Below are positions 1 to 64,000 of a stretch of DNA of 64,000 nt, piece by piece. Position numbers and translations under genes: made by a program. This stretch comes from Deltaproteobacteria bacterium (lineage in GTDB: Bacteria; Myxococcota; Kuafuiibacteriia; Kuafuiibacteriales; Kuafuiibacteriaceae): the NCBI GenBank assembly GCA_040218735.1, contig JAVJQW010000023.1, positions 704,001 through 768,000 on the forward strand. The letters run 5' to 3'. The notes below the pieces were generated by a model. That model worked only from the letters and a program-made list of their open reading frames with translations, did no database searches and had not been told where the DNA came from. Each line of letters begins with the position of its first letter. The first letter of the stretch is position 1.

Positions 1-43
1 ACATCAGTACCGCACCACCAACCAACACACTCGTTTTGTTCAT
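1..43 (-). CDS. N-terminus of a probable secreted protein, truncated by the window edge
   Basis: ATG at 43..41 overlaps the TGA of the 43..1092 gene (TGATG coupling). It reads MNKTSVLVGGAVLM, which resembles a signal peptide. Confidence 0.55.
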   Translation of the reverse strand, partial: MNKTSVLVGGAVLM

Positions 44-1092
44 CACGCTTCGTCGCTCCCTTCGACGTCCATCGAATCAACCCAGCGCGGCAGCCAGAGC
101 TCGTCGACATCGACCGAAAGGGTCGTCCGACGCTCGCCGTCCTCGCGCATCAGGAGGAGGCGGTTCTTGCCCTCCTCCTTCGAAACCAAGACCAAGAATT
201 GCCCGTCCGGTGACCAGGACGGATCGAAGTGATCATCGCTCTTCTTCGAGAGCCGCCAGCTCGTGTGCTTCGTCGCGTGCGCGACGTGCAGCTTCGAGCC
301 GGTCTGCTGCGCGCGCACGGTGTACGCGACGAGCGGCTGCGCGGGGTGCCACGCGAACCGTTCGACGCGCGCGTGCGCGGGGGCCTCGCCGAGCTTCGTC
401 AGGCCATTGCCGTCGGCGCCGATCACGTACAGCTCGTCGCGCGTGTCGCGACCGCTGATGAACGCGATGTGTCGACCGTCCGCCGACCACGCCGGCTTGA
501 TCGAGTCGCCGGTGTGGGAAGTGAGGCGGCGCTGCGCGCTGCCGTCGGCGTTCATCACGAACAGGTCGAGCTGGCCGTGCCGGCTGCTCGCGAACGCGAT
601 CTTCGTTCCGTCGGGCGACCACGCCGCGTCGAAGTTGCCTTCGCGGTTGTCCGTCAGCCGGACGAGCTCACCCGTCGCGAGCTGCACCTTGTACAGGTCG
701 CGGAACGAAGCGCGCGCGGACTCGAAGAGGACCCACGCGCCGTCGGGCGAAAAGCGCGGGTGCCAGTCGAAGCCCGGCGCCGGCGCGATGACCTGACGTC
801 CGCCGAGCGCGGCGTCCGCGAGGACGATGTCGTCGTCGATCGTGAGCGCGACGCGATCCTTCGCGTCGCCGACGTACGCGCGCTCGTCCTGTGTGAGCCG
901 GCGGGCGTCGGTGCCGTCGGGGCGTACGCGGTACAGGGGGCTGGGGTCGTCGGCGTGGTGGCCGCCCGCGGAGAAGTAGACGTATCCGGGGAGGGCGCTC
1001 CGCTCGTCGGCGGTCAGCGGGCCACGGGGCGAGGCGTCACGGCACGAAGCAGCCGCAACGAAGAGCAGGACAGCGCCGACTCCGAACCTCAC
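43..1092 (-). CDS. TolB-like beta-propeller (PD40 repeat) lipoprotein
   Basis: Lipobox-like AAASC and repeated PD40 motifs (PRFSPDG, AWSPDGTKIAFAS, PAWSADG, PSWSPDG). Confidence 0.85.
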   Translation of the reverse strand: MRFGVGAVLLFVAAASCRDASPRGPLTADERSALPGYVYFSAGGHHADDPSPLYRVRPDGTDARRLTQDERAYVGDAKDRVALTIDDDIVLADAALGGRQVIAPAPGFDWHPRFSPDGAWVLFESARASFRDLYKVQLATGELVRLTDNREGNFDAAWSPDGTKIAFASSRHGQLDLFVMNADGSAQRRLTSHTGDSIKPAWSADGRHIAFISGRDTRDELYVIGADGNGLTKLGEAPAHARVERFAWHPAQPLVAYTVRAQQTGSKLHVAHATKHTSWRLSKKSDDHFDPSWSPDGQFLVLVSKEEGKNRLLLMREDGERRTTLSVDVDELWLPRWVDSMDVEGSDEA

Positions 1093-1322
1093 GCATCCAG
1101 TCGTAGAACCTCCGTGAAAGGGCCCCTATCCCCCGAATATCGAACGGGTTCCGAACTCATGTGTACTAGAGACATCAGTGCGGATGTCAGACACCTTCAG
1201 GTCGAGGCAGGCGGGGAGGTCGAGGCGGGGGGTGGGGAGCGCGAGATCGGCATCTGCGCACATCTACCCACCCCCTGTGGACTGGAATGTACAGCTGGGC
1301 CCTGAGCGGTGTGTGCAGACCG

Positions 1323-2366
1323 CTAGTCCACGCGGCTGCGCTCGCGTTCTGCGACATCCGACTCAGGCGGCATCCGATCGCGCGGCATGGAGTCGTCACA
1401 GTCGGCGGCCCAGCGGGCGAGGAAGACCCCACCGCGCGCGTCGTCGTTCGCGATGATGCGGCCGTGGATCACGCCGGCGGTGTCGCCGTTGCGCTGGTGG
1501 AAGCGGGCACGCACGGCGATGGTCTCGTCGTCGATGCGCTCGAAGGTGCCGCGGGCGCGAGCGATGAAGTCGCCGTTCAGGCCGACGAGCTTCGCGAAGA
1601 ACACGTGGCTGCCGTCCCCACGCACGCCGTAGCGGCCGCGGATGTGGCCGATGCGATCGCCGTCGCGGTTGCGCACGACGCCGAAGACCGCGCCGACGCC
1701 GTCGTCGCCGAGGCCGGTCGCACGCGCGCGGATGGTGCCGCCGCGACACTCGGCGCCGTCGCTCTCCCGGTGCATGCGGAACGCACGAACGTAGACCTGG
1801 CCGTTCGGCGTGCGGTGCATGCTCTCGTGGTCGACGAGCTCGCGGAGCGGAATGCCGATCGTGAGGCCGGCGGTTTCGATCGCGAGGCCCCGTGCGTCCT
1901 CGCCGAACCCGAGGACGAAGCGGGCGCCGTCGTGGTCGCCGGCGGGCGTCGCGGAGTGCCACGAGACGGTGCTGCGGTCTCGGCGGGTCAGCTCGGGATC
2001 TTCGCGGTCTTCCGTGATGACCTGGCCGCGCAGGAACGCGCCGCCTTGCGCCGCGACGGTGAAGCGCCAGCGCGCGTCCGTGGGGCGGGAGCGATCGACG
2101 AGGTGACCGTATCGAATGGACAGGCCGATGCGGACGCCGTCGGCGCGGTCCGTCTCGGGGGGCATCCGGACGTCGCGCTCGGCGCGATCCTCGGCGCGGA
2201 CGCGGTCGTCGCCGAACTCGGGCGCCTCGTCCGACGTGGAGAGGCCGGCGTAGGCCTGCTCGAGATCGGCGATGGCGCTGTTCGACTGCGATACAGCGGT
2301 GGACGCGTCAGGACCACCGCAAGCGATGAGGAGGAAGGGCGTGACGAGGAGAGTGATTCGCTTCAT
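1323..2366 (-). CDS. Hypothetical lipoprotein
   Basis: MKRITLLVTPFLLIAC signal and lipobox, GAGGTG upstream, coding-like composition. Confidence 0.75.
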   Translation of the reverse strand: MKRITLLVTPFLLIACGGPDASTAVSQSNSAIADLEQAYAGLSTSDEAPEFGDDRVRAEDRAERDVRMPPETDRADGVRIGLSIRYGHLVDRSRPTDARWRFTVAAQGGAFLRGQVITEDREDPELTRRDRSTVSWHSATPAGDHDGARFVLGFGEDARGLAIETAGLTIGIPLRELVDHESMHRTPNGQVYVRAFRMHRESDGAECRGGTIRARATGLGDDGVGAVFGVVRNRDGDRIGHIRGRYGVRGDGSHVFFAKLVGLNGDFIARARGTFERIDDETIAVRARFHQRNGDTAGVIHGRIIANDDARGGVFLARWAADCDDSMPRDRMPPESDVAERERSRVD

Positions 2367-2379
2367 GCGAACACCTCAT

Positions 2380-2395
2380 CGCAAGGCGCAGGCCA
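2380..2395 (-). promoter_or_regulatory. Putative sigma54 (-24/-12) promoter of the 1323..2366 lipoprotein
   Basis: Minus strand reads TGGCCTGCGCCTTGCG, with GG-N10-GC spacing and TTGC. Confidence 0.6.
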
Positions 2396-2422
2396 ACGGG
2401 GATCCATCGCGCGGCCCGTGAT

Positions 2423-2442
2423 CTGCGGACAGATGTCCGCAG
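2423..2442. promoter_or_regulatory. Perfect inverted repeat, candidate activator or operator site
   Basis: CTGCGGACA-GA-TGTCCGCAG in the divergent intergenic region, upstream of the sigma54-like motif. Confidence 0.5.
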
Positions 2443-2498
2443 CCGCCACGTGTGGGTTTGCCGACGGCAGACCGCAGTTCGTAGGGTAGAATCGAACG

Positions 2499-3701
2499 TT
2501 GTCGGCGCCACCCCAACCGTCGCAGATCCGCGTGGGCTCGGTGATCCTCGCCCGCTACCGCGTCGATCTCCTCCTCTCGCGCGGCGCGAGCCCGACGCTG
2601 ATGTGCACGCGCTACCCCGACGGCGAGAAGGTCCTCGTGCGCGTGCTCTTCGATCCGCTCACGCAGGCGAAGGGGCCCCTGCTCGTCCACCTCGTGAAGG
2701 AGGCGCACGTCGCGCTCGCGGGCCGCGCCGACATCGCGCGGATCCTCAAGTTCGGCATCGACCGGGCGACGGGCGCGCGATGCCTGGTCATGACCTACGA
2801 CCAGTCCGCGACGGCCGCGCAGATCGTCGATCCCGAAGGTCGCGAGAACCGCACCGCACACGCCTTCCTGGAGATCGCAGGCGCGCTCGTCGAGCGCCAC
2901 GAACACGACCGCCGCCAAGCAACCCCGGAAGCCGCGCGCGGCCGGCCGAACGCGGTGGCGCCACGCCCGCGCGAACACACCACGGGGCCCACGCGATCAC
3001 GATCGACCCCCGATGAACACGTCGTGTGGGCGCAGGCGAAGGTCGTCGACGGCGACGACACCGTGCGCGGCATCCCGCGCCGACAGCTCCACGCGATCGT
3101 CGCGTTCCTCGTCGTCTCGCTGGTGATCGGCGCGGCCGTGTTCAGCCAGGACCGCAAGATCGAGCTGCCGCCGCAGCTGTACCCCTGGTACCACGACTAC
3201 GGCGGCGGAACGACCGGCTACACCGACCTGTTCGACGGCCCCGCCGACCCGAACGATCCTTTTGCGAACGACCCCGACGTCCGCGCCGCGCGCGCCATGC
3301 GCATCACCGTCCGCTCCAACCCGAGCGGCGCGAACCTCTGGGACGGCATGCGGAACCTCGGTCGCACTCCGACGGAGATCCAGCGCCCGAGCCGCGGCAG
3401 CGAGATGGTGCTGCGCGTCTCGAAGGCCGGCTACGGCGAGACGACGCTCGCCGTCTCGTGGAACAGCCCGCGCTCGCTGAAGGTCACGCTGGGCGGCGGC
3501 AACATCGGCGACGAGACCTCGAAGTTCATCCAAGAGCTGAAGCGCCAGAACGCGACGGGGATGGAGGAGATCGAGAAGGCCGTCGGCGAGAAGGCGCCGA
3601 CGGAGCTCGGCAAGCCGGACGGCCTCCCCGAGGTCGAGTCGCTGCCGAAGGGCCTCCCAAAGGTCGAGGGCGCGGTGCCCGAGATCTACGAGGACGAGTG
3701 A
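2499..3701 (+). CDS. Membrane protein with a degenerate kinase N-lobe, TM helix and PEGA domain
   Basis: ILARYRVDLLLSRG...CLVMTY resembles a kinase N-lobe with no HRD or DFG. TM segment AIVAFLVVSLVIGAAVF. PEGA-like VRSNPSGANL...GRTP...VSKAGY. Confidence 0.7.
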   Translation: MSAPPQPSQIRVGSVILARYRVDLLLSRGASPTLMCTRYPDGEKVLVRVLFDPLTQAKGPLLVHLVKEAHVALAGRADIARILKFGIDRATGARCLVMTYDQSATAAQIVDPEGRENRTAHAFLEIAGALVERHEHDRRQATPEAARGRPNAVAPRPREHTTGPTRSRSTPDEHVVWAQAKVVDGDDTVRGIPRRQLHAIVAFLVVSLVIGAAVFSQDRKIELPPQLYPWYHDYGGGTTGYTDLFDGPADPNDPFANDPDVRAARAMRITVRSNPSGANLWDGMRNLGRTPTEIQRPSRGSEMVLRVSKAGYGETTLAVSWNSPRSLKVTLGGGNIGDETSKFIQELKRQNATGMEEIEKAVGEKAPTELGKPDGLPEVESLPKGLPKVEGAVPEIYEDE

Positions 3702-3707
3702 GGCGCT

Positions 3708-4244
3708 CTATCGCGAGGGCCGGTACTCGGCGATCGAGTCCGTCGGGCGTTGCGTCTCGTAGACGCGGGTGAAGTCGACGCGCACCCGGTCGTCCTGCAC
3801 CGCCTTCGCGGTGACGCGATAGAGCCACTCGCTGATGCGCTCGCTGGTCGGGTTGAACGGGAAGACCGCGATCTTCATGCCCCCGGGGAAGCGGGTCTCG
3901 GCGCCTTCGAGCTCCACGTGCGGAAGCTCCAACGTGTCGATGCGCCCGTGCAGCTCGCGGCGGCTCTCGAGGAGCGCGACACCCATCGGCTCGAGCTGCG
4001 CGGCGATGTCGTCGTAGGTGTCGGCGCCGAGCGCGAGCGAGTGATCGAGGAGCTGGTGGCAAGGCCGAAGCACGTTCTTCTTGAGCACGGCGAAGTCCAC
4101 GACGAAGCCCTGCGCGTCGAGCTCGTCCGCCGACACCCCGACCTCGAAGCGCCAGGTGTGCCCGTGGATGTTGATACACGCGCCTGCGTGCCCACGGATG
4201 TGGTGCGCGAAGTCGATGTCGATGCTCTTGGTGATCAGATACAT
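3708..4244 (-). CDS. queD: 6-carboxy-5,6,7,8-tetrahydropterin synthase (PTPS family)
   Basis: FAHH, C-x3-HGH (CINIHGHTW), VVDF, LDH, NPTSE and C-terminal VYET motifs. Confidence 0.85.
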   Translation of the reverse strand: MYLITKSIDIDFAHHIRGHAGACINIHGHTWRFEVGVSADELDAQGFVVDFAVLKKNVLRPCHQLLDHSLALGADTYDDIAAQLEPMGVALLESRRELHGRIDTLELPHVELEGAETRFPGGMKIAVFPFNPTSERISEWLYRVTAKAVQDDRVRVDFTRVYETQRPTDSIAEYRPSR

Positions 4245-4278
4245 CGCGTCGACCGACTAAAGCGGACGAAGCAGGGCC

Positions 4279-5451
4279 CTACAAGCCCAAATCTTCCTCA
4301 GGCCCCCGCGTGGTCACCACGTCGTTCTCACTCGCCCACGCCGCGAGGTCCTTCCGCTTCAACGCCGCGGCCATCAGCTGGGGGAACAACGCCGGCGTAC
4401 ACGCGAAGGAGGGCACCCCGAACGCGGCGAATTCGGCCGCCGTCTCCTTGTCGAACCAGGGCGCCCCCGCGTCGTCGAGCGACAGCAGCGTCACACAATT
4501 CACGCCCGAAGCCGCGAGCGCGCCCATGCGTTTGATCATGCGCTTGCGGTTACCCCCCTCGTAGAGGTCGGTGATCAGCACCAAGATCGTGTCCTCGGGC
4601 CGCGTCACGAGCCCCTGCACGTACCCGAGCGCCCGGTCGATATCCGTGCCACCCCCGAGCTGGACGCCGAACAGCAGATCCACCGGGTCTTCGTGCAGCT
4701 CCTCGGTGAGGTCGACGACCGACGTATCGAACACGACGAGGTGTGTCTTCACGGAGGGCAGCGACGCAAGCACCGCCGCGAACACGCCGGAGTAGATCAC
4801 GGACTTCGCCATCGACCCGCTCTGGTCGACGCACAGGATCACCTCCCGGACCTCCGCGCGCCGCCGCCCGAAGCCGACGAGCCGCTCCGGAATCACCGTC
4901 CTCAGCTCCGGCTGGTAGTGCCGCAAGTTGGCTTGCACCGTTCGGCCCCAGTCGATGTCCTTCAGCTTCGGTCGCCGCCGACGCTGCGAGCGATCCACCG
5001 TGCCCACGATCGCATCGCGCAACGGCTGCTCGAGGCGCGCGATGAGATCGTCCACCACCTTGCGCACGACCTGGCGCGCCGTGTCCTTGGTGTGGTCGGG
5101 GATGACGTGTTTGAGCGACAGCAACGTCGCCACCAGATCCACGTCCGGCTCGACCGCCTCGAGCATCTCCGGTTCGAGGAGCATCTGCGCGAGGCCGAGC
5201 CGATCGAACGCGTCCTTCTGCATCACGCGCACGACGTCCTTGGGGAACAGGCTCCGCACGTCGCCGAGCCACCGCGCGACGCGCGGCGCGGACGCACCGA
5301 GGCCACCGCGCTGGTGTCCGTCCGGTTGCTCGCCGTAGAGCGTCTGGAGCGCGGAGTCGATCCGCTGGTCCTCCGTGGACAGCTCCGAGGACGACTCCTC
5401 CGGATCCGCCGCGCCGAGCACCAACCGCCACCTTCGTTTCTGCTCGCTCAC
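4279..5451 (-). CDS. vWA/CoxE-like domain protein (YehP-like)
   Basis: Probable start is GTG 5451 (GTGA overlap with the upstream stop). RRWRLVLG, MIDAS DQSGSM, GGGTDI and ITDLYEG motifs. Confidence 0.85.
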   Translation of the reverse strand: MSEQKRRWRLVLGAADPEESSSELSTEDQRIDSALQTLYGEQPDGHQRGGLGASAPRVARWLGDVRSLFPKDVVRVMQKDAFDRLGLAQMLLEPEMLEAVEPDVDLVATLLSLKHVIPDHTKDTARQVVRKVVDDLIARLEQPLRDAIVGTVDRSQRRRRPKLKDIDWGRTVQANLRHYQPELRTVIPERLVGFGRRRAEVREVILCVDQSGSMAKSVIYSGVFAAVLASLPSVKTHLVVFDTSVVDLTEELHEDPVDLLFGVQLGGGTDIDRALGYVQGLVTRPEDTILVLITDLYEGGNRKRMIKRMGALAASGVNCVTLLSLDDAGAPWFDKETAAEFAAFGVPSFACTPALFPQLMAAALKRKDLAAWASENDVVTTRGPEEDLGL

Positions 5452-7634
5452 AGCCCCAGCATCCTCTCCACCAGCAAGCGCGCGGCGTCGGCGCGCGCGG
5501 GGTCGATCCGCTCCACACGTTTCACTTCCTGGATGCGCCCGCGCTTCACGCGCTCCGTCATCTGGCGACGCTCCGGCGCGGTGAACGTGGCAAACGTCCT
5601 GCGCAGCAGCGGCAAGAGCATCCCGAACGCTTCCTCCTCCAGCGACGCGAGCCACCGGTCGAGCACGGCCCACAGCCCTTCGTCGTACACGAGGATCTGC
5701 CCCGACCCGCGCAGGAACCCCTCCGCGAACGCCGCCGCGCGCGCCGGCTCCGCCGCGGTCGACAACGCGTACGACAGACCACGCTCCACGGCGTCGCGGT
5801 CGGTGCGGTTGGCGTCGAAGCTCAAACGCATCGCACGTCCCCTGAGCAGCGCCGGGTACGGCTCGTGCGCCGCCACCTTCGACAGCGCGTCGAACCACAG
5901 ATCGCGGTGCGCCTCCACCAAGCCGATCGCGCCGTGCACGTTCATCACGTGCGTGAACATGTCGTCCGCGGCGTCCTCGTTCAGCCCCGACACCGCCGCT
6001 GGCAAGCCGACCGCCACGCGCGTCACGAAGTCGTCGAGCACGTCCCGCACGACCTCCGTCGACGTCCCACGCACGTCACCGTAGCGAACGAGCTGCGCGA
6101 GCTGCGGGATCGCGGCCATCAGGTGCGTCAGGTCCGCGACCATCGCCGCGCGCGACTCCAACGCTGCGAGCACCTTCGGCACGAGCTCGGGGAGCTCCGC
6201 GAACATCACTTGTCGCAGCAGCACCGTCAGCGCCGACAGCTCTTCGATCTTCTCGACGCGCTCCGCCGCGAGCTTCTCCGCCGCGCTGTCGATCGTCCCG
6301 CCGTACACCCCCGCTTCGATCAACCGGATCGCGAACTCCGGCTCCCAACACAGACGCCACTCCTCTTTGAACGTCCCGAGCCCGGCGCCGCGATCGCCGC
6401 CGACACCCCACGGGACACCGAGCAGCTCGAGGCGCCGGAGCAGCACACTCTTCTCGAGGTCCCGCGGTTTGCGGAGGTCCAGCGTGACGACCTTCTCCGT
6501 CGCCGAAGGTTTCAGCCGCAATCGCTTCTGCTGCTTCGCGAGGTCCCGCATCAGCGGCACCATCGGTGTGTCGCCCGGGACGGACCCGAGCGCCTGCCCA
6601 ACGATGAGCTGCTCGTGCACGAGCTTCAGCGGGAGGACGTTCCCGAAGAGCATCACCGTTTCGATCGCGTCGTTCATCTCGTCGAGCCCGGGGAGCGGCC
6701 GACCGCGCAACGACGCGAGCGCCTCCGCCATCCGTACCGTCTCGATGACGTGCGCGGAGGACACGTCGATCCCCTCCGCGCGCAGCAGCCGCGCGACCCG
6801 CGTGAGCCACGACGCGACGACGTCCTGCGCGTGCGTGAAGAGGTGGTGATACCAACCCGGCGAACGCACGCCCGCGCCGTAACCCGCCGCGACGGAGAGG
6901 CGCCCGTGGGTCCAGGGGATCAGCGTGCACTCGACCTTCTTCTTGGGGAGCCCGCGGAGAATCTGCCGGTCGACCTTCTCGGCCGGGAGCTCCGTCAACG
7001 CGGGCACGTGCCACGCGCCGCACACGACCGCGATCTCTTCGCAGCCCTCCTTCATCGCGGCGCGGATCGTCTTGCGCATGTACGCCTCGCGCATCGACTC
7101 CCGCTTCGACTCCGCCTCCCCCTTCGCGAGGTCCCACGACAGCTCGCGGCGCAGCGAGGTCATCGCGTAGCGGATCGCTTCGAAGATCTCGCGCGCGTCC
7201 TGCCGCTCCTCGACCATGTGCTCCCACCACCGCTCGCTGTCCTCGTAGCCCGCGGCGTTGGCGATCAGCGACAGCGGATCCCCGCGCACGCGCTCCCGCT
7301 TCTCGGGTTTGTCGTCCAGCGCGAGTGAGTGGGTGATCGGCAGATCCATGAACCGCACCGGCACGCCGTGTTCGACGGCGTAGCGCGCGGCGTGAAGCTC
7401 CGGCGAGAACGCGGCGAACGGGTAGTAGACGGCCTCGGTGGGATCGTCCTTCGCGTGGATCAGGATCGCGACCGGCGGCTGCAGGCCCTCGTCGGCGAAC
7501 AGCGGTAACAGCGCGTCGGCGTCCGGCGGCCCCTCGATGAGGACGCAGTCCGGCCTCAGCTGACGAAGCGCCAGCGCGAGGCTCTTGGCGGACCCGGGGC
7601 CGTGATGCCGGATCCCGAAGACGTGGACGCCCAT
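5448..7634 (-). CDS. DUF5682 family protein (YehM-like)
   Basis: GIRHHGPGSA, LIEGP, FSPE, VVCGAWH and GYGAGVRSPGWY motifs. Confidence 0.85.
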   Translation of the reverse strand: MGVHVFGIRHHGPGSAKSLALALRQLRPDCVLIEGPPDADALLPLFADEGLQPPVAILIHAKDDPTEAVYYPFAAFSPELHAARYAVEHGVPVRFMDLPITHSLALDDKPEKRERVRGDPLSLIANAAGYEDSERWWEHMVEERQDAREIFEAIRYAMTSLRRELSWDLAKGEAESKRESMREAYMRKTIRAAMKEGCEEIAVVCGAWHVPALTELPAEKVDRQILRGLPKKKVECTLIPWTHGRLSVAAGYGAGVRSPGWYHHLFTHAQDVVASWLTRVARLLRAEGIDVSSAHVIETVRMAEALASLRGRPLPGLDEMNDAIETVMLFGNVLPLKLVHEQLIVGQALGSVPGDTPMVPLMRDLAKQQKRLRLKPSATEKVVTLDLRKPRDLEKSVLLRRLELLGVPWGVGGDRGAGLGTFKEEWRLCWEPEFAIRLIEAGVYGGTIDSAAEKLAAERVEKIEELSALTVLLRQVMFAELPELVPKVLAALESRAAMVADLTHLMAAIPQLAQLVRYGDVRGTSTEVVRDVLDDFVTRVAVGLPAAVSGLNEDAADDMFTHVMNVHGAIGLVEAHRDLWFDALSKVAAHEPYPALLRGRAMRLSFDANRTDRDAVERGLSYALSTAAEPARAAAFAEGFLRGSGQILVYDEGLWAVLDRWLASLEEEAFGMLLPLLRRTFATFTAPERRQMTERVKRGRIQEVKRVERIDPARADAARLLVERMLGL

Positions 7635-7638
7635 ACCG

Positions 7639-8727
7639 CTAAAGCTGCTCGCGACACGCGCGGTACAGATCGCCCCAGGCCTCGCGCTGCCGCACCACTG
7701 CTTCGAGGTACTCCTTCCACGCGATGCCGTCCTGCACCGGGTCCTTCACCACCGCACCCGTGATGCCGGACGCGATGTCCGAGGGGTGCAGCGTCCCGTC
7801 GCCGAAGTGCGCGGCCAACGCGAGCCCGCTCGACATCACCGAGATGATCTCCGCCGTCGACAGCGTGCCCGTCGGCTGCTTGAGCTTCGTGCGCCCGTCC
7901 TCCGTCTTGCCGCCGCGCAGCTCACGGAAGATCGTGACGACCCGACGAATCTCCTCGAGCGCCGGCTTCTCAGCCGGGATCTCCAACGCACGCCCCAACG
8001 CCGCGACGCGGTCGGCGACGATCGTCACCTCCTCGTCCGCCGTCGCGGGCAGCGGCAACACCACCGTGTTGAAGCGACGCTTCAGCGCGGACGACAGCTC
8101 GTTGACGCCCTTGTCGCGGTTGTTCGCCGTCGCGATCACGTTGAAGCCACGCACCGCCTGCACCTGCGTCCCGAGCTCGGGGATCGGCAGCGCCTTCTCG
8201 GAGAGCACGGTGATCAACGTGTCCTGCACGTCGGAGGGGATGCGCGTCAGCTCTTCGATGCGCGCGAGCGCACCCTCGCGCATCGCGTTCATCACCGGGC
8301 TCGGCACCATCGCGCCCTCGGTCGGCCCCTCGGCGAGGAGCTTCGCGTAGTTCCATCCGTAACGAATCGCGTCCTCTGCGGTGCCGGCGGTGCCCTGCAC
8401 GAGGCGTTTGGAGTCGCCGCTGATCGCCGCCGCGAGGTGCTCCGAAACCCACGACTTCGCGGTGCCCGGCACGCCGTACAACAGCAGCGCGCGGTCCGTC
8501 GCGAGCGTCGCGATGGCGACCTCCATCAGCCGCTGCTGGCCGATGTACTTGGGGCGCACCTCGAAGCCGTTCGCGAGCTTCCCGCCGAGCAGGTACGTCA
8601 GCGTCGCCCACGGCGAGAGCTTCCAGTTCGGCGGACGCTGCCGGTCGTCGATCTTCGCGAGCTCTTCGAGCTCCTCCGCGAACTCGTCTTCGGCCTGACG
8701 TCGGATGAGTTGTTCGTTCATGGTCAT
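7639..8727 (-). CDS. MoxR-type AAA+ ATPase (YehL subfamily)
   Basis: Walker A variant GVPGTAKS, RIEELTR, ATANNRDKGVNELSSALKRRF. Confidence 0.9.
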   Translation of the reverse strand: MTMNEQLIRRQAEDEFAEELEELAKIDDRQRPPNWKLSPWATLTYLLGGKLANGFEVRPKYIGQQRLMEVAIATLATDRALLLYGVPGTAKSWVSEHLAAAISGDSKRLVQGTAGTAEDAIRYGWNYAKLLAEGPTEGAMVPSPVMNAMREGALARIEELTRIPSDVQDTLITVLSEKALPIPELGTQVQAVRGFNVIATANNRDKGVNELSSALKRRFNTVVLPLPATADEEVTIVADRVAALGRALEIPAEKPALEEIRRVVTIFRELRGGKTEDGRTKLKQPTGTLSTAEIISVMSSGLALAAHFGDGTLHPSDIASGITGAVVKDPVQDGIAWKEYLEAVVRQREAWGDLYRACREQL

Positions 8728-10175
8728 TCGTCTTCCTGCAGGGCCGCGGTCATGGCGGCCCGTCGTTCGAGGGCTTCGAGGCAGTCGATGAGCGACTTCT
8801 TCCAGTAGGAGCGCTCCGAGATGTGCATCACGAGTTGTTTCACGGCGGGGAGCGAGCTGGGCGCGAGCTTGCGCCCGGCGTCGCGCAACACGTTGAACGC
8901 GGGGAACTCACCGAGCCGCTCCTCACTCGCGACGAGCTTCCCGATCGCGGCGACCACCTGCTTCGACAGCTCGACGTTCCAAGGGCCATCGACCTTCGGG
9001 AGGTGGAACAGCGCGCGGTGCAGCGACAGGTGCGAGGTCGCGCGCTTCAGCACGCGGAGGAACAGCGCCTCGCGACGCTCCGCCGGGAGCGCGCTCCACA
9101 GCGCGCCGTCCTCTTCGACCTTCTCGAAGATCAGCGCCTCCAACCAGTCGTCGGCGCCGTACGCCTTCGCGGCCGACGCAAAGCCGGGCGCGAGCAAGTT
9201 GCGTTGCTCGCTGCGCAGCAGCGCTTCGACGAGCCGCGGCGCGTTTCGCTCGAACGCGGCTTCGTACGCGGTGGGGGGCGTCGCCTCGAGGATCTGCGTG
9301 AGACACCAGTGGAAGCCGTCGGCGCTGGCGTCCGACTCGACGATCCCGTCGCGGAGCATCGCCTCGTCGATGGCGGTCGGGAGTGTGACCTCCCAACCCT
9401 CCGCCGAGACACGAACGAACTCGAGCGCGCGCTCGATCATGCGCTTCGCGCGGCGTGACTCGGGGAGGCGACCGAGGACCCTCGCAGCGGCGCGACGAAC
9501 CTCCTTCGACTTGTCGTCGAGGCACGACTCCAGGAACGGCTCGTCGTCCATCGTGAGGCCGGTGCGCAGCGTCTCGACCAGCGCCGTGCGCACGCGCGCC
9601 TTCTCGGCGGGGAGCGCCTTTTCGACCGCCGCGCGCGCGCCGGCGGGATCGATCTTGCGCCAGCCCTCGAGCTGCCGAGTCTGCTCTTCCGCGGAGGCGG
9701 CCTCGAACGCCTCCACGTCCGGCGCCTCGGGGCGCGCCAACGCGTAGCGCCACGCTTCGTTGTGGCGCGCGAGCCAACGACCGCGCTCTCCGATCACCGC
9801 GCGCACGCGCTCTGCGAGCTTGGGGTGATGTCGACCGGCTTCGAGGATCGCGGGGAGGAGGCGCGGCGGCAGGCAACGGTCGGCGTTCGCGACGCCGTCG
9901 AGCCACTCGGGCAACAGCTCGCGATGCCGCGGCTCGTAGAGGAACAACGTCCCGTGCGCGACGGCGCGCGCGCCGATGTAACGCTGGTCCTCCGGCGCGC
10001 AGATCTCAGGCCGTGGGGTCTGAGCGTCGTCGGGGAGTCGGCCGGCGTCGCGGGTGATCAGCGTGAGCGCGGCGGCGTCGAGGAGCGCCTTTTCGGCGTC
10101 TTCACCCGCGGACGCATCGCGCTCCACGCCGAGGAGCGCCTGCTTCACGATCTGGTCCCAGGGCTGCGTCACCAC
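8724..10175 (-). CDS. DUF5691 family helical protein
   Basis: ALLG N-terminus, GERGRWLA, DEPFLESCLDDKSKEVR; overlaps both neighbouring genes. Confidence 0.8.
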   Translation of the reverse strand: MVTQPWDQIVKQALLGVERDASAGEDAEKALLDAAALTLITRDAGRLPDDAQTPRPEICAPEDQRYIGARAVAHGTLFLYEPRHRELLPEWLDGVANADRCLPPRLLPAILEAGRHHPKLAERVRAVIGERGRWLARHNEAWRYALARPEAPDVEAFEAASAEEQTRQLEGWRKIDPAGARAAVEKALPAEKARVRTALVETLRTGLTMDDEPFLESCLDDKSKEVRRAAARVLGRLPESRRAKRMIERALEFVRVSAEGWEVTLPTAIDEAMLRDGIVESDASADGFHWCLTQILEATPPTAYEAAFERNAPRLVEALLRSEQRNLLAPGFASAAKAYGADDWLEALIFEKVEEDGALWSALPAERREALFLRVLKRATSHLSLHRALFHLPKVDGPWNVELSKQVVAAIGKLVASEERLGEFPAFNVLRDAGRKLAPSSLPAVKQLVMHISERSYWKKSLIDCLEALERRAAMTAALQEDE

Positions 10176-11563
10176 GTCGCCACCCGCCCCGTCGTGAACG
10201 CGACGTAGCCGTCGGCTTCGGACACCGCGGCGTAGGGGAGCACGGCGCCTTCACGCCACTCACCGAGCACCGCGATCGGACGCCCGCCGCCGATGCCAAA
10301 CAACGACCACCGCTCCTCGTGCTCCTCGGAGATCGCGGCCTCGTGGGTGTCGTCGCGCAGCGCCCACCCCGCTTCGGTCTGCACCACGGTCACGTCGCGC
10401 AACCGCGCACAGAAACCTCCGGCCCACGGTTGTCGAGCGAGGACATCGCCGTTGCGCGCGTAGTTCGCTTCAATGGAATCACAGATCTCGAACAGGTCGG
10501 CGACGTCGCGCGTGACGATCTCCGGCTCCGTCTGCGCCAACGCGCGCACCGGCCAGCTCCCGGGATAAAACGCGAGGCGGGCCTTCACACACGCGCCGGC
10601 GACGAAACGTTTGTCGAGCGGCGCGCCGTTGAACGAGAAGTCGAGAAGCAGCGCTTCGCGCTTGGAGCGTGTCCCGTACAGCCAGGTGCGCTGCGTGAGC
10701 ATCGCGTCCTCGGGATCTTCGCGAACCCACTGCCCGAGGACCCACCACACGTCGTCGACGCCGGGCCCCGCCTCCAGCGCGGCCTTGCTCTGCCTGAAGC
10801 CGATCCGCGCGCGCACCTCGGCGGCGACGTCCTCGTCCAGCGTGTCGATGCGCCGATACGCCTCGACCAACAGGTGCGTGCGCGCGAGCTGCGCGACGAA
10901 CCGCGACGCCCAGTCGGGGCCCACGTGCACGACGCTCCCGAGCGTCCGCACCATCTTCGCGAGCCCGGGCGCTTGCGCGTCGACGAGGCGCGCGCCCATC
11001 TCGTCCCAGTAGCGATAGGAGTGCTCGGCCTGCGCGGCGACGCCCTGCCGCACGACGTCCCGCAGGAACAGCGCGAGATCCTCGACGCCCGCGGCGACCT
11101 TCGCCTCGCGCTCCGCGGCGCGCTTCGTGGCGCCGGCCTCACGCTTCGCGGCGGTCTCGGGATCGACCGGCTCGTTCTTTCGCGCCTCCCGCTCCGCGCG
11201 ACGTTTGTCGCGCTCGACCCGCTTGATGATCCAGTCCTCGACCCACCCCGGCGGGGCCTTGTCGGGCACGACCTCCGGCTGATCGGCGTACAGGAAGAGA
11301 AGCGCAAGCCCGTGTTTGCAAGGCCGCTTGCGGCTCGGACAGGTGCAGGAGATCTCGGCGGTCGCGAGGTCCACGATCGCCTGGTACGGCGTGCGCCCGC
11401 GTCCCCCGACGCCGCCCCAGACCAGCGTCGCCATTCGGCCGAGGCCGATCCACCGGGAGGGGAACGCGAGGCCCTTCGCCCGCGTGACGGACGCCGGATC
11501 GGGCGCGATCCGTTCGACACGCGCGGCGTCCCACTGCGCGGTGATCTTGGCGTCGTCGGCCAT
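10169..11563 (-). CDS. SWIM zinc-finger protein (YehQ-like)
   Basis: SWIM motif SCTCPSRKRPCKHGLAL and RLVDAQAPGLA. Confidence 0.85.
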   Translation of the reverse strand: MADDAKITAQWDAARVERIAPDPASVTRAKGLAFPSRWIGLGRMATLVWGGVGGRGRTPYQAIVDLATAEISCTCPSRKRPCKHGLALLFLYADQPEVVPDKAPPGWVEDWIIKRVERDKRRAEREARKNEPVDPETAAKREAGATKRAAEREAKVAAGVEDLALFLRDVVRQGVAAQAEHSYRYWDEMGARLVDAQAPGLAKMVRTLGSVVHVGPDWASRFVAQLARTHLLVEAYRRIDTLDEDVAAEVRARIGFRQSKAALEAGPGVDDVWWVLGQWVREDPEDAMLTQRTWLYGTRSKREALLLDFSFNGAPLDKRFVAGACVKARLAFYPGSWPVRALAQTEPEIVTRDVADLFEICDSIEANYARNGDVLARQPWAGGFCARLRDVTVVQTEAGWALRDDTHEAAISEEHEERWSLFGIGGGRPIAVLGEWREGAVLPYAAVSEADGYVAFTTGRVATW

Positions 11564-11635
11564 GCGGGGGCGAGGACGCTAGCAGCGCAGGGGGAGCGGA
11601 CCAACCGCCCAGCTCTCGCTAAAACTCGGCCTCGG

Positions 11636-13747
11636 TCAGAAATCCGGGATCTGACACAGGTGCGTGTTCGGGTTGCAGATCTCCCCTTCGTCACATCCCG
11701 CGTCCTCACACGGCGGCACGCACTCGTCGTTCGACGGGTCGCAGACCTGCCCCGCGTCGCAGCCGCACGGATCCGTCGGCGGCGTCACGTCGCCGGGGTC
11801 CACGCATTCGGCGATGTCGTAGTCACACGCCTGCGAAGGATCGCACTCGACCTCGCCGCACGGTGAGCCGCACTCCGCGATGTCCTCTTCGGGATCGCAG
11901 AACTGGCTGACCTCGCAGAGGTCGCACGGGTCGCCGGGGGTGTTCGGGTTGTTGGCCCAGTCCCAGCGGCGGTAGGCGACGACGATCTCGTCGTCCTTGT
12001 TCGGGACCGCGTCGCCGAGGAAGACGATGCGGTTGTTGATCGGATCGTAGTCGAAGCCGTTCTCGCGGCTGCGCGGGATGACACGGCCCTGGCCCGGCGG
12101 GCCGACCGCGACACGCAGCGTCGCCGACGCCGGGAGGCCCGAGAGCTGGTACGCGCTCGCGATGCCCGTCGCCGCGCGCGCGACGTCTTCCAGGTTCTGA
12201 CGCATGTCGCCGCACAACGAACCGAACGCACCGCCCGTCGCGTTCGCGACCTCGACGTAGCCCTGCCCCGGCTCGAAGTCGTCGCGCGTCCCGGTCTGCT
12301 GGCAACCGTTCGGGAGGTCGCCCACGATCGCAAACGTGACGGCGTCGCGCTGCGTGTACTGCGACACGAAGTCGTCGATCACGCTCTCGCCACCCGAGCA
12401 GAACGTCTGCTGGCTCTCCTCGCGCTCACAACCGCCACACGCCACACACTCCACCGTCTGGTCGCGCTCGTCGGACATGTGGATGACGACGATCGCCGCG
12501 TCCTCGCGAAGCTTCTCACCTTCGGCCGCCGCACCCGCCGCCGTCGCCGGCAGCGCACGATCGATCGCCATGATCCCGGTCTGAAGACCCGGCTCCCAAC
12601 CACCGTCCGCACCGACCACGATGTCGCGCTTGAACTGCTCGACGTCCGCCGTGAAGCCGTCGCCCTCGAGGCGCCCGCGCCGCGGGTCGTTCTCGTTCTG
12701 CGCGCGCGTCCGCGTGACGGCGAGGCGGAAGTCGACCTCCGCGAGTGACAGCACTTCTTCCATCGCGTCGGCCGCCGCGCGCACCGCCATCTGGTCGTCC
12801 TCCATCGAGCCGCTGTCGTCGACGACCCACAGGATGTCCGCCTTGCTCTGCTCCTTCGCGACGAACTCGTCGCAGACGTGCCGCGTGAACGCGCCGTGGC
12901 GCGCGACGTTCGTCCCGTCCGTCAGCTCCTCCACACGAATGAGCTGATCGCCCGACGGCTCCTCCGCGATCACGACCGCCGCGACCATCACGAAGTGGTT
13001 CGCCTCGCGACGTACCGTCAGCAGGTTCAGCGTCAGGTCACGCCCCGCCGTGCCCTGCCCCGCCGGCAACGTCCCCATCAGCGGCGCGCCGCTCAGGAAC
13101 GCCGACGCGAGCTCGTTGATCACGTCCGTCGCTGCGACCATCTGCCCCGAGCGAATGCGGAAACTCGCCTGCTCCGCGTCGAAGCCCTCCGCCGTGACGA
13201 ACGCGCGCGTGCGCTGCGCTTCGATCTGACCGAGCGACGCGATCGAAGACCGACGCTCGTAGTCACGCTGCGCCGAAGGCGTCGCGACACCAGCGGCCGG
13301 CCGCTTCCCGATCAACACCGCGGCCACGCCGCGATCCGGATCCAGGAACACCGCACCCGGCGCGCGGTTGTCGCTCGTCCGAAGCATCGAACGCTCCCGA
13401 ACCTGCGCGTCCGCGAGCAACATCGCGTCGGCACCCGGGATGTCGTAGACGAAGAACGGACGGTCGTTGCTCGGGTCACACGCGAGCGTCGACACCTCGT
13501 CGCTGTCGAGGATGCCGTCGCCGTCCGTGTCCTCCTTCGTCGGATCCGTCTCGCCGGGATTCACCATCCCGTCCTGGTTCCGGTCCTCCGTCTGATCCGG
13601 AAAGCCGTCCTGGTCCGTGTCGACCTGGTCCGGCGGCAACCCCGCGTTCGGGTCGCTCTTGCAGCTCGGCGCCGCCGCCGCGAAGGCGAGCATCGCCGTT
13701 ACGACGATCGTCCGACTGAACGCTTGTTCGATCCCCTTACCCGTCAT
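11636..13747 (-). CDS. vWA-domain lipoprotein with Ca-binding TSP3-like repeats and a Cys-rich tail (CglD-like architecture)
   Basis: Lipobox AAAAPSC, DTDQDG/DRNQDG/DTDGDG repeats, MIDAS DILWVVDDSGSM and C-terminal Cys-rich repeats. Start is uncertain; 13747 is preferred over 13828. Confidence 0.75.
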   Translation of the reverse strand: MTGKGIEQAFSRTIVVTAMLAFAAAAPSCKSDPNAGLPPDQVDTDQDGFPDQTEDRNQDGMVNPGETDPTKEDTDGDGILDSDEVSTLACDPSNDRPFFVYDIPGADAMLLADAQVRERSMLRTSDNRAPGAVFLDPDRGVAAVLIGKRPAAGVATPSAQRDYERRSSIASLGQIEAQRTRAFVTAEGFDAEQASFRIRSGQMVAATDVINELASAFLSGAPLMGTLPAGQGTAGRDLTLNLLTVRREANHFVMVAAVVIAEEPSGDQLIRVEELTDGTNVARHGAFTRHVCDEFVAKEQSKADILWVVDDSGSMEDDQMAVRAAADAMEEVLSLAEVDFRLAVTRTRAQNENDPRRGRLEGDGFTADVEQFKRDIVVGADGGWEPGLQTGIMAIDRALPATAAGAAAEGEKLREDAAIVVIHMSDERDQTVECVACGGCEREESQQTFCSGGESVIDDFVSQYTQRDAVTFAIVGDLPNGCQQTGTRDDFEPGQGYVEVANATGGAFGSLCGDMRQNLEDVARAATGIASAYQLSGLPASATLRVAVGPPGQGRVIPRSRENGFDYDPINNRIVFLGDAVPNKDDEIVVAYRRWDWANNPNTPGDPCDLCEVSQFCDPEEDIAECGSPCGEVECDPSQACDYDIAECVDPGDVTPPTDPCGCDAGQVCDPSNDECVPPCEDAGCDEGEICNPNTHLCQIPDF

Positions 13748-13899
13748 GGCGGGGAACATTCGTCGCAATCTCGGGACCCTACGGCGCCGTTGGTGCTTTT
13801 GGCCCCCGGTGAGGAGCCCCCTCCTCACTTCGGGTCCAATACACCCCTCACGTGAGACGTGCGGCCCTCGACTCGACGGTCGAGGCAGCGAGGACCCGA

Positions 13900-14319
13900 T
13901 CAGCTCTTTTGAGGTGGCGCCGGCGGCTTCGACGGCGCGCCGTTCGACTTGCTCATCGTGCAGCTGCCGTCGAACGTGACGCCCTTTTCGATCTCGAGCG
14001 CCGGCGTGGTGACGTTCCCGCGGAGACGACCCGGCGCCTTGATCTGCACCGACTCCTTCGCCGTGATGTCCCCCTCGACGCTCCCGTTGATGACGACGCT
14101 GCCCACGTTGAGCGTCGCCTTCACCTCGGCCCCGGGGCCGATCAGCAGTAGGTCGTTCGTTTGGATCTCACCTTCGAACTTCCCGTCGATGCGCACCGCG
14201 CCCTCGAAGGTCAGCTTCCCGGAGAAGCGCGCCTCGCGCCCCAGGATCGTGTGAGCATCCGCTGGATTGATTCGCGCCGACGACACCGAGTCCTCCCGTT
14301 TCCCGCCCATGATCGCCAT
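13900..14319 (-). CDS. Bactofilin (polymer-forming cytoskeletal protein, BacM-like position)
   Basis: TILG...FSGKLTFEGAVRIDGKFEGEI...LEIEKGVTFDGSC beta-helix pattern, downstream of parB. Confidence 0.9.
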   Translation of the reverse strand: MAIMGGKREDSVSSARINPADAHTILGREARFSGKLTFEGAVRIDGKFEGEIQTNDLLLIGPGAEVKATLNVGSVVINGSVEGDITAKESVQIKAPGRLRGNVTTPALEIEKGVTFDGSCTMSKSNGAPSKPPAPPQKS

Positions 14320-14342
14320 CGATCGTTACCTCTTCTTCTTCG

Positions 14343-15263
14343 CTACCCCTTGAGGTGCGTGATCAATCGTTCGAGCTCTTCCACCGAAGTGAAGTCGATC
14401 TCGATCTTGCCCCGCCGCCCCTGCGGCAGGATTCGAACTTTGGTCCCGAGCGAGCGACGGAGATCTTCCATCACCCGCTTCACCGCCGGCTCGCCGCCGG
14501 GCATGTGCGCGTAGCTGTCCGTGCCCGGACCCTTGTCGCCGCCGTCCTCCGCGGCCTCCTTGCGCGCTGCGCGCACCAGGCGCTCGACCTCGCGGACCGA
14601 GAGGCCCTTCTTCACGACGTCGCGCCCCATCTTCACCATCGCTTCGGGCGAATCGAGCGACAGCAAGCTCCGCGCGTGGCCCATCGACAGCGCGCCCGCG
14701 ATGACCTGGCGGCGCACCTCGTCCGGGAGGCGGAGGAGGCGTAGCGCGTTGGCGATCGTCGAACGATCCTTGCTCACGCGCACCGCGAGCTTCTCCTGCG
14801 TCATGCCCGACGCGTCGAGCAGACGCTTGTACGCCTCGGCCTCTTCGATCGGGTTGAGATCCTCGCGCTGGATGTTCTCGATCAGCGCCCACTCGAAGAC
14901 CTCGGCGTCCGCGAGGTCCTTCACGATCACGTCGATCGTCTTGAGCCCGGCGCGCTGACACGCACGCCAACGACGCTCACCCGCGATGATCTCGAACGCC
15001 GCGCCGCGCTTGCGCACGAGCACGGGCTGCATCAGTCCGTGTTCGCGGATCGACTCCGCGAGCTCCTCGAGTGCGGTGTCGTCGAACGTCTTGCGCGGCT
15101 GATTGCGGTTCGGCCGCACGTCCTCGATCGGCACGTTGGCCACACCGCGCTTCTCAGCCGCCGGCGCTGCCGACTCGACGGTGGTGGTCGCCGCTTTCTT
15201 CTGAGGGATCAGAGCGCCGAGCCCTTTGCCGAGGGCCTGTCGCTTTTGCGCCGGAGGAGACAT
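14343..15263 (-). CDS. parB: Chromosome partitioning protein ParB
   Basis: LGKGLGALI, QPRKTF, IIAGERRWRA, ENIQREDLNPIEEA and HTH RSTIANALRLL. Confidence 0.95.
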   Translation of the reverse strand: MSPPAQKRQALGKGLGALIPQKKAATTTVESAAPAAEKRGVANVPIEDVRPNRNQPRKTFDDTALEELAESIREHGLMQPVLVRKRGAAFEIIAGERRWRACQRAGLKTIDVIVKDLADAEVFEWALIENIQREDLNPIEEAEAYKRLLDASGMTQEKLAVRVSKDRSTIANALRLLRLPDEVRRQVIAGALSMGHARSLLSLDSPEAMVKMGRDVVKKGLSVREVERLVRAARKEAAEDGGDKGPGTDSYAHMPGGEPAVKRVMEDLRRSLGTKVRILPQGRRGKIEIDFTSVEELERLITHLKG

Positions 15264-15337
15264 GAGGGGCGAACGAACCTAACCAATCCCTCGCCACTCG
15301 GGAAGGGCATACTCGATTACGAAACGGATGCGCGGAT

Positions 15338-16009
15338 TCAAGACTCGGATGCGAGTCGCTTGCGGCAGTTGGCGCAGAAGGACGAGCCCTTCTTGTCGGT
15401 GTCCTGAATCGTCGCGGAGTAGAACATCACGCAACGGTTGTTCGGGCACTGCGCGAGGCCACGGATCAAACCGATCTGGTGGATCGCCTCGGCGATCAAC
15501 CGCTTGACGAGCAGCTCACGTCGCGCTTCGGCGGTGCCGGACTCCGGCTTGAGGCGCGTGAGGCTGATGATCGCGGAGCGGGTGCTGCGATCTGCCTCAC
15601 CGAAGATGAACGGGACCTCCGGTACGAAGAGGTCGACGTCGACGAGCCCGATTGCGGCGTCCCACGCCGAATCACGGAGCGTCTCGACGCGCTTGAGAAT
15701 CGCCGCGGAGTGATACTGCGCGCGGGTGGGGTTGTACGCATACTTCGGCACCGGCAGCGGCTTGTGTATCGCCGTGGAACGCCGAAACGTCTCCTCGACG
15801 ATCGGCCGAATCGCCTCGAACAGCGACTCGTCGACCTTGCCGACCGGGATCATCACGACGGGTGCGTCGGCGCCGGGTTTGATCTCGTCCTCGTCCTGCG
15901 GCTCGGGTGGGAGCGGCTCCGCGGGGAGATCTCCCGAGAGGTCTTCGGGGGCATCCACACCAGGGAACTGCCGCCTGCGGGAGCGTTTTTGCGCGGAGGA
16001 CTGCTTCAT
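15338..16009 (-). CDS. Archaemetzincin-like protein, probably non-proteolytic
   Basis: AYNPTRAQY, DVDLF..FIFGEA and C-x4-CVM...FC-x2-C motifs, but the HExxHxxGxxH site reads HQIGLIRGLAQ. Start taken as ATG 16009. Confidence 0.8.
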   Translation of the reverse strand: MKQSSAQKRSRRRQFPGVDAPEDLSGDLPAEPLPPEPQDEDEIKPGADAPVVMIPVGKVDESLFEAIRPIVEETFRRSTAIHKPLPVPKYAYNPTRAQYHSAAILKRVETLRDSAWDAAIGLVDVDLFVPEVPFIFGEADRSTRSAIISLTRLKPESGTAEARRELLVKRLIAEAIHQIGLIRGLAQCPNNRCVMFYSATIQDTDKKGSSFCANCRKRLASES

Positions 16010-16093
16010 GCGCGCGCAGGATGCTGGCAGCCGGTCGCCCCTCTGGCAACAACAAATGACTCGGGCTAACCTCGATGGGACCACCTTCGCGCG

Positions 16094-17152
16094 ATGCTCC
16101 CGGGCTTCAATCACAACATTCGGTACAAGGACCGCGTCTTCCACGTCCAAACCGAGGACAACGGGCTGAAGCAGCCTCGCCTCATCACGCAGGTCTTCGT
16201 GGACGGGCACATCCTGGCCATCGAGAAGTCGGAGTACGCCGACATCCTCGCGCGTTGCGGCGACGACGAGGAGAACCGGGACCAGCAGATCCGCGTGAAG
16301 ATGCAGGATCAGCACAAACAGCTCCTGAAGAACCTCGTCGCGGGCGCGTACGACGACAAGATCGAGATCTACCTGGGCGGCGAGCCCACGATCATCCCGC
16401 ACCACCCGGACGTCCCGACCCGCGCGATCCAGGAGGCCGAGGCCCTCCCGAGCGCCCCGATGCACCCGGAGGGGCTCACGCAGGAGCTCGAGGCCATCAT
16501 CATCGAGGCCCCCGAAGAGATCTCGCCGGAGAGCCTCCTCGACCCCGACTTCCTCGAAGAGATCGGCGCGGCCGTCGAGGCCGAGACCCGGCGCGACGCC
16601 CCCGAGCGCCCGCCCACCCCGATCAGCAGCCTCTCGGGGAGCCCGCTCGCGGACCCCGATCAGACCGGCGACTTCCTGGACGTCCTCGACCAGGAGATGA
16701 AGAAGCAGCTCCCGTTCGAGCCGCGGAAGCGCCCGCCCGACGACGAAGCCCCGACGACGCGACCGCAACGCGTCGTGGGCCGTCCGCTCCACCCGCCGCG
16801 CCGGCGCAACGAACCGACGAGTGCCGACACCGTCGTGGACTTCGGCCTGCCCGCCGCCCTGCGCGACACCCTCGAACGTCCCGGCCCCAAACCGAGCCCG
16901 CGCAGCGACAACGAGACCCTCCTCGACATGGAGCTGCGCAACGTCGCCGCGAAGCTGCGGCCGGTGCAGATGCGCATCGACGACGACACCGCCCTCGAGA
17001 CGGACGCCGCCGAGCTGCAACGCGACGTCGCCGCACAACGCAACCGCCTCCGCGCGCCCGAGGACACGCCGACCGAAGAGGAGGTCGTCGTCAGCGAGCG
17101 CTCGCTCGACGAAGTGATCCTCAGCTACCTGTCCGACGATCCGGAGCAGTGA
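16094..17152 (+). CDS. Conserved hypothetical protein (GFNHN...HVQTED N-terminal domain, long acidic/Pro linker)
   Basis: Globular N-terminus MLPGFNHNIRYKDRVFHVQTEDNG and C-terminal SLDEVILSYL peptide of a type seen in myxobacteria. Confidence 0.75.
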   Translation: MLPGFNHNIRYKDRVFHVQTEDNGLKQPRLITQVFVDGHILAIEKSEYADILARCGDDEENRDQQIRVKMQDQHKQLLKNLVAGAYDDKIEIYLGGEPTIIPHHPDVPTRAIQEAEALPSAPMHPEGLTQELEAIIIEAPEEISPESLLDPDFLEEIGAAVEAETRRDAPERPPTPISSLSGSPLADPDQTGDFLDVLDQEMKKQLPFEPRKRPPDDEAPTTRPQRVVGRPLHPPRRRNEPTSADTVVDFGLPAALRDTLERPGPKPSPRSDNETLLDMELRNVAAKLRPVQMRIDDDTALETDAAELQRDVAAQRNRLRAPEDTPTEEEVVVSERSLDEVILSYLSDDPEQ

Positions 17153-18284
17153 GCCGCGCTTCGAGGTGATCGTGCCAGGCGCCGAGCGCGCCTTCGAAGG
17201 TCGCGAAGCGGAGGTGCGTGTTCGCGGGTGTGGCGAGGCCGCGTTGGATTTGTTCGGCGAGGCGGAAGTCTTCTTCGAGCGTCTTCAGCGTGAAGGTGTG
17301 GTTCGCTTCGAGGAACGCGCGAACCTTCTCGCCGGCGGCGCCTTCCGGCACCGGGCGACCGACCGTCGCGATGTCGATCTGCGTGGCGTCGATATCGACC
17401 GGAGTCATCGAGATGAGCGCGTAGTGGCCGCCCTGCACGAGCGCCGTCGCGTTGGGGTTGATCGTGTAGAGGATGTTCGCGTGCTCGGCGAGGCGCCACT
17501 CGGACTCGGGGCGCTCGGCGAGGTCCGCGAGTGTCGACTTGGGGAGGACGGAGCGGAGGTGCCCGTCGTAGACCTCGTAGGTCGAGCGGGTGTCGGTGAA
17601 CAGCGAGGCGATCGTCTCGCGGTGTGCGATCTTGAAGTGGTAGGACTCGATGCCGCCCTCGACGAAGAGCTTCCAGTTCGCGCGCCACACGCGACGCTCA
17701 CGACGGTAGACCGCGTAGCCGTCGTCGAAGCCGGCGAGCTCGTCGATGAGCCGCTCGGCGCCTTCGTCGAAGCGCGGCGTCGCGTCGGGGTCGGGGCAGA
17801 CCCAGACGAACGGCCCGCGCTCGACACACGGGAGCTCCTTCAACGACGTGGCGTCGACGTCGAGCGACGGGAACCCGTCGCGGTGGCGCACGTGATCGAG
17901 GACGCCGTCGGTGCGGTAGGTCCACGCGTGGTACGGGCAGACGAAGCGCTTGCACTGTCCGTGCTCGCGGAGCTCGACCGTCGCGCCGCGGTGCCGGCAC
18001 ACGTTGAGGAACGCGCGCGCGCGGCCGGCGTCGTCGCGGACGAGGATCACCGGAGCGCCAACCACGTCCATCGTGCGGAACGCGCCGGGTGTGGCGAGCT
18101 CGCTGCGGTGCGCGACGAGGTTGTACGCGCCGCGGTGGATGCGTTCGACCTCGACGTCGTAGCGCGCGCGGTCGAGGTAGAGCTCGACGGGAACTTCGCG
18201 CTCGGCGCCGTCCGCCGGCGGACGTGCGGCGCCGACCGTCGCGAGGGATTCGCGGATCAGACGTAGCTCGGTATCCCTGTTCAT
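17121..18284 (-). CDS. Rieske non-heme iron oxygenase alpha subunit
   Basis: Rieske motif NVCRHRG...CPYHAW, Fe ligands ESYH...H, and EEDF. Confidence 0.9.
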   Translation of the reverse strand: MNRDTELRLIRESLATVGAARPPADGAEREVPVELYLDRARYDVEVERIHRGAYNLVAHRSELATPGAFRTMDVVGAPVILVRDDAGRARAFLNVCRHRGATVELREHGQCKRFVCPYHAWTYRTDGVLDHVRHRDGFPSLDVDATSLKELPCVERGPFVWVCPDPDATPRFDEGAERLIDELAGFDDGYAVYRRERRVWRANWKLFVEGGIESYHFKIAHRETIASLFTDTRSTYEVYDGHLRSVLPKSTLADLAERPESEWRLAEHANILYTINPNATALVQGGHYALISMTPVDIDATQIDIATVGRPVPEGAAGEKVRAFLEANHTFTLKTLEEDFRLAEQIQRGLATPANTHLRFATFEGALGAWHDHLEARLTAPDRRTGS

Positions 18285-18326
18285 CGCGACCGCCCGGTCG
18301 CGGATTCGCTTTCGGTGCCCCGGATG

Positions 18327-19139
18327 TCAAGGCGACCGCGGCAGGAGCCTCCGTGACACCGGCTTCATGTCCTGCATCAGCGCCTCGCGGTGTTTGGCGA
18401 GCAGCGCCTCTGCTTTCAGACGCTGCGCGGCGCCGAGGCGGATTTTCGGCGCACCGAGCTCACCGACGATCTGCGCCTGGCGCGCGACCACCGTCGGGCC
18501 AGTGACGAACAGCGGCGCGCGCGTCGAGTTCTCGATGAACAGCAGGTTCGCGCCGATCAACTGCAACATCGTGGAGCCTTCGAAGCGCTGCCACGTGATG
18601 CCGTCCATGGTGACCGTCTCTCCGCTCGGGAGGAGCTGGAGCACCGCGTCGAGCTGTGACTGCGCGAGCCCGAGGATCAGCGCCGTCCCGTCGACGCGAT
18701 CGCCGTCGCGGACACCCATCCACACCGACGCCGTCGTCATCCCCGGCTCGGCCTGGACGAAGACAAACGCGCTGTCGTTCGCCGCGAGCTCGAGCGCCGG
18801 CTGCCGCGTCGGCGTGTGCGCGAAGTGCCGCGTCGCGGAGCTCCCCACCTGCGTGAAGGGCCCGACCGTCGACAGCGACGTGAGGTTCGGGTTCATCACG
18901 AGGTTGTCGGGCGGCGAGTCGCCCAGCAACGAGAACTCCACGAGCGTGCGCGCGGGGCCGGCGTCGACCGGCGCGCCCGCGTCGCGTTCGCCGCCGTCGC
19001 GCGCCTCGCCACCGTCACGCGGCGGCGTACCCGCGTCGTGGGCGACGCCCGCGTCACGGTCGCCGTCGAGGCCTTGAGTGTCGGCGCTGCTGCACGCGAC
19101 CGCAGCCATCATGATCAGCACAATCGATAGGCGTCGCAT
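18327..19139 (-). CDS. Hypothetical lipoprotein with a DAG/DGG low-complexity linker
   Basis: MRRLSIVLIMMAAVAC lipobox; ATG overlaps the upstream TGA. Confidence 0.7.
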   Translation of the reverse strand: MRRLSIVLIMMAAVACSSADTQGLDGDRDAGVAHDAGTPPRDGGEARDGGERDAGAPVDAGPARTLVEFSLLGDSPPDNLVMNPNLTSLSTVGPFTQVGSSATRHFAHTPTRQPALELAANDSAFVFVQAEPGMTTASVWMGVRDGDRVDGTALILGLAQSQLDAVLQLLPSGETVTMDGITWQRFEGSTMLQLIGANLLFIENSTRAPLFVTGPTVVARQAQIVGELGAPKIRLGAAQRLKAEALLAKHREALMQDMKPVSRRLLPRSP

Positions 19140-21307
19140 CAGTCGGCCCCTTCCAGGATCCACGCGCGGGCGCGGGCGAGGAGCGTGTCCACACCGGCGA
19201 GCGCATCACTCTGCTTCTGACGAACGACCTCGTCCGGCTCCACACCGAAGCCAGTCTCGAACGTCGTGCTCGTGTCGGTCAGGTCGGCGAGGAACACGGT
19301 GTCGTGCACCTGGAACGAGCCGCCGAACAGCTCCCCCGCGACGCGCGGCATCCGCGACAGCGGTCCGAACGCACCGTACGTCGGGACTGCACCGAAGATG
19401 CGCGTCTGTCCACCGGCGCGGCGCTTCAGTGCGTAGGGGAGGAAGTCGTTTCCGGAGACGTCGAGCCCGTTGACGATCGCGACGCGCGCCTCCGGGCGCG
19501 GCGTAGGCGCCACGCCGCCGAGCGTCATCGGAAGCACGAACGCGTTGCCGCACGACTGCCCGCCGAGGTTCTGGCAGTTCATGATCTGCTGCCGCGTCGC
19601 GTCGTCCAGCTCCGGTGCGAGGCGCGGGAGCACCATCGCGATCGGGTCTTCGTTCGCGCGCAGGAACGGCGCGAGCAGCGCGGCGACGCCCTCGAACGTT
19701 CCGCCTCCGCCGAAGCGCTCGTCGAGGATCACACCCTCGGGCACGCCGGTCAGCGCGTCGCGGACGCGGTTCATCCAGCGGTTGTCGCCGGAGACGCCGT
19801 TGATGACGATCGTACGAATCGCCTCCTCGGGATCGTCGACGTGGCCGACGAAGTCGTCGTCGCGCGGCGGGCGCGGCACCGCCTCGGTGAAGCGGTAGTC
19901 GCAGTTCATCTGCTGGAACCACCACGCAGGGCGCGCCCCCGTGAACAGGTCCGCGACGAGCGCCGCGCCGTCGATCTCGATCGTCTGGAGCTCCTCCGTC
20001 GTGCACGGCGTCGGCTGGGCGCACCGCGCGAAGGTGAGCGTCGAGCCGCCGCGGATCGCAGCCGGGAGCAGGTCCGGCGCGATGATGAACGAACGTCCGC
20101 GCTGATCACCGCCGTAGCGCAACAGGCGCTCGGCGCGCTCCGCCCAATCGTCGACCGCGATGCCGTCGATCGCGACGAGCACGTCACCCACCGCCAGCAT
20201 CTCGGAGACGGGGTGTCCCGGGAGCAGCCGCGACACCATCGGCGCGACCGGCGCGGCGGGCAGCAGATCGGCGTCGCTCTCGTACAGACACGCCGAAGCG
20301 CCGAGCCCCTGAAGGAAGCTGAGGAACGGCGTGCTGAGGTGACCGTCCGCGAGCTCGTCGTGCGCGCGTCGGAACGTCGCCCACAGCTCGGGGAGCGGGC
20401 GGTCCTTGGCGGCGTTCATCCGCGCCTCGAACGTGTCGATCTGCGCGCCGATGTACCGGCTCCCCGCGAACCGACGGAGCCGCTGCACCTGGTAGTCGAG
20501 GTACTCAGCGCGGATGCGCGCGTCGGAGGGCAGCGTCCCCTCGGCGATCGCGGCGTCCGCGCAGAAGCCGAAGAGGCAGACGCCCTCCGCGCCACACGTC
20601 GCGGCTTCGCCGGCCAGGTTACACGCGACGTCCGGCGCCGTTCGCGCTCCGACGTCGACGATCTCGAGCGCATCGATGCGGACCGACGCGCCGGGCGTGG
20701 GCGGGATGCCGAAGAACGCGTTGCCGAAGGTTCGGTCGTCGACGATCCGAAGCATCCGCGCGCGCACCGCGCCGTGCGCCGAGAAGTCGAAGGGCCCGGT
20801 GGACATCTCGACCCACCCGTCGTCCGTCGCGCGCCCCGTCGGCCAGAAGCGCACGGAGCCCACGGCGGCGAACGGCGCCTGCGGGTTGTCGAGGACCGCG
20901 CGCCCGCCGACTTCGATGAAGTAGATCTCGGCGACCGGCACGGTGCCCTCGGGGAGGTACCAGAAGCGAGCCTCGATGCGGCGGTCCCCCAACGTCGGCG
21001 CGAGGCCGTCGAGGAGGATGTCGATTCCGCCGACGTCGTCGTCGAGCAGCAGCGCGGCGTCACCTTCGATCGAATCGGCGGCGGAACCGACGAACGTCGG
21101 CGCGCGACCGAAAGCTTCGTTCAGGTTGTGGCCGAGGAGCTTGAAGTCGGGGAGCGCGTCGAGCGCGTCCGCGTCGTCGAGGCCGCTGACGAGCGCGCCT
21201 TCGAGCTCGACGCGTCCCGAGCCTGGTTGGAATCCGGCGAGCGCGGGTGATGCGAGCCACGTGAGGCTCGACACCGTTGCCACCAAGAGCGTGCGTTTGG
21301 CGATCAC
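19139..21307 (-). CDS. Secreted S41-like peptidase with a PDZ-like segment
   Basis: Signal peptide ending in PALA, DGH, GDVLVAIDG, ILDERFGGGG, VSGND, TYGAF and GVEPD. Start GTG 21307 was chosen because a sigma54 motif covers the longer start. Confidence 0.7.
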   Translation of the reverse strand: MIAKRTLLVATVSSLTWLASPALAGFQPGSGRVELEGALVSGLDDADALDALPDFKLLGHNLNEAFGRAPTFVGSAADSIEGDAALLLDDDVGGIDILLDGLAPTLGDRRIEARFWYLPEGTVPVAEIYFIEVGGRAVLDNPQAPFAAVGSVRFWPTGRATDDGWVEMSTGPFDFSAHGAVRARMLRIVDDRTFGNAFFGIPPTPGASVRIDALEIVDVGARTAPDVACNLAGEAATCGAEGVCLFGFCADAAIAEGTLPSDARIRAEYLDYQVQRLRRFAGSRYIGAQIDTFEARMNAAKDRPLPELWATFRRAHDELADGHLSTPFLSFLQGLGASACLYESDADLLPAAPVAPMVSRLLPGHPVSEMLAVGDVLVAIDGIAVDDWAERAERLLRYGGDQRGRSFIIAPDLLPAAIRGGSTLTFARCAQPTPCTTEELQTIEIDGAALVADLFTGARPAWWFQQMNCDYRFTEAVPRPPRDDDFVGHVDDPEEAIRTIVINGVSGDNRWMNRVRDALTGVPEGVILDERFGGGGTFEGVAALLAPFLRANEDPIAMVLPRLAPELDDATRQQIMNCQNLGGQSCGNAFVLPMTLGGVAPTPRPEARVAIVNGLDVSGNDFLPYALKRRAGGQTRIFGAVPTYGAFGPLSRMPRVAGELFGGSFQVHDTVFLADLTDTSTTFETGFGVEPDEVVRQKQSDALAGVDTLLARARAWILEGAD

Positions 21308-21320
21308 GTTACGTACGCAA

Positions 21321-21336
21321 CGCAACTCGTGTGCCA
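21321..21336 (-). promoter_or_regulatory. Putative sigma54 promoter of the S41 peptidase/lipoprotein pair
   Basis: Minus strand reads TGGCACACGAGTTGCG, close to the TGGCAC-N5-TTGC consensus. Confidence 0.75.
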
Positions 21337-21418
21337 CGGAGGACGTTCGTTTTCGAACACCGACGATCGACGGGTCCGTTCGTTTGCCGAGCCGAAGCCG
21401 AGCGACGCGCAGTAGCGC

Positions 21419-22597
21419 TCAGTCAGCGGTCGTCGCGGTCTGGGTCGGGAACCCTTCGACGACCTCGCCGAGCTTCGCGTAAAGATACCGCGCGACCTGG
21501 TCGTGGCCCTTCACGTCGTAGTGACCGTCGGCGAGGTAGTACTCGGCGAGATTGCCGTCGTAGAGATCGTGGAAGAGCGGCGTCGTGTCCACGAACGGGA
21601 GCCCCGCGCGCTCCGCCGTTTGCTCGAAGCGAACGGCGTCGGCGGGGCGGTCCTTGCGCTCGCAGAAGCCGGTGCCGCTGGAGGTGCACGACGCCTCGAC
21701 GTCGCCGCTCCCGGCGAGATAGACGAGCACGCCGCGGCGGTGCTTGGCGTCGAGCTTCTTCGCCACGTCCGCGAAGAGCAGATCGGCGACGGCGAACGGG
21801 TCGTAGTGTTTGCGAACGAACACGGTGTCGAGCGCGTCGCGCACGAGCTGGTAGCTGCGGAGGCTCCGCGGGAACGCGACGAGCTTGGTGAAGAACAACC
21901 CGTCGTGCCGGTGATACTGCCCGTAGTCGGGGACGGGGACGTTCGTCAGCTTCAACGCGCCGTCGACGATGCGGAAGCGTGGCTTCGGATTGATGACGTT
22001 GCGGGCGTCCGGGATCATGCGTTGGAAGTCGGAGTCGATGAACGCGAAGATCGCGAGGTCGTGTTCGAGCGGCTCGCCGTCGCGCCCGTACCAGAGCACC
22101 GACTGATCGACGCCCGCGGCGCCGACGCCCATGTTCACGGCCTCGATGCGGGGATCGATCTTCTCGAGCAGCGGACACCACCCCTCTTCGTCGCCGACGC
22201 CCGCGCCGAACGTGAACGAGTCACCGACGCAGATGATCCGGTAGCGGTCGGGAGCCTTCTCCACCGCGACGTCGCGCAATCCGCGGAAGCCTTGTGCATT
22301 GATGTGGAGGTGTTGGTTCGGACCGTAGAACTGCTCGCCGACGTAGCCGGGCGTATACGTCCAACCTACGAGCGGATCGACGCGCACGCGGTTGTCGGTG
22401 TCGACGCTGAGGAAGCTCCACCCGCGGCGGCGGATGAAGATCGCGTGCGCCACGATCTCCAACCCGATGACGACGAAGAGCGCGACGAACACAAACGACG
22501 CGAGCTTCACCTTCCAGGACGGGGTCGTCTTGCCGTCCTCCACGCACGCGATCGATACCACCGCGGGCGCCACGCGACGACCCTCGATTGACTGCAT
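21419..22597 (-). CDS. Membrane-anchored SGNH/GDSL hydrolase-family protein
   Basis: TM helix, INAQGFRG, GDSFTFG, VNMGVG and DGHY; start uncertain. Confidence 0.8.
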   Translation of the reverse strand: MQSIEGRRVAPAVVSIACVEDGKTTPSWKVKLASFVFVALFVVIGLEIVAHAIFIRRRGWSFLSVDTDNRVRVDPLVGWTYTPGYVGEQFYGPNQHLHINAQGFRGLRDVAVEKAPDRYRIICVGDSFTFGAGVGDEEGWCPLLEKIDPRIEAVNMGVGAAGVDQSVLWYGRDGEPLEHDLAIFAFIDSDFQRMIPDARNVINPKPRFRIVDGALKLTNVPVPDYGQYHRHDGLFFTKLVAFPRSLRSYQLVRDALDTVFVRKHYDPFAVADLLFADVAKKLDAKHRRGVLVYLAGSGDVEASCTSSGTGFCERKDRPADAVRFEQTAERAGLPFVDTTPLFHDLYDGNLAEYYLADGHYDVKGHDQVARYLYAKLGEVVEGFPTQTATTAD

Positions 22598-22618
22598 GGC
22601 CGCCGCCCCCTAGGTGTC

Positions 22619-23980
22619 ATGCGCATGGACGACGGCGCCGGACCGCGGGCGAGTCGAATCGCGAACCTGATCCTGACGGCAGGTCTGTTGGGTGGGATCG
22701 CCCTGGTCGTCGGCCCGATCCTGAGGTGGTCCCACTTCGGCGCGTACGTCGCCGAGCGCTGGATCGTGATCGGCGGGACAGGTGCCGTCCTCCACGCCGC
22801 CGCCCTCTTCGGGCCCAAGGCTTGGCGCAGCACCCTCGCCGTGGTGAGCGTGACGTTGGTGGCCTCGGCCTACCTGTTCGAAGTCGCGATCGCGTACGAC
22901 TGGATCGAGCCCGACGCGGCGCAGGACGCCGAAGAAGCCGCGTGGCGCGCGAGCGTGCCGAACTACGACACGCGGATGAAGCTCGAAGTGCTCGAGGACC
23001 TACGCGCGGAAGGGCAGGACGCCTGGCCGGACATCGGACAAGCCACCCTCTTCGGGGGCCTCGACGTCGACGGACGACGCCTCGTCCCGATCTCCGGCGT
23101 AGCGACGGCGACCACCGTCTACTGCAACGAGAGCGGACAGCGCACGGTCTACGTCGCCGACGAACACGGCTTCAACAACCCGCGCGGCCTCTACGACGGT
23201 GCGGCAGATGTCGTGATCGTAGGTGACTCGTTCGCGCACGGCGCGTGTGTCCCCCAGGGCGAGGACGTCGCGAGCCAGCTCCGTCGAGCGCGCCCCGACC
23301 TCGCGGTCGTCAACCTCGGGTATGGCGGAGCCGGGCCGCTCACGGTGCAAGCGACGCTCGCCGAGTACGCGCGCCGGCTGAAGCCGCGCGACGTCTTCTG
23401 GCTGTACTACTCGGGCAACGATCTGCGCGACACACAGCTCGAGCTCACCTCGGACGTCCTGACGCGTTACCTCGAGGACATCGACTTCACGCAGAACCTC
23501 TGGGACGCACGCGCCGGCTTCGACCCGGTGCTCCGTGCGTTCATCGACGCCAAGGAAGCGGAGCGACGGGCCGCGGGGGCGTACGTGCCGCCGCCGGTTC
23601 CGCTCGGACCGACGCTGAAGCTGCAGCAGGTGCGGCGGCTGTTCGGGCTGAAGCCGTTCCCGGATCCGCAGGGGCCGTTCGCTCGCGCGGCCGCGCAGAC
23701 CAAGGCGCGGGTCGAGCGATGGGGCGGACGCCTCCACTTCGTCTACGTGTGGAACTGGCCGCACGAACCCACCGGCGAGCGGTACCGCAAGGCGGAGGTG
23801 CTGGAGATCGTTCGAGGCTTGGGCATCCCCGTGATCGACACGGCCGCGGTCCTCGCGGACGCGACGACGCAGTACTACCCCTCGCGGTTCGGCGGGCACC
23901 TCTCGCCGAAGGGGTACCGCGCGCTCGCGGAGGCGATGGCGAGGGCGCTCCCGGCCTCCGATCCCGGGGCTTCCCCTTGA
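22619..23980 (+). CDS. Membrane-anchored SGNH hydrolase / AlgX-AlgJ-like protein
   Basis: Three N-terminal TM segments, DEHGFNN, GDSFAHG, NLGYGG, GNDL and GHLSPKGY. Confidence 0.8.
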   Translation: MRMDDGAGPRASRIANLILTAGLLGGIALVVGPILRWSHFGAYVAERWIVIGGTGAVLHAAALFGPKAWRSTLAVVSVTLVASAYLFEVAIAYDWIEPDAAQDAEEAAWRASVPNYDTRMKLEVLEDLRAEGQDAWPDIGQATLFGGLDVDGRRLVPISGVATATTVYCNESGQRTVYVADEHGFNNPRGLYDGAADVVIVGDSFAHGACVPQGEDVASQLRRARPDLAVVNLGYGGAGPLTVQATLAEYARRLKPRDVFWLYYSGNDLRDTQLELTSDVLTRYLEDIDFTQNLWDARAGFDPVLRAFIDAKEAERRAAGAYVPPPVPLGPTLKLQQVRRLFGLKPFPDPQGPFARAAAQTKARVERWGGRLHFVYVWNWPHEPTGERYRKAEVLEIVRGLGIPVIDTAAVLADATTQYYPSRFGGHLSPKGYRALAEAMARALPASDPGASP

Positions 23981-24047
23981 TCCTACGCGCAATCTTTCGT
24001 CGCACCGAGCCCACACAAACGGTTGATCTCTTTCTCTTGAATCAATA

Positions 24048-24437
24048 ATGTCGCCAAACATGAAATCGATGTCTTCCATCCTGACTCTCGCACTGGCGGG
24101 GCTCGCTCTCGTCGCGTGCGAAGGGGCGCCGGTCGGCGAGCCGACCGCGGAGGAGACGCTTCGGAGCGTCGACGTCCCTGAAGACTTCGACTTCGCCACG
24201 ACGAAGTCGCTCTACGTCCTCGTCTCCACGGCCGACGCCGGGCGCGTCGAGGTGATCGACGCACGCGGCCGCACCCGGTTTCAGGGGCCGGCGCTCACCG
24301 AGCGACCGACGGTCGTAAGCCTGAGCGTGCCGAGCGCCGACGACCACGTGCGGCTCCGGCTGACGAACGGGCGCGGCGTCGAGCGCATCGCCGTCGCGCA
24401 GATCGTCGACGACGTCGCCGAGTTCCGCTTCGACTGA
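24048..24437 (+). CDS. Small lipoprotein, paralogue of 41015..41398
   Basis: Lipobox LALVAC. VDVPEDFDFATTKS and terminal AEF match the 41015 protein. The true start may be 24060 or 24069. Confidence 0.75.
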   Translation: MSPNMKSMSSILTLALAGLALVACEGAPVGEPTAEETLRSVDVPEDFDFATTKSLYVLVSTADAGRVEVIDARGRTRFQGPALTERPTVVSLSVPSADDHVRLRLTNGRGVERIAVAQIVDDVAEFRFD

Positions 24438-24470
24438 TCAGCGCACCTGATCAGCGCACCTGATCAGCGC
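24434..24470. repeat. 13-bp tandem repeat (CTGATCAGCGCAC, about 2.8 copies) between convergent genes
   Basis: Sequence reads ctgatcagcgcac ctgatcagcgcac ctgatcagcgc. Confidence 0.85.
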
Positions 24471-26080
24471 GATCGGCCGACGTCGACCGTCATCGACACG
24501 GACACGTCGCCCGTCGCGACGCGCGCTTCGAGGCGCGCGCCGTGCTCTGCCCACCACGCCGCCGCGTCGTTCGGCGTCCACGTTCCGGTCTCATCCGCAC
24601 AACCATCGATCGCCTTCGCGAGCTCGAAGGCGGAAGCCGGACGATCCTCGGGCGCCTTCGCCAAGCACTGCATCAACAGCGCCTCGAGCGTCGGGGACAG
24701 CGGGGCGTCGCGGTGCTTCGAGATCGGATCCGGCGTCTTGTGCAGGTGGTCGCTGCAGACCTGAACGACGCTGTCGCCCGGGAACACCGGTCGCCCCGTG
24801 AGCAGGAAGTAAGCGACGGCTCCGACCGCGTACAGATCACTTCGCGCGTCGACTTCGTCCGGTGAGCGGATCGTCTCGGGCGACATGTACTGCGGCGTGC
24901 CGCTGATTACGTTGGTCTGCGTGAGGCTCACGCCGCCATGCGTCTGGATCTCCTTCACCAGGCCGAAGTCCAACAGCGTCACGTGATCGTTCGCGCCGCC
25001 GAAGCGGTGCGGCAGCGAGACCATGATGTTACCGGGTTTGATGTCGCGGTGGATCAAGCCGACGCCGTGCGCCTCGATCAACGCGCCGCAGATCTGTAGC
25101 AGCAAGTGACGCACGCGCGCCTGGGGTTGCGGTCCGCCGACCCGGACGATGCGATCGATGTCGGCGCCCGCGAGCAGCTCCATCGCGTAGTAGAAGACGC
25201 CGTCCGAGGTGTGGCCGTAGTCGAAGATGGTGACGGTGTTCGGGTGCGCGAGCTTGGCCGTCAGCTGCACCTCGTTCTCGAACCGCTTCAGCGCCTTCTC
25301 CCCCGCGCGCTCCGGACGGAGCAGCTTCACCGCGGTGGGGCGCCGAAGGAAGGCGTGATGCGCGCGGTAGACCTCACCCATCCCGCCCTCCCCGAGCTTG
25401 GCTTCGAGGCGGTACTGCCCGAGCTGAAGCGCGTCGCGCACCTTGCGGCGCAGGCCGTAGATGACCCACGACGCCGACGTGGCGATGGCGGCGGTGAGGA
25501 GCCACCAGACCCCCTGGGTGATCGTCAGCCAGAGCGCGATCGTGTGACCGTCCTCTTGGAAGTTTTGGGGGTCGATCGCGGACCACCTCGCAGCGTCGAT
25601 CTTCGAGAAGGCGATGTAGTTGCCGATCAGCATCGCAGCGCCGATGGCCACCGACAACGCGAGCGTCCGCCGACCGGAGCTGGGCACGAACACCGAGCGC
25701 GCCAGCAACGCGTACGTCAGGGCGACCAGCACGATCATGTCCGGCCGCGCGATGAGGGGGATGAACGTACCCATCGCGATCAGCGCGATGCTCCCGGTGA
25801 GGACCCCCGTCGTCTCCAGCCGACGGAGCCCTGTCATCGACAGGTCGGTGTGTCGCGCGATGGCCCAGACGACCAGGAAGTTGAGCGAGGCGGCGCCGTG
25901 GAGCGGGTAGGAGAGGTTGGTGATCTCCGGCCAGGCCTCGACGAGGATGATGATGATCGTGCGGTAGAGGAAAAACGCACCGATCAGCGCCGTCGAGACG
26001 AGCGCGGCGAGCTCCACCCGCCGCTTCAGGAACGCCCGTTCCTCGTCGGTCGACGAGGTCTCGATCCCCGGGGCGCTCAA
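24464..26080 (-). CDS. Multi-TM Ser/Thr protein kinase
   Basis: About six N-terminal TM helices, then LGEGGMGEVY, AVK, HRDIKPGN, DFG and GTPQYMSPE. Confidence 0.92.
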   Translation of the reverse strand: MSAPGIETSSTDEERAFLKRRVELAALVSTALIGAFFLYRTIIIILVEAWPEITNLSYPLHGAASLNFLVVWAIARHTDLSMTGLRRLETTGVLTGSIALIAMGTFIPLIARPDMIVLVALTYALLARSVFVPSSGRRTLALSVAIGAAMLIGNYIAFSKIDAARWSAIDPQNFQEDGHTIALWLTITQGVWWLLTAAIATSASWVIYGLRRKVRDALQLGQYRLEAKLGEGGMGEVYRAHHAFLRRPTAVKLLRPERAGEKALKRFENEVQLTAKLAHPNTVTIFDYGHTSDGVFYYAMELLAGADIDRIVRVGGPQPQARVRHLLLQICGALIEAHGVGLIHRDIKPGNIMVSLPHRFGGANDHVTLLDFGLVKEIQTHGGVSLTQTNVISGTPQYMSPETIRSPDEVDARSDLYAVGAVAYFLLTGRPVFPGDSVVQVCSDHLHKTPDPISKHRDAPLSPTLEALLMQCLAKAPEDRPASAFELAKAIDGCADETGTWTPNDAAAWWAEHGARLEARVATGDVSVSMTVDVGRSR

Positions 26081-26101
26081 GACGAGGCGTAGTTAACGCC
26101 C

Positions 26102-28294
26102 CTAACCCTGCCCATCAAGCTCGCTGCGATCGAACGTGATCGCGCTCGCCGATTTCCTCAGATCGGAGGCCGCGGCGTGTTTGGGACGCTGCGCCACCCG
26201 CTGGGGTGCAAACGCAGTTCGCTCGAAGAGGCGCGCCGCGAGGTCCGGCGGGAGCACGTTCTCGAGGTATTCGAGCGCCGTGCCGCGTAGGCGTTTGTCG
26301 TCGCCCTCCAGCGCCCCGAGCGCGAGGCGAACGACGTCGTGCTCCAGCGCGAGCCCGAGCACTTCGAATACGAGGCCGAGCGCCCGGTGGACGCCGGTGC
26401 GCGTCGGTGGGTCGCTGCGGAGCCGTGCGCGGCGCCTCCACGTGGCGTCGTCCACCTCGAGCTCCGCCCTCGCCTGCGCGAAGGCTCGTGACTCGTCGTA
26501 CGGGATGGCCACGCCGCGCTCGACCAACATCCCGAGCGCGCGCGCGGAGAAGTAGCGCACGTCGAAGTCGTCGTCGCTCAGCCCGCGGACCAGCACGTCG
26601 GCGACGCGGGTGTCGTCGGAGGCGCGAAGGATCCGAGGGAGCCTCCGACGCATCTGCAGCGGCGCCTCCTTGTCGAGGAACGCGTCGGTGAGTTGACCTG
26701 CGATGTGATCGACGCGCGCCTCGAGCGCGCTGCTGACGGCGGCGACGAGGGCGCTGTCCGAACGGGCGAGGAGCGGCGCGAGGAACGGGACGAGCTTCGG
26801 GTCGAGGTCCGCCTCCAGCAGCGCTCGGATCTGCTCTGGCGACCCGTGCGCGATCGTACGAATCGCGGCGCACCAGCGCTCGGATTCTCCGTCGTCCACC
26901 ACGCGGCGTACGGCCTCTTCGACCACCGCGGCCGGTTGGCTGCCCGTGCTCCCGGTGACGTCGCGCAGCGCTTCGATCTCCGCGAGGAGGCGATCGCGAT
27001 CGAGGGCCATCGTCGTGGACGCGAGCGTCTGGCGGGTGGTGGCGTCGACGACGTCCTTTTCGTCGAGCGCGACGACGCCGGACTGGAGGCTGTGTGCGAG
27101 CTCGCTGACGTAGCCGCGATGCAGCCCCAGGCAGAGCGCAAGCGCGGTTGCAGCGAGCACAGCGGCGAGGAGGATCACCGCGAGGTTCACGGGGAGCGCG
27201 ACGGCGACGAGCACGATGATCACGCCGCTGCCGATCATGCTCCCTAGGCGCCCGAGCGCGACGTCGATCACCACCTTGATCGGTCGCTTCACTGCGGGAT
27301 CGACCGGCGTGTAGAGGAGCTCGTACGCGGAGCGGAAGACGGAGTTCGCCACGACCGACTGCACGCCGGTCGCGAGCGCGATCGTCCACAGCTCGAAGTG
27401 GAGCGCCGCACCGATCGAAGTGCCGATGACCAACGCCGGGCCGAGCGCGAGTGTGCCGCCGAGGCCGAGTTTGTCGAGGCTCTTGTTCGCGAAGCCGACC
27501 TGGACCACGAACGTCACGAACGCCGCCGCGGTGTAGAAGATCGCGAAGAACGACACGAGGCCGCGCTCGTCGGCGTGGACCTCGGCGGCCTTCGCCTTCA
27601 GCGCGTACTCCAGGAACACCTCCAGGAGCGCCACCGAGACGACGACCGCCGCGACCGCGCGCAGATACCGACTGCGGGAGAGCGGTCGAAAGCCCTCGAC
27701 GAAGCTCGCCGCCGCGCGGGTCATCGAGTCGACGCCGTGTGCGATGCGCGCGACGCCGATCGCGCCGCCGATGTTCGCGACGGCGAGCAGGAGGAGGATG
27801 TGCCGAGGGTCGAGCCACACGCCGACGCGCTCCGCAGCGAGGCCCCCTACCAGGCCACCGAGGGTCGCGCCGGTCGTGATGCGCGCGACGGCGAGCTTGG
27901 CGGTGTGGGGATCGAAGCGTTCGTTGACGACCGACCAGAAGCCGCTGATCACCACGCCGCCGACCGCGGCGGTGTGCAGGTAGATCGCGGCGGCGACGAC
28001 CCCGGGGAACTGCGGCGCGAGTACCCACTCGACGCCGAAGAGCACGCCGTTCAAGGCAAACGCCGCCGGCACGAGACGGCGGGGACCGACGCGCGCCATC
28101 AGACGTGACGTCGCGAGCACGGCGAGGAGCGAGAGCAGCGCCCCGGCGACGACGGCGCGCGGCAGATAGGTCGCGGGGAAGCTCGAGAGGAACAGCGCGT
28201 CGCGCGCGACCTTCCCGGCCACCTGCTGGGCGATCATGGTCCCGGCGACCGCGGAAGCCCCGAGCAGCGGTCCCTTGGCATCGTCCGTCGTCAC
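26102..28294 (-). CDS. NTT/MFS-like transporter fused to HEAT repeats
   Basis: KVARDALFL, FWSVVNERFD and ELLYTPV motifs, about 12 TMs, and a helical repeat C-terminus (RGTALEYLEN). Start is 28294 or 28339. Confidence 0.75.
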   Translation of the reverse strand: MTTDDAKGPLLGASAVAGTMIAQQVAGKVARDALFLSSFPATYLPRAVVAGALLSLLAVLATSRLMARVGPRRLVPAAFALNGVLFGVEWVLAPQFPGVVAAAIYLHTAAVGGVVISGFWSVVNERFDPHTAKLAVARITTGATLGGLVGGLAAERVGVWLDPRHILLLLAVANIGGAIGVARIAHGVDSMTRAAASFVEGFRPLSRSRYLRAVAAVVVSVALLEVFLEYALKAKAAEVHADERGLVSFFAIFYTAAAFVTFVVQVGFANKSLDKLGLGGTLALGPALVIGTSIGAALHFELWTIALATGVQSVVANSVFRSAYELLYTPVDPAVKRPIKVVIDVALGRLGSMIGSGVIIVLVAVALPVNLAVILLAAVLAATALALCLGLHRGYVSELAHSLQSGVVALDEKDVVDATTRQTLASTTMALDRDRLLAEIEALRDVTGSTGSQPAAVVEEAVRRVVDDGESERWCAAIRTIAHGSPEQIRALLEADLDPKLVPFLAPLLARSDSALVAAVSSALEARVDHIAGQLTDAFLDKEAPLQMRRRLPRILRASDDTRVADVLVRGLSDDDFDVRYFSARALGMLVERGVAIPYDESRAFAQARAELEVDDATWRRRARLRSDPPTRTGVHRALGLVFEVLGLALEHDVVRLALGALEGDDKRLRGTALEYLENVLPPDLAARLFERTAFAPQRVAQRPKHAAASDLRKSASAITFDRSELDGQG

Positions 28295-28356
28295 CGGCGT
28301 CGGGCGCAACGTGCCACGGCGCGACGCCGCGGGCCACACGTGAGAGTCTTCGGGCC

Positions 28357-30015
28357 ATGGCGACAGACATCGAGATCAGCCAAGCCGCCCAGCCCCGCCC
28401 GATCGTCGAGGTCGCGGCAGAGCTCGGGCTGGGCGAAGACGACATCGTGCCGTTCGGCCGGCACAAGGCGAAGATTCCGCCGGGCTCCGAGGGGGCGTCG
28501 CGCGGCAAGCTCGTCCTGATCACGGCGGTGACGCCGACGCCCGCCGGCGAGGGCAAGTCGACGTGCACGATCGGCCTCGGCGACGCGCTGCGACGCCTCG
28601 GGAAGAAGGCGCTCGTGTGTATTCGGGAGCCCTCCCTCGGACCGGTCTTCGGGATGAAGGGCGGCGCGGCCGGCGGCGGCTACGCGCAGGTGATTCCGAT
28701 GGAGTCGATCAACCTGCACTTCACGGGTGACCTTCACGCGATCACGTCGGCGCACAACCTGTTGTCGGCGCTGGTGGACAACCACCTGCACCACGGCAAC
28801 GCGCTCGGGATCGACCCGCGCCGTATCACGTGGCCGCGGACGATCGACATGAACGATCGGTCGCTGCGTTCGACGGTGGTGGGTCTCGGCGGCACGGCGA
28901 ATGGACCGGTGCGCGAGGACGGCTACGTCATCACGCCGGCGAGCGAAGTCATGGCCGTGCTGTGCCTCGCGCGGGACCTCGAAGATCTCCGCGCGCGGCT
29001 CGACCGGATCATCGTGGGTTACACACGCGACCGGCAGCCGATTCGCGCGGCGGACCTGCAGGCGACGGGCGCGATGACGATGCTCCTCGCGGAGGCGATG
29101 CAGCCGAACCTCGTGCAGACGCTGGAGGGCGGCCCCGCGCTCGTGCACGGCGGCCCGTTCGCGAACATCGCGCACGGGTGCTCGTCCCTGGCGGCGACGC
29201 GGCTCGGCCTTTCACTCGCGGATGTGGTGCTCACCGAAGCGGGCTTCGGCGCGGACCTCGGGGCAGAGAAGTTCTTCGACATCAAGTGTCGCGAAGGCGG
29301 CCTCGAGCCACAGGCCGCGGTGGTGGTCGCGACGGTGCGTGCGTTGAAGATGCACGGCGACGTCGACAAGGACGCGCTCGCGACGCCGGACCTCGCGGCG
29401 GTGGAGCGCGGCCTCGGGAACCTCCGGGCGCACGTCGAGAACGTGCAGCGCTTCGGCGTGCCGGTGGTCGTCGCGGTGAACCGCTTCGCGACCGACACCG
29501 AAGACGAGCTGAAGGCGGTGCTGGAAGGCGCGCGCGGCTTGGGCGTGCGCGCCGAGGTGATGGACGCCTGGGGCCAAGGCGGCGCCGGCGGCGAAGCCGT
29601 GGGAGAGGCCTTGCTCGCGACGCTCGAAGAGGGCCGCGCCGCGTTCGAACCGCTGTACGCGGTGGACCGCCCGCTGCGCGAGAAGATCGAGACGATCGCG
29701 CAGAAGATCTACGGCGCGGACGGCGTCGACTTCGGCCCCGACGCCACGCGGGCGCTCAAGCAGATCGAACGCATCGGCCTCGGCGGCACGCCGGTGTGCA
29801 TGGCGAAGACGCAGTACTCGCTGTCGGACGACCCGACGAAGCGCGGGCGACCGAAGGACTTCCGAATCACGGTGCGCGACGCGTACGTCTCCGCGGGCGC
29901 GGGGTTCACGGTGGCGCTGACGAGCAACGTGATGACGATGCCGGGGCTGCCGAGGGAGCCGGCGGCGGCGAAGATGGGCGTCAGCGCCGCAGGAAAGATC
30001 GAAGGCCTGTTCTAA
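28357..30015 (+). CDS. fhs: Formate--tetrahydrofolate ligase
   Basis: MATDIEI, TPTPAGEGKST, GGAAGGGYAQV, HGGPFANIAHG, TEAGFGADLGAEKF and MPGLP. Confidence 0.97.
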   Translation: MATDIEISQAAQPRPIVEVAAELGLGEDDIVPFGRHKAKIPPGSEGASRGKLVLITAVTPTPAGEGKSTCTIGLGDALRRLGKKALVCIREPSLGPVFGMKGGAAGGGYAQVIPMESINLHFTGDLHAITSAHNLLSALVDNHLHHGNALGIDPRRITWPRTIDMNDRSLRSTVVGLGGTANGPVREDGYVITPASEVMAVLCLARDLEDLRARLDRIIVGYTRDRQPIRAADLQATGAMTMLLAEAMQPNLVQTLEGGPALVHGGPFANIAHGCSSLAATRLGLSLADVVLTEAGFGADLGAEKFFDIKCREGGLEPQAAVVVATVRALKMHGDVDKDALATPDLAAVERGLGNLRAHVENVQRFGVPVVVAVNRFATDTEDELKAVLEGARGLGVRAEVMDAWGQGGAGGEAVGEALLATLEEGRAAFEPLYAVDRPLREKIETIAQKIYGADGVDFGPDATRALKQIERIGLGGTPVCMAKTQYSLSDDPTKRGRPKDFRITVRDAYVSAGAGFTVALTSNVMTMPGLPREPAAAKMGVSAAGKIEGLF

Positions 30016-30050
30016 CCAACTTCCTCCGCCGACCTGAGACCCGGCGCTGA

Positions 30051-30135
30051 CCCCCAGCCCCAGCCCCAGCCCCAGCCCTCGCCCTCGAAAGCGATGACCG
30101 AAGGGCCAGGGCTGGGGAGAGGGCTCGGGCTAGGG
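30051..30135. repeat. Hexamer-based imperfect inverted repeat between convergent genes, possible terminator
   Basis: (CCCCAG)n/CCCTCG arm at 30051..30087 and a complementary G-run arm GGGCCAGGGCTGGGGAGAGGGCTCGGGCTAGGG at 30103..30135, followed by TTTT. Confidence 0.6.
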
Positions 30136-31728
30136 TTTTGTGGCTCGTTGGTTTGCGAACGCAGTGCTCGGATCGAACACCTCCCCCTCCAACAACCCCT
30201 CCGCGAACCTCAAGATCCGCTCCCTCAGCTCGGGCGCCAAGTTCGGGTACCAAGCCGGGCACACCAACACCAACGCCCGCCACGCGAAGTACGGCGCGAC
30301 GAGCTCCAGAACGTCGTCGTCGCCCGTGCGCTCCAGGTACACGCGCCAGAACAGATCCCACACCTGGCGCAGCGCACCGTCGAACGCGCCGTTCGTCGAC
30401 AGCGCGAAGAACGCGTAGTTGATCGACAGCGCGGTGACGTCGTCCGCCGGATCTCCCGCGCCGCCGCGGCTCGCATCGAGCACCGTGAAGTCGGCGCCGT
30501 CCGCGAACAGGATGTTGAACGGGTGGAAGTCGCCGTGCGTGCGGCGCGAGCGATCGTCGCGGTCGCGGAGGCGCCACAGCCAGTCGACCGCCGCGTGTTC
30601 CATCGAGCGGAGGCGGCGGGGCGTCGCGATCGGGTCGGCGGGATCGAACGCGTCGACGAGGCCGAAGATGCCTTCGCCGTGCCCCACGAGGTCGCGCGTC
30701 GCGCGGCGACGCTCCGAAGCGGGCCTGCGCTCGGCGTGCATCTCGGCGAGGTAGTACGCGAGCGCCGAGGCGCGCGTCGCGTCGAGCACCGTGGGCTCGG
30801 CGAGCTTCGCGAGGCGCGTGAGGTCGTGCGCGTAGAGCTCGCCGTCCACGTAGGTGGTGAGGAGGAACGGCTCGCCGTCGGCGATCGACTGCATCCGACC
30901 GCGGCGATCCACGAACCCGAAGTCGAGCGGCGCGACGTGGCGCCGGTAGTTGCCGAAGTCGTCGAACGCGAGCGCGAGCCCGTCGAACCGATCCGCGCGC
31001 CGCTCGTGCCCGAACGCATCGACCCCCATCGTCCGCAACGTCACGTCGCGCTGCGCGCCGCCCTGCTCGAACGTCACCCGCAGCGGGTGCCCGTAGCCGT
31101 GCGCCTTGAGGCTCTCCTGCACCTCTTCGCCGAGCGGCGTGAGGCCCTTCAGCACCGCCCCCGCGTAGCCGTGTTCGTTCAGGTACCGCTGCACGTGCGC
31201 GGGCCGAATTCCGGTGCCGCCCTCCCCGCGCAGCCGCGTGACGATCGCGTCGGCCACGGCGTCGACGCCCTCGGCGTTTGTGTCGAACTCGAGGTCGGGG
31301 TGCTCCGGCGGCTCGTAGTCCGCGCCGCGCCCCGGCAACGTGTCGATCGTCCCCGCGCGCGCCGCCGCGTACAGGCCCTTCGGATCCCGCGCCTCGAGCA
31401 CGGCGTCGGGGGCGTACAGATAGACCTCGACGAACCGCTCAGCCTCCGCGCGCGCGGCGTCCCGGTAACGGCGTCGCGACGCCGTGGCGGCGACGACCAC
31501 CGTGGCGCCGGACTCCGCGTGCATCGCGGCGAGCCCGGCGAGCTGCGCGTAGAAGCGGTCGCGCTCGGCGGCGTCGTAGGTGGGCTCGGGGGTGAGCACC
31601 GCCCGGAGGGCGTCGCTATCCAGCAGCAGCGCCCCCGGGCCCAGCCGCGCGACGACGGCCTCCGCCACCGTGGTCTTGCCGCAGGCCGGGGGGCCCGTCA
31701 GCCAAACGACCTCGCCTCCGCCTTTCAT
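30130..31728 (-). CDS. Fusion of an adenylylsulfate-kinase-like P-loop domain and an APH-type phosphotransferase
   Basis: VWLTGPPACGKTT, LDSD, RDPKGLY and YEPP in the N-half; HGDFHPFNILF and VLDASR in the C-half. Confidence 0.8.
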   Translation of the reverse strand: MKGGGEVVWLTGPPACGKTTVAEAVVARLGPGALLLDSDALRAVLTPEPTYDAAERDRFYAQLAGLAAMHAESGATVVVAATASRRRYRDAARAEAERFVEVYLYAPDAVLEARDPKGLYAAARAGTIDTLPGRGADYEPPEHPDLEFDTNAEGVDAVADAIVTRLRGEGGTGIRPAHVQRYLNEHGYAGAVLKGLTPLGEEVQESLKAHGYGHPLRVTFEQGGAQRDVTLRTMGVDAFGHERRADRFDGLALAFDDFGNYRRHVAPLDFGFVDRRGRMQSIADGEPFLLTTYVDGELYAHDLTRLAKLAEPTVLDATRASALAYYLAEMHAERRPASERRRATRDLVGHGEGIFGLVDAFDPADPIATPRRLRSMEHAAVDWLWRLRDRDDRSRRTHGDFHPFNILFADGADFTVLDASRGGAGDPADDVTALSINYAFFALSTNGAFDGALRQVWDLFWRVYLERTGDDDVLELVAPYFAWRALVLVCPAWYPNLAPELRERILRFAEGLLEGEVFDPSTAFANQRATKP

Positions 31729-31868
31729 CCCGGGCAGTTGGGCTGCATCGGTTGTGCCGCGCCGGGCGGCTGTGGGTTCGCGGCGGGGGGTTTCGAATCG
31801 GAAACGTCGGATCTTCGGCGGACCCGCGTCAGATCCAGAGCCGACACCACGAATGCCTGAGCACGGTC

Positions 31869-32189
31869 ATGCGGACGGAAGGGATCGGATACGTCTTCCT
31901 GGGACGGCGGATTCATCTGGAGAGCGGTGCGTGCCGCTCACTCGACCCCTGCGAGGTTTCGCGGATGGGCGCCGTGTGGATCGACGACGACCGCATCCCC
32001 TTCGAACGCAAGTGGGACGGTCTCAGGACCGACGCGTTCATCCCGGTCGTCTTCCACTCCCCGTTCGAGCTCGCCGAAGCCCTCGTGCACCGCGCCGCCG
32101 AGGCGGCGAAGGTCATCCGCTTTCCGACGCTTCCCCCGCCGCCAATGCCTTCTGCCGGCCGAAGTCGGTATCGCGCGCGTAGCGCATGA
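31869..32189 (+). CDS. Small hypothetical protein
   Basis: Protein-like composition (MRTEGIGYVFLGRRIHLESG...) filling the gap; its 3' end overlaps the convergent gene. Confidence 0.5.
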   Translation: MRTEGIGYVFLGRRIHLESGACRSLDPCEVSRMGAVWIDDDRIPFERKWDGLRTDAFIPVVFHSPFELAEALVHRAAEAAKVIRFPTLPPPPMPSAGRSRYRARSA

Positions 32190-33240
32190 TGCGGTCGAAG
32201 TACTCCGAGACCTGCGGGGGCCGCAGCGCGATCGCGGCGTCGGTGTTCGCGGTCGAGAACGTCGGGTTGCTGCGTAGGTAAGGGAGGAACACGCCGCCGC
32301 GGCGCGCGACGTCCGGGCGGACGAGCATCAGCAGCGGCTTCAGCACCGGCCGGAGCCAGCGCATGTACAAGTCCGGATCGATGTAACGCACCGGCTTGCG
32401 GTCGAACACCGTCCGCGCGATCGCGACGAGCTCCTCGATCGTCGACTGCCGCTCGGGTCCCGCCGCGAGGTGGAACGTCTTCCCGACCGCGTCGTCCAGA
32501 TCGAACAGCGCGAGCATCGCGTCCGCGACGTAGTCGACCGGCACCACGTCCACGAAACACGAGGGCCGCCCGAACAGCGTTCGGAAGCGACCGCGCGCGT
32601 ACACCTTCATCGGCCAGTACAGCACCTTGAAGCTCGACGCGCGCCCGGTGCGCGAGTCGCCGACGATGATCGACGGGCGGTGCACCGTGACCGGGAGCCC
32701 GTCGGCCTTCGCGGCCCCGACCTCCACCTCCGCGAGGAGCTTCGTGCGTTCGTAGCTGTTGCGCGGCGTCTGGCCGACGTCGAGGTCCCCTTCGAGCGCG
32801 ACATCTTCCCGATCCCCCGCGACGTACGCGGTGGAGACGTGGTCGAAGCGGACGAGCTTCCCCGCGTCTGCAAGTTGCCTTGCGACGCCGAGCGCCTGCT
32901 TCGTCCCGCCGACGTTCTGTTCCAGCATGTGCGCGTACGGAAGATCGAACCGAACCTCCGCCGCCCCGTGGACGACCTGCACCGGCCCCGCGTCGAGCCA
33001 GGCGCGCGCGTCGGCGTCGAGGCCGAGCCCGTCCTGGGTGACGTCGCCGAGCGCGACGGTCATGGTGTCGGTCGAGACGTTGGGCGCCGTGTGGCGGACA
33101 ACCTCGGCGAGCCGCTGGGCGGCGTCGGTGTCAGCGCGGGGTCGAGTGGTGACGAGGACGTCGGCGCGTCGTTCGAGGAGTCGGACGAGCACCTCGCGAC
33201 CGAGGAAGCCCGTGGCGCCGGTGAGGAGGTAACGCGTCAA
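32113..33240 (-). CDS. Extended SDR / thioester-reductase (fatty acyl-CoA reductase-like) protein
   Basis: LLTGATGFLG, HGAA, HVSTAYV, YERTK, RPSII and DVVPVDYV. Confidence 0.88.
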   Translation of the reverse strand: MTRYLLTGATGFLGREVLVRLLERRADVLVTTRPRADTDAAQRLAEVVRHTAPNVSTDTMTVALGDVTQDGLGLDADARAWLDAGPVQVVHGAAEVRFDLPYAHMLEQNVGGTKQALGVARQLADAGKLVRFDHVSTAYVAGDREDVALEGDLDVGQTPRNSYERTKLLAEVEVGAAKADGLPVTVHRPSIIVGDSRTGRASSFKVLYWPMKVYARGRFRTLFGRPSCFVDVVPVDYVADAMLALFDLDDAVGKTFHLAAGPERQSTIEELVAIARTVFDRKPVRYIDPDLYMRWLRPVLKPLLMLVRPDVARRGGVFLPYLRSNPTFSTANTDAAIALRPPQVSEYFDRIMRYARDTDFGRQKALAAGEASESG

Positions 33241-33680
33241 TGCGCGTTGAAGAATCGCACGGCGTTGGCGTCGGCGGCGCGGATGGCCGACACGGCCTCG
33301 GAGGACACGATGATGTGGGAGTCCGGGGCGCCGTTTTCGACGATCGCGAGGCGACCGGAGGCCAGGCCGCCGGAAATCTGCTGGCTCACGAAGAGCTTAC
33401 GGACGCGGCCGTCGCGGAGCGGGAAGTAGAACTCGACGTCGCCGCGGGTGTTGCCGCGGACGCGGTGGATCTCGACCGCCTGGAGAATCTCGAGCCGAGC
33501 CGGGTCGGAGGTGTCGACCATTCGGTTCAGGGGCTGCGCCGCGATTTCCTTCTTCGTCGGCTTCGCCTGGACAGGCCGCTTCTTCTTCTTGGGACGCGAG
33601 CGGCGCTGAGATTCGACCTTGGTCACTTGCTCCTCGGACACCAAACCGGCCTTCAGGAGCTGATCACGGAGATTCTGCAT
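33237..33680 (-). CDS. DUF2058-family protein
   Basis: N-terminal LRDQLLKAGLVS and C-terminal F..G.V.K..V...LASGRLAIV. Confidence 0.75.
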   Translation of the reverse strand: MQNLRDQLLKAGLVSEEQVTKVESQRRSRPKKKKRPVQAKPTKKEIAAQPLNRMVDTSDPARLEILQAVEIHRVRGNTRGDVEFYFPLRDGRVRKLFVSQQISGGLASGRLAIVENGAPDSHIIVSSEAVSAIRAADANAVRFFNAH

Positions 33681-33798
33681 TCGTTGGGTCGGACATGTGC
33701 AGCATCGTTCCTACAAATGCAACCAACTTTAACGCAGCGTTTCAGGGCGGGACCGTGGCGTCTGGACACGTCGCGCGCCCGGACTTGAGGATCCCCCC

Positions 33799-35166
33799 AT
33801 GCGCGAGCTCGTCTGGATGACGGCCTTCGCCTTGGTGGCATGCGCCGAGGCGCGCCCGATCGATCGGCCGGACGACGAACCGCCGCCCGCCCTCGAACCG
33901 CTCGTCCGCATCGCCGAAGATCGCCCGCTGCGCCCCTGGCTCTTCCTCGACGACGAGCACCTGCTCGTGGCGGAGCGCCAGACGCTCCACTATGACGACG
34001 TCTTCGTCATCGATCTGCCGACGCGGACACTCACCCCCCAGGTTCCCCCCAACGGCAGCCCGTGGCGGTCGCTCACGCTCGGGGGCTACGGAGCGGGCGC
34101 CGTCGAACACCCGCTCTACGTTCGCACCCGCGCCCCCGACGGCGGCGCCGCCGACTTCTTGTGGCGCGCGGACGACGGATCGTTCGCGCCCGTGTACGAG
34201 AGCGCGTGCCCGACCGACACGCCGCGCGTCTTCTACGACGACGCCGATCGTTGGCTCGTCTCCGAGGTCCGCGAGGATCGCTGCGAAGGATCGCGCACCC
34301 TCATCGTCACGGACCTCGATACAGGCGCGACGGAACGCATCACCGACGGGAGCGCCGACGCCCGAGGCGGACAGTTCGTCCTCGGGAGCTTCTTCTTTCT
34401 GAACGGCGCCGCGCTCGAACGCTACGACCTGACTTCGAAGACGACCGAGGTCGTCGTCGACGCAATCCCCGCCGCGGACACCGCCGGGTTCGACGACACC
34501 GCACCGGGTGACTTCGCCGTCTCCCGCCTCGGTCACGTCGCGTTCCTCGTGGGCTCGACGCTGACCGTCCGAGACCCGACCTCCGGCCTCGACGTGGTCG
34601 TGAGCGAGGACGCCCACGCCGTCATCACGTGGTCCGGCGACGGGCGCGCGTTGACGTACCTGGCCGAGATCTCCCGAGGTGAATACCGGCTCCAGGTGTT
34701 CGATCGATTCGAACGAACGCGTCGCGCCCTCGCCCCGAACACGTACGCCGTCACCTTCCCCACGAACGCCGAACGTACGCGGTTCTCGTTCACCGGCGAT
34801 CGCGGCACCTACCTCGCGACGTTCGACGACGACCCCGTGCGCATCAGCGACTGCGAAGCCCGCTCGGCCGCGATGCTCGCGGACGGTGTCATCGTGTGGT
34901 GCCGCGACACGGCCGTCGTCACGGACGGAGCCGGCGCACCGCGTTTGGCGATGGCCACGAGCGACGCTCCTGCCGTCGTCTCACCGAACGAACGGTGGGC
35001 CATCGTTCGGCAGGACACCGTCGGCCTTCACGTCCTCGATCTTCACGACCTCACGACGGAGGTCATCGTCGTGCCCGGCGAGCTCCGCAGCGTGGTCGCG
35101 ACGACCGACCGGAGGTTCGCGGTGACGACGGGTCAGACGATCGAGGTTCACGTCTGGCCGGAGTAG
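33799..35166 (+). CDS. Hypothetical beta-rich (propeller-like) lipoprotein
   Basis: Lipobox FALVAC, WSGDG and VSPNERW blade-like motifs. Confidence 0.7.
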   Translation: MRELVWMTAFALVACAEARPIDRPDDEPPPALEPLVRIAEDRPLRPWLFLDDEHLLVAERQTLHYDDVFVIDLPTRTLTPQVPPNGSPWRSLTLGGYGAGAVEHPLYVRTRAPDGGAADFLWRADDGSFAPVYESACPTDTPRVFYDDADRWLVSEVREDRCEGSRTLIVTDLDTGATERITDGSADARGGQFVLGSFFFLNGAALERYDLTSKTTEVVVDAIPAADTAGFDDTAPGDFAVSRLGHVAFLVGSTLTVRDPTSGLDVVVSEDAHAVITWSGDGRALTYLAEISRGEYRLQVFDRFERTRRALAPNTYAVTFPTNAERTRFSFTGDRGTYLATFDDDPVRISDCEARSAAMLADGVIVWCRDTAVVTDGAGAPRLAMATSDAPAVVSPNERWAIVRQDTVGLHVLDLHDLTTEVIVVPGELRSVVATTDRRFAVTTGQTIEVHVWPE

Positions 35167-35167
35167 G

Positions 35168-36223
35168 TCAGCGCTTTACGGCTTCGAGGACGTCGACGAT
35201 CTCTCGCACGCGCGGGTACCGACGCCTCGCGTCCGGCTCGAGCGCGCGCATCAACACCGGATCCACGCGACGGTCGAGCGCCTTGTTCTTCTTCGACGGC
35301 TCCGCGAAGCGGCCGAGCGGCAGCTCACCCGTGAACATCTCGTAGAGGAGCACGCCGTAGGAGTAGACGTCGGCGCGCTGGTCGACGCGGCCCGCGTCCT
35401 GGCGCTGCTCGGGCGCCATGTAGTTCACGGTGCCCATCGAGATCCGCGAGCCGGTGAGGTTCACGTAGGAGCGGTCGCTGTAGAGGATGTCCGCGAGGCC
35501 GAAGTCGCAGATCTTCGCGATGTGGCCCTCGGGGCCGCCGTCGGCGAGGAGCACGTTCTCCGGTTTGAGGTCGCGGTGCACGACGCCCTTGCCGTGCGCG
35601 TAGTCGAGGCCGCGGCCGATCTGCACCGCGAGGTCGAGCGCCTGCGACAGTCGCAAGCTACGTTGCGAGAGCATCCGCCGGAGCGTCGGGCCGTCGACGT
35701 ACTCCATCACGAAGTACCAATTGTTCTCGACGTTGCCCTGGTCGATGATCGAGACGACGTTGTGGTGCGCGAGCGCCGCCAGCGCCGCCGCCTCGCGCTT
35801 GAACCGCAGGATGAACTCCGGCTGGCTCACGAGGTCCGAGCTCATGAGCTTCAGCGCCACGGGGCGGTCGAGGGATATCTGCTTGGCGCGGTAGACGGTG
35901 CCCATCGCGCCGCGACCGAGCACCGTGCCGACCTCGTACCCCGCGAGCATCGTCCCGAGCGCGATGTCGTTCTGCGCGGTGCGGTGCTGCTTGGTCGCCG
36001 GGCGCGGCGGCCGCTGCGACTCGTTGCCCCCGGGCGCTCCGCCCACGGGCTTGATCTTGCCGCGCTCGAGATCTTGTCCGTACTGCGTGTCGTTGCGGAC
36101 GACCGCGAACTTGATCCCGCAGCGCCGGCAGCGAACCTTTTGACCGGAGACGTAGATCCCCACGTCGTACTTCGCGCTGCAGTTCGGACAACGCTGAACG
36201 ACTTGCTTCCGCGCCAAGACCAT
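35168..36223 (-). CDS. Cytoplasmic Ser/Thr kinase with an N-terminal zinc ribbon
   Basis: CPNC...CRRC, LGRGAMGTVY, VALK, HRDLKPEN, DFG and YMAPE. Confidence 0.92.
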   Translation of the reverse strand: MVLARKQVVQRCPNCSAKYDVGIYVSGQKVRCRRCGIKFAVVRNDTQYGQDLERGKIKPVGGAPGGNESQRPPRPATKQHRTAQNDIALGTMLAGYEVGTVLGRGAMGTVYRAKQISLDRPVALKLMSSDLVSQPEFILRFKREAAALAALAHHNVVSIIDQGNVENNWYFVMEYVDGPTLRRMLSQRSLRLSQALDLAVQIGRGLDYAHGKGVVHRDLKPENVLLADGGPEGHIAKICDFGLADILYSDRSYVNLTGSRISMGTVNYMAPEQRQDAGRVDQRADVYSYGVLLYEMFTGELPLGRFAEPSKKNKALDRRVDPVLMRALEPDARRRYPRVREIVDVLEAVKR

Positions 36224-38200
36224 CTAGCTCCCTGTGGCGCTGTCCGCGCCTTCCTGCAACCGCACGGCCTCGTACACGTTGACCTCTTGCTCCTTGCCCT
36301 TCACTTGGCGGGTCCCCAGATAGCGCGCCTCGATCCGATCCGCAATGAGGGCCTGGGTCCGGTCGGAGATGATCACCTGGTCGCCCTCGGCGAGGCCGCA
36401 CAGGCGCGACGCGGTGTTCACCGTATCGCCGATCACCGTGTACTCGAGCCGTCGCTTCGACCCCATGTACCCCGCGACCAGCTGCCCGGTGTTGACGCCG
36501 ACGCCCATGCGAATCGGGTCCGCGTTGCGCAGGGCGCGCTCGTCGTTGAGGTCGCGAATCGCGTCGCGGAACTCGATGGCCGCGGCGACGCAGTTGTACG
36601 TCGACTCCTCGACGTCGTCGCCCTCGAGCGTGCCCCAGGTCGCCATCAACGCGTCGCCGATGAACTTGTCGAGCACGCCGTGCCGCGTGAACACGATCTC
36701 CACGAGCCGCTCGAAGTACTCGTTCAGCAGATCGACGACCTCCTGCGGCCCCCCCGCCGTCTCCGACAGCGAAGTGAACCCGCGGATGTCACAGAAGACG
36801 ACCGACGCTTCCGTCTCACGCCCGCCCTTCTGAATGGGCTGGCCCTTCCCCTGGACCATCTCCTCCACCACGTGCGGCGGCAGGAAGCGGTTCAGCTGAC
36901 CGCGCGTCTTCGCCTCTTCCTCGATCTGCCGAACGAGGCGCGCGTTCTCGATCGCGATCGCGGTCTGCGTCGCGATCGCCTTGAGCACCTGCAGGTCCTT
37001 CTCGGTGAACGCGCCGACGCGCTCGCGCGAGTCGAGGTGCATCAACCCGAGCACCTTGTCGTGCGCCACCAACGGCACACACATCGCGGCGCGAATGCCC
37101 TGCGCGATGATCGACTGCGAGCCCGAGAACCGCGGGTCGAGGAACGCGTCCGACGACAACACCGACGCACGCTCCTGCAGCGCGCCGTTCACGATCGTCG
37201 AGGACAGCAGAATCTCCTGCTTGTCGTCGCCGCCGTCCTTCTGCCGGACGGTGTGCGGCACGAGCGTGTTGGTGTCCGCGTCGACCAACATGATGACCGC
37301 GTTGTCCGCGGGGAACATCGAGAACACGACGTCCAGCGTGCTCTGCAACAGCTTCGACAGGTCCGTGGTCAGGCCGATGCGCGCCAGCTCGTGCGACAGG
37401 CGGAGCTTTTCGTAGTCGCGCTTGAGGACCTCGACGTCGTGCACCTCGGTGACGGGCTTGAAGTCCTCTTCCTCCTCCTCCTGGAGCTTCGCGTGGATGT
37501 GCGTGGAGCCCGCCGGGTCCTGCGGGAGGATCGTGACGAGGTCGCGCACGCTCGTGCGCGGGTCGTCCGGCACCTGCATTACAAACTGCAGACGCATCGA
37601 GCCGAGGAGCAGCTCGTCGCCGTCCTTCATGTGCGCTTCGGTGATGCGGCGCGTGTTGAGGTACGTGCCGTTCGACGAGTTCAGGTCGCGGACCCACCAC
37701 TCGCTCCCGCGCAGCTCGATGATCGCGTGCTCCTTCGAGATCTCGCGGTCGTTGAGGCGGATGTTGTTCTTCGGGTGACGCCCGACGCTGTTGACCTCGT
37801 CCAACACGAAGTCGGTCTCGAGGCCGTCCGGGCTGACGTAGAGGATCTTCGCGAGCGGCGTGTCGTCGTCGTTCGTCTTGTCGCGTGCCTTGGGCACGAT
37901 GACCGCCGCGGCGACCGGCCCCGACCGACGACGGCGGCGCCCCGCCCTGAACGGCGCGGTCGCCTCGCGCTCCCCGTCGGGCGTCCGCGGGACCCCGCCC
38001 GGCGGCGTGCCCGGGTTGGACGCGTGACGCTGCGGCGTCTGCTGCCGCGGCACCTGGGGCGGCGGCGTCGTGCTCCCGCCCCCCGCCTGAATCGCCGCAG
38101 CGCCGAATGGTTTACGGCAGTGCTGGCAATAGACGATCGCGGTCGTCGGCGGACGCTGAAATTCGTTCAGAGCACCGCAGTGCGGACACCAAGCGCGCAT
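36224..38200 (-). CDS. Zinc ribbon-FHA-GAF-class III adenylate cyclase
   Basis: CPHC...CQHC, FHA GR..SKEHA..SSNGT, GAF AMCVPL, cyclase FCDIRGFT, KFIGD and GDTVNTASRL. Confidence 0.9.
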   Translation of the reverse strand: MRAWCPHCGALNEFQRPPTTAIVYCQHCRKPFGAAAIQAGGGSTTPPPQVPRQQTPQRHASNPGTPPGGVPRTPDGEREATAPFRAGRRRRRSGPVAAAVIVPKARDKTNDDDTPLAKILYVSPDGLETDFVLDEVNSVGRHPKNNIRLNDREISKEHAIIELRGSEWWVRDLNSSNGTYLNTRRITEAHMKDGDELLLGSMRLQFVMQVPDDPRTSVRDLVTILPQDPAGSTHIHAKLQEEEEEDFKPVTEVHDVEVLKRDYEKLRLSHELARIGLTTDLSKLLQSTLDVVFSMFPADNAVIMLVDADTNTLVPHTVRQKDGGDDKQEILLSSTIVNGALQERASVLSSDAFLDPRFSGSQSIIAQGIRAAMCVPLVAHDKVLGLMHLDSRERVGAFTEKDLQVLKAIATQTAIAIENARLVRQIEEEAKTRGQLNRFLPPHVVEEMVQGKGQPIQKGGRETEASVVFCDIRGFTSLSETAGGPQEVVDLLNEYFERLVEIVFTRHGVLDKFIGDALMATWGTLEGDDVEESTYNCVAAAIEFRDAIRDLNDERALRNADPIRMGVGVNTGQLVAGYMGSKRRLEYTVIGDTVNTASRLCGLAEGDQVIISDRTQALIADRIEARYLGTRQVKGKEQEVNVYEAVRLQEGADSATGS

Positions 38201-38362
38201 CTTCCGTCAGCGGCTCCCCACTCGCCCGGACATCGATTCGTGGATCAGGAGGTGCGGTGAGTCCACGCGGGACGCTAGCACGGCTCCTTCCGGTTTGCAC
38301 GGTAGGGGTGGTGCTCGACCTCAGGGTCGGACAAGCTCGCCGAGCCCGAGGCCGAAGAAACC

Positions 38363-40864
38363 TTGAACCTGCCCGTCACCAAGACCGCGCCGGCGCTCGC
38401 CCCCGCGCCGCGCCACCGCGCGGCGACGCTGAATCGGCTCCTCGCGCCCTTCTTCGACCGAATTCGCATCGACGAGGAGGACGCGCACCGCCTGCGGAGC
38501 GCCCACGAGAAGGGGATCGTCGTCCACGTCCTGCGCGCCTCGCGCGCGATGGACCCGCTGTACATCCTCTACGCCCTCGAGCGCCTCGGGCTACCGGCGC
38601 CCGGCTGGCTGCACGATCACTTCGCGGCCAAGAACAGCGCCCGCGTCACGGAGCTCATCCAAACGGTCGAAGGCGAGCAGACGGCCCTCCTGTTCCTGAA
38701 GCGCCCCAAGACACTCCTCAGCTCCAGCTCGTCGTACCAAGAGCGCTACGTCGAGGCGCTCCTCGACCTGCAGCGGAAGACGGACCGGCCCATACTCTTA
38801 CTCCCGGAGACGCTGAACTGGGAGAAACGCGCAGTCGGTCTACGACGCACGATCATCGATTCGATCTTCGGGGACCGCGACGCCCCGGGCCGGATGCGCG
38901 AGGCGCTCGGGTTCTTCTGGCACCACCGCTCGTCGCGCTTCCACGTCGGCGCGCCGGTCGACCTCGCCGCGGTCATCGAGCGCGAGAAGGGCCAGCGCAA
39001 CGAGGTCATCGCCAAGAAGATCCGCTGGGCGATCCTCCACCACCTCACGCGCGAGGAGCAGATCCGCACCGGCCCCGTCCACCGCTCCGCGGCGCGCACG
39101 CGACAGAACGTGCTCAACGACGGGAGTGTCCGGCGCTTCTTCCAGGAGCGCGTCAAACAGGGCGCTGAGCTGCCGGACCTCGAGAAGAAGGCCGACGAGA
39201 TCCTCCGCGGCGTCGCCGCGGACATGCGCTACGGCTGGCTGCGGGTCCTCGACGCGATCATCGACGTCATCTGGCACCGCATCTACGACGGCATCGTCGT
39301 CGACGAAGAGGGCCTCGCCGCCGTTCGCCGCGCGGCGCGGAAGGGCTCGGTGGTCCTCGTCCCGAGCCACAAGAGCCACGTCGACTACCTCGTCCTGTCG
39401 CAGGTGTTCTTCAAGGACGGGATGATGCCCCCGCACATCGCGGCCGGCGACAACCTCAACTTCTGGCCGATCGGCCACATCTTCCGGCGGTCGGGCGCGT
39501 TCTTCATCCGGCGTAGCTTCAAGGGCGACAAGCTCTACACGATCCTCTTCGGCGCGTACGTGCGACGCCTCCTCCGCGAGGGGCACGCCGTGGAGTTCTT
39601 CATCGAGGGTGGACGCAGCCGGACCGGGAAGCTCCTCCCGCCGAAGATGGGGATGCTGTCGATGTGCGCCGACCCGGTGCTCGAAGGATCGATCAACGAC
39701 GTCTCCTTCATCCCGGTGTCGATCGGCTACGAGAAGGTCGTCGAGGCGAAGTCGTACGCGAAGGAGCTACACGGCGGCGAGAAGAAGAAGGAGGCCGTCG
39801 CGGGCCTGCTCTCCTCGACGCGGGTGCTCGCCTCCAAGTACGGGCGTGTCTACGTCGACTTCGCGCAGCCGATCTCCCTGCGCGTGTTCGCCGCCGCACG
39901 CGGCCACGAGATCGGACGCGAGGACAACGAGGGCCACCGCCGCGTACTCATCGGCCAGCTCGGACACCGCATGGTCTACGGCATCAACGAGGTCACGCGC
40001 GTCACGCCGACGAGCGTCGCTGCGCTGGTGCTCCTCGGCGGAACCCAGCGCGGGATCGCCGAGGAAGATCTGTACGCCGGCGCCGACCGGGCGATCGACT
40101 TCCTCCAGGCGAAGAAGGCGCGCCTGTCGGAGGTCCTCGCGCCGAACACCCGACGCGCCGCGCTCCGCGAAGCGCTCGGCCGCTTCGCGAGCGAAGGCCT
40201 CGTCGTCATGACCCCCGCGCCCGACGGCGCGACGATCTACCAGGTCAACGACGCCGGCCGCCTCGCGCTCGACTACTACAAGAACAACATCCTGCACTTC
40301 TTCGTGCCGTACGCCGTGGTCGCGCTCGCGGTGCTCGCGAGCGGCGACGCCGCCGTCCCCGAAGCCGACGTTCGCGTCCGCGCGCAGGAGCTGTCGCGCC
40401 TCCTCAAACACGAGTTCTCGTTCCGCGTGGACAAGAGCTTCGACGACAACTTCGCCGAGGCACTCGACGGGCTCGTCGCGCGCCGCACGGTGGTCGCCGA
40501 GGACGGCACCATCGCCCTCACCACCAACGGCCGCACCGAGGCTCACGCGCTCGCGGGGCTGCTCGCGGTCTTCCTCGAAGCCTACCGGCTCGTCGCCGAG
40601 ACCCTCGGCGAGCTCACCGAGGAGACCCCCGAAAAGGCGTTCCTCGCCCTGGCCCTCCGCCGCGGCGGCCGCCAGAGCCTCGAGGGACGCATCGCGCGGG
40701 CCGAGGCCGTCTCCCAGCCCCTGATGAAGTCGGGCCTCGCGCTCCTCCGCGAAGACGGCGTCGCCGACAAGAGCGGTCATATCAAAGTGTTGGACGAGGC
40801 CGGCCGGAAGGAGGTCGTCGAGCAGCTCGGCGTCTACCTCGGCGCCCTCATCCGCCCCGCCTGA
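38363..40864 (+). CDS. plsB: Glycerol-3-phosphate acyltransferase
   Basis: HKSHVD (HxxxxD), GAFFIRR, FFIEGGRSRTGK and IGYEK; start uncertain. Confidence 0.88.
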   Translation: MNLPVTKTAPALAPAPRHRAATLNRLLAPFFDRIRIDEEDAHRLRSAHEKGIVVHVLRASRAMDPLYILYALERLGLPAPGWLHDHFAAKNSARVTELIQTVEGEQTALLFLKRPKTLLSSSSSYQERYVEALLDLQRKTDRPILLLPETLNWEKRAVGLRRTIIDSIFGDRDAPGRMREALGFFWHHRSSRFHVGAPVDLAAVIEREKGQRNEVIAKKIRWAILHHLTREEQIRTGPVHRSAARTRQNVLNDGSVRRFFQERVKQGAELPDLEKKADEILRGVAADMRYGWLRVLDAIIDVIWHRIYDGIVVDEEGLAAVRRAARKGSVVLVPSHKSHVDYLVLSQVFFKDGMMPPHIAAGDNLNFWPIGHIFRRSGAFFIRRSFKGDKLYTILFGAYVRRLLREGHAVEFFIEGGRSRTGKLLPPKMGMLSMCADPVLEGSINDVSFIPVSIGYEKVVEAKSYAKELHGGEKKKEAVAGLLSSTRVLASKYGRVYVDFAQPISLRVFAAARGHEIGREDNEGHRRVLIGQLGHRMVYGINEVTRVTPTSVAALVLLGGTQRGIAEEDLYAGADRAIDFLQAKKARLSEVLAPNTRRAALREALGRFASEGLVVMTPAPDGATIYQVNDAGRLALDYYKNNILHFFVPYAVVALAVLASGDAAVPEADVRVRAQELSRLLKHEFSFRVDKSFDDNFAEALDGLVARRTVVAEDGTIALTTNGRTEAHALAGLLAVFLEAYRLVAETLGELTEETPEKAFLALALRRGGRQSLEGRIARAEAVSQPLMKSGLALLREDGVADKSGHIKVLDEAGRKEVVEQLGVYLGALIRPA

Positions 40865-40907
40865 ATCGCCCCATCCTGGCCCACGGGCCGGTGCCCCAGA
40901 GATCCGT

Positions 40908-40933
40908 TGTCACAGTTGCGCAAGAGCGTGACA
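40908..40933. promoter_or_regulatory. Candidate operator upstream of the lipoprotein/LruC operon
   Basis: TGTCAC-N14-GTGACA inverted repeat with an internal TTGCGCAA palindrome. Confidence 0.4.
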
Positions 40934-41014
40934 CTCTCGATAGTTATCTTCCGGTTTTGAGCGACGGATTCCGACGCGTGAAATCGGGACCGCGAGCGCT
41001 CGGGGAACACATCC

Positions 41015-41398
41015 ATGTCGAAATCCATCTACCTGTGGGCCGTGCTGGCCGTCGCCGCGATCGCGGCCTGCAGCAACGGCCCCGCCGACACCACGCCCAC
41101 CGACAACCTCGATCGGGTCGAGATCCCGGAAGACTTCAGCTTCGTGACGAAGAAGTCCGTCGCCCTGAAGGTCCGCGCCGCCGCGAGCGTCGTCGAGAAC
41201 GGCGCCGCGCTCGAGGTCAAACGCGAGGACGGCCGTATCCTGTACATGGGTCCGATCCAGGCCGGGCAGGACGTCGACCTGAAGCTCAACCTCCCCACCA
41301 AGGACGAAGCGGTCACCGTGACGCTCCAGTCCAACGATACCGCCCAGTCGGCGCGTGTGCTGATCGACTCGGGTGAAGCGACGGCGGAGTTCGAATGA
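41015..41398 (+). CDS. Small lipoprotein coupled to the LruC-domain gene
   Basis: Lipobox AIAAC, VEIPEDFSFVTKKS; ATGA overlap with the next gene. Confidence 0.8.
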   Translation: MSKSIYLWAVLAVAAIAACSNGPADTTPTDNLDRVEIPEDFSFVTKKSVALKVRAAASVVENGAALEVKREDGRILYMGPIQAGQDVDLKLNLPTKDEAVTVTLQSNDTAQSARVLIDSGEATAEFE

Positions 41399-44300
41399 TG
41401 AAGCGGCTCAGCGGACTCCTCCTCCTCTCGACCCTCGTCGCCACACCCGCGTGGGCGTTCGACGCCGACGGCGACGGCACCAAGGACGCCCTCGACGCGT
41501 TCCCCTGCGAGCCCAACGCGGTGGGCGCCGCGTTCTATCCGGCGCAGGGCGACCACGGGATGCTGATGTTCGAGGACCTGTGGCCGAACTACGGCGACAA
41601 GGACTTCAACGACGCGGTCATCGCGTACAACTACATTCACAAGCTCGATGCGGCCGGCGACGTCGTGCAGATCAAGCTGACGCTCAACGTGCTCGCGATC
41701 GGCGCCGAGCTGCGCAGCGGCCTCGGCCTGCGCCTCCCCGTCCCGCGCAACGCGGTGGCGGGCGTGTCGCTCTCGCGCATCACGCACCACAAGGACAAAC
41801 ACACCTCGGTCAACCTCGCCCCGTCGACGAGCGACACCGAGCTCGTGGTCCGCATCTCCAACGACCTGCGTGAGTTCTTCGCCGACTTCGGATCCGCGGT
41901 GAACACCGTCGACATCTACGACCGGCTGCACGGCGAGACCGTCGAGGTCACCATCAGCTTCTGGCAGCCCACGACGGTCGACCTGAACGAGGCCCCCTAC
42001 GACCTGTTCCTCTTCCGCACCGACAACCCGTCGCACGAGCTGCACCGCCCCGAGTACCGCGGCACCGCGGCGATGGACACGGCGCTGTTCAACACCGGCG
42101 ACGACGGCTCCACCGCCACGCGCGCGTTCACGTCGATCCACGGCCTCCCGTTCGCGCTCGACTTTCCGACGCTCGTCCCCTACCCGGCCGAGGGCGTCCG
42201 CATCGACACCCTCTTCCCGAACATCACCGCGTGGGCCTCGTCGGGCGGCGCGACGAACCAGGACTTCTACACGAACGGCGTCCTCGCCTCCGCGATCTTC
42301 AAGGACGCGAAGGGCTACGGTCCTATCACCCCGTCGTTCATCGGGCCGGACCACCTCCCCGCCGAGACCGGCTGCATCCAGGACTGGGGCGTCGCCGTGG
42401 AGTGGGGCTCCGTCGCGAGCCGCTACTCCAAGAGCGCCGTCGTCGACGCCGCGGGCATCGCGACGGTCACCGGCTACACACGCAGCGCGTTCACCGGCCA
42501 GACCTACGCGGGTGGGCTCGACGCCTTCGTCGCGCGCTACGACACCACCAACGGCAACCTGATCTGGGCCACGCAGTTCGGCAGCAGCGGCGACGACGCC
42601 GGACGTGACATCGTCGCGGACGGCGCGCACGTGTACGTGGTCGGCGACGTCGAAGGTGCGATCCACGGCCAAACCCATGCGGGCGGCGCGGACGCCTTCG
42701 TCACCAAGCTCGACAACACCGGCGCCGTGGTGTGGACGCGCCTCTTCGGCGGCGGCGCGAACGAGCTCGGCTACGGCATCACCGTCGACGCCGCGGGCAA
42801 CGTGTACATCGCCGGCGGCTCGACCTCGGCCTCGCTCCCCGGCGGCACCTCGCCCGGCAACACGCCGGCGAGCTTCCTCGTGAAGTTCGACGCGGACGGC
42901 ACCCGCCTGTGGACGCAGCACTACGTCACCGACGCCGCCAACGGCACGAGCTACAGCTACTCGACCGACGTCACCGTCGACCCGACCTCGCAGGACCTCT
43001 ACGTCGTCGGCACCGAGCGACGCTTCACGCAGTCGGCCAACGCGGCGGTGAACCAGTTCCTCGCGCGCCACAGCGCGGCGACGGGCGCGCAGACTTGGAT
43101 CGAGCACATCGGCGACCACGGCTACCGCGCGAGCGCGACCGACTTCCGCTACAGCTACGCGTACGGCGTCACCGCCGACTCGCTCGACGGCAGCGCCTAC
43201 GTCGTCGGCTACTGGTACGGCGGCCCCGCGGTCAGCGCGTGGGCCGGCTACACCCGCGCGACGGGCGACGCCTCCCCGGACGCAACCATCGCGAAGTTCG
43301 CGAACAACGGCGCCTCGCGCTGGCAGTACGCGATCGCTTCGACCGACGGCCAGGAAGACTTCGCGTGGGCCGTGCTCGCCGACGGCGTCGGCGGCTCCGT
43401 CTACGTCACCGGCCGCACCGCGGGCTCGCTCCCGGGGCAGGCGAACGTCGGCGCGACCGACTACTTCATCCGCTCGTACGCCTACGACGGCACGCAGCGC
43501 TGGACGGTCCAGAGCGGCGGCTACGCGTTCGACTCGGGGCACGTCGCGGCCGTCCACAACACGTCACAGACCACCGGCGACGTGTACGTCGTGGGCAACG
43601 CGACGGCGGTGCACAGCAACGACTGGAGCACGTGGGACATCATCCTCACCCTGCTCGACCGCGACGACGGCTCGCTCCTCTCGAGCAACGCCGCGCGCCG
43701 CCTCGGCTGGGTGACCGGCACGCCCGGGATGTGCTCGACGACGTGCGGCCAGGGCACGGCACCGTGGACCGTCACGTGCGTGCGCGCCGACGGCTCGACC
43801 GCGCCCGACAGCGAGTGCTCTGGCCTCAAGCACCCGGGCCCCGCGGCGGACTGCTGGGACTACTCGTTCTGCACGCAGACCTGGCAGACCGAGGTGTGGT
43901 CGTCGTGCAGCACGAGCTGCGGCGCCGGAACGCAAACGCGCGCGGTCTACTGCGAGCGCGACGACGGCATCATCCTCCCGGACTCGGACTGCGCGGGCGA
44001 GCCGCGGCCGAACGAGAGGCAGACGTGCACCGACCTGTCGGAGTGTGAGTACGACTGGGCGCTCGGCGCCTGGAGCGTGTGCAGCGTGAATGGCTGCGCG
44101 ACGGGCACGCAGGGGCGCGCGGTCTCGTGTCAGCGGAGCGACGGCGCTTCGGTGGCGGATTCGTTCTGCCCGGTGCCGCGTCCGACGACGACGCAGACCT
44201 GCGGCGGCGCGAACTGCACGCCGACGACCTGCGCGGACCTCCTCGCCAACAACAACACGCGGAGTGGCGAGTACACGATCTTCCCGAATGGCTCCGGCAC

Positions 44301-44742
44301 CTCCGGCGTGGGTGTGTATTGCGACATGACCTCGAGCGGCGGCGGCTGGACGAACCTCGACCTCGCCAACGACATCGTTCACCTGGAGAACGGCCACGCG
44401 ATCCACTGCAGCGGCGGTCTGACGACGACCGCGAACAGCGTGACCTGCGCGGGGCCGTACTTCGACAACGACACGTCGAAGCTGCTCTACCAGTTCGGCT
44501 GCGGCGGCAACGATCGCAGCGCCGACTACCTGCTGGACCACGCCGCCACGATGCTCGGCCACAACGACGCGCCCGTGCTCGGCTACGCCGGCATCGCGCA
44601 GGACGGCGCAAGCATCGCGAGCGGGAGTGAGTACTGCTACGCGAGCGGCGCGGTGTACCCGTGGCACGCTCCGCAGTGCGCGCCGTACAACGCGGAAGGC
44701 AACGGCAGCTGCAAGCTGACGACGTTCACGCTGTCGCGGTAG
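41395..44742 (+). CDS. Secreted LruC/DUF4842-domain protein with SBBP propeller, TSP1 repeats and a fibrinogen-like C-terminal domain
   Basis: Signal peptide ending in AWA, DADGDG..DAFP, FEDLWP..GDKDFND, VDAAGNVYIAG repeats, WSSCSTSCGAGTQTRAVYC-type repeats, and TCAD..SGEYTI..VYCDMTSSGGGWT. Confidence 0.85.
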   Translation: MMKRLSGLLLLSTLVATPAWAFDADGDGTKDALDAFPCEPNAVGAAFYPAQGDHGMLMFEDLWPNYGDKDFNDAVIAYNYIHKLDAAGDVVQIKLTLNVLAIGAELRSGLGLRLPVPRNAVAGVSLSRITHHKDKHTSVNLAPSTSDTELVVRISNDLREFFADFGSAVNTVDIYDRLHGETVEVTISFWQPTTVDLNEAPYDLFLFRTDNPSHELHRPEYRGTAAMDTALFNTGDDGSTATRAFTSIHGLPFALDFPTLVPYPAEGVRIDTLFPNITAWASSGGATNQDFYTNGVLASAIFKDAKGYGPITPSFIGPDHLPAETGCIQDWGVAVEWGSVASRYSKSAVVDAAGIATVTGYTRSAFTGQTYAGGLDAFVARYDTTNGNLIWATQFGSSGDDAGRDIVADGAHVYVVGDVEGAIHGQTHAGGADAFVTKLDNTGAVVWTRLFGGGANELGYGITVDAAGNVYIAGGSTSASLPGGTSPGNTPASFLVKFDADGTRLWTQHYVTDAANGTSYSYSTDVTVDPTSQDLYVVGTERRFTQSANAAVNQFLARHSAATGAQTWIEHIGDHGYRASATDFRYSYAYGVTADSLDGSAYVVGYWYGGPAVSAWAGYTRATGDASPDATIAKFANNGASRWQYAIASTDGQEDFAWAVLADGVGGSVYVTGRTAGSLPGQANVGATDYFIRSYAYDGTQRWTVQSGGYAFDSGHVAAVHNTSQTTGDVYVVGNATAVHSNDWSTWDIILTLLDRDDGSLLSSNAARRLGWVTGTPGMCSTTCGQGTAPWTVTCVRADGSTAPDSECSGLKHPGPAADCWDYSFCTQTWQTEVWSSCSTSCGAGTQTRAVYCERDDGIILPDSDCAGEPRPNERQTCTDLSECEYDWALGAWSVCSVNGCATGTQGRAVSCQRSDGASVADSFCPVPRPTTTQTCGGANCTPTTCADLLANNNTRSGEYTIFPNGSGTSGVGVYCDMTSSGGGWTNLDLANDIVHLENGHAIHCSGGLTTTANSVTCAGPYFDNDTSKLLYQFGCGGNDRSADYLLDHAATMLGHNDAPVLGYAGIAQDGASIASGSEYCYASGAVYPWHAPQCAPYNAEGNGSCKLTTFTLSR

Positions 44743-44760
44743 CGCGCGGACGCTAACGAA

Positions 44761-45540
44761 TCAGAACCGGCCGCCGAGGGTGAGCATGCCGCCGTCGGGG
44801 GTGACGCCGCCCGAGAGGGCGAGGTCGCCTTCGTCGTCGCCGCCCGTGGTGACCAGTAAGACCACGCCGACCGCGCCGAGGACGGCGCCGCCGATGAACG
44901 CGACGTCCGCGATGGCGGCGTTGCGGTCGACGTCGTCCTTGAGCGACTGGAGGCGAGCCATGTCGCTCTCGTCCTTCTCGTCTTCGAATTTGCCGTTGGC
45001 CTGAAGCGCGACGACGCCGAAGGCGGCGCCGACGAGGACGGCGGCGGCACCTGTTCCGATCAGCGCGTACTCGAGGGCGCGGCTCTTCTGCGGCTTCTGC
45101 GTGCGCACCGTGACCGGCGGGCCGGCGGTCGTCGTGCCCGAGGGCGGCGGGACCACGCCGCCGCCGGTCGGAGGCGGAGGCGCCTCCGCGGCGCGGCGCG
45201 CGGCCTGTTCACGCTTGAGCGCGCCGAGCGACTGAAGCGCCTTGGCGCGGAGATCCGCGGTCGTGCCCGGCAGCGCGAGGAACCGTTCGTAGGCCTCGAT
45301 CGCCTCCTCGGACTGCAGTGACTTCTCGTGCGCGCGCGCGATGTTGTAGACGAGCTCCGGCTGCTGCCGAATCTCGTACGCGCGCTCGAACTCGACGATC
45401 GCCTCGGCGTACTGCTTGTTGCGGTACGCGTTCATCGCCTTGGTGACGGTCTCGTTGAAGCCATCGTCCTGCGCCTCGGCGGGGGTGGCCGAAGTCAGGA
45501 ACAGCGCTCCGAAGAGGAGCGCAGCGGTCGTTTTCGTCAT
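44761..45540 (-). CDS. Secreted TPR protein with C-terminal hydrophobic segments
   Basis: Start MTKTTAALLF..AEA, TPR AIVEFERAY..LVYNIARAHE, terminal LGGRF. Confidence 0.78.
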   Translation of the reverse strand: MTKTTAALLFGALFLTSATPAEAQDDGFNETVTKAMNAYRNKQYAEAIVEFERAYEIRQQPELVYNIARAHEKSLQSEEAIEAYERFLALPGTTADLRAKALQSLGALKREQAARRAAEAPPPPTGGGVVPPPSGTTTAGPPVTVRTQKPQKSRALEYALIGTGAAAVLVGAAFGVVALQANGKFEDEKDESDMARLQSLKDDVDRNAAIADVAFIGGAVLGAVGVVLLVTTGGDDEGDLALSGGVTPDGGMLTLGGRF

Positions 45541-45541
45541 C

Positions 45542-46927
45542 TCAGTTGTCACCCACGCAGCCCGGCGCTTCGCCGGGCCGACCGTCCGCCATGAAGATGT
45601 TGTCCGCGAGCCAACACATCCGCAGAAGCTCGGCGTCCGTCGGAATCTCTCCGGGTTCGTAACGCACATTGCCCCGCGAGTCCGTCATTCCGCCGAGGAA
45701 CGGGAACATTCGCGCCTCTTCCGTATTCGGAGTCAGGCTGGAGATGGCCGCCTCCGCATCGATCTGCACGTCATTCGGGACGATTGCCTCGTTGACGGAG
45801 ATGTACGCCATGCTCAAGTCCGGCGTCCCGCGAATTTGATCCCACACGAGCTGCGACGGATCCCATGTCCCCGCCTTCATGTCGTTGATGATGCGCTCGA
45901 GGCGCGGGCCCCAGTTCCAGTACGCGGACGCGAGGCAGCGGTCGGGCACGAAGCTGCACGAGTCGGGGTTGTCGTAGCCGAGCGCAAAGACCGGGACGCT
46001 GGACGTCGTCGTTCGTCGCGGGCACGGGCTCTCGTCCGCGCCGCACGCGGTGCGCATCGGAATGAGGGTGTCGGTGAAGCCGAAGATGATGTCGGTGTCG
46101 GCCTGTTCGATGAGGCGGTCGGTCATCGCCGCCTCCACCGGTGGGTCGAACCACTTCTGGACCCACTCGATGTGAACCTGCACCGTCGGGTCGACGGAGC
46201 GCACGCCCTGCGCGAACGCATTTGCGTGGCGCACGGTCTCCGGAATGATCACCGGACCGACGATCCCGACGTGCCCGGTCCGCGTCTGGCGCGCCGCGAT
46301 GATCCCCATCATGTACATGACCTGGTACATCCGGCCGAAGTACGAGCCGAGGTTCGGCGTGCTCGTGAAGCCAGAGCACAGCAGGAAGTTCACGTTCGGG
46401 TTGTTCGCCGCCATCGTCTGGATCGGCACGAGGAAGTCGAAGCTCGTGCCGACGATGATGTTGTTGCCCTGGTCGATGAACGTCTGCATGACCTGAGCCG
46501 CGTTCGCCGGGTTCACCGTGGGCTCGAACTGCGTCGTGATCCCCGAGATGTTCTGCTCCAGGTACTGACGGCTGTCCTCGTGGGTCTTCGTCCACCCGTG
46601 GTCACCCGTCGGCCCGACGTAGAGGAAGCCGATCGAGGGGTCCGGGACGGCCGCGGGGAACTTGAACGTGCACATCCCCGATGCGCCACACTCCGAGATG
46701 TCCTCGTTCGCGCAGTCGCTGTTCGACGCGCACGTGCTCGTGCACCGATTCGAACGACACACGTAACCTCCGCAGGTCGTGTCGTCCTCGCAGTTGTTCC
46801 CGAACTTGGTCACGTCGATCTCGTCGGGGATGTCTTGAATCTCGGGGAGCTCCGGGTTCAGGAGCGCCGAACAGCCGGTGAGTCCGGCGATCGCCACGCT
46901 GAAGATCGGTGCGATTGATTTGTGCAT
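45542..46927 (-). CDS. BMP-family (purine nucleoside-binding type) lipoprotein with a Cys-rich N-terminal insert
   Basis: Lipobox LTGC, GFLYVGPTGDHGWT, GTSF, NAFAQG, WFDP and YWNWG. Confidence 0.85.
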   Translation of the reverse strand: MHKSIAPIFSVAIAGLTGCSALLNPELPEIQDIPDEIDVTKFGNNCEDDTTCGGYVCRSNRCTSTCASNSDCANEDISECGASGMCTFKFPAAVPDPSIGFLYVGPTGDHGWTKTHEDSRQYLEQNISGITTQFEPTVNPANAAQVMQTFIDQGNNIIVGTSFDFLVPIQTMAANNPNVNFLLCSGFTSTPNLGSYFGRMYQVMYMMGIIAARQTRTGHVGIVGPVIIPETVRHANAFAQGVRSVDPTVQVHIEWVQKWFDPPVEAAMTDRLIEQADTDIIFGFTDTLIPMRTACGADESPCPRRTTTSSVPVFALGYDNPDSCSFVPDRCLASAYWNWGPRLERIINDMKAGTWDPSQLVWDQIRGTPDLSMAYISVNEAIVPNDVQIDAEAAISSLTPNTEEARMFPFLGGMTDSRGNVRYEPGEIPTDAELLRMCWLADNIFMADGRPGEAPGCVGDN

Positions 46928-46959
46928 CGTTGCCCTCTCGTCCCTCTACACGAAGCGAC

Positions 46960-48858
46960 TCAGTCCACGATCGGAACGGAGTCTTCCTCGACGACATGGG
47001 TGTTCTGTTCGTCCACGACGAGCCCACCCGGCCCTTCGTCGACGCCCAGCGGAACCGCTTCGACCGCGGGGGGCGGCGCGGCCTCGGGTTCGGTGATCTC
47101 GGCGACCGGCGGCGGCGCCTCCGACCGTTCGGACCGGTCCGACCGTTCCGATCGCGTCCGGGTGCGCGACCGACGACGACGCGGCGGCGGCGCCTCTTCG
47201 ACCTTCTCGGTCGGCGTCGGCTCGATGCGGGTCGGCTCGACACGCTCCGCGGGGAGCGGCACCAACGCCGCGTGCAGGTCGACGTTGCGCTCGCGCACCT
47301 TCGTCGTGAGCGTCTGCTTCTCGTAGCCGTCGAGCTCGAGCTCGAACGACTTCGTCTGCCCGATCGCGTCGGCGCCCACGCGGTGGACCAGCGGCGTCTC
47401 ACCGATCTTGCGCCCTTCGGCGCGCACCGTCGCGCCCGCCGGCGACGTCGTCAGCCGCACCTCGACCTCGGCGGGCGCAGGCGCGGCGGGCGTGTTCACC
47501 GCGATCGGCTTGGCCGGCTCGGGGCGAAGCGCCCGCGTCGCCGCGTAGCCGACGAAGCCCACGAGCAGCAAGAGCGGCACGACCAACCAAACTCTGCGCG
47601 ACCGTCGCGGCTGGACGAACGAGACGTCCATATCGTCGGACGGCGTGGGGCTCGGCGTCGAGCTCGGGAGCGGCGGCGGCGTCATCGTCAGATCGACGGA
47701 GACCGATGCCTCCGAGGGCATCGACAAGTCCGGCGGTGCGGTGAGCCCGGGCGGCACGGAGAAGTCGGGGGGCAGCGAGAGGTCGGGGGGCGCGCTCGTG
47801 TGCGATGCGCCGAGCGTCGACAGCTGCGACTCAGTCTGCACGCTGACGCCGGTCATGAGGCGGTACGCCGCCTTGAGGTCGGCGATGACCTCGTCCATCG
47901 ACTGGTACCGATCGTCGGGGCGCTTCTCCATGCACCGCCGAATCACGACCTCCAGCTCGGGCGCGACGACGACGTCCGGGACGACGTCCGCGAAGGTCGG
48001 CGGGGCGTCGCGCAGGTGCTGTTCGAGGATCTCGACGCTGTTCGCGCCGACGAACGGTGGCCGCCCCGCGACCATGTTGAACATGATGATTCCGAGCGAA
48101 TAGACGTCCGTGCGCGGGTCGACCGGCTTGCAGCGTATCTGCTCCGGCGCCATGTACCGCGGCGAACCGAGCCAGGTCCCGGAGCGCGTGAGCTCCATGT
48201 TGCCCTCGGTCTCGTCGTCCTCGAAGACCTTCACGAGTCCGAAGTCGAGGACCTTCACGAAGTCGCCGTCCTGGTCCTCGTCGCGGAGGAGCATGACATT
48301 TCCCGGCTTGAGATCGCGGTGCACGATGCCGGTCTTGTGTGCGGTGCGGAGCGCGCGACAGATCTGCAGCCCGATCTGCGCGGTGCGTTCGCTCCCGAGG
48401 CGTATCTGCTGGGAGATGATGCGCGAGAGCGGCTCCCCGGCGAGGTACTCCATCGCCATGAAGAGCTCGCCGTCGTCGGCTTCCCCGTAGTCGTGGACGG
48501 TGACGATGTGCCGGTGCACGAGCTTCGCGCAGGTCGACGCCTCCAAGAAGAAGCGCTGCCGGAACTCGTCGTCGTTCGGCTTCGAGGTCAGCACTTTGAC
48601 GGCGACCTCGCGTCCGAGCGGCAGCTGCGTGGCGAGATAAACCCGGCCCATCCCCCCCTTCGCGACCATGCGATCCAGGCGATACCGACCGGCGAGAAGC
48701 TCTCCGACGCGGTGCTCGGGCTTCGCCGTAACCTGTTCGCTCACGAGCTGGGATTGGGTGACGTCCTCGGGTGCGACCGAACCTGGTCGCTCGGCCGGGA
48801 CGCGCTCATCCGTAGACGCGGGCCGCGTAGCCTGCTCGTTTTCCGCGGGCCCGCTCAT
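46960..48858 (-). CDS. Transmembrane Ser/Thr kinase with a PEGA domain
   Basis: KGGMGRVY, VAVK, HRDLKPGN, DFG, YMAPE, TM helix and TSPAGATV..GETP. Confidence 0.92.
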   Translation of the reverse strand: MSGPAENEQATRPASTDERVPAERPGSVAPEDVTQSQLVSEQVTAKPEHRVGELLAGRYRLDRMVAKGGMGRVYLATQLPLGREVAVKVLTSKPNDDEFRQRFFLEASTCAKLVHRHIVTVHDYGEADDGELFMAMEYLAGEPLSRIISQQIRLGSERTAQIGLQICRALRTAHKTGIVHRDLKPGNVMLLRDEDQDGDFVKVLDFGLVKVFEDDETEGNMELTRSGTWLGSPRYMAPEQIRCKPVDPRTDVYSLGIIMFNMVAGRPPFVGANSVEILEQHLRDAPPTFADVVPDVVVAPELEVVIRRCMEKRPDDRYQSMDEVIADLKAAYRLMTGVSVQTESQLSTLGASHTSAPPDLSLPPDFSVPPGLTAPPDLSMPSEASVSVDLTMTPPPLPSSTPSPTPSDDMDVSFVQPRRSRRVWLVVPLLLLVGFVGYAATRALRPEPAKPIAVNTPAAPAPAEVEVRLTTSPAGATVRAEGRKIGETPLVHRVGADAIGQTKSFELELDGYEKQTLTTKVRERNVDLHAALVPLPAERVEPTRIEPTPTEKVEEAPPPRRRRSRTRTRSERSDRSERSEAPPPVAEITEPEAAPPPAVEAVPLGVDEGPGGLVVDEQNTHVVEEDSVPIVD

Positions 48859-48989
48859 CGGGAAATCGAGGATGCCACGCGGCCTCTATCGGCGCAAAGG
48901 GCCGCGGGTGACGTCCTCGCGTACCCGTATTCCACGTTACGGCTCCGGTTGACATCCGTTCGGGGGACGGGCGTCGTAGGCGGCGGGGG

Positions 48990-50549
48990 TTGAGGGGGTT
49001 GCCGGCGGGCCAGTCGCTCGAAGAGCTGACACGAATCGCTCAGGCTCGACCGCAGGACGTCGACGCCTGGCATGCGCTTGGCCGTGCATTCGTCGATGCA
49101 GGTGACACCGCACGCGCGGTGATGTCGCTGCGCCACGCGATGGGCCTCGCGGCGACGGACGCTGCCCAACTCTCGGACATCGGTGCATCCCTCCTCCGTG
49201 CGGGCGCTTCGTCGGACGCGCTCGCCGCACTGCGGCGCGCGGTTCAGTTGGACCCGACGCGCGAAGAAGCCCACGAGCGCATCGGGGCGACCCTCCTCGC
49301 AATGGGAGACGCCGAAGCCGCCGCGCTGTCGTTGAAAGTTGCGTTGACACGCCTCCCGGACGCCGCGCGCCTGCGCGTTCGGCTCGGACGCGCGCTGTTG
49401 ACGAGTGGCCGCACGCGCGAAGCGCTGGGCCACGCGCAGCGCGCCGCCGAAGTCTTGACGCAGGACGCCGACGCCCACCGCCTCCTCGCGCAGATTCACC
49501 GGGAGCTCGATCAGCCGCAGGACTACGCCGCCGCGCTCGAGCGGCTGAGCATCCTCGACCCGACGGACGCCGAGGCCGCGATCGCGTTGGGGCTTCGGCG
49601 CGCCCGCGAAGGCCGCCACGACGAAGCGCTCGCGATCCTCGACCAAGCGCGCAAACACGCGCCCGCGCGCGCCGACATTCAGGTTCGGCTGGGCCGCGCG
49701 CTCATGGAGGCGGGCGCGATCGGCGGCGCCGTGCGGTGCTTTCGCGAAACGATACGCATCAACCCGGACCTCGCCGAAGCCCACCTCGAGCTCGGCCTCG
49801 CGCTACGCGCGGGCGGCGCGCTGAAGGACGCGATCCACTCCCTGCGGAGCGCAACCCGGCTTGCACCGACGAGCGGCGAGATGTTCTTCCACCTCGGCAT
49901 GACGCTACGGACGGCCGGCGAGAACCGCGAGGCCGCGAGCATGTTGATCAAGGCGGCCGCGAACACCCCGGACGACGAGCGCATCCAGGCGGCGCTCGCC
50001 ACCGCGCTCACCCACCTCCGCGGTGCGCCCGCGGCGCAACCGCAGCGCGCGATGGACGACGCGGCGAGTGGCATCACGAGCGACCTCGCGATCTTCTCGC
50101 TCGCCGAGCTGCTGGAGTTCCTCCTGAACCAACACTCGACCGGCGTCCTGGAGGTGACCTCGGATCACGGAATCGGGCGACTCGAGCTGTTCGACGGCTC
50201 CATCGCGGCGGCGTCGTACCCGAGCGGGAAGCCGCTCGGTGAGCAGGTGCTGGAGCTGGACCTGATCACCCAGACGGACCTGAAGCGCTCCGTCGTGGAC
50301 CCGAACGACCTGGAGCGCGACGCGATCGTCGCGAACGTCCTGCTGTCCTCACAGCTCGTCGACCGAACGTCGCTCTACGACGTGCTCAGCAAACACGTGC
50401 GCTCCGCGCTGACGGAGATGCTGGGGTGGTCGACCGGGAGCGCGTCGTTCCGCCGAACGGCGGCGACGCAGAACGCCCCCGAGATCCTGGTCGATACGCG
50501 GTGGGCGCTCCTCGAAGCGACGCGCCTCGTCGACGAGTCGAGGCGCTGA
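48990..50549 (+). CDS. TPR-repeat protein with a C-terminal DUF4388 domain
   Basis: Many TPR-like helical repeats, then SDLAIFSLAELLEFL..STGVLEV..W..G..F; start uncertain. Confidence 0.8.
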   Translation: MRGLPAGQSLEELTRIAQARPQDVDAWHALGRAFVDAGDTARAVMSLRHAMGLAATDAAQLSDIGASLLRAGASSDALAALRRAVQLDPTREEAHERIGATLLAMGDAEAAALSLKVALTRLPDAARLRVRLGRALLTSGRTREALGHAQRAAEVLTQDADAHRLLAQIHRELDQPQDYAAALERLSILDPTDAEAAIALGLRRAREGRHDEALAILDQARKHAPARADIQVRLGRALMEAGAIGGAVRCFRETIRINPDLAEAHLELGLALRAGGALKDAIHSLRSATRLAPTSGEMFFHLGMTLRTAGENREAASMLIKAAANTPDDERIQAALATALTHLRGAPAAQPQRAMDDAASGITSDLAIFSLAELLEFLLNQHSTGVLEVTSDHGIGRLELFDGSIAAASYPSGKPLGEQVLELDLITQTDLKRSVVDPNDLERDAIVANVLLSSQLVDRTSLYDVLSKHVRSALTEMLGWSTGSASFRRTAATQNAPEILVDTRWALLEATRLVDESRR

Positions 50550-50562
50550 CACCGATAACGGC

Positions 50563-51441
50563 CTAGATCGGCCCGTTCTGCAAGACAGCTTGCAGGTAGC
50601 CCTCGGCGAACCACTCGTCCCAGTCGCGCGGGCCGATGATGTGCCCGATGAGCCGACCGTCGACGATGATGTACGTCTCCGGGAACTTCGTCGTGCCGTA
50701 CTGGGTCGCGATCTTGCCCGAGGGGTCGAGTAGGACCTGGAAGGGCGCCGGCTCCTTGGCGAAGAACTCGCGGACGGGCGCCCACTCTTCATCCGTGCTC
50801 ACGGCGAGCATGACGAAGCGGTCGTCGTTCGCGAAGCGCTGCGCGAGGCGGCGCATCGAAGGCATCTCTTCGATGCACGGCGGGCACCACGTCGCCCAGT
50901 AGTTCAGGAAGACGACCTTCCCGGCGTAGTCGGAGAGCGACCGTTTGCTGCCGTCGAGGGTCTCGAGCGTGAACGGGATCGGCGCCTCGTTCTTCTTCTT
51001 GATGTCGAGCAGCTCGGCAGCGACACGACCGCGGCCAACGCGGACGTCGCTCATGCCCTCCGCGACCTGATAACCAAACGCGCCGAACACCACGACCGCG
51101 AGGAACGCGCTCACCGCGCGGGCCGGGATCCAGGGGCGGGGTTCGAGGTTCTCGAGCGCTTCGACGCTCGGTGCGTCGGCCCCGCGCGTCTGCGACTTGG
51201 ACGCCTTCTCGAGGCGCTTGCGGAACGCCTGCTCCGTCATGCGGCCCTTGAAGGCCTTGCGACCCTCGATGGCGACGACCGGGATCTCGTTGCCGTACTT
51301 CCTGGTCAGCTCGGCGTCGTCGGAGATGTCGACCGTCTCGAAGTCGAGGTCGATCTCTTCGCCGACGCGTTCGACCGTCTCGATGACGGGCTTGCACAGC
51401 TTGCAGTCGGGGCGGGTGTAGACCGTGACCGAAATCGCCAT
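50563..51441 (-). CDS. Glutaredoxin-like (DUF836) domain, TM helix and TlpA thioredoxin fusion
   Basis: YTRPDCKLC..EIPVV, then a TM helix, then GKVVFLNYWATWCPPC..FPETY. Start taken as ATG 51441. Confidence 0.85.
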   Translation of the reverse strand: MAISVTVYTRPDCKLCKPVIETVERVGEEIDLDFETVDISDDAELTRKYGNEIPVVAIEGRKAFKGRMTEQAFRKRLEKASKSQTRGADAPSVEALENLEPRPWIPARAVSAFLAVVVFGAFGYQVAEGMSDVRVGRGRVAAELLDIKKKNEAPIPFTLETLDGSKRSLSDYAGKVVFLNYWATWCPPCIEEMPSMRRLAQRFANDDRFVMLAVSTDEEWAPVREFFAKEPAPFQVLLDPSGKIATQYGTTKFPETYIIVDGRLIGHIIGPRDWDEWFAEGYLQAVLQNGPI

Positions 51442-51502
51442 CGAGGGGGGATCTGAGCAGGAAAGGTTGCGCCAAGACAAGGATCGCGTCATCCACCGCG
51501 CG

Positions 51503-52465
51503 ATGGGTCGCATCTCGGGCGACATCGCGGTCATGCCGATCGCCGACGTAGTCATCTGGCTCGCCAACCGCGGGCACGCGGGGCGCCTGACCGTCGAGAG
51601 CGAGGGCGTCGAGAAGACGTTCGACATCGAGCCGGGGATGGTCACGCGCGCCACATCGAACGCCGCGCGCGAGTACTTCGGACAGTTCCTCCTCCACTTC
51701 GGACTGCTGACCGAGGACCAGCTCGAGCGTGCGTTCGAGACCCAACGCGAGACCGGCGTGCTGCTCGGTCGCATCCTCGTGATGATCGGCATCGTCCCCG
51801 AGGAGCAGGTCATCCAGTCGTTGCGCGTGAAGATCAGCGAGTCGCTCCTGGCCTGTTGCCGGTGGCGCACGGGACACTTCGAGTTCGTCGGCGACGCCCC
51901 CAAGCGCACCGAAGCCCAGATCGAGGTCGCGGTCCCGCTGCGCGATCTGTTCTCCGAGGGCACACAGCGTGAAGAGGTGTGGCGGCGCTTCGAGATCGCG
52001 TTCCCTTCGCCGAGCCACGTCGCGATCGTCGACGAGGCCCGTGTGCGCACCGAAGCGATCGACGCACCGGACCGTCGACTCCTCGAGCTGTGTCGTTCGG
52101 GGCTCTCCGTCTCCGAGATGACGCTCGAGCTCCACGCCACCGACTACCAGATCGCCGCGGGTCTCCTCGGGCTGTACGAGCGAAGGATGATCGCGCCGGC
52201 GGAGCCCACGACGGATCTCCCGGTGCCGGGGACGTTCCGCGAGGACGCGGTGAGCACGACGCACCGGGCCTCCGTCCCGCAGGTCGTTCGCGAACCGTCG
52301 TACGACGAGCGCCGAGCGCTCAGCGCGAAGCAGCGCTACGTCTTGGGAAGAGTCGACGGGAAACGAACGGTGCAGGCGATCATCGAAGTGAGCCCGATGC
52401 ACGATCTCGAAGCGCTACAGATCCTCGACGCCTTCGTTCGGGACCAGCTCGTCCGGATCGATTGA
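51503..52465 (+). CDS. DUF4388-domain protein
   Basis: ISGDI...GRLTV...YFGQFL...W..G.FEF. Start ATG 51503 avoids overlap with the divergent gene. Confidence 0.8.
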   Translation: MGRISGDIAVMPIADVVIWLANRGHAGRLTVESEGVEKTFDIEPGMVTRATSNAAREYFGQFLLHFGLLTEDQLERAFETQRETGVLLGRILVMIGIVPEEQVIQSLRVKISESLLACCRWRTGHFEFVGDAPKRTEAQIEVAVPLRDLFSEGTQREEVWRRFEIAFPSPSHVAIVDEARVRTEAIDAPDRRLLELCRSGLSVSEMTLELHATDYQIAAGLLGLYERRMIAPAEPTTDLPVPGTFREDAVSTTHRASVPQVVREPSYDERRALSAKQRYVLGRVDGKRTVQAIIEVSPMHDLEALQILDAFVRDQLVRID

Positions 52466-52477
52466 GCTCGCAGCCGA

Positions 52478-53980
52478 CTACAGCTCGCCGCCGTTTTTGT
52501 CGTAGTGCGCGAGGCGCCGGTAGAGCGTGGCGCGCCCCATGCCCAGCAGCTTCGCGGCCTTCTCGACGCTGCCGCCGGAGAGGCGCAGCGCCTTCTTGAT
52601 GGCGCGGCGCTCGAGCTCGCGCACCGGGATGACCTCGTCGTCGTCGCCGAGGATGTCCCCGCGGGGTACGCCACCGGCCGGCGCGCCGCCGATCTCACGA
52701 AGCTCCGACGCGAGGTGCTCCACGAGCAGCGCGTCGCCGTCCATGGAGAGCACCGCGCGGTGCACGATGTTCTCGAGCTGCCGAACGTTCTCCGGCCACT
52801 CGTAGCGCGCGAGGGTGTCGAGCACCTCGGGCGCGACGCGCTTCACCGGACGATCCGGCGCCGCGTGTTTGCGGAGGAAGTGATTCACGAGCAGCGGGAT
52901 GTCGTCGCGACGCTCGCGCAGCGACGGGACGCGCAGCGGGAACACGACGAGGTTGAGGTACAGGTCCTCGCGGAACCGCCCGGCCTTCACCTCTTCGAGG
53001 AGGTCGCGGCGCGTCGAGCAGATGATCCGCGTGTCGACGTCGTAGGGCGCAGAGCCCCCGACGCGCGACGCTCGCTTGTCGTGGATGGCGCGGAGCAAGC
53101 TCGCTTGCGAGAGCGGGCTGAGGTGCTCGACGCCGTCGAGGAACAACGTGCCTCCGCGCGCTTCTTCGACCCGGCCCGCGTGAGCGCTCGGCGCGCCCGA
53201 CACCGCACCGCGCTCGTGACCGAACAGCTCCGACTCGTGGAGCATCTGCGGAATCGCGGCGCAGTTCATCGTGACGAACGGCGACTGCCCGCGCGGGCCG
53301 TCGTCGTGGATCGCGCGCGCGACGAGCTCCTTGCCGGTGCCCGCTTCGCCACGGATGGCTACGATGACTTCGCTATCGATGACGCGCCGAACCTGACGCG
53401 CGAGCTCGACCATCGGCGCGCTGCGCCCGATGACCGCGGTGTTGTCGGTCCGACCGCCCTCGGCGGCGGCGCGGGCGAGCCGATTCGTGAGGGCACGTCG
53501 CTCGAGCGCGTGCTGCACCGACAGCTCGAGGCGCTCCTGGACGAGCGGCTTGACGATGTAGTCGTAGGCCCCGGTGCGCATCGACGCCACGGCGGCCTCC
53601 ATGTCCTCGCGCCCGGTGATCACGATGACCGGGAGCTCCGGGTCGGTGGTCACGATGCGCTCGAGGAGCTTGAGGCCGTCGATGTCGGGGAGGTTGAGAT
53701 CGAGGCAGAGACACCCGAGGGTCGAGAGGTCCTGCTGCTCGAGCTGCTCGCCGTCGCTGAGCTCGAGCGTGCGACGCCCGCGCCGGCTCACCCAGCGCGC
53801 GATGAGTCGGCAGACCGCGAGATCGTCGTCGAGGACGACGACCGGTCCGACATCGGGGCCGAAGGAGGCCTCGCCGAAGCGGCTCGCGCCGAGGGCCGGG
53901 CTGCTGCTCGCCGTGCTCTCCGTGGCTGATGTGTCGGTTGTCCCGGGTTGGGACTCATGCTTGGTGGGCGTCAAAGTCAC
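52478..53980 (-). CDS. NtrC-like response regulator (REC-AAA-HTH) with degenerate sigma54-activation motifs
   Basis: REC domain LDD..LDLNLP..KP, GEAGTGKE, GAVSGA, LFLDGV, and Fis-type HTH AAKLLGMGRATLYRRL. Confidence 0.9.
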   Translation of the reverse strand: MTLTPTKHESQPGTTDTSATESTASSSPALGASRFGEASFGPDVGPVVVLDDDLAVCRLIARWVSRRGRRTLELSDGEQLEQQDLSTLGCLCLDLNLPDIDGLKLLERIVTTDPELPVIVITGREDMEAAVASMRTGAYDYIVKPLVQERLELSVQHALERRALTNRLARAAAEGGRTDNTAVIGRSAPMVELARQVRRVIDSEVIVAIRGEAGTGKELVARAIHDDGPRGQSPFVTMNCAAIPQMLHESELFGHERGAVSGAPSAHAGRVEEARGGTLFLDGVEHLSPLSQASLLRAIHDKRASRVGGSAPYDVDTRIICSTRRDLLEEVKAGRFREDLYLNLVVFPLRVPSLRERRDDIPLLVNHFLRKHAAPDRPVKRVAPEVLDTLARYEWPENVRQLENIVHRAVLSMDGDALLVEHLASELREIGGAPAGGVPRGDILGDDDEVIPVRELERRAIKKALRLSGGSVEKAAKLLGMGRATLYRRLAHYDKNGGEL

Positions 53981-53992
53981 GATGAGACCTTA

Positions 53993-54008
53993 AGCAGCAG
54001 ACGTGCCA
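53993..54008 (-). promoter_or_regulatory. Putative sigma54 promoter of the NtrC-like gene
   Basis: Minus strand reads (T)TGGCACGTCTGCTGCT, with GG-N10-GC spacing. Confidence 0.72.
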
Positions 54009-54127
54009 AACGCGAAAGCCGCGCTCGTGGTCTCGGCTACGCAACCGATGTCCCAAACCTCCGGATGATCGTGCCCGCGGGGCGCACAAACTTGCGTAGT
54101 CGATCGGACAACCGCTCAAAGCGAGAT

Positions 54128-54601
54128 TCAGGGTGCTTCAGGCTTGGTCGCAATCGCGAGGTTGTTGAGACCGGCGCGGCGCGCCGCCTCCATCACGGAG
54201 ACCACCCGTTTGTGTAGGGCGGCTTCGTCGGCCTGAACGAGGACCAGCTTGCCGGCGTTCGCGGCCGCCTCGGCCTTGAAGATCGCCTCGAGCTCCGAAG
54301 TGGACACCGCCTCGCCGCGCGCCACGACCGTCCCATCCTCCAGGACGGCGACGACCAGCTCGTCGGAGATGGTGCTGACCTCGTCGGTGTCGGAGCCCGT
54401 GGGGAGGTTCACGCGGAAGCCGCTGCCTTCGCCCTGGCCCGGCGGAGCGATGATCGCGGTGCTCCCGGCCATGAGGATCACCAGGAGGACCAGCATGATG
54501 TCCACGAGCGGGACGATGTTGATCTCCGTGAACCCGCCCCCGGCGAGGTCGTCGGAGTCTTCGAGGCCGTCCGCCTGCGGCGCGGGTCCCTGGATGGCCA
54601 C
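54128..54601 (-). CDS. ExbD/TolR-family protein
   Basis: EINIVPLVDIMLVLL with the conserved Asp, and VLVQAD..V..VM..A..AG; start GTG 54601. Confidence 0.88.
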   Translation of the reverse strand: MAIQGPAPQADGLEDSDDLAGGGFTEINIVPLVDIMLVLLVILMAGSTAIIAPPGQGEGSGFRVNLPTGSDTDEVSTISDELVVAVLEDGTVVARGEAVSTSELEAIFKAEAAANAGKLVLVQADEAALHKRVVSVMEAARRAGLNNLAIATKPEAP

Positions 54602-54603
54602 GG

Positions 54604-55320
54604 TCAGCCCTCCGACGGGAGCGGCGCGGCCGTGGGCGTCGGCGCCGGGGTCGCCATGTCGACGGACGGGGTCCGCGAGGTCGGCGGGGCCGCACCGTCC
54701 TCCATCACCTTGCCGAGGGTCTCGATGAACTCGTCGACGACGAGCTTCACTTCGACGCCCGCTCGGCTGCCGCGGATCTGGAAGAAGTTGTAGAGGATGA
54801 CGGCCAGGATCGCGACGAAGATGCCGCCCGCGGTGGCCTGCAACGCCTCCGACACCCCCTCCGCCACGATGCCGAAGCCGCCCGAGCCCGCCTGCGCGAT
54901 GTCGCGGAAGGACCGGATGATGCCGACCACCGTTCCGAACAGACCTATGAATGGGGCGATGGCGCCGATGCTTCCGAGCGCCCAGAGGCGCCGCCGCATC
55001 CACAGCCCGAACCGCTGTCGCTCACGCTCGGCCGCCTTGTGTATGGAGAGGCCGGGACGATTCACCTTGTTGAGCGCCGCGATGAAGATGTCCGCGACCG
55101 GCGAGGTGCTGCGCTCGCACACGGTGCGCGCGGCCTGCAGGTCGCCGTGGAACAGCACCTTCTGGACCTCGGTGCCCAGGTCTCGCGCCGACTCGACGAG
55201 GCGCCAGAACGTATAGAGCTGCTCGAGCGCCAGCCCGAGCACCAAGATGGAGCCCACGAGCGTCGCGAAGAAGGCCGTCGGGTCGACCGCAAAGGCCTCG
55301 GTCGTCGCCTCAGGCGTCAT
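54604..55320 (-). CDS. MotA/TolQ/ExbB proton-channel protein
   Basis: APFIGLFGTVVGII..F and GVSEALQATAGG. Confidence 0.9.
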   Translation of the reverse strand: MTPEATTEAFAVDPTAFFATLVGSILVLGLALEQLYTFWRLVESARDLGTEVQKVLFHGDLQAARTVCERSTSPVADIFIAALNKVNRPGLSIHKAAERERQRFGLWMRRRLWALGSIGAIAPFIGLFGTVVGIIRSFRDIAQAGSGGFGIVAEGVSEALQATAGGIFVAILAVILYNFFQIRGSRAGVEVKLVVDEFIETLGKVMEDGAAPPTSRTPSVDMATPAPTPTAAPLPSEG

Positions 55321-55604
55321 CGTTCCCCATGCTCGGCATTGTTACCCGCCAGTGCGCTCCTCTGCCAGATTCGCGTCGTCGTCAGGAGTGCGACCGCGAC
55401 CGTAATCATCTCTACGGCCACTTCGGCGATCTTGGGGAGCGAGAACATCGACAGCGTCCCAAATCCGATCGCACATACCAGTACGCCCGCGACGAGCCCG
55501 CCGATCCACGCCGCGCGCGACACCGTCGACGCGGAGGGCTCCACCGGCTCCGAGGAGGAACCGGCGGCGGGCGCGCGGCCTTCCCGCTGTTCCTCAGTCG
55601 CCAT
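55317..55604 (-). CDS. Small two-TM membrane protein
   Basis: Two hydrophobic segments; overlaps the dnaJ stop and the exbB-like start (ATGA). Confidence 0.55.
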
Positions 55605-56775
55605 CGAACGCATCGCGGAGCCGATCGAAGAAGCCGCCGGAGCGACGACGTTTGTTGCGTGTCTCGCGCCGCCCCGCGTCGCCGGACGAGAACTCCGGCT
55701 CCTGCGGGATGATGTCCTCGATCACTTCGATCGCTTTCTTCTGGTCGTCGCTGAGCTTCCTGGGGACCTGCACCGTGAGGTGCACGATCATGTCGCCGCG
55801 CCCGCGGCCACCGAGGCGCGGTAGCCCCTCGCCCTCGATGCGCACCTGGTCACCCGGCTGCATCGCGGAGGGGACGACGACCTCGACTTCGTCGCCGCCG
55901 AGCTTCGGGACGATCGCCTCACCGCCGAGGCACGCCATCGGGTACGGGACGGCGAGCTCGCAGTGCAGGTCGGCGCCCTCGCGGAAGAACATGTCGTGCG
56001 GGGTGACGGCGATGAATACGTAGAGGTCACCGGGCGGGCCGCCGAACGTGCCCGCGTCGCCCTCGCCCTGGAGGCGGAGCCGCACACCGGTGGAGACGCC
56101 GGGCGGGACCTTCACGTCGAGCCGCCGCGTCTCTTCGACGAAGCCGCGGCCCTCGCAGGTCTCACACGCAGCGCGCGGGACCTGGCCGCGACCGCCGCAC
56201 GCGCGACAGGTCGTCGCGATCATGAATCCGCCGCGGCCCTGCACGACCTGACCGCGGCCCTGGCACACGGCGCAGGTCGTGAGCTCGGCGTCCTTCGCGC
56301 CGGTGCCGACGCACGGCTGGCACTGGATGGAGCGGTTGACCTTCACCTTGTGGGAGGTGCCCGTGAGCGCCTCCTCGAGGGTGATCTCGAGGTCCTGCCG
56401 CAGGTCGGCGCCGACCGTCGGGCGCGGGCGGCCGAAGCCCCCGCCGCCGAACGCGGCGCCGCCGCCGAAGAGGTCGGCGAAGATGTCGCCGAAGTGCGAG
56501 AAGATGTCGCCGATGTCGCCCGTGAACCCGGGCGCGAAGCCGCCGGAGCGGAGCCCGTCGAAGCCGGCGCGGTCGTACAGGCCGCGCTTGCCTTGGTCCG
56601 AGAGCACCTCGTAGGCCTCGGCGGCCTCCTTGAACTGGTCCTCGGCGCTCGGGTCGTCCGGGTTGCGGTCGGGGTGATACTTCAGCGCGAGCTTGCGATA
56701 CGCCGACTTGATGGTCGCGGCGTCCGCGTCGCGAGCGACCCCGAGTACCTCGTAGTAGTCCCGCTTCTGCGACAT
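55594..56775 (-). CDS. dnaJ: Molecular chaperone DnaJ (class A)
   Basis: [13 protein letters not shown] region, four CxxCxGxG motifs and GPPGDLYV. Confidence 0.95.
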
Positions 56776-56862
56776 CCGGCGACAGTTGTTAGTTACTCGT
56801 CTGACCGAGTCAAACCTTCACTTTCTCGGGTTCTTCGCGGGGATCATGTTGACGCCATCCAG

Positions 56863-56883
56863 ATAGGGTCTTATTGACTCTTT
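56863..56883. promoter_or_regulatory. NrtR-box-like 21-bp operator immediately before the TIGR02452 gene
   Basis: ATAGGGTCTTATTGACTCTTT has a GT-N7-AC core with AT-rich flanks and lies just downstream of TTGACG (-35-like, 56849..56854). Confidence 0.6.
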
Positions 56884-57711
56884 ATGTCGATCTCAAGATC
56901 CGAAGCCGCGCGTCTGGGGCAGTCGGCCGTCTCGATCCTGGCCGCCGGTACGTACACATCCGCAAGCGGTCGCGTCGTCTCGATCGCGGAGGCGACGGAG
57001 CGCGCGGTGGCGGGGACGGTGTCCTATCCGCCCGGCGCGGCGCGGCCGGCGCTGGGGGCAGCGCGGTTCGACACCGAGATCACCGTGACGGGCGAGACCA
57101 CGCTCGCGGCGAGCTTCCGGCTCGTGGACGAGGGGGAGACGCCGTGTGCGTTGAACTTCGCGTCGGCGAAGAACCCGGGGGGTGGATTCCTCTCGGGCGC
57201 GCGCGCGCAGGAGGAGACACTCGCGCGCGCGTCATCGTTGTTCGCGTGCATCGACGGTAACCCGATGTACGGGTTCCACCGTCAGCGCCGCGACGCGATG
57301 TACACGCACTACGCGATCTACTCGCCCGACGTCCCGGTGTTCCGCGACGACGCGGGCACGATGCTCGACGCACCGTACACGTTCGCGATGCTCACCTCGC
57401 CGGCCCCGAACACCGGCGCGGTCCTCGCGAAGGACGCGGGGCGCACGGCCGCGATCGAAGCGGCGTTCGCCGAGCGCATCGATCTCGTCCTGCACCTGAT
57501 GGCGGCGCACGGCCACGAGGTCGTGGTCCTCGGCGCGTGGGGCTGCGGCGCCTTCCGCGGCGACCCGAAGATGGTCGCGCGCCTCTTCGCCGACGCGCTG
57601 CGGGGCCCGTTCGCCGGCGTGTTCCGGCGCGCGGTGTTCGCGGTGTTCGATCCCGGGAAGGGCACGCCGAACCGGAAGGCCTTCGAGGCCGCGTTGGGTC
57701 AGGCGACGTAG
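56884..57711 (+). CDS. TIGR02452-family macrodomain protein (bacterial PARG-like ADP-ribose glycohydrolase)
   Basis: LNFASAKNPGGGFLSGARAQEE, YSPDVPVFR and LGAWGCGAF. Confidence 0.92.
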   Translation: MSISRSEAARLGQSAVSILAAGTYTSASGRVVSIAEATERAVAGTVSYPPGAARPALGAARFDTEITVTGETTLAASFRLVDEGETPCALNFASAKNPGGGFLSGARAQEETLARASSLFACIDGNPMYGFHRQRRDAMYTHYAIYSPDVPVFRDDAGTMLDAPYTFAMLTSPAPNTGAVLAKDAGRTAAIEAAFAERIDLVLHLMAAHGHEVVVLGAWGCGAFRGDPKMVARLFADALRGPFAGVFRRAVFAVFDPGKGTPNRKAFEAALGQAT

Positions 57712-58484
57712 GGCGGGAGCGGGATGCCGTCGATCTCGAGGCCGCGCGTGTGGCGGACGCCGAGGGCGATGGCGTGGCGGAGGGTGGAGATGGGAACGGG
57801 CTTCGACAGCTCGAGCTCTGGTTCGAGCGCTTCGAGCGGTGGATCGTCCCACATCAGCCGTCCACCCGACGCGATGATGATGAAGAGGCCTCGCAACGTC
57901 TCGTCGCGACGAATGATGTCGATCATCTTCGCACCGCTCATGAAGGGCATGTTGAGGTTGGTGACGACCACATCCGGTCGATCCGAACGAATACGCTCTA
58001 AACCTTCGATACCCGTCGTCGCGAAGCTGATCCGAAACGTTTGACGGTACCGCCGCAAGACCCGGTTGTAGGAGCTGAGTAGCGGCAACTCATCATCCAC
58101 CATGAGTACGTGTGCACGGCCGTCCGGCGCAGCATCACGACCTTGGTGATGCTCTCGCCCTAGCCTTCGAAGCTCGCGCTCCAACACAGGAGCAACGTCG
58201 TTCACGAGAGCTCCATCGAGGTCGTGGCCCTGGTGATGCCGATTCCAGGTCATCATGAACCCCGGCGTCGGGTCTGCCTCGAAGCAGCGCCCGTGCACCA
58301 CCACCAGATCCGGCTTCAGCCTCTGCACCGCTTGAAACCGCGACTCCCCGCGCACGCGCGCCACCGCGATCTCGGGCGAGAACAACGCCGCCGCCTCGAC
58401 CCACTGCGCGTGATCCTCGTCGGGGAGATCGGCCGTCAGCACCAGCGAGCGCCGGTCGCCCGGCGGAAACGGTCGCGCTCTCAT
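57699..58484 (-). CDS. Atypical receiver-domain protein (phospho-acceptor Asp replaced by Asn)
   Basis: VLMVDDE..PDVVVTNLNMPFMSG..SKP. N-terminus paralogous to the upstream gene. Start ATG 58484 (ATGA overlap). Confidence 0.72.
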   Translation of the reverse strand: MRARPFPPGDRRSLVLTADLPDEDHAQWVEAAALFSPEIAVARVRGESRFQAVQRLKPDLVVVHGRCFEADPTPGFMMTWNRHHQGHDLDGALVNDVAPVLERELRRLGREHHQGRDAAPDGRAHVLMVDDELPLLSSYNRVLRRYRQTFRISFATTGIEGLERIRSDRPDVVVTNLNMPFMSGAKMIDIIRRDETLRGLFIIIASGGRLMWDDPPLEALEPELELSKPVPISTLRHAIALGVRHTRGLEIDGIPLPPYVA

Positions 58485-59224
58485 TCGTCGTCCTCCCCTA
58501 CACCCACGCGCCCTTGCGCGATGTTCAAGCCATGAACGAGCGCCCAACCTACGCGTTCCTTCGAGAGCTCGAGCGGTGCGCGCCTCGAGAGCGGGGGCCG
58601 GTGCACGAACACCGACTCGTCCTCCTCGGTGATGAAGTACCGTCGCCTCAGCTCCGAATCCGCGCGCAGCTTCGCCAACAGCGCTTCGGACAGCGTCGGC
58701 CGTACCAGACTCACGACGACGGACGGCGCTTCCGCGCGAATCCGCTCGATCACGTCGGCGATGGTCGACGACCAGATGAAGTGGTCCGTGTGACCGTTCC
58801 TCGCGAGCACACGCCGCATGATGTCGATGAGGAACGACTCCTCCTCGAACACGAGCACACGACCATCCCCCTCGATCGGCCTCGCCTCGTCCGAGCGATG
58901 TGACCGACCCACGCGCAGCAGCTCTCGCTGAAGCACACCAACGAGCCCGTCCACGGCAGCCCCCGCCAAGTCATCGGGCCGCCCCGGGCACCCGCCCGTC
59001 ATCACCAGCCCCGGCGCCGCCGCCAGATCCGCGCTCTTCCCCTGCACGACGAGCAAGTCCGGACGCAGCCGATCGATCGCGCTGGCTTCGTCCGGTCGGA
59101 GCACCACCACCTCCGGCTCGAGCCACCTCGCCGCCTCGACCCACCGCGCGTGATCCTCATCCGGCAGATCCACCGTCAGCACGAGCGCGCGCGGGTCACC
59201 CACCGGAAACGGACGCTCTATCAT
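58481..59224 (-). CDS. Paralogue of 57699..58484 with a more degenerate receiver-like domain
   Basis: RPFPVGDPRALVLTVDLPDEDHARWVEAA versus RPFPPGDRRSLVLTADLPDEDHAQWVEAA. Confidence 0.68.
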   Translation of the reverse strand: MIERPFPVGDPRALVLTVDLPDEDHARWVEAARWLEPEVVVLRPDEASAIDRLRPDLLVVQGKSADLAAAPGLVMTGGCPGRPDDLAGAAVDGLVGVLQRELLRVGRSHRSDEARPIEGDGRVLVFEEESFLIDIMRRVLARNGHTDHFIWSSTIADVIERIRAEAPSVVVSLVRPTLSEALLAKLRADSELRRRYFITEEDESVFVHRPPLSRRAPLELSKERVGWALVHGLNIAQGRVGVGEDDE

Positions 59225-59316
59225 CGCGCTACGAATCTCCCACGCGCCCGCGGTAGGACACGAGCCCCCGGCGTCCCCTCGCCTCCGACTCCGTCCCTCC
59301 CGTTATACTCAGTACC

Positions 59317-62181
59317 GTGCGCTGCTTCGTTCTCGTCCTCGGCTTCTCGATGATATCCGCGCCCGCGTTCGCGCAGCGCGGCGTCGCCCTGCCCGTCCCC
59401 GCGGACGGGGAGTGGGACTTCCTGGCGATCACGCCCGACGAATCGACCGTCTACATCGGTGACTACGCATCGCGCCTGCTCGCCGTAGACACCGCCGACC
59501 AGAACATCACGGTCCTCGACCTCCCCGACGATGAGTTCTTGGGCGGCGTCGCCGTCGCGCCCGACGGGCGGCTCTTCGTCACCCACGACTACGCGGTCTT
59601 CGAGATCGACCCCGCGACCGGCATGGCTTCACAGACCGCCATCCCACCCTCCTGGTACGGCGGGCCGATGGTCTTCACGGCCGACGCCCAACGCATGTAC
59701 GTCGCCGGCGGCGACGACATCTACGTGCTCGACACCGATCCCCTCGCGTTCGTCGACACCACGCCCGGCGACGGCGAGATCAACGGCCTCTACGCCCTCA
59801 ACCCCACGTGGTCCGCGTGGCATCGCGCGTGGCGCCTCGAGCTGTCACCGGACGGCGACACACTCTTCTTCGTCGGCGACCCCACCGAGAACGACCTCCA
59901 CGCCCTCCAGAAGATCACCGGACTCACCACCGATCTCGCCACGCTCACGTACGAGGTCGTCGAGATTCCCAACCCCACCGGCACCACCGTCGAGCCCCGC
60001 ATCCTCCTCGCGGAAGACGGCAGTTACCTCGACGACAGCTACGGCACCCGATGGAACACCGCCGATCTCACCGTTCGAGACACCATCCAACTCAGCCAGT
60101 GGGCCTCCTTCACGCCCTCCACGATCGCCCGCTCTCCGAGTGGGTTCCTCTGGCTCCAAGGTTTTGCGACGACCACCGACGGCGGAACTCATCGCGGCGA
60201 ATCACTCCTCGCGATCAACCCAGGCACCCTCGACCTGGTCGACCTCGATGACAACACCCCGAACGGCGTCACCGGCATCCCCCTCCCCGGCCCCGGCGGT
60301 GAGTTCGATCGCGTCGGCGCCTACAACGTCCACGCGATGGTCGCGACCGACAACCAGGTCTACGTCGCCGGTGGCACCGACGTCGCGGTCTTCGTCGATC
60401 TCAACGCATCACCCGCGACCCGCGGACGCGTCGTTCCCAACCGAGGCGGCGACGGCGGCGACGTCTCCCTCTCCGTCACCGGCCAGTACGTCCCCGGAAC
60501 TCAGATCCGGCTCGAGCTCGGCGCCGACACCCTCACGCCCTCCCGCACCGAGGTGCTCCCCGGCGGCGCGCTCGACGCCACCTTCGATCTGAGAGGTGTC
60601 ACCCGCGGCGCCTACGACGTCGTCCTCACCCCGCCGGGCGGGACGCCGGAGCGACTCACCGAAGCGTTCACCGTCGAAGAGACCCGTGAGAACGCGATCG
60701 TCGACGTGGTCGGCGCAGACCGCTTCCACGCGATCGACGAAGCGCTCGTCCGCGTCTTCGTGACGAACACCGGCAACGTCGATCTCACCGACCCGATCGT
60801 CTCGCTCGAAATCAGCGAAGGCACCCGCTACGCCGTCAACCTCCCCGCGCTCGTCCCCGGCGGCCCCGCCCAGAACGACGACGAGAAGACCACCGCCGAA
60901 GCCGACGTCCCCGAGCGCATCTGGCTCGCGCGCCTCCGCCCCGGGCAGAGCTACGCGTTCACCGTCGTCATCGAAGGCCCCGCGAACGGGCGCCCCCAGG
61001 ACTGGGACATCTCGGTGCGCGCCACGGTCGGCTACGTCCAGACCCCCGGCGAGGAAGACGGCGCCCTCATCGGCGAGCTGTGCACCGTCGGCGACGCGTT
61101 CGCGCAAGCGTTGATCAACGAGTCCAAGCGACGCGAGCTGGAGGTGAACCGCGCCGACGTCAAGGACACCACAGCGCGCGTCCTCCGCGACACCGCCGTC
61201 GAGTACGGCGTCTCCAAGACCAAGGAGATCGCCGCGAAGACGATCACCGCGCTCGTCGTCGCCGGCCTGTTCCCCGCGGCGCTGCCGCTCGTCCCGGTCA
61301 TCTTCGGCGCGCTCAACGACATGAAGTCCTGCTACGACTTCGCGACCAAGCTGAAGACGCTCGCCGCGCTGTTCTCGCTCGACCCGAACGACAAGGCGGG
61401 CACCACGGGGATCGACGGCTTCATCACCGGCAACGAGACGATGCGCTACCGCATTCGCTTCGAGAACCAACCCGAGGCGACCGCCGCCGCTCGAATCGTC
61501 ACCATCACGGACACCATCGATCCCAACCTCCGCCTCGACACCCTCGAAGTCACCGGGAGCAGCCACGCGACGCTCCTCGACGTCGCCGTCGACGAGACCA
61601 CCCGCGTCGTCACCTTCACCTTCGATGACATCGACCTCCCCCCGAACGCGACGCCACCGGAGGGCGAAGGTTGGATCGACTACGCGATCGAGCTCGCCCC
61701 CGACCTCCCCGACGGGACGCAGATCGACAACGCCGCTTCGATCGTCTTCGACATCAACGAGCCGATCGTCACACCGACCGTCGTCCACACCGTCGACAAG
61801 GCCGCCCCCGTCACGACCGTGGCCGAGCTCGGCCCCAGCCCGGAGACGATCACCCTGACCTGGGCCGGCGACGACGCGGGCGTCGGCGTCTGGGACTACG
61901 ACGTCTTCGTCTCCAAGGACGGCGGCCCCTTCGAGCCCGTCGCGGAGCGCATCGACGCCACCCAGATCGACTACACGGGGCAGGTCGGCGCGACGTACGG
62001 CTTCTACGTGGTCGCCCGCGACTACCTCGGCAACGCGGAGCGACGGAGTGAAGCCGCGGTGACCACGACCGTCGTGAGCAACGAGGAGGAAGAGGGCGGA
62101 TGCGGGTGCAACCACACCGCCGGGGGCTCGACCGCGTGGTGGGCCCTCCTCGCCCTTGTCGTCCTGCGCCGGAGGCGGTGA
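59317..62181 (+). CDS. Surface protein: YVTN-like propeller, Ig-like domains, DPNDK (DUF7619-type) domain and MYXO-CTERM
   Basis: Signal peptide ending in AFA, DPNDK..YRIRFEN..LPPN..EG..N.ASIVFD.N, and C-terminal GGCGC..WWALLALVVLRRRR. Confidence 0.85.
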   Translation: MRCFVLVLGFSMISAPAFAQRGVALPVPADGEWDFLAITPDESTVYIGDYASRLLAVDTADQNITVLDLPDDEFLGGVAVAPDGRLFVTHDYAVFEIDPATGMASQTAIPPSWYGGPMVFTADAQRMYVAGGDDIYVLDTDPLAFVDTTPGDGEINGLYALNPTWSAWHRAWRLELSPDGDTLFFVGDPTENDLHALQKITGLTTDLATLTYEVVEIPNPTGTTVEPRILLAEDGSYLDDSYGTRWNTADLTVRDTIQLSQWASFTPSTIARSPSGFLWLQGFATTTDGGTHRGESLLAINPGTLDLVDLDDNTPNGVTGIPLPGPGGEFDRVGAYNVHAMVATDNQVYVAGGTDVAVFVDLNASPATRGRVVPNRGGDGGDVSLSVTGQYVPGTQIRLELGADTLTPSRTEVLPGGALDATFDLRGVTRGAYDVVLTPPGGTPERLTEAFTVEETRENAIVDVVGADRFHAIDEALVRVFVTNTGNVDLTDPIVSLEISEGTRYAVNLPALVPGGPAQNDDEKTTAEADVPERIWLARLRPGQSYAFTVVIEGPANGRPQDWDISVRATVGYVQTPGEEDGALIGELCTVGDAFAQALINESKRRELEVNRADVKDTTARVLRDTAVEYGVSKTKEIAAKTITALVVAGLFPAALPLVPVIFGALNDMKSCYDFATKLKTLAALFSLDPNDKAGTTGIDGFITGNETMRYRIRFENQPEATAAARIVTITDTIDPNLRLDTLEVTGSSHATLLDVAVDETTRVVTFTFDDIDLPPNATPPEGEGWIDYAIELAPDLPDGTQIDNAASIVFDINEPIVTPTVVHTVDKAAPVTTVAELGPSPETITLTWAGDDAGVGVWDYDVFVSKDGGPFEPVAERIDATQIDYTGQVGATYGFYVVARDYLGNAERRSEAAVTTTVVSNEEEEGGCGCNHTAGGSTAWWALLALVVLRRRR

Positions 62182-62229
62182 ACCGCCCGGTATTTGCCCG
62201 TCCGATCGTCCTGCGGTACTTCGCATCCG

Positions 62230-64000
62230 ATGCGACGCTCGGCCGCACTCCTGCTCCCGCTCGCGCTCGTCGGCTGCCCGAGCTCCACGACGCGCCAAGG
62301 ACCTCCGCCCCCACCGCCCGCACCGAAGGCCGACCTCGTGTTGGTCGGCGGTCAGGTGGTCACGCTGGCGGACGGCGTCGAAGGGACGGCGATCGCCGCG
62401 AAGGACGGCGTCGTCCTGGACGTCGCGGACGACGCGACGATCGAAAAGTACATCGGTCCCAACACAAAGGTCGTGGGGCTGAAGGGCCGCACCGCAGTGC
62501 CCGGCCTCTCGGACGCCCACATGCACCTCGCCGGTCTCGGCGTTCGCCGCTTCGGGATCGACCTCGTCGGCACGCAGTCCTTGGAGGAAGTGAAGGCGCG
62601 CGTCGCGAAGGCGGTGGCCGACGCCAAGGAAGGGCAGTGGATTCGGGGGCGCGGTTGGGACCAGAACGACTGGCCGTCGTTCTCGCGGCGCCGCCGCAAG
62701 TTCCCGTCGGCGCGCGACCTCGATCGAGTCGCGCCGAACCACCCGGTGGTGCTCACGCGGATCGACGGGCACGCGATCTGGGTCAACTCCAAGGCGATGA
62801 AGATGGCCGGCATCTCGCGGCGAACGAAGACGCCGAAGGGCGGTGAGATCGTGAAGCGCCGCGGGCGCCCCGAGGGCGTGTTCATCGACAACGCGATGTC
62901 GCTCGTCCGCGAGAAGATGCCGCCGCTCACGACCGAGGAGCTCGAGCGCGCCATCCTGCTCGGCCAACGCGAGTGCCTCGTCGCCGGGCTCACGCAGGTG
63001 CAGGACATGGGCACCGACCTCGAGACGATCGAGGTCATGAAGAAACTCGACGCCGCGGGTGAGCTGAAGGTCCGCGCGTACGTCATGCACGACGGCGCCG
63101 CCGAAGATCTCGCGGGCGCGATCCAGGGCGGTCCGATCGTCGCGGAGGGGGACAGCCGGCTCACGGTGCGCGGTGTGAAGTTCTACATGGACGGTGCGCT
63201 CGGTTCGCGCGGCGCCGCGCTGCTCGAACCGTACGACGACGACCGGCGAAACAAGGGCCTCTTGCTCCTCGAGCCCGCGGTGTTCGAAGCCCGCGTGCGC
63301 ACCGTGGACGCCGCGGGGTTCCAGGTCGCGACCCACGCGATCGGAGATCGCGCGAACCAGATCGTGCTCGACGTCTACGAGCGGGTGTTCGGTGCGGAGG
63401 CAGCGACGAAACGACCGCGCGTCGAACACGCGCAGATCCTCACGGAGGTCGACCTCGCACGCTTCGGTCGCCTCGGGGTGTTGGCGTCGATGCAGCCGAC
63501 GCACGCCACGAGTGACATGGAGTGGGCGGAGCAGCGCGTGGGTTCCGAGCGCATCAAGGGCGCCTACGCGTGGCAGTCGTTGCTGACCTCGAACGCCACG
63601 GTGGCGTTCGGATCGGACGCGCCCGTCGAGGACATCTCGCCGATCCTCGGTCTGTACGCAGCGACGACGCGCAAGGATCAGTTCGGCTTCCCCGAGGAGG
63701 GGTGGCTGCCGCCGGAGAAGGTCACGACGCGGCAGGCGCTCGAAGGCTTCACGACCGGCGCCGCCTGGGCGGCCTTCCGCGAGGACGAGGCCGGGCGGCT
63801 GAGCCCCGGGCGCGTCGCTGACATCACCGTGCTCGACAAGAACCCGCTCACTTCGTCGGAGGATCTGCTGGTGCAGACGCAAGTCATGTTGACGATCGTC
63901 GGGGGGAAGATCGAGTACGCGCGCGGGGGCGCCGATGCACCACCGGCCGCGCCCGAGGAAGTGAAGACGTCGACCACCGCCACGTCGACGACCGGGGTGG
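62230..64000 (+). CDS. Amidohydrolase_3 (YtcJ-like) lipoprotein, 3' end beyond the window
   Basis: Not in the ORF track because it has no stop in the window. Read from sequence: MRRSAALLLPLALVGC, PGLSDAHMH, GRGWDQ, DGALGSRGA, HAIGDRAN, RVEHAQ, MQPTHA and FGSDAPV. Confidence 0.9.
   Translation, partial: MRRSAALLLPLALVGCPSSTTRQGPPPPPPAPKADLVLVGGQVVTLADGVEGTAIAAKDGVVLDVADDATIEKYIGPNTKVVGLKGRTAVPGLSDAHMHLAGLGVRRFGIDLVGTQSLEEVKARVAKAVADAKEGQWIRGRGWDQNDWPSFSRRRRKFPSARDLDRVAPNHPVVLTRIDGHAIWVNSKAMKMAGISRRTKTPKGGEIVKRRGRPEGVFIDNAMSLVREKMPPLTTEELERAILLGQRECLVAGLTQVQDMGTDLETIEVMKKLDAAGELKVRAYVMHDGAAEDLAGAIQGGPIVAEGDSRLTVRGVKFYMDGALGSRGAALLEPYDDDRRNKGLLLLEPAVFEARVRTVDAAGFQVATHAIGDRANQIVLDVYERVFGAEAATKRPRVEHAQILTEVDLARFGRLGVLASMQPTHATSDMEWAEQRVGSERIKGAYAWQSLLTSNATVAFGSDAPVEDISPILGLYAATTRKDQFGFPEEGWLPPEKVTTRQALEGFTTGAAWAAFREDEAGRLSPGRVADITVLDKNPLTSSEDLLVQTQVMLTIVGGKIEYARGGADAPPAAPEEVKTSTTATSTTGV

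Follow-up and report, generated by a model that had tools for sequence, protein, structure and literature searches.

The window, i.e. the whole stretch of 64,000 nucleotides that was analysed, encodes on its forward strand a small lipoprotein, P0001, which is directly followed by a large secreted multidomain protein, P0002 (Table 1). The stop codon of P0001 (TGA, 41396-41398) and the start codon of P0002 (ATG, 41395-41397) overlap in the sequence ATGA, and the GC3 values of the two ORFs (0.91 and 0.96) are typical of coding sequence in this DNA. The same layout is seen twice more in the genome of origin and also in other genomes, and is thus not due to chance. The pair is preceded by a 150-nt gap behind a PlsB-like gene. 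This gap contains a conserved island, the sole long near-invariant stretch shared by the upstream region in the window and that of the orthologous pair at locus L044. The island may be promoter- or operator-like, a role suggested with caution because the sigma-70 consensus scan gave nothing; the scan of the locus detected no sigma-70-like promoter, no terminator and no Rfam family.

Table 1. Features of the P0001-P0002 locus and related elements in the window.
Feature	Position	Strand	Basis
Small lipoprotein gene P0001 (127 aa + stop), detached LruC N-terminal module	41015..41398	+	ORF translation
P0001 signal peptide and lipobox, residues 1-19, Cys19	41015..41071	+	direct sequence reading
P0001 conserved motif V-E-I-P-E-D-F-S-F-V-T, residues 35-45	41117..41149	+	alignments A2, A4
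P0001 seven-strand beta-sandwich (predicted), residues 46-127	41150..41395	+	AlphaFold2 model m70a7e185a67d, pLDDT blocks 86-96
P0002 gene, LruC-headed secreted multidomain protein (1115 aa + stop)	41395..44742	+	ORF and family-model matches
P0002 Sec-type signal peptide, residues 1-21, ...PAWA/FD, without lipobox	41395..41457	+	direct sequence reading
P0002 LruC domain with Asp-rich lead-in, residues 22-330	41458..42384	+	TIGR04456 at 56-293 (nt 41560-42273)
P0002 SBBP-type beta-propeller region, ~residues 335-765, approximate boundaries	42397..43689	+	PF06739, NF047494
P0002 three thrombospondin type 1 repeats, ~residues 770-942	43702..44220	+	PF19030 TSP1_ADAMTS
P0002 fibrinogen-like C-terminal domain, residues 943-1115	44221..44739	+	NF040941, PF00147
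Small-lipoprotein paralogue (129 aa), orphan, no LruC gene adjoining	24048..24437	+	paralogue search and neighbourhood
Conserved upstream island (40906-40919, 40929-40960), possibly promoter- or operator-like	40906..40960	+	alignment with L044

The signal peptide of P0001 ends in the lipobox AAIAAC, whose cysteine is invariant across the 24 rows of alignment A4, which comprises members from Myxococcota and Bacteroidota. In the motif downstream, P38, F41, F43 and T45 are invariant within the stand-alone family (alignment A2), and in A4 F41 is invariant and T45 nearly so. The succession of lipobox cysteine, linker and P/x-x-x-F-x-[FW]-x-T ahead of the first strand is found at residues 19 and 38-45 of P0001. 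In the single-chain AlphaFold2 model, the motif region has no secondary structure (pLDDT blocks 70-86). No Pfam or NCBIfam family matched P0001; a search of representative sequences assembled a stand-alone family of 369 clusters at E <= 0.001. Two long matches of this search, P0060 and P0103, were rejected as fusions, as they are Big_6 Ig-repeat proteins that sum weak matches, and polyubiquitin rows obtained with A4 against the PDB were discarded as sums of ~7-bit repeats. Structure comparisons of the P0001 model by Foldseek and VIA-align returned generic beta-sandwiches only, which were Ig-like or transthyretin-like; TssJ scored Z 7.7 (rmsd 2.6 over 82 residues) and a secretin pilot Z 7.5, values that common folds also reach. 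An Atlas structure search pointed to DUF4841 (PF16129; TM 0.62); neither P0001 nor any of the 24 members of A4 matched PF16129 at E <= 1, and a genome search for this family gave no signal anywhere, controls included.

P0002 starts with MMKRLSGLLLLSTLVATPAWA/FD and lacks a lipobox, since its first cysteine is residue 38; the lipoprotein signal, which the founding type has on the LruC chain, is found on P0001 instead. Homology to other LruC domains in alignment A3 begins at residue 22, right behind the predicted cleavage site. The domain is recognised by TIGR04456 (LruC_dom, 175.9 bits, cut-off 36) and by PF16130 (DUF4842, residues 89-292, 119.9 bits, cut-off 22), and it is bracketed by Cys38 and Cys327. 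The acidic motif with which the domain opens, F-E-D-x-W-P ... D-x-D-F-N-D, is fully present in P0002: E39, D40, W42, P43, D47, D49, N51 and D52 (alignment numbering) are invariant in the 20-row alignment A6, and the acidic and asparagine positions among them, E39, D40, D47, D49, N51 and D52, which correspond to E60, D61, D68, D70, N72 and D73 of P0002, are invariant in both A3 and A6. The N-terminal half of the domain also contains an acidic motif resembling DUF4114 (PF13448), with a score of 22.1 bits that is below the cut-off of 27. A PA-IIL-like lectin site in LruC was not confirmed by sequence search, as the A6 profile matched no lectin in the PDB and only the entry 3oqq. Behind LruC, the SBBP region is covered by PF06739 (446-481) and, below its cut-off, by NF047494 (410-606), and contains no cysteine. 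It is followed by three stretches matching PF19030 (96.8 bits), with six cysteines per repeat, and by a C-terminus recognised by NF040941 (GGGWT_bact, 945-987, 45.6 bits, cut-off 30) and PF00147 (Fibrinogen_C, 31.3 bits). No sorting or anchor family of Pfam or NCBIfam matched P0002 at E <= 1. A preliminary description of this DNA had reported a 127-aa lipoprotein with the motif, coupled via ATGA to a 1115-aa gene whose product has a Sec signal, no lipobox, no C-terminal anchor and LruC as its first domain; ORF reading and the family models agree with it on all of these points.

LruC/DUF4842 proteins, which occur commonly in Bacteroidota, Leptospira and some Myxococcota, have to our knowledge no known function. 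The same description held that they are usually single lipoproteins with a similar N-terminal region, to which P0001 should be homologous, and profile comparisons bear this out. Alignment of A2 with full-length fused LruC lipoproteins (A5) by hhalign gave a probability of 96.5% (E 8.1e-10, 127 columns, positions 3-136 of 678). With signal peptides removed, the mature parts matched 54 fused N-termini at 97.3% (E 2.5e-11, 99 columns). P0001 is therefore the equivalent of the first ~130 residues of LruC lipoproteins of the single-chain type, a module that forms a family of its own and can be encoded separately. Among 83 LruC ORFs in 76 loci, the small domain is part of the same ORF in 50 and is encoded by a separate adjacent gene in 21. 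Whereas the 4-row profile A1 found no longer relatives in a word-indexed search, the broader A4 profile matched 14, all of which carry PF13448 (DUF4114) and PF16130 (DUF4842). In the fused proteins, the N-terminal domain is separated from LruC by ~250 residues, of which DUF4114 is a part; the two domains thus need not touch within a single chain. The preliminary description further stated that the gene has split. The clade of P0002 in the LruC tree comprises 21 split, 8 unpartnered and no fused members; however, the tree is unrooted and thus does not distinguish fission from fusion.

The association of the small gene with LruC is conserved. In the genome of origin, three of four small paralogues are located directly upstream of an LruC gene, and three of four LruC genes are partnered in this way. 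The preliminary description had suggested a survey of Myxococcota for the gene pair; of the 18 small genes in seven genomes of this phylum, 15 adjoin an LruC gene. Nine of these are found upstream of an N-terminal LruC domain and six downstream of a C-terminal one, so that in each of these pairs the small gene flanks the end of the large gene that codes for LruC, be it the 5' or the 3' end. The spacing in 11 pairs with the small gene first is -4, -4, -4, -1, -1, 7, 12, 18, 41, 51 and 101 nt. The export signals are complementary: a lipobox is present in all small proteins examined, and their partners all have a Sec-type signal without one. The two partners also diversify together (Mantel r = 0.81 for 30 pairs, reached by none of 2000 permutations). 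In a sample of 401 genomes of the phylum, the small gene is present in seven and LruC in 12, all seven being among these 12; the 389 LruC-negative genomes contain no small gene. A metagenome search with A1 yielded five loci, and the cultured Anaeromyxobacter oryzae possesses a minimal pair of a 127-aa lipoprotein and an LruC-only protein. Bacteroidota have split pairs as well (L100, L081, L078, L055, L094, L104, L109, L102, L064 and L108). Stop-codon read-through, considered for five Bacteroidota loci in which both genes share one frame and are one stop apart, was rejected because, 15-30 nt further downstream, every large gene starts with an ATG and a signal peptide of its own.

The module is tied exclusively to LruC, either fused or adjacent, and orphans of both kinds exist. 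In the seven genomes, 15 of 29 LruC-domain matches have an adjacent small gene, two of the assemblies (G297 and G011) being fragmented, and G004 (88% complete) has two LruC-headed genes with Sec signals and no small gene. Orphan small genes are found in the window (Table 1), at G011:C907, G297:C670 and L114. Upstream of the orphan in the window lies a gene for a membrane-bound GDSL-like hydrolase, and its other neighbour is a Ser/Thr kinase gene in convergent orientation. The GDSL-like protein was rejected as its partner, as it has no LruC-like region and is absent beside the orphan's orthologue. The passengers attached to LruC vary widely between pairs and include TSP1 plus fibrinogen-like domains, Gly-rich repeats, PKD plus RHS domains (with RHS/YD repeats in the G005 partner) and a beta-helix, which is consistent with the swappable cargo suggested previously.

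We consider it somewhat more probable than its opposite (probability roughly 0.55) that P0001 and P0002 form a two-gene unit equal to one LruC-family lipoprotein, in which P0001 binds the LruC domain and thereby holds P0002. As the separately encoded front domain of LruC lipoproteins, P0001 is, judging from the sequences, the probable outer-membrane tether of its neighbour, which has no anchor itself. To this unit P0001 contributes its lipidated N-terminus and, behind a short linker, the P-x-x-F-x-F-x-T motif followed by an Ig-like beta-sandwich, all of which most LruC proteins carry on one chain with LruC. P0002 is exported by Sec without being anchored, with LruC first and adhesin- or lectin-type passengers behind. 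Non-covalent binding of the lipoprotein to LruC would then keep P0002 on the outer membrane, and the overlap or close spacing of the genes would favour joint production of both chains. Binding, the docking site, and the membrane and face involved are what we infer here; LruC is the putative docking site because it is the only element common to all partners. Adjacency and correlated divergence are also expected from plain co-inheritance of neighbouring genes. The preliminary description spoke of surface display, on which the data are silent with respect to the face of the outer membrane; the placement of Leptospira LruC on the inner side, as given in the introduction of PMC9901810, speaks against assuming it.

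Unlikely, in our opinion, is a role of the small lipoprotein as a transient helper, i.e. a pilot or chaperone that assists folding, sorting or passage through the outer membrane, with the LruC protein being released or holding on by itself. Adjacency, coupling and co-diversification fit a helper equally, partnerless LruC proteins exist, and the fold resembles outer-membrane lipoproteins that serve larger machines, with the TssJ and secretin pilot scores being in the range of common arrangements. LruC might even grip glycans alone through its sub-threshold DUF4114-like motif, since DUF4114 is presented as a module that binds sugars in a Ca-dependent manner and linked to lectins in the accessible text of PMC9109919. 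However, the 50 fused ORFs encode mature lipoproteins to which this domain belongs permanently and covalently, and a structural role therefore fits better than a transient one.

It is quite improbable that the two proteins never touch and are merely co-expressed parts of one envelope function, such as binding the same polysaccharide or surface, the fused forms then joining two independent modules. The long spacer in the fused forms, the orphan small genes and partnerless LruC genes, and the lack of order of the motif region in the single-chain model would agree with this. Yet it leaves P0002 without a means of staying on the cell, and it is at odds with the small domain being fused only to LruC-type proteins (14/14), with the small gene being confined to genomes with LruC and with its position on the LruC-coding side in the 15 adjacent pairs. 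Small genes beside polymorphic toxins are often immunity genes, and the RHS/YD repeats of the G005 partner bring to mind an inhibitor of a harmful passenger; this is very unlikely, as the small protein is a lipoprotein whose gene precedes the large one, occurs joined to LruC in Bacteroidota and is conserved beside partners without toxin-like domains, including the LruC-only protein of Anaeromyxobacter oryzae. An artefact or pseudogene, in which a frameshift or nonsense mutation divided a once-single gene, has nothing but the overlap of the ORFs in its favour and is refuted by the own start codon and complete signal peptide of P0002, the recurrence of the layout in paralogues and other genomes, a dN/dS of ~0.4 (0.29/0.72) between the small gene and its orthologue and the 369 clusters of the stand-alone family.

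Since the N-terminal module is a separable family that, when encoded on its own, keeps to the LruC-coding end of widely differing large secreted proteins, the idea that LruC meets the lipid-anchored module is testable, and the minimal pair of Anaeromyxobacter oryzae is a convenient test system. If the two bind, the retention of giant adhesins and RHS-type proteins without anchors on the cells of these bacteria would be explained, and a two-part tag for protein display on diderm envelopes would become available. It is tempting to speculate, though we hold it to be doubtful, that the small lipoprotein and LruC are a general, portable docking pair of at least two phyla, by which diverse exported proteins are attached to the outer membrane through an LruC tag that may be N- or C-terminal to the cargo. 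In diderms, such a pair would correspond to cohesin-dockerin or to C-terminal sorting tags, with lectin-like adhesins, PKD-RHS proteins, beta-helices and, going by the literature as far as it was available, ice-binding proteins as cargoes.

A system that works similarly is TssJ with TssM, in which a small lipoprotein of the outer membrane, folded as a transthyretin-like sandwich, docks a non-lipidated partner; there is no sequence relation to P0001, the partners are unrelated, and the Z score of 7.7 is in the common-fold range. The only solved structure matching the LruC profile is PDB 3oqq (E 7.5e-20), a 'putative lipoprotein' with a 435-residue chain. Over its first ~105 residues, similarity to the profile of the small domain reaches an E value of 0.31 only, and the similarly sized L084 has DUF4114 at this place; 3oqq thus probably lacks the small domain and was rejected as a picture of it. 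In ice-binding proteins, an unrelated passenger is followed by a C-terminal DUF4842, which takes the place of the PEP-CTERM sorting motif of other members, and the available part of that paper mentions no partner lipoprotein (PMC9957290). Leptospira LruC and LIC13086, the outer-membrane lipoproteins with LruC/DUF4842 that founded the family name (PMC9901810, PMC8280789, as far as accessible), combine lipid anchor and LruC in one chain, unlike P0001 and P0002, a comparison made by their description. The single-chain LruC lipoproteins of Bacteroidota (~675 aa, e.g. P0175, LruC domain-containing protein [Cyclobacterium qasimii]) share lipobox, motif, beta-sandwich and LruC/DUF4842 with the pair in the window; however, they are one polypeptide with DUF4114 in the middle, a C-terminal LruC and no large passenger, whereas in the window the front module is a separate gene and LruC is N-terminal, with ~800 residues of other domains behind it. 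The split pairs of Bacteroidota resemble the window in that a lipoprotein of ~125-150 aa is encoded directly upstream of an LruC protein with a Sec signal, but their partners belong to a different clade of the LruC tree from P0002 and consist, within ~480-500 aa, of a ~200-residue N-terminal region and a C-terminal LruC domain, without large passengers.

The genes of the small lipoprotein P0001 and its LruC-domain neighbour P0002 overlap, with the TGA stop codon of the former sharing bases with the ATG of the latter (gaATGAtga). This unit stands alone between a PlsB-like acyltransferase gene on its 5' side and a convergent TPR gene on its 3' side, and its third-position G+C content (0.91 for the small and 0.96 for the large ORF) is high, like that of coding DNA of the same genome. 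The signal peptide of P0001 ends in the lipobox AAIAAC (Cys19) and is followed by a Pro/Thr/Asp-rich linker and the motif VEIPEDFSFVT (residues 35-45). P0002 starts with MMKRLSGLLLLSTLVATPAWA/FD, in which the slash marks the predicted cleavage site; its first cysteine does not occur before residue 38, and a family-model search detected no anchor or sorting family in it at E <= 1. ORFs, signal peptides and domain matches thus confirm the preliminary description of a small lipoprotein gene that overlaps an anchorless LruC gene by ATGA. Two near-invariant blocks upstream of the pair, GTTGTCACAGTTGC and then CACACTCTCGATAGTnATCTTCCGnTTTTGA, and a GGGGAAC ribosome-binding-like site ahead of the P0001 gene are shared with the orthologous locus L044 amid diverged flanks. 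The blocks may represent a promoter or operator; they contain no consensus sigma-70 match.

Coordinates of genes and elements (in the window unless another sequence is named)
Feature	Position	Strand	Remark
Orphan small lipoprotein gene	24048-24437	+	129 aa
Ser/Thr protein kinase genes (three)	24464-26080, 35168-36223, 46960-48858	-	
FHA-GAF-adenylate/guanylate cyclase gene	36224-38200	-	
PlsB-like acyltransferase gene	end at 40864		
Conserved upstream blocks and ribosome-binding-like site	40906-40960, 40999-41008		
Small lipoprotein gene (P0001)	41015-41398	+	ORF, 127 residues
LruC-domain gene (P0002)	41395-44742	+	ORF, 1115 residues
TSP1 repeats and fibrinogen-like domain of P0002	43702-44739	+	
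Partnerless LruC gene (L113), own genome	G000:C64:42105-44570	-	also L035/L122
LruC-PKD-RHS gene (L036/L033)	G005:C5, about 4094600-4102000		>2300 residues
Tandem array (L041), Byssovorax sp. MAG contig	510-8861		

Residues 56-293 of P0002 match the LruC domain model TIGR04456 (LruC_dom; 175.9 bits, cut-off 36) and residues 89-292 match PF16130 (DUF4842), and homology to other LruC domains begins already at residue 22, in an Asp-rich lead-in. Behind it lie a propeller of SBBP repeats, TSP1 repeats in three copies (PF19030, 96.8 bits) and, at the C-terminus, a fibrinogen-like domain (NF040941, 45.6 bits). The protein has 28 cysteines: residues 38 and 327 flank LruC, the propeller has none, each TSP1 repeat has six and the fibrinogen-like part has eight. 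The combination of TSP1 repeats with a fibrinogen-like YCD...GGGW domain, found here in a bacterial protein, is better known from extracellular proteins of animals; the contig 21 and contig 64 paralogues and the Byssovorax MAG protein likewise end in fibrinogen-like domains. A lead on the role of LruC itself is the motif E-D...D-x-D-x-N-D, which is invariant in LruC alignments and yields a sub-threshold match to DUF4114; PMC9109919 describes DUF4114 as a module that binds sugars in a Ca-dependent manner. A lectin relation of LruC was not confirmed when solved structures were searched.

P0001 matched no family in Pfam or NCBIfam. A 16-member profile searched against 1.84 billion representatives yielded 369 matches at E <= 0.001, 140 of them at E <= 1e-10. 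The family is nearly always stand-alone, with a length of 98-170 residues in 148 of the 150 matches listed and a lipobox in nearly all short ones among them; the two long proteins listed are not fusions, but Ig-repeat proteins that sum weak matches. In public databases, a protein near-identical to P0002 is named 'LruC domain-containing protein', the cluster of P0001 is without any named member, and P0007 (125 aa), which is related to the orphan small paralogue, is a 'hypothetical protein'. The small gene has a dN/dS of about 0.4 in comparison with its orthologue.

The LruC-domain alignment was scanned against one genome per species, which returned 76 loci, mostly from Bacteroidota. The typical protein is a lipoprotein of 660-850 residues with DUF4114 mid-chain and LruC at the C-terminus, whose residues ~25-140 can be aligned with the small protein; PF13448 (DUF4114) and PF16130 were also present in all 14 longer proteins found with a broad profile in a collection of 5.8 billion proteins. 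Comparison of 16 Myxococcota-type stand-alone proteins with 54 fused N-termini, signal peptides removed, gave a probability of 97.3% (E 2.5e-11, 99 columns), and the alignment of stand-alone proteins matched positions 3-136 of 678 of the full-length fused proteins (96.5%, E 8.1e-10). The statement in the preliminary description that LruC proteins are usually single lipoproteins with a similar N-terminal region was therefore right, and the small lipoprotein is homologous to that region. Using a mature-part profile, 17 of whose 24 rows were drawn from the same loci and are hence not independent, 83 LruC ORFs were classified as 50 fused, 18 split by rule, three split on inspection and 12 neither; the last include three cut by the sequence end and three with weak same-ORF matches. 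The split pairs of Bacteroidota are true two-gene units, in which TAA or TAG is the stop codon of the small gene, the large gene has its own ATG 15-30 nt later and the large protein carries a Sec-type signal peptide without lipobox. The N-terminal ~105 residues of the sole solved LruC-type structure, 3oqq (E 7.5e-20), match the small-domain profile with an E of only 0.31.

The 11.6-Mb genome itself contains four LruC genes and four genes for relatives of the small protein, three of which lie directly upstream of an LruC gene, namely in the window, on contig 21 (same architecture, 1-nt overlap) and on contig 9 (17-nt gap). The fourth LruC gene, on contig 64, has no small neighbour; its product carries an N-terminal extension of its own (~220 residues that match no known family), ends in a fibrinogen-like domain and lacks a lipobox. 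The remaining small gene is an orphan, whose product is 32% identical to P0001 and retains lipobox and motif; it follows a gene for a membrane GDSL-like hydrolase and precedes a Ser/Thr kinase gene that converges on it, and its vicinity contains no LruC gene. The sister genome contains an orthologue (G011:C907), likewise an orphan, and one partnerless LruC gene of the contig 64 type. Because both genomes have an orphan and a partnerless LruC gene, these may pair in trans.

Among 401 sampled genomes of the phylum, LruC is found in 12 and the small gene in seven, all within the 12, and in none of the 389 LruC-negative genomes; as the genomes are related, these counts do not amount to a statistical test. 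In the seven genomes with the small gene, 15 of 18 small genes adjoin an LruC gene: nine lie upstream of a gene with N-terminal LruC and six (G179, G297) immediately downstream of one with C-terminal LruC, always on the LruC-coding side. Outside these 15 pairs, exceptions to this placement are locus L045 and the Bacteroidota split pairs, in which the small gene precedes a large gene with C-terminal LruC. Spacing from small to LruC gene in 11 pairs is -4, -4, -4, -1, -1, 7, 12, 18, 41, 51 and 101 nt. A metagenome scan added five loci, three with LruC downstream, one at a contig edge and one orphan. Other results speak against an obligate partnership: the seven genomes, two of them fragmented assemblies, contain 29 LruC-domain matches, of which only 15 have an adjacent small gene. 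The clearest exception is G004 (88% complete), with two LruC-headed Sec-signal genes (L119 and L120; open frames of 1252 and 1080 aa) and no small gene found genome-wide. In the tandem array of Byssovorax, four LruC genes, which encode proteins of about 630-690 aa ending in fibrinogen-like domains, are accompanied by two genes for small lipoproteins; the third and fourth LruC genes lack a small gene of their own.

As the preliminary description anticipated, the pair recurs within and between genomes with variable cargo. SBBP, TSP1 and fibrinogen-like domains are shared by the window and contig 21 partners, and about 1500 residues of Gly-rich repeats follow LruC on contig 9; elsewhere, partners carry a right-handed beta-helix (G179, LruC C-terminal), a fibrinogen-like domain (Byssovorax MAG), SBBP repeats (G387) or LruC alone, about 340 residues (Anaeromyxobacter oryzae). 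The LruC-headed G005 partner, preceded by a small lipoprotein gene, has five PKD domains and RHS/YD-shell repeats and may be a membrane-tethered, polymorphic-toxin-like protein.

Pairwise distances among small proteins are correlated with those among their neighbouring LruC domains (Mantel r 0.81 for 30 pairs, 0.80 for 20 Myxococcota-type pairs, each reached in 0 of 2000 permutations). This shows that the two were inherited and duplicated together; it does not show contact. A quick, unrooted maximum-likelihood tree of 94 LruC domains is divided into two clades by a branch with full support. That of P0002 has 29 rows (21 split, eight unpartnered, none fused) and the other 65 (49 fused, 10 split, six unpartnered), with split forms in three separate supported groups. 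Transitions between fused and split forms happened repeatedly, because at least four changes are needed on this tree. The earlier statement that the gene has split, however, goes too far for P0002, since its clade contains no fused form and an unrooted tree does not tell splitting from never having been joined.

Because LruC is the sole feature common to all partners, and because the small protein contributes exactly the two parts of a single-chain member that P0002 lacks, lipid anchor and front domain, we favour the reading that P0001 would be a lipid-anchored adaptor, which binds LruC of P0002 and would thereby hold the large protein on the outer membrane. We rate this reading as slightly more probable than not (roughly 0.55): anatomy, homology, association and the diversity of passengers are demonstrated, and binding, docking site and location are inferred. 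Nothing in the analysis supports the surface exposure implied by the proposed display system; according to the introduction of PMC9901810, LruC of Leptospira faces inwards on the outer membrane.

The window also contains three Ser/Thr kinase genes and a cyclase gene within 25 kb, typical of large Myxococcota genomes. Full-text searches on LruC/DUF4842 found only Leptospira antigen studies and a survey of ice-binding proteins, and the excerpts of PMC9901810, PMC8280789 and PMC9957290 contain no mention of a partner lipoprotein or split form. The window adds the Myxococcota branch, the size and diversity of its passengers, the placement of LruC at either cargo end with a corresponding position of the small gene, and phylum-wide co-occurrence. 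In the AlphaFold2 model of P0001 (mean pLDDT 81), residues 46-127 form a confident seven-strand sandwich, and the residues that precede it, the motif among them, are not ordered. Foldseek and VIA-align retrieved only common Ig-like or transthyretin-like sandwiches (top Z 9.3), among which two small lipoproteins, TssJ and a pilot of a secretin, resemble the model with Z 7.5-7.7, a likeness within the range of the common fold.
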